From Asterionella formosa (taxonomy: Eukaryota), in contig NKIB01014961.1 in assembly GCA_002256025.1 (NCBI GenBank), positions 1 to 39,329 on the forward strand: DNA of 39,329 nt. The letters are read 5' to 3'. The notes beneath the pieces were generated by a model, which saw only the letters and a program-made list of their open reading frames with translations, ran no database searches and was not told the origin of the DNA. The position numbers and the translations under genes were made by a program. Shown piece after piece: positions 1 through 39,329 of this stretch (positions are counted from its first letter, which is position 1; every line of letters starts with the position of its first letter).

Positions 1-20
1 TGAGTGAAAGCTGCAGCCAT

Positions 21-968
21 ATGCACCTGTCGATAACCAAAACAGCGCTCTATTGTGTTGCTTTGTCGACTTGCTTCGTTGGATCCCTTTACGCTTTGGT
101 ACCTTCAAGGATTAGACGTTTGGATCGAGATAATATTCAGCAAATTCGAGGACGCATGTTTGCTGTATCAATGGTCAGTCTTGTGTCAACTTTGACCTAT
201 CCGTTGGTGTTTTGCAACATCGCTATGGAAGGCATTGAAGGTAGCCCATCAGCTTTGGAATTCATGGGTTGGAAATGGCACCTTCGAACTGTTTTGGGGG
301 TTCTAGCTCACACCGCTTCTCTCTACTTTGGATCAATTGCTACTATGCTGGTTCAAGTGATTGATCGTTATGCACGAAGCCCAGCTGATACGAGCTTCTC
401 CGCAATTTTCTTTTCTGCCTTTATCAAGCCAGTAGTTTCTCCTTATTTCGATCCTTTTGACGAATCTGAACGATGGAGTCAGATCCGAAACATCATTATG
501 GCTCCACTTACCGAAGAAATTGTCTTTCGTGGATGCATGATGTCACCACTATTGGCCAGTGGCCTTGGGCCAATCGGAGCAACATTTATTGCTCCTCTCT
601 TCTTTGGGGTGGCCCACGCCCATCATGCTATATTAAAGCTCCAAGGAGGCGCGAAACCAGCGCATGTCATTGTTTTAACTGCCTTCCAGTTCACTTACAC
701 GTCTCTATTTGGGAGTTATGCTGCTCATGTATTTATTCGAACTGGCTCAATTCCTGCTGTATTCCTTTCGCATTCATTTTGTAATTCAATGGGACTTCCT
801 GACTTGTCGTTTTTGTACAAAACAGGGGGCCGTTATTCTAGCCTCTACCAATTTCGATTTTTCCTCTTGATTTCCTATCTCATCGGCGTAATTACCTTCG
901 TTTGGGGCATCAGGAGTGACATGCTATTACCCCTTCCAAGCCGGCTACCAGAATTGATAAGCGTTTGA
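21..968 (+). CDS. RCE1: CAAX prenyl protease 2 (Rce1, CPBP/Abi family intramembrane protease)
   Basis: 315-aa hydrophobic ORF with the CPBP motifs APLTEEIVFRG, FFGVAHAHH and HSFCNSMGLP, plus QFTYTSLFGSY. Confidence 0.93.
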   Translation: MHLSITKTALYCVALSTCFVGSLYALVPSRIRRLDRDNIQQIRGRMFAVSMVSLVSTLTYPLVFCNIAMEGIEGSPSALEFMGWKWHLRTVLGVLAHTASLYFGSIATMLVQVIDRYARSPADTSFSAIFFSAFIKPVVSPYFDPFDESERWSQIRNIIMAPLTEEIVFRGCMMSPLLASGLGPIGATFIAPLFFGVAHAHHAILKLQGGAKPAHVIVLTAFQFTYTSLFGSYAAHVFIRTGSIPAVFLSHSFCNSMGLPDLSFLYKTGGRYSSLYQFRFFLLISYLIGVITFVWGIRSDMLLPLPSRLPELISV

Positions 969-1344
969 CATCAACTAAAAATAGATCGCTGTCTACTATT
1001 GCACTCTCAGATTCCAATAAAGGCAACAGCATGTGATAACAATTGGCCCAAAATACTTCAAACAGTGGCGTTCTTCACGATCCAGGCAGCGTTGCGTTTC
1101 ACTTGAATTTCCTACCGAATGAATGGACTTATAGATGTTCTGGCCTTGCAGTGAACGCGTCAACCACAAATCAATTGGGATGATCCTGTGCAATCATACT
1201 TGATGCAACTGACTATGACGGCCAGGTTCATATTGAGTTTGCAGCATAAAGGAGAAAATAAAGGCAATCCTATCAATGTTGATAAATAACAGACTAACGG
1301 TCTACAGGAGGGACACTAAATCATCAGGGCAGCGTACGCACGAA

Positions 1345-3993
1345 CTATGTACATCGCATGTTGTCAAGATAGGGCTCGATCATCTTGGCAATGTCGACCA
1401 GCTTACCATCTTGCCTTGGTTGCTCCGTCGTCAAGCTCGAGAAGGCCATACCATAGGCTAAGTTTTCTCGTGTTACAGCGACAGAGGCATATACAGCTTC
1501 GCCTAATATCAGTCGCAAGCGCAAAGCTTCATTGTATGCACGAGTAGCGTCATCGAACTTCCTCCTTTTAACCAAAACAAATCCGAAATTGCATAGCACT
1601 GTCGCAAGAGCAGCTTGAAGTGGCGCCCCGCCAGTGAACGATGAGTTGCGCAGAATTTCAATTGATTCTTCCAAGGCTTTGGATGCCGGCAATAATCCGC
1701 CGCATTCATAGTGAAAACAGGCCAAGTTGCTGAGAGTTTTGGCAACTTCAGGATGGTTGTATCCCAAAGTCTTCCTTCTTGCACGCAAAACTTGTGAAAA
1801 TATCATGATTGCGTTGTCAAAGTCTTTTCTTGCTGCTTGAATTAATCCCATCTTCGTCAAGGATATCTGTAAATGGTAAAATGTGAGTCACTTAAAAAAG
1901 ATACGAACTAGATTTTGCACAGTTCTGCTTACAGCGACATCCGGGTGTTCGAAACCAAGCGTGGCAGAACGAATGCTAACAGCGTGCTGGAAGTAAGCGA
2001 ATGCAGCAGTGTACTTCTCTATGAAGAGCATCACCATCCCTAGATTGTGAAGAGTTGCCGCTACTAAAGGGTGAAGTGTTCCATACTTCTTTCTATGAGA
2101 CCGAAGCGTTCCTTTCAAGAGTTCGAGTACGTCGTCGATCTCGTTGCGCTTTTGGTTGGAAATTGAGGAAAAACTTAGGATCGCAAAATTTAAAAAAATT
2201 CAAAGGCTGGCATAACTTACCTCCAAGTATTCTTTTGCTTGCGTGTATATGTGAGGCAGATGCAAATCAGCATCGATTACTTCAGTGCCGTCTACATCGA
2301 TTGGAATTGAGAAACGTGTTGCATGCGTTGCAGGAACAAAAGTGAGTTCGCTTTTGGTCAAACAACTAAAGCTTTCCATGATCGTGTCTCGAACAAGTTG
2401 GTATGGACCTATTTGATGAACAAGTGATCCAAGATCGACATAGTCACACAAAATGTCTTGTCCGTTTGTTGCTCTCGGCAGTGGAAGGCCCTCGTCAAAG
2501 ATCCTTTGTGCACGCCATGCTGGAAATTCAGGAGCCTCTGATACCAAATCCGCCTCGATGGATGAATCTATTCTTTTTGTTCTAGAAACTCGTTCTTCCG
2601 CATTAGCGAGTGATTCGAGGTGCTCAAGTGTTTCCAATATTGCTTCATTCCCATCTTCCAGAACCGATTCTTGCAACAGTAGGCACTCGTCCAAATGCGA
2701 TATCGCCTCACTGTAACGCTGTTCCCGTGCTTCGAGAATGGCCAAATTGCTCAAAGTTGTTGCCGTATTAAGAAGTTCCTTTCGAAATTGACTCGGAACA
2801 CCCTGAATTTGCTTTCTAAGAGCAATCGACTCATTGAGTGCCCTTTCGGCGGAAACAGCATCTCCTAAATAAATTTGCAAACAAGCTATGTTGTTCCACA
2901 ACAGTGACGCGACAGCTAAGTTCGTTCCAACCTTGTATGCAGCTTCTCTCCATGAAATTAAAGCATTGGCAAAGTCGCTCAAGCCAAAGTAGGTCAGACC
3001 TAGTTGTATTCGAGCAACCAATGCTGATTGCGTGTCGAATGCTGATCGCTGCAAAATTTCCTCGCTGTAATTCAAAGCTTTCTGCTGCTCGCCTGCCAAT
3101 AGACTGACCGATGATAGCCGACAAAGAAGTGGAGTTATAAATGAAGGGTTGGACTTTCGTCGACGCAGATCACGTAGCAAACTTTCGTAAGTTTCCAGTG
3201 CTTTCGCAAAATCTTGTTGATACAGATGTAGTTGAACCACCCCATCAACTACATGTAGGACATTTTCGTCATGACTCACCAAGAGTGATTCGTCGTCAAC
3301 TCGAACAGGCAAACTACGTTTTGAATCTCCTATGTTGACATCGTTCTTTGCTGGCTGGACAATGAGTTGGAGGTGCCAATGGATAGACCTCTCGAGAACG
3401 TCGGTTGGAAGCGGTAGATTCTGTTCAATAAACAGTTTCTGCCCTTGTGAGGCCAAGGTTTCGTTGGATTGAACACTAGGCTCGTCATCTCTATATATTG
3501 CAGCAGTCGGCATCAGCAGTGCTATATATACAAATGACAATAGGGGGCTGCTTCCGTGTCGCTTAAAATTACCAGATGGTATTGTCGTTGCGTTCGTCTG
3601 CACGTCGGAGTGCGACGCCAAGGCGGAATCCAAAGTATTCGCCGGCGACACACACTGTCTGCCCCACTGCTTCAAAACTGAATCCATTTTGACGCTTTCT
3701 CCCATCATGCTTTCTTCGTCGTCCTCCGGTATCAAGAGTAGTCGATCAAGTTCCAATGTGCTTGCAGCCAGTTTATCCGCTCCTTGTGGTTGCTCCACAA
3801 CGCTCTCATGTAAAGAACTCAAATCGTCACCGTCCATAACGTATTCCCCATTTAAGCAAAGAAACGTGGGGGGTTCCGCAGGAATCGACGAGAAATCACT
3901 ATGGTCTACAGACGAGCCGTCGCCTCCCGGTAAAAGAATACTCGACTTTCCGTCGGGCTTTTTGGGACTTCGACGTTTCAGTAGTCTTCTCAT
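1345..3993 (-). CDS. TPR-repeat protein (kinesin light chain/nephrocystin-3-like TPR_12 repeats), at least 3 exons
   Basis: Exons 3993-2221, 2148-1933 and 1866-1345. GT-AG introns 2220-2149 (GTAAGT..AAAG) and 1932-1867 (GTAAGC..TTACAG) join the three ORFs in frame. Repeats include HPLVAATLHNLG, LGFEHPDVA, LGYNHPEVAKTLSNLA and ATTLSNLA. Confidence 0.85.
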
Positions 3994-4140
3994 CTTCGAT
4001 CCTTTGGAAAATTAACGACGTATACTGTCACTTAGTAGGTTCTTTGGATCTAACAGGACCACATTATGAGGCACTTAATGCAGACTAATGTACTCGTCGG
4101 CCTCTCTTGGTCGAGTTCGGTGATTTTGATGCCGGGTTCA

Positions 4141-4523
4141 TGGTACCAGGTAGCAGTACCCTGGTACCTGGTACCTGGTACCGGGTAGGAGTTGGAGTAG
4201 GAGTAGAATTTAGAATAATCCAACCCTAGATCTCTATTATGTATATATATATGTATTACAAAATCATTTAACCAAACCCTCATTCATTAGGTCTTTAAAA
4301 TAACTCTTTCTACCGGTATGCACTGGCAGGGTACTCGTAGGTCCAGTATATGCGATACATATGTAGCATAGCCAGGCTATGTTTCCAAAGGATAAAATTG
4401 TCTTTTACTAGTGAACCCTACTTATCATGGTCTAGCTGTGTGCGTACCTGGTACCGGTACGATACAGTTCATGATATGCTGTTACTGGAACTGGTACCAG
4501 GTACCATGTAAGTACTGGTACCA
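4141..4523. promoter_or_regulatory. Cluster of GGTACC/TACCWGGTA/TACCGGTA words in the divergent intergenic region
   Basis: For example tggtaccaggtagcagtaccctggtacctggtacctggtaccgggta at 4141-4187, with more copies at 4443-4523. A regulatory role is inferred from position only. Confidence 0.4.
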
Positions 4524-5329
4524 GCTAAAACCTGGCTGAGAGCCAGCAACGTTTTAAACATTTTGAACTGCGAGTCAACGTAAAATCGAGTAAATTTGCT
4601 AGAAACGAACGTAATTACCGGTATTCAAGCAATGCATGTTGTAGCGATCAACTGGTACTTTGTAGTATAGTTTACCGGTATACAGTTCCATTACTACCAA
4701 AAATGATCGTGCCTTTTAGGGTATAGCTATCGACTACATATCAAGATTCTTCCATTGTATGTATGTAGGATTAAATGTGCCAGGAGACAATTTTCCTCGA
4801 CGCGTGTTTTTAATTTCAAGACGTTATAGACAGACTTTTTGTATCTGCTATACATAAAGTTTTATCGGAAAGTGACCATTCCGATTACCCACACGCGAGC
4901 AACGCATCAACGTTTCGTTGTGATGCTTTTCTACAAAACATAAATTCCGGTAATCTCGACGACCCTTGGCTCCATCGCTAAATCTATTTATCGACGACGG
5001 ATTAAAAAATATGCTACAGTATACATAGCATAAATTACATAGATATCGGTACTCTTGTAAGGTTCATATGACGGGTTCAATGTCGCGTGCATCCCCAATG
5101 GTCGGCCGATCGAAGCAAGCTCCTGATAATAGCAAAATATTCTTTTTCTCACAAACAAGACATCGTCGTGCACGGCCCGTCGGGTTTTTCATCTCTAATT
5201 CGATACACAACAAGAATTCGAATAGTAAGTATATTCGGCGATACAGATCAGGTGATCGTTGTATCGCTGCATAGTAAAGTCAATTCGGTCGTAACAGAAG
5301 TGGAAACCGAATACTAGACTTATTCCAAC

Positions 5330-6670
5330 ATGATGGCGGCAATTTCGCCAGAACGGAAAAATGCTGGTATTTCCACCAAGAATAGAGGGCAAAGTTGGAT
5401 GGATGGGTGCTTTGCAGACTTTGCTTGCTTGAAAATCGAGCAAACAGTGAAGAAGAATGGAGGAGAAGGAAATCAACCGACAGCGCAGAAACTGCTTATT
5501 TTGAAGGGGCCGGAGAATGTGCTTCTTGGGCCAAACGGAAAGATTGCTTTAAATGCCTCCATTGCACATTGGAAAAGGAGAATTACACAATATATGTTTA
5601 CTGGTCAGATAAAGCAATACCATCTTGCACAACCGAATGAAAACAAGGCTTCAATCGAATCCAGAGACGATGAGCAAAGCTTCGCAGAAGATTTTTCGCT
5701 TGAAACTAGAGGAGCAGTTATATCTACATCAATGCAACAGGTCACTGACATCATAATTAGCCCAATTATGGAAACCAACGATGAAGGCACTGACGGTCAC
5801 TTGTCTCAATTTGAAAGCATCGTCATCCTGTTGCAGTCTAGGCGCTTCCAACTTGCATTGAATACCCTGAACAATATGCTTGAGAGTGACATCAACAAAT
5901 TTGGTGAAATCAGCCTTCCAGTTGCTTTGCACCTTCACAACAAAGCACTTCTACATCTTGCCTGTGGCAACGCAAGAGAAGCTCTTTATCCGCTTCATGA
6001 AGCGCTCGAAATAAAGCGGGAGATCCTTGGGGGTTCTCATCCCTTTACAACTGTAGGTTGGATTTGTTCGTTTGCATGACAAGCATTGATATCATCTCAT
6101 GTCGCCATTGTTGTTTGAATTTTTCAGGAGTCTCATCAGCAGCTGGCAATCGCACTTTTGGCATCCGGAGAAACTGAACGGGCTGATCGCATGTTCCGAT
6201 TGCTTTCTACCACATTCAAGGCCTCCGGAAATGACTTGAATCTTGCTTGCTGTTACAACACATTGGGATGCATTAATTTTGTCAATGGAGCCGTTGATAG
6301 GGCTGGGTTCTTCTTTCAAGTTGCCTTGGACGCGTTTGTGTCTATTCCTGGTTCGTCACAAGATTTAAGCAAGGCAGAGATAGGACTAGCACTTTGCAAG
6401 GCAAGTTTGGGTGTTCTGGAAATGTCAAGAGGATTGGCGGGAGCATTATCTACATTAGTTGATGCCGAAACAGTGAGTATCCCAAATTGTGCTTGGGATA
6501 AAAAGTCGCCGATGATTCCATGTTCTCACGATGTATCCACGTACTCATTCGCATTTCAGTCCCTTCAAGGCCTTGTTAGAAGTGACGACGCTTTGTTGTT
6601 GTCGATATCTCTGAGTGTCAAGCGAGCCAAAATTGCTTGCTGGAAGCTCGTTGACAACGATAAAAAGTGA
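5330..6670 (+). CDS. TPR-repeat protein, 3 exons
   Basis: Exons 5330-6052, 6128-6472 and 6560-6670. Introns are 6053-6127 (GTAGGT..TTTCAG) and 6473-6559 (GTGAGT..TTTCAG). TPR_12-type motifs: LPVALHLHNKALL, EALEIKREILGGSHP, LACCYNTLGC. Confidence 0.78.
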
Positions 6671-7036
6671 ATTTAAATGTATTCATTTTCTGTACGAGGG
6701 TGTATTTGTTGAACGGGATACGATGTTGCTCTTGATATAAAAGTTTGCCTGATGTTTATACCGGTAATACAGTGAATCATGAATATGGTAACATGCCGAG
6801 CGAGAAGATTGTCGTTGGAAGTACAAGGCTTTTCACTAGTTATTAGGGCTCCTTGTGAAGTACAAGGTCAACAGATCAACCAAGTTTGTTGACAAAATAG
6901 ATAGCCTCGATGCCCCATTACGTTGAACAGCTTGTCCAAGAAAACTAATTTCAACCGTCTGTGTTTATCAAAATTTAGGAGCTTATCAAGCAACTTACAG
7001 TATGCAACATTACTCCCCCAGGTTTGCTTGGACTAC

Positions 7037-7903
7037 CTAGATCTCGTCTTCGTCATAACCATCGAAGTCAGCAGCTTGCGTCAAGCGAAGTTCCTTTTCC
7101 TTTTGTTCCTTACGTTTCTCCCTGGCAACTTTGAGTACAGTTACTTTATCCTCTTCGAGTTGTGCCTTAGTTAATGTGGCGTTGCTGCAACCGGCCACAG
7201 GACATTTTTTCATTTTTGAATTCCCGATGTAAAGCAGAATTGCTTGATGGGAGTAAATATGTCCACACTGTTTGCTCTTGACCGGCTCGTCAAACCATGT
7301 AGCAGTGATAGGGCACTTGAGATTGCTGCCAGACTTTTTTTCAACCTCGATATCCGAGTCGGAATCGCCATCGTCTTTGCCGGAATTGCCCTTGTTGGGT
7401 TGCTTTCGTATCTTTTCCCCGAGATTTCTGCACAAATCACGGTATTCCAGGGTGTCCGCAACGTCTTCCATAGTAGATTGCTGCTTCTTCTTTTCAGATT
7501 CCATCTTATCCACTATCATTTGCTCGTAATTGCGGACATCTCCCTCATTCTCTTGACCGGCAGAAACCTCATTCCTGACAACATCGAGTGATGATAAAAA
7601 AGCATTGATTTCACGTTCATGCTCAATATTTTGAAAGGCTAGCTTCTTGAGACGATCCCTTTGCTGCTGAAGAAAATCTTTGATATCTTCCTTGATTGAA
7701 TCTTCCATGCCTTCCGTAGCTTCCATCATGATCTTTTCCATCTCTCCGCCCTTTGCTAGGTTTTCGGCAAGGAAACTGGTATTGCTACGACGGAAGCCAA
7801 TTCCTTCCTTGTATTCATTTTCTTTACGCTGAATGGATCCCACCGCGTTCGCAACCGCTGCTGCGGAAGAGCTGTGGTGTGGACGGCCACTGTGGCGAGA
7901 CAT
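7037..7903 (-). CDS. NSE2: E3 SUMO ligase NSE2/MMS21 (Smc5/6 subunit, SP-RING zf-Nse)
   Basis: Coiled-coil N-terminal half, an acidic patch, then LKCPIT..FDEPV..KQCGHIYS...CPVAGC. Confidence 0.88.
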   Translation of the reverse strand: MSRHSGRPHHSSSAAAVANAVGSIQRKENEYKEGIGFRRSNTSFLAENLAKGGEMEKIMMEATEGMEDSIKEDIKDFLQQQRDRLKKLAFQNIEHEREINAFLSSLDVVRNEVSAGQENEGDVRNYEQMIVDKMESEKKKQQSTMEDVADTLEYRDLCRNLGEKIRKQPNKGNSGKDDGDSDSDIEVEKKSGSNLKCPITATWFDEPVKSKQCGHIYSHQAILLYIGNSKMKKCPVAGCSNATLTKAQLEEDKVTVLKVAREKRKEQKEKELRLTQAADFDGYDEDEI

Positions 7904-8282
7904 GACGACAAGTGTTGAAGCGAGGGAGCAACAGAGGAAAAAGTTGGTGTTCTAAAAAATGGAATTATCGGTACCAGTATATGTTTTGTTAATTCCTCGC
8001 TCAGCCAAACAACAAAAATGACGAAAAATGGCGCGCTTGACCTTGTCTGTCCAAATGCATCGTTGTTATTTGTTATATAAATATTATTCATGGTAAATGT
8101 TTAGTTATACGCATGGATATGTACATGTTTTTGGTAGGAAGGGAGTACCGGGTATCTACATATAACTGATGGAGCGGCTGTGTTTATTTTTATGAAGGTA
8201 GAAAACTCGCCGCAAGAGCGAATTTTTGTAAGGTTATTTCATCACCTGCTGCTGCCACAACGAGACCTACCGGTAAGCAAAG

Positions 8283-9245
8283 ATGGTCCCTCGACGTGTT
8301 GGTCTCTACTTGGCCTTGAGCTTTGCTCCCCAAACTACGCATGCTTGGAATCTGTCATCCCGAGCCAAGTTTCTCGCCTCCAGTGCTGCTACTTTTCTGA
8401 CATCGGCCGTAATCATGGCGTCGGATCCTGATGCTTCCTGCGCTGCTGCGCCTTCGCCTCGATACGTCGATTCCGAAATTGAAATGAACTATGGTAGCGA
8501 GAGTGCGCCTCGTACACGAGGCGTGCTGGTTCGACGTTTTACGGGTGATTCCACCCCATTTCAGTTCCCAGTCACACCAGTTCGTTTGATGAAAGTATGG
8601 CCAGAAGAACCACCCTTTGAGCCCAAGGATTTTTCTAGGGATGACGAGAGTGATGATGGAGGATTTTACACGGTACCTCGACTTGTATATCACATTGATG
8701 AGCCAGCGGTGGCATCCTTGACGCAATATTATCGCAACAACATCCCCCCAAACTCGGATATTCTGGATATCTGTTCGTCATGGGTTAGTCATTACCCAGT
8801 TGAATTCAAAGATACAATGGGTCGTATTTCTGGAAGTGGTATGAATGGGTTGGAGCTAAAGTTCAATGATCAACTCAGTGACTTTGAAGCCAAGAATCTC
8901 AACAAGGACCCAACCTTGCCATACCCTGACAATAGTTTTGATGTGGTCACCTGTGTTGTATCCATTGATTATCTCATTCATCCAATCGAAGTGTTACGGG
9001 AAGTTAATCGAGTCCTCAAACCAGGTGGAAAGGCAATTTTATCTCAATCCAATCGCTGCTTTCAAACCAAGGCTATTCGTATGTGGTTGGGAATGAATGA
9101 TCGTCAACATTTGGAGCTTATCAATTCGTTTTTCCAATATGCTGGAGGCTTTGAGGAGCGCAAAGCATATGATATCACAGCAACAGTACCCAATGGGGAA
9201 TATCGGGATCCAATGTTTGTCATTGAAGCAACCAAGATGAAGTGA
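8283..9245 (+). CDS. Class I SAM-dependent methyltransferase (type 11), probably plastid-targeted
   Basis: Motifs DESDDGGFYTVPRLVYHID, ILDICSSWVSHYP, LPYPDNSFDVVTCVVSIDYL, EVNRVLKPGG and SNRCFQTKAI. The N-terminal signal peptide ends THA|W. Confidence 0.88.
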   Translation: MVPRRVGLYLALSFAPQTTHAWNLSSRAKFLASSAATFLTSAVIMASDPDASCAAAPSPRYVDSEIEMNYGSESAPRTRGVLVRRFTGDSTPFQFPVTPVRLMKVWPEEPPFEPKDFSRDDESDDGGFYTVPRLVYHIDEPAVASLTQYYRNNIPPNSDILDICSSWVSHYPVEFKDTMGRISGSGMNGLELKFNDQLSDFEAKNLNKDPTLPYPDNSFDVVTCVVSIDYLIHPIEVLREVNRVLKPGGKAILSQSNRCFQTKAIRMWLGMNDRQHLELINSFFQYAGGFEERKAYDITATVPNGEYRDPMFVIEATKMK

Positions 9246-9412
9246 AATAGTTACGGCCCTAATAAGAAAGCATGCTATTACACAGATGCAGTAGTATTTC
9301 ATAAAATAGAAGGGACAGGGTGAAATGAAGTGAAATAGTTACGGCCCTAATAAGAAAGCATGCTATTACACAGATGCAGTAGTATTTCATAAAATAGAAG
9401 GGACAGGGTGAA
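9237..9412 (+). repeat. Perfect 88-bp tandem duplication
   Basis: 9237-9324 and 9325-9412 read identically (atgaagtgaaatagttacggccc...ggacagggtgaa) and cover the methyltransferase stop codon and 3' UTR. Confidence 0.95.
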
Positions 9413-9789
9413 TACTTGAATGGGCACTCTGTTTTGTTATTCCTGGCATTCTGGTATGCTGATGGTACAACAGGTGCTCCAGAGTATCAGTACCAGGTTT
9501 CTTGGTACAGAGGAGAAGGGAACCCTGGTATCAGGTACATTCCCCTGGAAGGTCCAATAAATGAGATATTTGATATTTAGCATAACTTTTCCTGAGGTAC
9601 AAACAATCTTTACCAGACATTCACTGGTACCAGGTTCTCCAAGTACTCCATACCAGGCAACCCCTGGTATCATGGTACCAGGTAGAGTACCTGCTAACAA
9701 CTTTGCCAAACCAGAGGGTTGTGATCATTTTGCTGAAACTGACAACATGGTGGCTATCAGACTCCCAAATTCAAGTCCAAAGGTGAAAT

Positions 9790-11400
9790 TACATCAACAT
9801 AGGAAATATTGCTTCAATGAAATGATGTAAACAGCAATCAACACATCAAAGCACACCCATGGACCATACAAAAAATGTCCAAGTCATGATTTTCCAGTCC
9901 ACACATGTACTTTGGAGGTGGGAACTGTCAGCATCCGAAACCTCTGTCCAGAAATTTTGTGTGATTTTGTGCAGCCCAAAACCTGTGTACTCAATATTTT
10001 TGATCAATCTTGATGACCTTCTTGGGCAATATACCAATGTTTCTGCAAAGAGCTTGCGAAAACCGAGCATGCCATCAACCACCCTCCTTACAGGAGTGTC
10101 TATATGCAAGCATGGCATCTTCTGCCATGACTGAAAGAGCGATGCTAACACCTCTATTTAGCCACCATTTTGTGGCCCATATCACCTCCAAACTGATTTG
10201 GAGGCATCTTTCCGTCATGGACATTCAACAACATGTTGAAATTTGTAGTGGCTTTAGAAAACCACTGTATATGTAATCTGTTTTTGCTATTCATGATCTG
10301 CACACAGTCCACCATGCTCATTGCACCATTTTTCGATCCATCTGAGTGGTTGCAGGTTTGCCCTCTACCTTTTGATTAATGATTAAAAAAAATAGAATGA
10401 TTCTAGAACTCGAAAGGAAATAATAAATCAAATAAATGGAAGGCAGTGAAATTCAAATGAATTGGAAATGATGAAAATATTGGATTGCTCATTGATGTGT
10501 TCATCTGTCTCATGTCACAAATTCCTGACTTCTCCCAGCACTTATAATCAAACAAGCAGTTTGTTAGCACTTCATCATGAATCAAAACCTTTCAGATGCT
10601 GGGGCATTGTCAATGTCAACAACTCTAGCTGGAATGGCAACATCATCATAGTCGTGAACTGTGCCATTGCACTTCTTGACAAGTTTGAGAAGCTCTGAAG
10701 GTATCACATCATCTTCTGCTACCTCCTCTAGTGCCACATAATCGCCTTCATCATGGTTAAAGGTCGGGCCAACGCCCCGACGGGTAGGGCAGACCGCGTA
10801 CTGGTCAAGACTGGGGCTGCACACAGGTTTTTAGTGAGTGAAAGTCTCACACTACCTCGCCCAGGTGAGAGGGGTGGGGTGCCTCACCGGACACTGGGAC
10901 ATGACTGGATGACGGGGTGCCTCAAAAACATTCCTGAACACGTGAACTGGTGGGAGGAGTTTGAATCCTCCCATGATGCCCCCCAAGCACCCCACATCGA
11001 TGGGGCAGGCGGGTAAAGCGGCCGGATGGGTTTTCTCCTGGCGCCTTGGAACAGCCCAAAAAAAAATCATGGTTAAAGGTGTCTGGATCACCATCAGAAA
11101 TGATCTAGAAGTGATTTTCAAGGGCATACAACTCAGTTGTATCAGCATCATCCACAGTCCTGGGAGCTGTGATGGCAATGGCAATCACCTCTTTACCTCT
11201 GATTTTCTTGAGCTCCCTCCTCTGCAGAATTGACATTCTTTCAAGTTGATGACATTTGGCAATGTTCATATGATAATTGTAGACCCACAGTAATGGGTGA
11301 ATGAACTTGGAAAGGCATGAAATGATGGCACCTTTGTCCATTGTCAATTTTTGTTTTCATGCAATCCTGCAGAGATATTTTTGGCAGGCAGCCAGACTTC
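9790..11400 (-). mobile_element. Degraded piggyBac-like (DDE_Tnp_1_7-type) transposase relic; element may span ~9700-11530
   Basis: Minus-strand manual translation with stops and frameshifts gives SHYKFQHVV..HDGK..QISLEVIWATKWWLNRGVSIALSVMAEDAMLAY (~10250-10100), a Cys/His-rich tail (LQSTCVD...CVDCCLHH) and an acidic N-terminal region (DGDPDTFNHDEGDYVALEEVAEDD). Confidence 0.7.
10750..11080 (+). mobile_element. A-tailed SINE-like or 5'-truncated non-LTR retroposon (10765-11065) with 15-bp TSD
   Basis: ATCATGGTTAAAGGT occurs at 10750-10764 and 11066-11080, with an A-run at 11058-11066. The GC/CpG-rich insert sits in CpG-poor flanks. Confidence 0.82.
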
Positions 11401-11747
11401 TCATGCATCTGAAATTTTTTAAACCTCTATACTTAGCTTATTGCCATGTATACCTCCAGAAACCTGCAGCTCTGGAGATTTAGATAAACTTTTCAGAAAT
11501 GAAAAATGTAGCAGGGGCAAGGGATTGAAAAGGCAGACTGAATCCAGTCTATTAGACTGAAATCAGCCTATCCGGAAAGAATTCGTATTGCAATGTGATG
11601 CTTGTTAAAATCTTGCTTCAACAACAGCCATCTCAATCACCATCAACTGATGAAGATGTACATACAGCTGGCTAATAGGAATCATCTCATCATATTCCTA
11701 ATTTCAAATGCCTCTGACATCTCCCGTTTGAACAGATCCAACCAAAA

Positions 11748-13196
11748 ATGAGTGAAACCGCCTCCAAGAAAAGATCCAGATCTCCTTTACTAGCAGGCGA
11801 TGCGGATTTAACCAAACTTCCCGAAGAATTGCAAGGCGTGGACTTTTCCAAGCCAGTGTCTTGGGGCAAATGCTATCCCTATGTTGGTCCAGATGGAATA
11901 CCAGCTGCGCCTTTGACGTTGGTGCCAGTTGGCACGGCTCCACAATTCACAGAATCGTCGCCTGCGCTTTGTTTTCAAGTCCATGCAAGTAGTGGCCGTG
12001 CCAGAGCCTGCACTATGCACCTCCCGCATGGGCCTGTGGCCACGCCGGTCTTTATGCCGGTTGGCACAAAGGGAACACTCAAAGGAGTCACGTACGATGA
12101 AATTACATCAGATCCAGCTCTAGACAATCAAATCATTCTCGCGAATACTTATCATATGGCGCTGCAACCCACAACAGAGGTTCTCAGAGACCTTGGCGGT
12201 CTACATACATTTATGAATTGGAAACGAAACATCCTCACTGACTCTGGCGGCTTCCAAATGGTCTCTCTGTTGTCACTTGCAGAAATTACGGAGGAAGGAG
12301 TCACCTTTGATTCGCCATTTTCGAAAGACAAGGATAATCCCGAGCGCATGTTGCTTCGGCCAGAAGATTCGATTCGACACCAGAATGAAATCGGTTCTGA
12401 CATTATGATGGCCTTGGATGATGTCGTAAGCAGTGTAACAGTAGACGACGTTAGATTCAAAGTTGCAACCTACCGGACACTTCGATGGCTGGATCGATGT
12501 TTCGAAGCGAACGCGCACCCCAAGACGCAGAACCTCTTTCCCATTGTACAGGGTGGCTTGGATACCAGTGTTGGTGGCCTTAGAGAACAATGCCTGGCGG
12601 GATTCCGCAACCGAGACGGCAAAATTCCTGGATACGCCATTGGTGGATTGGCTGGTGGTGAGTCCAAAGAGGAGTTTTGGAAAGTAGTCGATCAATGTTG
12701 TCGTGCGTTACCAGATGACCGACCCCGCTATTTGATGGGGGTTGGATATCCATTAGATTTGGTGGTTTGTGTGAGTTTGGGCGTGGATATGTTCGACTGT
12801 GTCTACCCCACCCGAACTGCTCGATTTGGAGTTGCCTTAATCCCTGGAGCGACCCCAGGAACTCTCAGATTAAAGAGCCATGAGTGTGCAAAGGACGATC
12901 GAGCCATCCAGGATGGATGTGCATGCCAAGCTTGCAACGGAGGGTATTCCCGATCAAGGCTTCACACACTCTTCAAGAATGGAAATACCATGGCTGCACA
13001 GCTATTAACGCAGCACAATATTGCCTATATGATGACATTGGTTCGAACAATGCGACAGACAATTTTGGATGGGAAGTATCCTGAGTTTGTTAAAGAATTT
13101 ATCTATGATCAGTATCAAGGCAAAGAAAATGGTGGCGAGGATATTCCACCATGGGTCCGGGATGCTTTGGCATCAGCAGGTATTCTGCTAAGTTAG
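11748..13196 (+). CDS. QTRT1: Queuine tRNA-ribosyltransferase catalytic subunit (eukaryotic TGT)
   Basis: Motifs TPVFMPVGT, ILANTYH, LTDSGGFQMVSL, IVQGG, AIGGLAGGE, YLMGVGYP and DMFDCVYPTRTARFG. Zn site CACQAC...HN. Confidence 0.96.
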   Translation: MSETASKKRSRSPLLAGDADLTKLPEELQGVDFSKPVSWGKCYPYVGPDGIPAAPLTLVPVGTAPQFTESSPALCFQVHASSGRARACTMHLPHGPVATPVFMPVGTKGTLKGVTYDEITSDPALDNQIILANTYHMALQPTTEVLRDLGGLHTFMNWKRNILTDSGGFQMVSLLSLAEITEEGVTFDSPFSKDKDNPERMLLRPEDSIRHQNEIGSDIMMALDDVVSSVTVDDVRFKVATYRTLRWLDRCFEANAHPKTQNLFPIVQGGLDTSVGGLREQCLAGFRNRDGKIPGYAIGGLAGGESKEEFWKVVDQCCRALPDDRPRYLMGVGYPLDLVVCVSLGVDMFDCVYPTRTARFGVALIPGATPGTLRLKSHECAKDDRAIQDGCACQACNGGYSRSRLHTLFKNGNTMAAQLLTQHNIAYMMTLVRTMRQTILDGKYPEFVKEFIYDQYQGKENGGEDIPPWVRDALASAGILLS

Positions 13197-13376
13197 CTTA
13201 TTTGCTCCTAATATAATAAGAAGAGCTACTCTTACCAGTAGTTGGATGATGACATTTCAGTACTAAGTGCTTCTGATTCCGATATTTTGAAGAGTGTTGA
13301 AAAGGCCGATTTTGTTGGTTTTTTGGACCACAATTGCTCATCTTTGGCAAGGTCTGAAGAATAATTAATTCATAGC

Positions 13377-13573
13377 AGGTCAACTCTAGATAGCGTAAGA
13401 AAATAACTTCTGGCAAGAAACTGCAGAAGGAACTTCGGTTTCTTTACTATGCCAAATAAGCTGATTTCCCCCAAATTTTCTTTTCTTAATAGCATGACAT
13501 AATTAAAAAACCGAAGTTATTTTTTGCAGTTTATTGCCAGATCCTATATTCTGACGTTGTATAGATTTGACCT
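13377..13573. repeat. Imperfect ~75-bp inverted repeat (foldback/MITE-like)
   Basis: 13377-13451 (aggtcaactctagatagcgtaagaaaataacttctggcaagaaactgcagaaggaacttcggtttctttactatg) aligns with the reverse complement of 13498-13573 (aggtcaaatctatacaacgtcagaatataggatctggcaataaactgcaaaaaataacttcggttttttaattatg). Confidence 0.8.
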
Positions 13574-15124
13574 ACACCCCTACTTTAACCAATGACTGGC
13601 TGTAGCTAAGTATATGGAAAGGGTGTCCAATGGTGACAGCTCTGTTTAGTGATATATAAATATGTTTTAGTTGTAAAAATGTTTGTTTGATTACTCTGAC
13701 TCAATACTATTTTTTAACACTAGTTCGAGCTCGGGGTTAAAATGCAGGAATCTTAATTGCCATTGTGGTCAGCCATTGTACCGCCACTGTGAAAGTGTCA
13801 AATCTGTTCATGGCACTATTGTTTTTAATTGTGCATTTATAATCAGATGAAAAAATGCGCTATTGGCGACTTTAATTTTACTGGTATTGAAATCATTCTT
13901 TTATGATTGTATTATCTATATTGTGCTTGATATGTGTACCAAATAGCAAAGCGTTGTTCTCGATTTTCATGAAGATATTTTGTTATTTTTGTCATGGTCG
14001 TCAAGGCTGAGATGACAAGCTGCAGTATTTTCCAGCTGTACACAATGACAACACTGTAGTGCTGATACACAAGAATAATCTAAGTTAAATAGTTAAATAA
14101 CAGGGCCTAGTACAAATGCTATATGTATAATACTAATTATATTGGGTACTCATGGTCAGTCCATACAATGAAGCTGGCATGTGTACATCATTCTGATCCC
14201 AGCAACGTTAGAGCCATTCATTGTTGGTTTTTCATTACTGGCTAGAAAAGGAGAGCGGCTTTGAGTTTGGCAAGAACAAAGCAAAGTAAGCGAAATTTGC
14301 TTACTTTACTTACTTTCTATGTTTATTGTCATTTGCTTTTTTCTAGCCATTTGCACAATTTCTGAAGTTTTGGCATTTTTAAGAATGAAATCAGCATAAA
14401 ATCTACATCACTACTACGTCATGATGCAGATAATTTCAACGAGTGAAATGATGACATTCTCTATGTATAGAGGTTCAAAGCAGTTTTTAACTGGTGCCAC
14501 AGTGGCCAGTCCAAGAAGGATCACTGTGAAAGTACTAGCTTACCGGTAGTTTCTTTTGTTTACATTTGGGTGCCTTTTTGACATCAGAGCAGAGTTGCGG
14601 TACATGAGAAATTTAGCTATATTTCCCTGGTAGGAAGAACCGTCGTATGGATACCATGAATGAGACCGGTAAATTGTTTCACATCGTTCTTGAACATGTA
14701 CTGACAGCATATGCGAATCTACAAAATTAATATAAATATTACATTTTGAGTAACAAATTATATATATAATATGTATTGAGAGAATCTTCAACGGAATCGT
14801 GCCGTAATCTCATATTTAATGGCTGGGACAAGTGCAATCGTCGATATGATGATGCTACATATAATTTCTTTGAATTGTATGTGTATGATAGTTAATTACA
14901 GGCAGATACTCCGAGTGTATTATTATTACCTCATACTTCTGAAATAGATCCTCTTGCTGGTATCAGCAGAAGTGTGAATTTCATGTACACATTCATACGT
15001 TGTTCAGAGAGATCTCTTTGTGCTCGTCATTCCCCTTAATCCACAATTGATTCAAGTCAGAAGTAACACTAATATCGTTGTGCCCAAGTGAAACGACTTC
15101 TCCCTTGCCACCAAAATCTCCGAG

Positions 15125-16131
15125 ATGTCACTGGAAAGCCGCGATGTTCCTGTGACGACGGATCGTACAGCAGACAACGTTGAAGCAGTAGGACAACCGC
15201 TTCGCTCCCCGGCAAGGCATCCAATACCTATCGCGGACTCGTTCGTGTTTCAGCACGCTCGCAGCTCGTACGGATTATCCCCTTCATCCTTTCGCAACCT
15301 CAAGGAACGATCCTTCAAAAACCTCGTCAAACAGACAGGTGGTGGTCGTGAGCGATCGGCCTCATGTGGTAACTATTCAACGCCGTCGCTAAACACTGTT
15401 GGAGTTTTCCCTGGGTTTTCTCCTTATCGGGATCTTTCTCCGCCCATGCCACCAGATATCGCTTCTCCGTTCATGCCAAATCTGGGCCCTCCTACACTGT
15501 CCAGCAGCCAAGCTGCTATGGACGCTGTTTTGGCGTCTGAGCGAAAGAGAATGAAGGAGAAGGAGCTTGAGGAACAGAACATGTCGGTGGAAGAGATCAA
15601 AGCAGTCTTGAAGCGAGAGCGAATTCGTATGTCCAGGATGGCCGCTGATTTGGCTTCATTGAAAAGCAACCTTGTTCAGAATCAGGCTGAAGCGGAAGTG
15701 AACGAGGAGGGTAGGATCAATTGCTTATTGGCTCATCTGGATGGCCTCCAGCAAGAGAAAGGGCGAATCATTGTTGAACTGGAACGTGAAGAAGAAATGG
15801 TGAGTTCAGATAAATACACTCAATTTACGAGAAGGGTTACGGTTCATTCCCAAAGTATATGAGCGTTGCTAACGTTGTAACATGTCCTTACTTTTTGTGT
15901 TACCCTTTACAGTTGACAAATACACTACAGAAGAAGCTCAACGAGGTCAAACGAGAAAAGGAAATATTGGAACTTCAAATTCAACGCGAACAGCACGCTC
16001 ACAATGAGATGAAGTCCAAGTTTGCCAAGAGGAAACCACTCGAGCCAGTGATTGGTAATGAAGGTGACGACGAGGGCGACGACGCAGTACAACTGGAAGA
16101 TTTGGCGGCGATGCACGAAAGCATGAGATAG
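15125..16131 (+). CDS. CCDC6/H4-like (DUF2046) coiled-coil protein, 2 exons
   Basis: Exons 15125-15799 and 15913-16131, intron GTGAGT..TTACAG. The spliced junction reads EEGRINCLL..LQQEK..ELEREEEM|LTNTLQKKLNEVKREK, matching the CCDC6 repeat. Confidence 0.78.
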
Positions 16132-16383
16132 AGTTGGGGAAGCTGATTCTCATGGGCGGTTTGTATGTTTTTGTCACCTGAAGATGTAACTTTTGTGTGT
16201 TCCACTCTGTCATTCAGGGAAGGCAACACATCGGTGGGATTATTTTCTTACACTCTCTCAAAGAAATATCCATGATATACTTTCCACAACGCAACCAAGC
16301 CAAAACCGCAAACTTGCTATTCTTTCACACTTTAGTTTAATTAGCAGCAACAAGAGGGTAGCGCATACATTTTAAGAATAGAA

Positions 16384-16854
16384 TTATGTCGGCTTTATTT
16401 GTTGTTGCAGTAGTGCCGCTTCGAGCTCATCTAGAACAACGCTTGCATCCTCCGTGCGATCGCCAGCAGTTGCTCCGACCTGTTGTAGTCTCAGCAGTAT
16501 CTTTTTCGACATTTGCTGCAAGACTGTTAATTCAGATTGCTCATTACTTGTATTTTCATGGAATTTTGATGCACTGGCATGACCAAGTATTTCTCCAATT
16601 CTGGTGCTAACGTCAAATACGCTTCGATAGCCCGCCTCGAACCCGTCTTGTAGACGAATCTCTTTGGCGTCATCAAAAGCATCTAGATATCCCATATTGA
16701 AAAACTGTTCATCCGTTGCTTTTGATTCGTACTCTGCCATGCCCTCCACTAGATTTCTATCATCAGTGTCTGCACAATTGGGGTTCGAGACCGACGGTTG
16801 GTCGTCATCGAAATTGCCAAAGAATTCATCATCACCATCTTTTGGATTCGCCAT
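16384..16854 (-). CDS. Yae1/Lto1-type (Yae1_N) protein
   Basis: 156 aa with an acidic N-terminus followed by GYLDAFDDAKEIRLQDGFEAGY. Confidence 0.75.
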   Translation of the reverse strand: MANPKDGDDEFFGNFDDDQPSVSNPNCADTDDRNLVEGMAEYESKATDEQFFNMGYLDAFDDAKEIRLQDGFEAGYRSVFDVSTRIGEILGHASASKFHENTSNEQSELTVLQQMSKKILLRLQQVGATAGDRTEDASVVLDELEAALLQQQIKPT

Positions 16855-17539
16855 CGTCAGCCATGTGGAGTGTGTCGGAAAACTCGATAGTCAAAGAATA
16901 CTGTCGCGTTAGCCATGTATACCGGTATACTGCCGGGAATAGTCTAAGGATATAAGAATGGATTGTATGAGAAAGGTGTGAAAACAAAGGTGAAAACCAT
17001 TGCTTCTTCAACACACTTTTTAACAGCCAGACGATCATTTGATTTGGCTGCTCATCGTATGATTGCTCTGGTCAGCATGTACTGGTATTTGCTTCCATCC
17101 ATTATGGTCTACGTATTTATTTACGCGGCCGTAATATCAGGAGCGGTATGTACCGGCAATCCCCACCCTAGCAATCTTCTTGCTTTTCGATGAGAACTGT
17201 GGTTGTCTAAGTAATTTTTGGTGTCTATAAGTAATTTTTTTATTTAGGGGCAATATGGGGCACAGTGTATTGTTCGGCAGTCAATGTTAAGTTTTAGCAA
17301 GAGTAGATTTTCATGGGAAAAAGTTTGGACACATAAAAAATGCATGGGCATGAAAAATATTAACACAAGAATGATTGTAACAAGCATCGAAAATTCGACA
17401 TGATGTTGTTTAGGAGCAACCAAAGTATGAAACGGAAATCAAAAGGTAAGACGTGAAAATGACAAGCAGGGAGTAGAGTAAAAAGTGAAAAAGAAAATAG
17501 GTGAGCGGAAAAATCATGTGAAAATTTGTCAATGCATTT

Positions 17540-18356
17540 TCAATACATTCTAGAATCTCTGTACAATTACAGAGCAGTCATTGAAGTTTGGAAACAATTT
17601 TTGAACAAACAAACATGTCCAGATGTTCCTGAACCAAAACAAAATTAGAAAAGGAGATATCCACACAACGAAAACGCTCAGATGGGACAGTATACTACCG
17701 CTTGTTTCACCCAGACAACGAATATGGTAAACCTGCAATTCAGAAACTTGTAAATTCTGCCATACAGTGGTGCAAGGACAAAAATTCTGCTAGAACAAAG
17801 TCTGTAGAGATAGATCGGATCAATTTCTATTATCATGTTACTATAATCTCCAAAGATGATGGTACGAAAACAATTTTAAGATGTAATCCAAAATGGAACA
17901 AACAGGACAAGAGTCTTCATCAATCAAAATCTTGGTTTGATTGGGTTGAAGTGAATTGGGAAAGTCGAAATGGGAAAAATTACAGTGTACCAGCAAAATT
18001 ACGCACTTTTATGGGGAAATATCGCTTATTCAGATGGAACTGAAACACTCTTTGCATCTATATGTTATTTTAGTAGGAGTACCACTGTCATGCCAGACCA
18101 TCATCGCATGCTGCATGCTTTTTGCTTCAGGTGATTACATTTGTGATGAGAAGACTGGATTAAGCGTTGTTGAGCATAACAACATTCTTTCCACAGCATT
18201 TGTAGTCCCAGCTTTAGCCCAGCTACAATCAGTAAATGTATGAATACAAAAGAAACCTTTGAAGCCATGGAAAATGCAGATTTTTATATTGCATTACCAC
18301 CACGAAATCAATGGCAATTGATTGGTTGGGATATTCCTTTAAGTACAGAGAAGTAG
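17540..18356 (+). mobile_element. C-terminal fragment of a Plavaka/CACTA-like transposase (frameshifted)
   Basis: Fragments ILRCNPKW...SWFDWVEVNW...VPAKL, LSVVEHNNILSTAFVVP and FYIALPPRNQW. Several frameshifts; the N-terminal catalytic part is absent. Confidence 0.6.
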
Positions 18357-18426
18357 CACTAATCGTCACAATACAATTTTTTACAAATATACTTCAACAT
18401 TTCATAACTGCCTCCGAGTTCATATT

Positions 18427-20810
18427 TTACTTATCTTTATGGTTTTTTTCTTGAGAACCTGACAATGAAAATGAACTGTCATCATCCATTGATTTTTCCG
18501 AAGATTTCAAGAGACTCTTGAAATATTTGTATGTATATCATGCTGGCTGTCATTCAGGAAAACAGCATACCTGCTCACTTTCTGCATGCCCTCAGCAACA
18601 ATGAAAGCACATTCGTATTATTTTTTTAAATTTCAAGGTTTCTTTTTTACCGTGCCAATGGTAAGATTCTACTGGATGATGAACCATTTTACTAAGATAA
18701 GTCAGTTCAGTTGTAGTTAACATCGGAGATAACTCGAATTCAGGATTGAACTCCATTGCTGCAGCTTTGTCACAACATGAACCCACAATGGTGTTGAGAA
18801 CATATACCATAACTGCATCTTCAACGTCATTTTCTGGATTACCAGGAAATGACCATCCATTTTGATTTTCACCCTTAAATTTCATTTTCATAAATGTATC
18901 TCAAACATCCTTTGATAAACGTGACTCACTTCGTTTCCCCATAAAATTAGTTTCTCCACTGTATCGTAGTTGTAGTAGTAATTCCATAAACTTCACAATT
19001 GTAAAGGGATCACATGACCATCTACCATCTTTGGTTGGTTGGAAAATCTTTGAATCTGAATGTTTTGCTATAAAACGTTTCAGAGGGCTTAAATTGAGGT
19101 TCCCCATCGGTGTAACCTCGGATTTTTGGTATCTCACTGAATGTTTTCAGAAAACTCTCTCGACATTCTGATCGAGCTTTCTTCATGCCAGATTTCCATT
19201 TTTCGAACTCGGTTTTGAATTTGACCATAGCTTTGGAGGGAATAATTTCTTTGTTAATATCTATACCAGGGTGAATACGATATTTGCGTGAAATCTCGTG
19301 AATGCATTTCAAATGACTTTTCAAACTAACTCCATGTTCAGGATCATGTACTTCAACGTTGCCTTCATTTAGATCAAAACAATATAGAACATAATGTTGA
19401 TGATGTCGTGTTTGCAAATAAATCACAATAAGGAATTCATTGGAGAGTTGGAGATATAAACTGTTAGATGGATAAGGAGGTTCAGTATTCCAGTCATTTC
19501 TGTCTTGAGATTCAACAATTACATGAATGTTTGAGAGACGCAGTTCATGAACAATGACCTTCACAATGGCGGTCACAATTTCAATATCCCAATATGCACA
19601 ATTGTCCAGTTCAAAACGATTAGCCCTGTAATGCTTCTCTGACAATTTAAGGGAATACTCATTCCTGCAATATTGACGCACTTCTGAGTGGGAGCGAGAG
19701 TATGTATTGTAGTAAAGCTTATTTGACTGCGGATCCAACGGAAGTGGGAACCGAAAAGGTAAATCAAATACTTGGCAATTCACGCAGAATGGGCAGGACA
19801 TGCTTTCCACAAAAAAAAGAGGGTGAAACACTATTAAGGTGATCGTTGAAACATTCCAATTCGTCGCCATATCCCGAAACAGCAGTTGCTACCTTTCCCT
19901 TTATCAATTTTTTCGATACAAGTAATTGATGTGTTTCTTCACTTCTCCTCGTTCTTTTGCATAAATATTTATGAATTCCTTCATCAAATATTTTCAATAA
20001 TGATTAATCATTATAGGATAAATCATTTATCTCCTCCTTGACCTGCTCAATTACTGTCCCAGTGACTGCAACAGTTTCGGAAATCTTTGGTGAGTAGTCA
20101 TGAACTACATCCAGACTGGCGACCATGTCCTGTTTCAATATTTCCAAGTCTTTACTAGATAAATGGGACAAATCACTTTCCTCCTCGACCTGTTTTTTTA
20201 ATTTACTTTCCCAATCACTCCTAAAATTTCGGAACTCTTTGGTGACAAGTCATGAACTGCTTCGTACGGATTGGCAACCATGTCTGGAGTTCTCTTTAAT
20301 TTAAATTTTGCTTTTTCTTTGGAAGGGGGAGATTTTATATCAAGTCTCTCAGATTTGATAGACTCAATTAGACGCTCTGAGGAAGTAGAAACAAGATCTA
20401 CCACGAGCATACAAGCAACACGATCTTTACTTTTTGGAATGGTATTGGGAGAAGATGAACTGGCATCAACTATTTCGTTTTCACTCGCCTGTGTCAATGC
20501 ATAAACGGAGAATACATGACGTCGGTGATCTTTATTTGGAATGACAGGTATGACTAATTCAATCGGCTTGTCAGGAAAAAAAGTTTCCCAATTTTGGCGA
20601 TGCTTCTCAAATTTAGCCATAGTGGTGCACAGAAGCTTGTTCCTCTTTTCTTCTGTATCAATACCAGCACCAACAATATTAGTAAAAATACCACAGGGAG
20701 ATCATTTGAAACGCCCCAATAACGGAGAAGTTTATCAACATCATTGGAATCATTTCGACAACCGTTGTTGCTGTACGATATTGGAATCAGCTATTGATTG
20801 AATAATCATG
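18427..20810 (-). pseudogene. Disrupted long ORF with a Ulp1-like (C48) cysteine protease domain, probably transposon cargo
   Basis: Successive minus ORFs 20620-20198, 19997-19764, 19870-19022, 19137-18901 and 18891-18592. Motifs YWDIEIV, HQHYVLYCFDLNEGNVEVHDP and QPTKDGRWSCDPF give the His-Asp-Gln-Cys order. Confidence 0.6.
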
Positions 20811-21838
20811 GCTCTGGTACCCTCATAAATATTTTCCACTTCTTTGGAGTGGCGAGAACATATGTGTGGGACAAGCTACACTACGTATATATATGCTTTA
20901 TAAATATAGCGGTCACTTTGTGGAAACTATGTGTGTGGCAATGGGGTTAGGCTGTCCTATGTAGTGCCTCTGATGTTGCCGATAAAGAGATTTCTTAAAA
21001 CAATGGGATAGTACAATGATGTTATGAAGCAAAGTTATGATTGTTATTTCGAACCCCCTGCTATTCAAGGTTCATGTGATGCTACTATTTCCTGAATGAA
21101 ATGAAGCTACTTCCTGATTAGTGATGTTGCGGCTCTAATTCTGCAGCATACAAACGTGCTCGCCAATAGCTAGTCAATGAGAATGGAAGACCCGTGATTA
21201 AGGCCACGGGCAACAAACTGCGCGGCCATCTGGTCCATCTTCACTTTGATCCACATCTCATCTTGAAGAACAGATTCAAAATACTGATCGATGTTTGCAA
21301 TGGGCGAATTATGATCAAAAGGTACTATCTTCTTGATTTCGGTTGGAGTTTGAATCGGGTATGCCCTTCAATGCATCGTTCTCCAATTCTGTCATATAAA
21401 TTGACCAAAGCTTTTGATTTCGAGTAACAAACAAACAATCAAACTTCGCCAGCATAATTCCCCATCAATATCGAGACCATATCATTCGTTATAAGACTGA
21501 GATCATTGTCATCCCCGCAAGAAGGTAGCTTGTAAGGGATTCAACGAATGCACATGGCTTGTAAGAAATTCGATTACTGATATGCGAATGGAGAGATAAT
21601 GGCAAATACTACCGGTACAAGAATTGGATCAAAGCATGTACCGGTAGAGCATTCAAATCGGAATGGCAACAAGGAATGCACCGTTGTTGCACAGAATTCA
21701 TTCTGATAGCATCGTTGGGTACAAGGTTTACATACACATAAGGTGATTTGTGTAAAGTCATAACCTTCGCAAAAACAAAAATTGATCAAAGAGCAACAGC
21801 TATTGATCAATCAAACAATGTATCAATACATCAAAGCA

Positions 21839-22170
21839 TTTGGTTAGCAGATTAAATTTGATAACTAATATATATGCCTTCTATCTATGTGTCAGTGTAA
21901 GGAAATAATCTGAAAAACAAATTTGATTGACCACACTGACACGGTCATTGATATATCAAAATTATCATCAACATTACAAGAAATTTGATCAATATGTCAA
22001 CAATTTTGGTTAACCGATTAGATTTGGTAACTAATATGTATGAGTTCTTAGCTATATATGCATAATCTAACATGTAGATGCTAGTAACCTAACGTTAAAA
22101 TTTGATTGATCATACATACATAGCCGTTGATATATCAAAATTATCATCAACATGTCAAAATATTTGAATA
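21839..22170 (+). repeat. Diverged ~170-bp tandem duplication
   Basis: tttggttagcagattaaatttgataactaata (21839) versus tttggttaaccgattagatttggtaactaata (22005). The 27-mer ttgatatatcaaaattatcatcaacat is identical at 21948 and 22127. Confidence 0.8.
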
Positions 22171-22499
22171 ATCAATCAGTTTTTTAACTTATGCTGAGTA
22201 AAATGTTAGATCTAATGGAAAATCTATTCATAGACGCGGAGCATGCTGGAAGATAGCAGGGATGTAGATAGTGGAATTGCCGTCGACACTTAAAAGAAAA
22301 CCATCATTTTGTGCCTGCATATAGCTCCTCCCACTCTCGTCCAATTTCGGCAGTCGATTATTCGAAACCAATTCAACATACATACATTAATAACGTAGCT
22401 ACTTGTACATATCATCCTGTCCAAATGCTGTATTACATTGACTGACCACTCAAATATTTGCGAGAAACTGAATACAAGAACAGGTCACTATGAAAATTA

Positions 22500-25443
22500 T
22501 AACATGAATAGAGCACATGTCATTTCATATACATCCTATGGTGGCTGGTTGTTGCAACTTACATGGAGTGGCAACAAGAGTTCGAATTGAATCATGCCAA
22601 GAGTTCGGACCAATCAATTCGCTCGGTTCTTGCTTACTTCGAGAGTCAACAGTCGTTTAAGGATTGAAACAAGCATTTACCCCAGAACACTTTTCAAACC
22701 GTCATGCAAACTTGACTTCATATTGCTGAAGGCAATTGTGTGATGCATCAAGAAAACGAGCGCGTCAGTCGTCAATTTTATAATGACAACTTTACTCCAA
22801 GTGGTTGTGGAAGAGCGCATGCTGTTGTCAGCGCGGCTGGTCGTGCATGGGATCATCAAGCGACTGTCCGTCATCAAGCTCTAGAAGCCAGTCGTACATA
22901 CCATGACTAATGTGGCCCTTGCCCGGTGCATGTTGAAGGGACACATACTTGGGGCAATTGCTTCTAGAACCCTCGTACTCCAGGTGGTTGAGCAGGTCAT
23001 ATGCCTGATCGTCCTAATGGCCATTGATATTCCGGTTTCAGTGGACGAGGACATTTTGGTAGTCTCACACAGTAATCCTACAGAAAGCTACCATACGGAC
23101 ACTGCTTAGTGCCTGTTCCACTTACTCGTATGTTAAATGCATGGGGTTGTAATGCTAATCCATCCGGTTGGGGTGCTGTGCCACGTGCCGACCCTATCGA
23201 GAATATGTCTGCCCAGAAAATTTCAATGGTCAGCCACGAACCCCCATGCCAATCAGCTAGTGGGGGCTTTTGTCCCTACTACACAACAGCAGAATGCTGA
23301 TCGCCATCACAGATGTATGTGCGATAATAGCGATGTTATTCATAATATCTCACATCAGTCATCACCTGGATTATATTGATTATTTACAGGTTGAATGCAC
23401 TATGGATACCGCTGTTGCTGTAACCCCCGGCAGGACATACGTAATTGCATTGATAGACATGACGTCCTACATACATACCAGGGCCCAATTCCGGTTTCCT
23501 GTTTTACTTCTAAGGATATATTAACGTCAATTGATTTGATTCCAATGTCTCTTTTAGCACCACAATTGGTGTGATGCTGTGCCTATGCATAAAATACTAC
23601 AAGTATTATTTGATAGTGGAGGATCCTTATCCTTATTACATGAACGGGTTGTACCTCCTCAAGGTATTTCTTTCTTGTCTAACGAGACTTCCCAATTAAT
23701 ACATACCATAGCTGGTATTTCTTCATCTCATGCCAGTGTTATATTACATGACCTTATTCTACCTGAATTCAATCGATCTGCTTGTATTTTACAACAAAAA
23801 TGTCAAGTTTTCAATGGCCTATGTACATTTGATGCTATTTAGGACTTGATTTTCTTTGTCAAGTTGGTTTAACTATTGATTTTGTAAATAATACCATGTC
23901 TTGTATGGAGATGACTGTTCCTATGCATTCTCTCACATTTTTGATGATGGAGAACGTTTACATGGCTGATGTATTATTACCAAAGCTTCTCCACCGCCCC
24001 AATTTATGGGCCATGGAGGGCAATGAATACAATCCTGTCAATAGGCTAGTAATAATGCGCTATAAAAATTATTGCTTAATATTTTGATGCACCAATGGTA
24101 ATGGAATCCTCATATGCGATGGAAATTAAGCTGATGAATATGAATACGTGAATATTGATAAAGAGGTGGATAAACAGGTGTATTTGTAAACAATTCTACG
24201 GTCATGTTTACAAACCATATTGTCTAAATATCAAACATTATTTGACGGAAAATTAAAAGTTTATACTCATAAACAGGAACATTTGGAATTATTATCAAAT
24301 GCTATTCCCCATCATCAATAAAAGTATCCGGTCGCCCATATTCATTTATCAGTTTTCGGAACCGAATTACAAAGCTTATGTGATGTTGGATTGCTACAAA
24401 AATGTGATTTTTCCAAATGGGCATCTCCTACTTTTATTTTTCCCAAAAGAGATGGAAGTGTCCGATGGGTATCAGATTTTCGTGAATTAAATAAAGTCAT
24501 CAATCACAAAATTTATCCTTTACCTCGAATACAACCTTTTCTCACTGAATGTGCTGGATATGCATTTTTCACCAAATTGGATGTGTCTACTATGCAATAT
24601 TATAAATTTGCATCAGATGTGAAGTGTCAAAATTCATGCGTCATTTCCAATCCGTTTGGTTTATATAAATATTTAAGTGTCCCTATGGGGATGAAACAAT
24701 CATATGACATTGCACAAGAAACTTTTGAAGAGGTTCTCGGTGATTTATATTATGAAAATATTTATATTGATGATGTGGGTTGTTTTTCAATGAATTTTAA
24801 GGATAACCTTCATTCGTTGGACACTATTTTACATCGCTTACAGGCAAATGGTTTCACAATTAATCCATCCAAGTGTGAGTGGGCAGTCCAGCAAGAGATG
24901 GATTGGTTAGGTTATTGGTTAATTACTGAATGACTGAAACATTCTTCTAAAACGTTTCGAGCATTGATCCATATTTCTTCACCTATCAATCTTAAACAAG
25001 TCAGATCATTTCTCGGTACTGTTACCTACTATCGAGACGTGTTACGTCGACGCTCGCATGTTCTCGGACCACTCAGGGTTTTAATTGGAATGGTTCCATT
25101 TGTATGGTTTCCTTTACATCAACAAGCTTTTGAGGAAATGAAAGCATTATTAGTTGCAGATACACTCATACGCTATCCTGATCATATTTTTCCTTTCCAT
25201 ATTTTTACTGATGCTTCTGATTATCAATTAGGGCCAGTCATTATTCAAAATGACCACCCCAGTTGGTTATTATTCTCGCAACTTATCTGCTGCTCAGAAA
25301 AATTATACCACTATCGAAAAAGAATTACTTTCGTGGTAGAAACTTTCAAAGAATTTCGCTCAATGTTATTGGGTGCAGTTTTACATGTTCACACTGATCA
25401 TTGTAATCTTATTTACAGTTACTTTTCAACAAACTATGCATAG
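22500..25443 (+). mobile_element. Degraded Ty3/gypsy LTR retrotransposon (gag, PR, RT, RNase H; integrase missing)
   Basis: Gag knuckle CPVHVEGTHTWGNC (22920-22961), protease VLFDSG (~23610), RT WASPTF..DFRELN..YPLPRI..PFGLY..YIDD (24391-24933) and RNase H FTDASDYQLG..HTDH (24964-25443). Many stops and frameshifts. Confidence 0.93.
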
Positions 25444-25522
25444 TATTACAGAACGAATTAATTTTCGTCGCATCAAGCAAACCTTTTCATATAGGTAATA
25501 AAAGGTATTCCCTTAAAAATTA

Positions 25523-25694
25523 TGTAGTGTGGGAGAGTGAGCAATCCCGCCATTTCAATACAGATGTGTATAGGATTAGGGTTATATCATATATATCAGA
25601 ACTCAATATTGAGAGAACTCGACTGACACCTGTTACATACACACCAACGAGGTGTACATCAAGATTAACTAATAAAAAGCTCATACATTCAACA
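25523..25694 (+). mobile_element. Possible solo LTR
   Basis: TGTAG...CAACA ends with ATTA immediately on both sides, an internal TATATA and an AATAAA near the 3' end. Confidence 0.35.
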
Positions 25695-26034
25695 ATTATT
25701 ACTACTCCTTCCGGTAGTTAGATACTTCACCAGGTACCTGGTACCCTGGTACCAAGAGCCTGGTACCTGTTACTGGTGCTTTGTCTACCATTCATACCAG
25801 TAAGTAAGGAAGGTCCCGTGAACTCCCGTATGCGGAGCCAGCCTCTTTGAACCTACCGGTAGGCGCCTACTTGTCTACTTGTAGTTCATGTAGACCCAAC
25901 CATATTACCGGTACCAGGTACCAGGTACCACCAGATAGTACCTGGTATCTCAATGCGATCTGACTGAGGTGTTATTTTGGGATCGAATTTTGTTGACTCA
26001 TGTCAATTCACAAGATCAAACCTTCGATTCCATC

Positions 26035-26463
26035 ATGGTTCCCCGAATGTCCGTTGTTTTCTTGCTGGCTATTCTTACCACAGCCAGTTCTTGGGTTTCC
26101 ATGCCTACCCTAAGTCGTAAGGATTTTTTCCAAAAGGCCATTTCGTTTGGAGCGGCCGCGACAATGGCTCCAGTCACCGCCAAAGCTGTCGACTTTTCCG
26201 GATCGTACGAGGACCCATTCCACCCCAACTGCAAGCGCATAATTTCAATGAACGGGTCTTCTACAAAGCTTAAAGGTACTGACGGTTCTCCGGGATGTCC
26301 CGCGGATGGTAGTGGTAAAGCATGGTCCCTAGATGGAATTGTCAAGGGTAACGAAATATTTGTTGACTTCACTCCCAAAGGTGGACCAAAGGATCTGAAA
26401 GGGGTCTGGGATGGATCTGGGATCAATTGGCCCGATGGCAGCAAGTGGAGCATCAAGAACTAA
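26035..26463 (+). CDS. Small protein of unknown function, probably plastid/thylakoid-lumen targeted
   Basis: ATG at 26035 (the ORF-track start at 25969 is GTG). Signal peptide ..TASS|W, then SRKDFF, a hydrophobic stretch and AKA. Mature domain YEDPFHPNC..GC..VDFTPKGGPKDL..WPDGSKW. Confidence 0.78.
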   Translation: MVPRMSVVFLLAILTTASSWVSMPTLSRKDFFQKAISFGAAATMAPVTAKAVDFSGSYEDPFHPNCKRIISMNGSSTKLKGTDGSPGCPADGSGKAWSLDGIVKGNEIFVDFTPKGGPKDLKGVWDGSGINWPDGSKWSIKN

Positions 26464-26512
26464 ACCTAATAGCTACTAGTGTCATTTACTTAGAAACCTA
26501 GCATTTCAAGTT

Positions 26513-28546
26513 TCAACTGAATCGATTGTTCTTTCGCCTTGAATTCCATTGTGCAAGCTCCTCTTGTTTCTTTCTTTCTTCTTCCAGGCGTGTAGTCTCA
26601 CCCTCGTCATCACTTTCTATTGGAAGTTCTTCAAAGCCAATTCCGCGCATACGTGTCAGAGCCATAAAGACTTCATATCTTCGAGGACGATAGAAAAATC
26701 CCACACTCTCAACGAGGTGTACCCAAGTTGGATCGGCTGCATTCCCCACGTTTGGAAGCAAGCATGCCATTCCTCCAGAGGCGTAAGCCTCGTCGAGCTT
26801 ACCCAGAAGGTCAGCAATGCCGAGTGAAGGATTTAATTGTGACATTTTCAAAATCCATGCAACGCATAAACCGCAGCCGAAAAGTTGGGATTTCTTACCC
26901 ATAAGTTGTTCACAACGTGACATGTCAATTTCTCCATAGCCTTCTATTTCAACATGGTGCTCGCCCTCAATTGCTATCATATTCACACCCTCCACAAGTG
27001 AGACTCCAATATTGCCATAAAATAGTTTCATCGAGTCCTGAGTGGGACGCCGGTGGATTGGGGTCCCTCCTTTGTCCCATTCAAGTCTATGGACCACTCC
27101 TCTTCCGGCATACTGCACGTGACCGTAGGAAAATTGACGACTAATGGATTCGGCTTTCTTGGTTGCATCTGATGCAATGTATTTATCGAGGAGGATGACA
27201 TTGTTGGGAACGTCGAGCCAGTCCCCAACACCTCCAACGACAACAACTGAAGATATACCATGTGAGTTATAGAGTCCATTGACCCGATAAAGAAGTGGTG
27301 TAATGCTTTCATCTGCGACTAGGGCCCGCATTCGTCCATCTCGTGCCATAAAGTTGGCAGCACTAACATCTTCATCCACAAGAAGTGCGGACGCCCCCAT
27401 TTCGATTGCCTCAGACACGTTGGCGGCTTGGGATGTGGACCCAGAAGCTTCACGAGTGGAAAACCGTTTCGTATCCAGTGTACTTGTCATACCCTTGGGA
27501 GCCGGTAGATTGGAAATAAAGGCACTCACATTGCAATTGTTGACATAGCGCCCGTCCTCTGCTCGAACACAAACGGCATCACTGACGGTGACACAAAACT
27601 CTCGTCCGTCTCCAGGAACTTTGTTATACACACCAGCCGCAATAGTCCGAAGCATAGTTGATTTTCCATGGTAGCCCCCTCCGACAATCAACGTGATTCC
27701 TTCGGGGACAATCATACCTGTGATAACAACAGTCGACTCAGTGGACATGGAGGAAAACTCTCCAGGTAGAAAAGTTGTGAGCGAGCCCATTTCGACGGAT
27801 AAGGTAGCACTCAGCCGACTTCCGTCCACTGTAATAGTGGCGCTGAGGCGGCTTTCCGATGGAGCCTTGAAGGGGACTGCAGGCGGACTCTGCATAGGTT
27901 GGCTGCTCGCTCCACTTCGTCGGGGAAGAATGGACCCATCCGCAATGAACGCAACGACTTTCATTTTTCGAAGTTCCTCGCGCATCCTATTTTGTAAAAT
28001 TGCACATGCGACGTGCTCCATGGCCCCACGGCCAACCTCGATGGTCTGAGACAGGAAAACTAATGTAGGCTCTTTCAGCATCTCAAATGTAAAGTCCTCT
28101 GGAATTCCATCGATCTTCTTCTCGTCGGAAATTTCTGTGTTTCCTGTAATACTGTCAAAACTCTGTACAAGTGCCCGAACGTAGACAACAAGCTTTTCGC
28201 CTTGACAATAAATGTCACTGCGCTCCAGAATAAAGGGAACATCGTTACTTGGTGGTTTCTTGTGACGCCTTTGTTTGGATCGCATCGATCGGTCAAGAGG
28301 TTCGATTAGCACTCGTAAGGCGCCGAAGTTATGTTCAAATTCAGACAGCGCAACCTGGCGAGCGCAGAAGTCTGCAAGCGCCACAGCTGCTTCTCGTCCT
28401 CCTTCCTTCAGGATTGCGCGATGGCTTGGCTCCTGCACCAATGCATCCCACTCAATCTCGGATTTTAGAATGAAGGTGTCCCGAGGTTTCTCGGAAGCAG
28501 TTCCATTGTCCAAAACGGGATCGTTATAGCTTAAAATGGACCACAT
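26513..28546 (-). CDS. Predicted ABC-class ATPase (ABC_ATPase / MRB1590-like family)
   Basis: Motifs FIADGSILPRRSG, Walker A GGGYHGKST, VPGDGREF, RAEDGR, ASGSTSQAAN and Walker B LLVDED. Confidence 0.9.
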   Translation of the reverse strand: MWSILSYNDPVLDNGTASEKPRDTFILKSEIEWDALVQEPSHRAILKEGGREAAVALADFCARQVALSEFEHNFGALRVLIEPLDRSMRSKQRRHKKPPSNDVPFILERSDIYCQGEKLVVYVRALVQSFDSITGNTEISDEKKIDGIPEDFTFEMLKEPTLVFLSQTIEVGRGAMEHVACAILQNRMREELRKMKVVAFIADGSILPRRSGASSQPMQSPPAVPFKAPSESRLSATITVDGSRLSATLSVEMGSLTTFLPGEFSSMSTESTVVITGMIVPEGITLIVGGGYHGKSTMLRTIAAGVYNKVPGDGREFCVTVSDAVCVRAEDGRYVNNCNVSAFISNLPAPKGMTSTLDTKRFSTREASGSTSQAANVSEAIEMGASALLVDEDVSAANFMARDGRMRALVADESITPLLYRVNGLYNSHGISSVVVVGGVGDWLDVPNNVILLDKYIASDATKKAESISRQFSYGHVQYAGRGVVHRLEWDKGGTPIHRRPTQDSMKLFYGNIGVSLVEGVNMIAIEGEHHVEIEGYGEIDMSRCEQLMGKKSQLFGCGLCVAWILKMSQLNPSLGIADLLGKLDEAYASGGMACLLPNVGNAADPTWVHLVESVGFFYRPRRYEVFMALTRMRGIGFEELPIESDDEGETTRLEEERKKQEELAQWNSRRKNNRFS

Positions 28547-29307
28547 GAAACAGATTACTCAGGTTCTCGAGTAGCGAAGAAGATTATGAGCATAGTAAAG
28601 TTGTTGAACTCTGTACTCGTCACACTTCTTTAAAAAATGTTGAAAAGGCAACAAAAGAAGGCCGACCCTGACCGATGTCACATACTGGTGGTACCAGGTA
28701 CCAGTGTAGGATAGCCACAGTATACAAGAATACAAGTATGCACTGGTACCTTGCACCAGGGTACCTGGTAGTTAGTACATATCTCTAAATTATACGGAGT
28801 ACCTGAATGTACCGGTATGTATCATAGTAGGGCCTACATCAGCAAAGGGAAAGTGCAACAAGGAACGACCAGTCGTATGTAGCATACCGGTACAAGGTAC
28901 CTGGTACCATGGTTCCATGCCGGTAGTAGACGACACACTATCATCAGACATGCGAGTGCGCTGCCCCAGTAAACATCTGCATTCAACCACTGATTCCTGC
29001 CATTTGATTGATTCATTAGACTAAACGTTAACTTTACTCCTCTCTGACGTACCGGTAGATGTTTGTGGTACCTGGTATTGATGTAAGAAGGAGTCAGCAT
29101 ATGTTACCATCATGTTCAGAGTTACGCTTGCGACCCCAGCACAATTACAAATTGCGAGGGCTGTATTTTCCCAAAATATTTTTATGATGTTCCTCAATCT
29201 ACACCTTACCAGCAACTAATATTATAGTTTAAGGTAAAATTAGCTTTCACCAATACCACCACTTTGCAGATGCTTAGATACGTCATTGGTTGACTTGAGG
29301 GTATTTT

Positions 29308-29472
29308 CCATCTTCAGATATGGAAAGGACCTCATTTCTGGGAAGAAGTGGCAGTTATCCCTCGAGGAATTGTAACTATCCCAAAAATAGTCAAAAAGGG
29401 GCTAAGAAAATTCTACCAGGGAGAACTGCCACTTCTCTCCAGAAGTTAACTCCTGACCATTTTGGATCATGG
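29308..29472. repeat. Long imperfect hairpin/inverted repeat
   Basis: 29336-29371 (ttctgggaagaagtggcagttatccctcgaggaatt) matches the reverse complement of 29409-29444 (ttctggagagaagtggcagttctccctggtagaatt). Weaker pairing extends to 29308/29472. Confidence 0.8.
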
Positions 29473-30079
29473 CTATATATTGTTATCTTCATGAAACCCC
29501 ACAGATTTAGAGCAATCCTCCTCTAAACAGTCGACCCTATTGATCAGCAAAATATTGAAATCGGAATCTGTCTGTGCGAAAACATTCTTGTAGTATACAA
29601 AAGAGTCTTGTGTAGGTATATATGTGTGCATAGCTAATTATCTGTTCGAAAAGGCGCCATGGTTAGTTACCATGTAACAACAAATATTCTGATTGGTTGA
29701 ATTTATTTTACTCACCTGCTCCAGATTGGCTGGTGTATCCTGGTCTCGGAAAATCTCGTCAGCCACACTTGCACCACATTTATTAGATGAATCAGTAAAA
29801 TCAGCACTATCAGTAGTTTCATGTATGACATCAACACGAGGAGGTGCTTGCATTTTGCTGTAGTTGTATGGTCATCATAGTGCATTGCTAGTCTATACAT
29901 GTGCTCTGGCAGGGAGTAGAATTATATCTTCATTGAGCAATGTTGATATAACATAAACGCCTTCATTTTGTTTGAAATGGAACTCTTTCAATGTGGCGCC
30001 AATCTCTAATTAGTTTAAATATCAGGACAGATACTTGCAACATGGGAACACACAGAAACAAATTCCCTGCTCCATGGCA

Positions 30080-30429
30080 CTTTTACAACCCTAGCCAAGC
30101 TTTACTCCAAACTAGGGTCAAGCCGGGGCCGCAACAACCTTAAATTAAACATCTGTTTCAGGAGATACACATGCAAACATGTACATAGTCAAATTTTCTA
30201 GTTTTCTGGCTTCGTTATTAAAGCTAAAACTCGTTAAAGTTGTTTCCCCACGGCTCTTTTACAACCCTAGCCAAGCTGTACTCCAAACTAGGGTCAAGCC
30301 GGGGCCGCAACAACCTTAAATTAAACATCTGTTTCAGGAGATACACATGCAAACATGCACATAGTCAAAAATTTCTAGTTTTCTGGCTTCGTTATTAAAG
30401 CAAAAACTCGTTAAAGTTGTTCCCCCACG
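30080..30429 (+). repeat. Near-identical ~176-bp tandem duplication
   Basis: Copies start at 30080 and 30256 (cttttacaaccctagccaagct.tactccaaactagggtcaagccggggccgc...) and differ at only a few positions. Confidence 0.95.
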
Positions 30430-32501
30430 ATTTTGACGAAGTCAATCAATAAAAGCCTATAGTACTTTTTAAGACTATTTCATAGCAATTATCTGTCAAC
30501 TTCGATTTGGTACCCCTAAAGTCCACAACACGACAACGCTAGTGACTCAACAAAGACCATGGTGGTAACTTTTGAAACCATGATGGATCTCAAAACAACC
30601 TTTAAAGCCAACTGGCAGTCCTGTCCTATGCACTTGGATGATCAAGGCGAAGTCTGTTCAGGTGTTGTAGAAAGAGTGAGCTCATTGTTATTGAACTATA
30701 TTTACTCGCTAGGTAGATCAAATATTGGAAAGTGGGCATTTGAGAACCCTTGAGACTGCATAGATCATTGTGACTTGTTACCCTTGGTTTATACTTAAGG
30801 GTTATATAGTTCATTCACTAATCCTTGCTGGGTTTATTCCTAGCTTTGATGTTAAGTCAATATTACTTATGGGATTCCGCTTACTCGAGCATAAGTCTTA
30901 GGTTAGTCTAGGTGATTCCACCTTAACCATTAGGAATCAATGTATGAGACCCTACGTCGAGATCAGACATTGTAGTAAGTGGTCTGAAGAGGTAATGCCT
31001 CTCGCTAGGCTAACTATTAGTCCTAGATGTCTGTACTGAATCATGACTCTGGATTAGTGTATATTGTTGCGCTATCTTTACATGTCAGATCCATCGAGTT
31101 ATTTGGTATCTACATTAGTAGAGCTCGTGGATATAGTCAATGATGCTATATAGTTTTGGTCAATTATAGTTATGTACATAGTCTGATGTATAGGTCATGC
31201 TATGCACCATAGATCAAGTCCTGTTTATTTGCCTTCATTGGAGACCATGTGTGATTGTAACAGTATAGTCATAATCTGTTCTGCCAGGTTCTTTCGACTT
31301 TAATTTGCTTGAAATGAACTTAGCTTTATTAACCATGACATGTCTTCAGCTTGTGATTGTTTGTTGCTATTATGGGTTTCAATTTGAGTTTATGATTGAG
31401 AATTTTTTCACAACTGGCTGCATGAATCTAAATACTATGTGTTGCTAGCTATATAGGTATCAGGCAGCTTAGCTGGTAGTGGATGCTTTCATACTTCTAC
31501 CTGATGGTACATTGCTGTCCCCAACTTTTTCATTAATATCCATTCATTATTATGTGCGAGGGATGCTAGGCAGGCTAAGGTTTCTCGGTTGGTTCACTTT
31601 TGAAATACGGTATTAAAAACTACTTTCGGGTATGTATATTTGCTATCATAGGCTGTACACAAATGGAAGGTACCCTCATTCACCGGTATATTATTATGTA
31701 TGCCACCGGATTCTCATGCACGACATGTTGCAAGTATTCCTACTTCACAGGCATGATACATGACCACTCTGGTACAGACTACCATTGTATTTAGTAACGA
31801 AAAGCGAAAGCGAAGAGCTCCGAGTAAACATACACAACCTAGCTGGCGGTATAATAGCAGGATAAATTCTCGTACTATACCGGTACTTTCCCATTGTCCC
31901 TGGGCATATTAGTTGAACGTGAAGTCCATTCCATACCGTGGTTTTACCCATAGTCAAACTGTTGATGTGGTTACAACTATCGTCATCATTTCGTTAATGC
32001 GACTGAGTCATTAATTTCAAAGGGTCGACAAGAGAAAGAATTCTCTGGAACTTTGTGTGACTTTATGGGATGACCGACTTGGTACTAAAAAAGCAATCCA
32101 CGACATCAAGGAACCCTCAGGATCTTCGTTAGCCAGCTGACTCGTTGTCTCAACTTAGGTGGAAGAAGCAGTGTTTTTTCGATGAGCAGGGATCTCTACC
32201 AACACCATGTGACGGTGAACAGTGTGGTTTCATGTAATACGGTTATTGTGGGAGTACCGGTAGCGAAGGTGAGAATTTCGAACGATTGAATCTCATGTAC
32301 TACCGGTATGTAACACTACATGCGGTACCTGTTGCCCCTGGTACCAACTCCACATTCTTAGGTACGGTATATAGAAAATATTTAGTACAATGATGACGAC
32401 AGAGTGACGATGCCTCATCTTTTAGATACTACTTATACTTTTTATCTTTATACATCTCATTTTTTACATTGATGAATGAAGTAAACTAGAAAATAAAAAT
32501 C

Positions 32502-33904
32502 ATGAAAAAAATTGGTACCGGTATTGCAATTCTTTCTCTGGCTCTTGCCATCCCTGTTGCTGCTCGACTCCTCTCTATCTTTGCCATTGCCCAGGAAGAT
32601 GGGAGATTTACCACTCTTGCAGTTGCTTTAAAGATTGCTGGCCTTGACAGCAATCTCAACTGTTCCATCAATTGTCGCAGTTTCACAGCAGTTGCTCCCA
32701 CTGACAATGCTTTTGCCCTTCTTGACAAGGCACTTGTCACCAAACTCACAACAAATAAAGAATACTTGGAGCACCTCAAGCAACTCTTACTCTATCATGT
32801 CATCCCTGGGCGCATCTTAAGCGGCGCAATTAATAATGGTGCAAGTATCCACACATTGCAAGGCGAAGCCATCAAAGCGACAAAGATTAATGGCAAAATT
32901 ACGCTCAATGGCAGTGCAAATGTTGTCGTAGCCAACATTGTTGCCACAAACGGTGTCGTGCATGCTATCGACAAGGTCCTGATTCCAAGCTTCCTTAAAA
33001 AAGATTTGGTCGCTGTTGCAGCCTCCACTACAAACTTTAAGACCTTGGTCGCCGCTGTCAGCGCTGTTCCCGGACTCGTTAATGTATTGAAGACTGGACC
33101 TTTTACCATTTTTGCACCAAGCAATGCTGCATTCGCAAAATTGGGCACAGCCACCGTCAACTCTCTTCTCGCAGACCCGAGCGGTCGTCTTGCTGAAATC
33201 CTCAAGTATCACGTGGTTCCCGGTATTGTCACCAAGCAAGAGCTGAAGGATGGGTACATTCCCACTGTCTTTGGTCCAAGCATCAAAGTGGATATAAGTA
33301 GCTCTGGATCATTTCTCAATGGCGTTTCCAAAATTGGTGCAGCCAATATTTTGGCTTCTAATGGGGTGATCCATGTGATTGTAAGTGCTTGCCAACTGGG
33401 TGGTCACTATTCTTGTGACAGTAATGCCTAACCGAGAATTTGTCGTTTGATTTATTTTCATGGAATTTGCAGGATACAGTCCTCATTCCTCCACCAAAAA
33501 ACCTTGCCAACACGTTGATAGACAAAGGGTTTAGCTCCTTGGTTGCTGCAGCCAAAAAGGCTGGCCTTGTGTCAACTCTTTCAACTGGGGGCCCTTTCAC
33601 CATATTCGCGCCAACAAACGCTGCCTTTGCCAAATTAGGAGACATCTCGTCGCTTTCCCCAGCTGCTCTAAAGAATATTCTTCTTTATCACGTTATCCCT
33701 GGAAGAGTTCTTGCGAAGGATCTCAAAGTGGGCGCGGTGAAAACTGTGCAAGGAACCACCATTCATGTGAACATTGCTGTTTCAACAGTGAATGGCACGA
33801 GGGTAACAACTGTCACTCTGGATGGCGGCTCCAAGGTCATCAACACAGATACGATTGCGATGAATGGAGTCATCCACACAATCAATAAGGTTTTGATGCC
33901 TTAA
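32502..33904 (+). CDS. Secreted fasciclin protein with three FAS1 domains, 2 exons
   Basis: Exons 32502-33380 and 33473-33904, intron GTAAGT..TGCAG. Signal peptide, then three sets of FTxxAPxxxAF / LxYHV / NGVxHxIDxVL. Confidence 0.92.
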
Positions 33905-34561
33905 TCATTGAGCAACTCAAATATCTTTTGAACAAACTATATGATATATCAAATGTATTCTACATACTTGTTAATTCCATGTACCGGTAATAATCTTTCT
34001 TTTCATTTGGATCTTTCTTTTTTGTCAACATACCGGTAGTTGGCACCGGTAAATGTACCTGTACTAAATATTTACCGTAGCACAGATACTCCAGTACCGG
34101 TAATGGCTGCCTGGATATTATCTAGAGGACATATCATGTAGGAGGAATGTGTAGAACCAGGCACTCCAAGTTATTCGAAAATTAATGGTATATTTATTCA
34201 TGTGTAATTTACATTGACGTGCCGTACGCATTCCGGTACCGGTACCAGGTAGCTATCTAATATAACGGGCGGAAATCATGATTTATGCATACTTCACTAC
34301 ATAGCAGATCTTATCTTACACATGCTTAACACTTCACACCGTGCATGACGAAATTACGAATACTGACGCCGGACATACAAGATTCCTTTCAAACCAGCAA
34401 AAATAGTGCTGAAAAACATTTTACTTCTCATCTTGCTTCGTTGTCATCGCAGTACCTGGTGCCAGTATACCGGACGGGTTAGACCACACAGCCGCCACCT
34501 CCGCGCCTCATTGTTGTTATCCTTTTCTCCTTTTTCAAAGTTGTTGCATACCGTAGCGACG

Positions 34562-36427
34562 ATGATTTCCTCGGTCGAATGGGTGCCGAAGGGTGTGGCT
34601 GATCCCACACCGAAAAAATACGAAATGAGTCCAGCGGAACGCGAACTGATAGAGCAACAGGCGAACATGGAAGAGGCTCTAGGTGACGATGACGGCAACG
34701 ACGACGAGGACGTGGACGTCGAACCAGTGAAGTCCAAAATTGTTCTGCCCCCAGTCGATCCAAAGTCACTCCCTGCAGATCTGCGCATGGACGAATATTC
34801 GGATGACGACGACGAGAATTTAGCAATCGCAGGCTCTCACATTGGCAATATGTTGGTTGGAAGAGAACATCAGATGTTTGGGACTAAGACAGGTGAGGAT
34901 GGCATGCCGGAAGAAGACATAGACGAAGAAGACGAAGACGAAGGCGACGAAACAAAGACTGAAGTTGCCATTGGTGATTCTGATAGTGACAATGATGAAT
35001 CTGATGACGATTTGGCTGATATCCCCGATACACGAGAGTATATTCCAGTCGACGTCGAAGGGCTAGAGGCGATGGGATTATCAGCTGTCAGCACCAACGG
35101 TGCCATGTACCTCGAAAATCTAGGAGACGAATCAGACGCTGAAGATAGCGACGCTGATGATTTGCGCTTGTCTCCTGATGATGCAATTATTGTTGTGGCC
35201 AAAACTGAAGAGGATTTTGCGTCCCTTGAAATTCACGTATATGAAGAGAAGTCGGGAAACTTGTTTGTCCATCATGATATACCGCTGCCATCGTTTCCAC
35301 TCTGTCTTGCCCACGGAGATATCAATAGCGACGGTCAAGCTGGGAACTACTGTGCCGTCGGAACGTTTGGGCCGGGCATTGAAGTATGGAACCTCGATGT
35401 GTTGAATGCGCTCGAACCATCTTGTATCCTGGGTGGAGAAGATACGACAGCTGCCGATGAGCTGATGAAAGCCAATATGGTGAGAGCCGCATCTGGGAAA
35501 AAGCTGAAAAAGAAGAAATACCAAAACGCCGGCCTTCGCCTTGGAAGTCACACTGATGCTGTCATGTGTCTTGCGTGGAACAAGATTCATCGACAAGTGA
35601 TTGCCAGTGGATCAGCTGATTGCACAGTCAAGATTTGGGACATTACCAAAGCAGGAGAAGCGAATGGCAAGTCCAACGCTGCTACATTTAGTCATCATAG
35701 AGAAAAGGTCCAGGCTGTAAAATGGCATCCGACAGAAGGGACACTATTGGCTACTGGATCGTATGATCGAACCGTTGCTCTATTGGACGCTCGCTCGTCA
35801 GAGCAGCATATCAAAAAGGTGAAAATAACAGCGGATTGTGAATCGCTATCATGGGATCCGCACCATCCCCAGTATCTGACATGTGCGACAGAGGATGGTG
35901 TCGTTTCCTGTTGGGATGTCAGGAAATTCGAGTCGGGCGAGCCATTATGGTCCTTTGTGGCAGAAGAGTATGGCGGTGTTAGTGACTTGAGCTACAACCC
36001 TACCGTGCCTGGATTGTTGGCAACTTGTGCAATTAACAAGACAGTGACGCTGTGGGACACATATACAAACGGAGCGCCTTCCGGTGTTCAACCGCAAGTT
36101 TGCGGAAACAAGGACATGCAAGTTGGCAAGTTGTACACCATTTCATTTTATCAATCTTCACCTTGGTTACTTGGATGTGGTGGTTCTGGTAACCAGCTTG
36201 CTTTGTGGGATATCTCCAGTGAAGCGGCTGTCATGAAGCGATTTGGAGATCGATTTTCGGGCAGTGTTTCTGCTCATGCCGACAACACAGTTGTGCAATC
36301 CAACAAGGAGCAAGATTTCGAAGCCATGATGGCCGTGGGCGACGCGGAAGTCGAACAGAAGCGCGAGGATACCAAGAAATTAAAACAAGGCAAGAACAAG
36401 AAGAAGGTTCATCGACGAGGTAAATAA
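34562..36427 (+). CDS. PWP1: Periodic tryptophan protein 1 (WD40)
   Basis: Starts MISSVEWVPKG at ATG 34562. Acidic region, then FVHHDIPLPSFPLC, AVGTFGPGIEVWNLD and HTDAVMCLAWN..ASGSADCTVKIWD. Confidence 0.93.
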   Translation: MISSVEWVPKGVADPTPKKYEMSPAERELIEQQANMEEALGDDDGNDDEDVDVEPVKSKIVLPPVDPKSLPADLRMDEYSDDDDENLAIAGSHIGNMLVGREHQMFGTKTGEDGMPEEDIDEEDEDEGDETKTEVAIGDSDSDNDESDDDLADIPDTREYIPVDVEGLEAMGLSAVSTNGAMYLENLGDESDAEDSDADDLRLSPDDAIIVVAKTEEDFASLEIHVYEEKSGNLFVHHDIPLPSFPLCLAHGDINSDGQAGNYCAVGTFGPGIEVWNLDVLNALEPSCILGGEDTTAADELMKANMVRAASGKKLKKKKYQNAGLRLGSHTDAVMCLAWNKIHRQVIASGSADCTVKIWDITKAGEANGKSNAATFSHHREKVQAVKWHPTEGTLLATGSYDRTVALLDARSSEQHIKKVKITADCESLSWDPHHPQYLTCATEDGVVSCWDVRKFESGEPLWSFVAEEYGGVSDLSYNPTVPGLLATCAINKTVTLWDTYTNGAPSGVQPQVCGNKDMQVGKLYTISFYQSSPWLLGCGGSGNQLALWDISSEAAVMKRFGDRFSGSVSAHADNTVVQSNKEQDFEAMMAVGDAEVEQKREDTKKLKQGKNKKKVHRRGK

Positions 36428-36502
36428 GCGCCTGCTGTGAGAATATGAAGAAGCTGTTGTAGTATCACAACCACATCATTTCTTAAGTGCTAGAATAAAC
36501 CC

Positions 36503-37132
36503 NNNNNNNNNNNNNNNNNNNNNNNNNNNNNNNNNNNNNNNNNNNNNNNNNNNNNNNNNNNNNNNNNNNNNNNNNNNNNNNNNNNNNNNNNNNNNNNNNN
36601 NNNNNNNNNNNNNNNNNNNNNNNNNNNNNNNNNNNNNNNNNNNNNNNNNNNNNNNNNNNNNNNNNNNNNNNNNNNNNNNNNNNNNNNNNNNNNNNNNNNN
36701 NNNNNNNNNNNNNNNNNNNNNNNNNNNNNNNNNNNNNNNNNNNNNNNNNNNNNNNNNNNNNNNNNNNNNNNNNNNNNNNNNNNNNNNNNNNNNNNNNNNN
36801 NNNNNNNNNNNNNNNNNNNNNNNNNNNNNNNNNNNNNNNNNNNNNNNNNNNNNNNNNNNNNNNNNNNNNNNNNNNNNNNNNNNNNNNNNNNNNNNNNNNN
36901 NNNNNNNNNNNNNNNNNNNNNNNNNNNNNNNNNNNNNNNNNNNNNNNNNNNNNNNNNNNNNNNNNNNNNNNNNNNNNNNNNNNNNNNNNNNNNNNNNNNN
37001 NNNNNNNNNNNNNNNNNNNNNNNNNNNNNNNNNNNNNNNNNNNNNNNNNNNNNNNNNNNNNNNNNNNNNNNNNNNNNNNNNNNNNNNNNNNNNNNNNNNN
37101 NNNNNNNNNNNNNNNNNNNNNNNNNNNNNNNN
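36503..37132. other. Assembly gap (N run)
   Basis: 630 Ns; ORF-track entries spanning it are artefacts. Confidence 0.99.
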
Positions 37133-37154
37133 CAGCAACAAGCATCAGAGCGCG

Positions 37155-38438
37155 ATGATGAGTCCCCTTCTGAACTCAACCCCCAATGACGACGACCCGT
37201 TGAGTCCTCCTTCCATAGACGATGTGTTTCCTACACAATCATCGCGAGTACTGGACCGCGACGGAGACAACCACCAATCCCGAGGTCATTGGGGTGTGCA
37301 GCGACTAAGGTCTGGGGCCCGACTGCGACAAGGGTCGAGAAGTCGGCTGCAACGATTTTGGGAAAACTGGTTTCATTCTCTGGCCTACAAGCCGACTTTT
37401 CAGTTAATGGCAATTATTTTCATGCTTTACTGTGGTGCAGTGTTCTTTTTCGCTGGGGTCTATCTAGGCATTGCCATGCTAGGAAATAGCAATTTGCCTG
37501 GTGGTGAAGGAAGTTTCTGTCGCATGGACATCAACAATCACATGGACGCACTGTACTTCAGCTTGTCAACCATGACCACGATTGGATACGGTGTGTCCGA
37601 CTATTATTTCGGGGACTGCTGGACGCCGCTGCTGCTGGTTTTGTGGCAATCTTGCACGGCTATCGCCTTCCAATCTGTAGCCATTGGACTCTTGTTTCAA
37701 AGGATCTCGAGAGGACAAAAGAGAGGCAAAACAATCATCTTTTCCGATAAAGCTGTGGTGCAAAGGGTCAAGGGAGTACCACATTTCATGTTTCGAGTTG
37801 CTGAAATGAGAAGCCATTTTTTGATTGAAGCTCATGTGAGATGCTATTGCTTGCGACATGAGCGATGTATATCGCCAGACAATGTGAATCAAGTGGAGAC
37901 CACGCTTTTCTTGACACGGCATATGAAGCTCTTGCATCCAGATGAATCCATAGGGAGCCACATTCTCATGACTTTGCCACAAGTGATTGTGCATCGGATG
38001 GATGAACTGTCACCGTTGGTCCCAAATGATCCCATCTGGTATGATGCAAATGGAAGTGAACACACCACCTTGGTTGACACGAACAACCATAACCCATCCT
38101 TACAGCTTGACCATTCTACCACTGCCAATGACCGCATGCAGCACTTTCTCAGGGATCGTCAAGCCGAAATCGTAGTTTTAGTGGAAGGTACAGATGAAAT
38201 CACAGGTTCCACCGTTCAAGCAAGACATTCGTATAGAGTCGACGACATTGCATGGGACCACACCTTTCAGAATTGTATTCTTCCCTACAGCCAACATCAG
38301 AGTGAAAACTGTAACTGGATGCAACAACGTTGTGATCGACGGTTGGAGGATCCCATTTGCGCTGTGGACTACGCCAAGTTTCACAATGTCGTTCCCGTGT
38401 CACCGGATTCTCTATCGTGTCCGTATATTCCCAGATGA
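37155..38438 (+). CDS. Inward-rectifier potassium channel (Kir family)
   Basis: M1 helix, pore LYFSLSTMTTIGYG, M2 helix and cytoplasmic motifs IIFSDKAVV, FMFRVAEMR..LIEAHVR, VIVHRMDELSPL, EIVVLVEG and QARHSY. The start lies 22 nt from the gap, so the 5' end is uncertain. Confidence 0.92.
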   Translation: MMSPLLNSTPNDDDPLSPPSIDDVFPTQSSRVLDRDGDNHQSRGHWGVQRLRSGARLRQGSRSRLQRFWENWFHSLAYKPTFQLMAIIFMLYCGAVFFFAGVYLGIAMLGNSNLPGGEGSFCRMDINNHMDALYFSLSTMTTIGYGVSDYYFGDCWTPLLLVLWQSCTAIAFQSVAIGLLFQRISRGQKRGKTIIFSDKAVVQRVKGVPHFMFRVAEMRSHFLIEAHVRCYCLRHERCISPDNVNQVETTLFLTRHMKLLHPDESIGSHILMTLPQVIVHRMDELSPLVPNDPIWYDANGSEHTTLVDTNNHNPSLQLDHSTTANDRMQHFLRDRQAEIVVLVEGTDEITGSTVQARHSYRVDDIAWDHTFQNCILPYSQHQSENCNWMQQRCDRRLEDPICAVDYAKFHNVVPVSPDSLSCPYIPR

Positions 38439-38479
38439 AGCCCACTCCTTGAGGTTCTCATAATTTTGCAGCTATACAT

Positions 38480-38523
38480 GTCATTCCTATAGAACACCAT
38501 GGTCATTCCTATTGAACAACATG
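38480..38523 (+). repeat. 22-bp tandem repeat x2
   Basis: gtcattcctatagaacaccatg followed by gtcattcctattgaacaacatg. Confidence 0.75.
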
Positions 38524-38944
38524 GTCACATTTGGCAAGCTTTACTTGTTATTGATTTGGGTATCCTCAATGTTTTCAACGTCACCGAACAGGTTTCGCGT
38601 CATCCACATCATTCACATTCATTGCATAAAATACAAATTCTTCCATTATTCCAGCTTAACTTAGCCCGTCCACACCCCTGCTTTCGAAGTCATCAAAGTA
38701 TTTGTCCCAAAAATATTTTAAATTCATCTCTCCTTTTCGAAGCTTCCCTCCTTCCTTGTTCAAACGCCGCAGTCTATCTTTGTGGTGCAAGGAACATGCA
38801 TACCGTTTTTCCCCGTTGACCATTGGAATATATCCCTTTTTACAAGGAGTATAAGGCAATGTACAGCCGTCTCCAAATTTGATTGTAACTTCCTTCATGG
38901 CCTGACCTTGTGGCGTCATGGTGGATGACGCTAGTTGCGTATAG

Positions 38945-39304
38945 TGCGAGCCTCCATACAGGTCTCCCCTGCTGGAAGTTGGATATCCACAAACAAACCC
39001 CCAAGGAACTGACGGAGTGATACTAGCAGCGATACGATATCATTCGCTTGGTAAGATTCCACAGTCATTGGAAAAGGCAGATGCTCCAGGTGAGGGTCTA
39101 TGGGACTCAAAGATGGTGGTGTCGTCTCGTGCGCGTTTTCTTGCAAGGAGTCGACCTGAGGATCGAGCGTTCATGGTTGCTTCGTTTGGATTACTTGTCC
39201 TTTTCGTCATTAGTTCTTTGTATTATTTTATTATACACGTACTTTATGGTTTGGATCCCTTTTCCGGTACTCTTCCTTCTTTAGAGGAAGGCAACGCAAC
39301 GTAA
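38945..39304 (+). other. Possible terminal exon or gene remnant encoding a C-terminal transmembrane segment
   Basis: Stop-free frame from 38945 (after ..gtatag) reading CEPPYRSPLLEVGYP...FMVASFGLLVLFVISSLYYFIIHVLYG. No clear upstream exon. Confidence 0.35.
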
Positions 39305-39329
39305 TAAAGCAAGAAAAGTAGCGATGATA

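Follow-up and report, generated by a model that had tools for sequence, protein, structure and literature searches.

In the 39,329-bp stretch of DNA analysed here (the window), the genes for a methyltransferase and a queuine tRNA-ribosyltransferase are separated by a spacer with nested transposon remnants, and among them lies a short GC-rich segment which ends in a run of A's and is flanked by two copies of the same 15-mer. The question raised by this locus is what the segment is and how it came to lie there. A preliminary description of this DNA headlined it as a SINE-like retroposon, with the 3' untranslated region (UTR) of a LINE and the retrocopy of a structured non-coding RNA as further options. 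The adjoining ORF (11718-13196) encodes the queuine tRNA-ribosyltransferase (Pfam TGT, E 6.4e-132), the best named relatives of which come from diatoms, namely Chaetoceros tenuissimus (70%) and Skeletonema (62-63%), and also Cyclotella and Thalassiosira; these relatives bear out the earlier attribution of the DNA to a diatom. The rest of the window contains ordinary cellular genes.

The insert and its transposase host

The 15-mer ATCATGGTTAAAGGT has two perfect occurrences in the whole 39,329-bp window, at 10750-10764 and 11066-11080, and two or more matches at up to two mismatches were obtained in none of 100 dinucleotide-preserving shuffles. The insert between them (10765-11065) measures 301 bp and has a G+C content of 59.1% versus 42% in the 2 kb flank. 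It is closed by A8 at 11058-11065, or by A9 when the initial A of the right-hand 15-mer is counted in. The perfect 15-bp target-site duplication (15/15 match) around a GC-rich, A-ending insert is therefore as it had been described, and the three hairpins and the B-box-like motif GAGTTTGAATC reported for the insert are likewise present in the sequence. Within the 39-kb window the insert is single-copy. The features of the locus are the following.

10750-10764, unstranded: left copy of the target-site duplication, ATCATGGTTAAAGGT (exact match; host paralogs in public sequencing runs X1 and X2 have one 15-mer and no insert)
10765-10787, plus strand: end of the LINE ORF, comprising 2 nt, six codons (GQRPDG) and TAG at 10785-10787 (alignment with the ORF ends of metagenome loci L004, L005 and L001)
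10788-11057, plus strand: LINE 3' UTR of 270 nt with hairpins GTGAG..CTCAC, GGGAGG..CCTCCC and CCCCA..TGGGG (97.0-98.0% identity to the 3' ends of loci L001-L006)
11058-11065, plus strand: A8 tail (from the sequence; the length of the A run differs among other copies)
11066-11080, unstranded: right copy of the target-site duplication, ATCATGGTTAAAGGT (exact match)
11081-11356, minus strand: host, N-terminal region of a putative piggyBac-like transposase, now decayed and with TAG in frame at 11102-11104 (42 relatives; domain in relative P0234)
10582-10764, minus strand: host, continuation of the same frame past the insertion point, TFNHDEGDYVALEEVAEDD... (in-silico excision, frame 2; alignment with relative P0217)

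When the insert and one 15-mer are removed in silico, the minus-strand frame ...TTELYALENHF*IISDGDPDTFNHDEGDYVALEEVAEDDVIPSELL... is continuous apart from the TAG (asterisk), and the peptide across the excised junction reads ...ENHF*IISDGDPDTFNHDEGDYVALEEVAEDD... (frame 2). The claim that excision restores a minus-strand peptide thus stands, with the addition of the in-frame stop at 11102-11104, which had gone unmentioned. The 83-amino acid host peptide on the near side of this stop (11356-11105, minus strand) has 42 relatives, aligning by their N-termini. One of them, P0217, reads ...ESHFYIISDVDPHTFSYDEGNYVLEETIEGD and is unbroken over the insertion point, with Y at the position of the window's TAG; its residues 90-107 align across the junction with the window from 10764 downward (pair E 3e-05).

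The Pfam scan covered nine longer relatives of the host peptide. P0234 contains the start of DDE_Tnp_1_7, the piggyBac type, at 27.9 bits versus a cut-off of 22.4, behind the region which matches the window; P0250 scored 20.4 bits for the same domain, just under that cut-off, and the other seven scanned relatives, most of them short fragments, showed no transposase domain. In the window itself no DDE part was detected, and the host retains a non-catalytic N-terminal region of about 150 amino acids. Judging from P0234, the host is probably what decay has left of the N-terminal part of a piggyBac-like transposase, and the earlier statement that the segment had inserted into an older transposase gains indirect support. 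The likeness to piggyBac lies in the domain start of P0234, while the host differs from piggyBac in having only this N-terminal region left, an in-frame stop and no detectable DDE part. Maumus et al. (2009, PMC2806351) mention piggyBac-related transposases for both model diatoms.

Paralogs of the host were found among the contigs of X1 and X2. They skip the insert and carry one 15-mer, with joints from 10724, 10725, 10728 or 10732 to 11066 or 11075 and host letters in between; at the joint 10732 to 11066 the intervening letters are ACATTATCGCCTTC. Since the host paralogs possess one 15-mer and lack the insert, the repeat is a true target-site duplication and is not native to the host element. 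These empty sites are paralogous host copies rather than an orthologous empty allele.

The parent element in metagenomes and public runs

A scan of metagenome contigs for a pattern taken from the conserved stretch within the insert resulted in six loci (L001-L006). The insert aligns with the 3' ends of all six over 300-301 nt at 97.0-98.0% identity, and upstream of the position equivalent to 10765 the six loci have ORF sequence in common, where the window has host flank. L004, L005 and L001 each contain a single ORF of 1498-1500 amino acids, which in L004 occupies 570-5069, and these ORFs are 99.5% identical among themselves. The encoded protein carries the Pfam-type domains Exo_endo_phos (residues 250-456, E 5.4e-11) and RVT_1 (residues 809-1043, E 2.5e-27), and a Cys/His knuckle (CPFC...H....C) can be read from the translation near its C-terminus; a separate ORF1 was not seen in these three loci. 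The layout of the parent in the metagenome contigs is accordingly an ORF of ~1500 amino acids, then a 3' UTR of ~270 nt, then an A run. The A runs vary from 8 to about 15, and the flanks 3' of them differ, the loci representing five distinct places (L001 and L006 are one place). The C-terminus of the ORF in L004, L005 and L001 is ...TSTGQRPDG*, and the start of the insert, ...CGGGCCAACGCCCCGACGGGTAG, encodes its last residues, GQRPDG*. Its 5' letters are CG GGC CAA CGC CCC GAC GGG TAG, the window copy beginning 20 nt before the stop codon.

A start in the end of an ORF, followed by a 3' UTR and an A run, and with varied flanks among the copies, points to a 5'-truncated copy made by target-primed reverse transcription, the process which had been proposed on account of the A tail and the long target-site duplication. 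The insert thus very probably represents a poly(A)-ending non-LTR retrotransposon (LINE) in a 5'-truncated, "dead on arrival" copy, and its parent is seen in the metagenome contigs. The window copy itself has no coding capacity. Among the three identities originally offered, the LINE 3' UTR is the one that was upheld, as all six loci lead upstream into the ORF, with endonuclease and reverse transcriptase present in the three long copies. The comparison of copies suggested for this purpose, a shared 5' end as against a lead-in to a reverse transcriptase ORF, came out in favour of a LINE tail when run on the metagenome loci.

Some further observations concern the distribution of the element. The LINE copies in the metagenome loci lie head-to-tail behind the A tails of others (L004 1-89, L001 70-2, and L005 on both sides). 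A tblastn search of the 39-kb window with the LINE ORF turned up no further piece besides the insert. Blastn of the insert against a phage collection gave no match, nor did a search of prokaryote genome contigs and viral contigs with two patterns.

Twenty public sequencing runs from 17 studies hold part of the insert. The best share of sampled words was 0.70, the complete set from the window copy being present in no public run. The contigs of four runs (X1, X2, X6 and X15) were aligned to 10565-11265 (701 bases), while X7-X14 and X16-X20, with shares of 0.41-0.48, were outside this placement. X1 yielded 6767 placed contigs and X2 714, mostly on the insert, and the LINE tail is thus present at high copy number in these two runs, with hundreds to thousands of contigs; over the tail the summed contig depth, a figure which does not equal copy number, is far above that of the flanks. 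Loose ends of at least 12 A's follow the tail in all four runs. Two contigs, one from X6 (1620 nt) and one from X15 (1507 nt), have the 301-nt insert, with 6 mismatches, as their 3' terminal part, carry A12 or more after it and continue for ~1200-1300 nt upstream of 10765. In X1, 45 contigs extend before 10765 with a LINE-like consensus, ...GACGGGGTCCCACACACCTCCA, at an agreement of 0.78. Since contigs of X1, X6 and X15 run on upstream of 10765, the window copy is the cut-off end of a longer element. The X15 contig comes from an RNA run and comprises the end of the ORF together with the tail and its A's; because DNA may be in the library it is no proof of transcription.

Loose ends in X2 and X15 at 10765/10766 and 10784 gave the appearance of a module boundary. 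This was rejected, as the sequences belong to a diverged subfamily which still has an ORF end (..TMGQCLDG*), and the break is an alignment cut-off instead of a common start.

An insertion at the DNA level, whether by an introner-like or other cut-and-paste element or through a local duplication artefact, was also considered. On the plus strand 10763-11078 does begin with GT and end with AG, with AG/GT contained in the duplication. Introner-type insertions can have splice sites in their duplications (PMC12130899). The segment nevertheless possesses an A tail, no terminal inverted repeat was found in the window at a minimum length of 30, and the broken frame lies on the minus strand, where the duplication offers no GT..AG. 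The identity to the LINE 3' end contradicts an insertion of this kind, to which we attach hardly any probability, and together with the A tail it led us to reject the plus-strand intron or introner reading.

For the LINE insertion, we infer the order of the nicks and the reason for the truncation as follows. The LINE endonuclease would nick the bottom strand at what is now the left border of the duplication (top strand ...CCTTC/ATCATGG..., with the slash marking the nick), and the freed 3' end would prime reverse transcription on the A tail of the RNA. Once some 300 nt had been copied, to a point 20 nt upstream of the stop codon, synthesis of cDNA would halt or the cDNA would be joined to the target. 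A second nick in the opposite strand, 15 bp away, followed by fill-in, would then give the perfect 15-bp duplication. The target was the already repeated, non-catalytic N-terminal part of the probable piggyBac-like transposase remnant.

Two observations do not sit easily with the LINE reading. The nick site of L1 is typically T-rich, and the putative site here, GAT/GAAGG on the bottom strand, is not. Moreover, random truncation does not predict that a second truncated copy, in L005, should start within 1 nt of the window copy.

RNA structure and the shared 5' start

The insert is about 300 nt long, rich in G+C and has several hairpins, and a retrocopy of a cellular structured RNA, such as one resembling RNase P/MRP, SRP or tRNA, had therefore to be weighed. 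The consensus of the copies includes a GAAAGUC-like loop and a T-arm-like GTTCGAATCC, and some resemblance to RNase P/MRP motifs may be seen. Rfam returned nothing for the insert (E up to 10) or for the three long loci (E up to 1), and ARAGORN called no tRNA-like gene, either in the window or in any of the six loci. On each strand the folding energy of the insert (z +0.49 and -0.09) was no better than in 200 shuffled versions, contrary to its description as structured. When five A-type tails were folded in alignment with one of B type, RNAalifold returned an unfavourable covariation term of +1.43; five pairs showed double changes, for which one divergent sequence is too few. Moreover, the segment is contiguous with a protein ORF and begins with its last codons, which contradicts a retrocopied RNA; we consider such an origin extremely improbable. 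The Rfam, tRNA and covariation-folding analyses which had been suggested thus turned up nothing. Weak Rfam rows were obtained outside the insert, with one exception, RMST_8, at 16.3 bits versus a gathering score of 80, which we took as chance.

The single divergent sequence is the B tail (L005 5336-5107), 82% identical to the A-type tail over the first 133 nt. The initial ~130 nt, with the hairpin GTGAG..CTCAC, and the final ~40 nt are retained in it, while the hairpins GGGAGG..CCTCCC and CCCCA..TGGGG are missing. Should the enzyme recognise some part of the tail, these two conserved ends would be the candidates, to judge by one divergent tail. The sequence GGTTTTTAGTGAG..CTCACA, which the preliminary description likened to a 3' motif of some non-LTR elements, does fall within a LINE 3' UTR and persists in the B tail. 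The B-box-like site is found some 190 nt from the start of the unit, where a 6-bp hairpin has a 9-nt loop, and in most other copies it reads GTTCGAATCC (T>C at 10962). A functional B-box finds no backing, as no tRNA was found by ARAGORN and the hairpin concerned is missing from the B tail. The SINE headline likewise could not be sustained: there is no Pol III-type head and no Rfam or tRNA match, and ORF sequence lies upstream in all six loci.

There remains the matter of the common start. In L005 a second truncated copy follows directly after the A8 of the full copy, with the start GGGCCAACG, which is within 1 nt of the start of the window copy; the contig stops 55 nt into this second copy. 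Both of the inspectable truncated copies hence share their start to within 1 nt. As to the spread of 5' ends, the longer copies reach the ORF (all six loci, X6 and X15), and one other truncated copy shares the start of the window copy. The start is contained in a 28-nt motif, GGGGTCCCACAMACCTCCACGGGCCAAC, which is found at the end of the ORF and in the long 5' UTR of L001, and also at the joint of a ~1-kb non-coding element in L005 which is devoid of an ORF and has a B tail. An HDV-like ribozyme at the shared 5' end was sought by eye alone, and no downstream complement of GGGCCAA was found.

These observations could indicate that the last ~300 nt of the LINE move as a discrete short RNA starting from (C)GGGCC and copied in trans by the LINE enzyme. 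The RNA would arise through an internal start, RNA processing or template jumping, and the unit would be a SINE-like parasite made up of the LINE tail alone, with no Pol III head. In addition to the agreement of the two truncated copies (window 10765 and L005) and the position of their start inside a motif repeated in the L001 5' UTR and at the joint of the ~1-kb element, the depth of the tail contigs is well above that of the flanks, though depth is not copy number. If true, this would account for the shared start, the motif at the joint of the ~1-kb derivative and the abundance of the tail, and the unit would be a "tail-only" SINE precursor. Against it, ORF sequence is found upstream in six of six metagenome copies, and the 45 loose ends of X1 before 10765 agree on LINE-like sequence (0.78) instead of random flanks. 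The loose ends of X2 and X15 (10766 and 10784) are explained by the diverged subfamily with its ORF end, the searches revealed neither a Pol III-type head nor a tRNA or an Rfam family, the B-box-like hairpin is missing from the B tail, and more than two copies would be needed to establish that a start is preferred. Since the bulk of the evidence (all six loci and the X1 loose ends) is that copies normally run on upstream, we regard this independent movement of the tail as quite unlikely. The identity of the segment is that of an ordinary LINE tail, neither a new SINE nor an RNA retrocopy.

Relation to known elements and significance

A search of the protein collection gave 92 relatives of the LINE ORF, among them P0002-P0008, which are 77-78% or 53-54% identical to it. 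The few named ones include three from brown algae (Ectocarpus and Pylaiella) at 37-39% identity, with weaker matches to the green alga Haematococcus and to the bacterial metagenome bin Sedimenticola. Among proteins of solved structure, human LINE-1 ORF2p is the best match (E 8.6e-25), ahead of R2 proteins (3.7e-14), and the match to L1 ORF2p is confined to the reverse transcriptase core, at residues ~660-975. The precedence of L1 ORF2p over R2 among the PDB matches would allow at most a tentative placement in the L1 clade. The window copy resembles 5'-truncated L1-type insertions in its poly(A) end, its duplication of ~15 bp, its severe truncation to the 3' UTR and the order of endonuclease then reverse transcriptase in the parent. 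Unlike L1, the element has a single ORF of ~1500 amino acids with no ORF1 seen, an L1 match limited to the reverse transcriptase core, and a putative nick site which is not T-rich.

RTE elements are shorter (about 1000 amino acids), are not known to have a C-terminal Cys/His knuckle and usually lack long A tails. Compared by description, the present element differs from them in its 1500 amino acids, its CPFC..H..C knuckle and its A tails. It is like the RTE-like non-LTR elements which, according to Maumus et al. (2009, PMC2806351), occur in the diatoms Thalassiosira pseudonana and Phaeodactylum tricornutum, in being a non-LTR element with one ORF encoding endonuclease and reverse transcriptase. 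With SINEs that share the 3' tail of a partner LINE the window copy has several properties in common, being short, non-coding and A-tailed, with a duplication and a 3' part which is a LINE tail; it is unlike them in having no Pol III-type head, no similarity to tRNA, 5S or 7SL, and a start inside LINE coding sequence. Zepp-like LINEs of Chlorella form head-to-tail clusters. The metagenome copies lying directly behind the A tails of other copies recall this arrangement, whereas the copy in the window is solitary and sits in a DNA-transposon remnant rather than in the tail of another LINE.

For annotation purposes, masking is advisable, with the segment labelled a LINE fragment inside a piggyBac-like remnant, and not a SINE or an RNA gene. 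Beyond annotation the finding has little importance, except that the shared 5' end could be of interest if upheld in a whole genome. What the locus does tell is that this diatom genome carries insertions of an A-tailed LINE family, the ORFs of which are intact and nearly identical. The family is abundant in marine, estuarine and freshwater data, in contrast to P. tricornutum, for which LINEs are given as <0.5% of the genome (10.1101/2025.10.24.684338).

The interrupted transposase

The decayed piggyBac-like transposase remnant on the minus strand of the window, which is interrupted by the 5'-truncated LINE tail, carries a TAG in its frame at 11102-11104 (minus strand). Since its uninterrupted paralog P0217 has a tyrosine at this position, the host copy either was or turned into a pseudogene independently of the LINE insertion.

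Arrangement and derivatives of the LINE

Copies of the LINE whose 3' end matches the window insert occur on metagenome contigs, where they lie head-to-tail at three loci (L004, 1-89; L001, 2-70; and L005, 5040-5100). At these loci the tail and long A run of another copy are found immediately upstream of a full LINE copy, and the ORF of the next copy starts ~290 nt downstream of a tail. A second LINE copy on L005 (1-55, minus strand) follows immediately behind the A8 of the full-length copy at 56-4829, and is visible for 55 nt only since the contig stops there. Its first letters are GGGCCAACG, and its 5' end and that of the truncated copy in the window are no more than 1 nt apart.

L005 also contains, at 5040-6060 (minus strand), a non-coding body of ~720-1000 nt joined to a tail 82% similar to that of the LINE; this is an ORF-less derivative. 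The same non-coding body is present on L001 (5134-5931, minus strand), here fused to the 5' region of the LINE. Both joints, body to tail in L005 and body to LINE 5' region in L001, are contained in the 28-nt motif GGGGTCCCACAMACCTCCACGGGCCAAC, which is also the end of the LINE ORF.

Repeats and base composition of the window

The window contains the following tandem and short repeats:

9237-9412, an 88-bp unit perfectly duplicated in tandem, starting where the methyltransferase ORF (8277-9245) ends
30072-30429, a ~177-bp unit present twice in tandem, the copies being 95-97% identical
4121-4187, 25741-25927 and 28746-28913, a short, GGTACC-rich repeat (GTACCTGGTACC-like), clustered at each of these places

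L002, another LINE-bearing metagenome locus, likewise has CCGGTACCCTGGTA at its end, shortly behind the LINE tail.

The G+C content falls to 23% across the kilobase 36001-37000, which sits within a long plus-strand frame (36441-38438) specifying inward-rectifier potassium channel domains beyond the low-GC part. Every reading frame is open between 36001 and 37000, suggestive of a low-complexity stretch.
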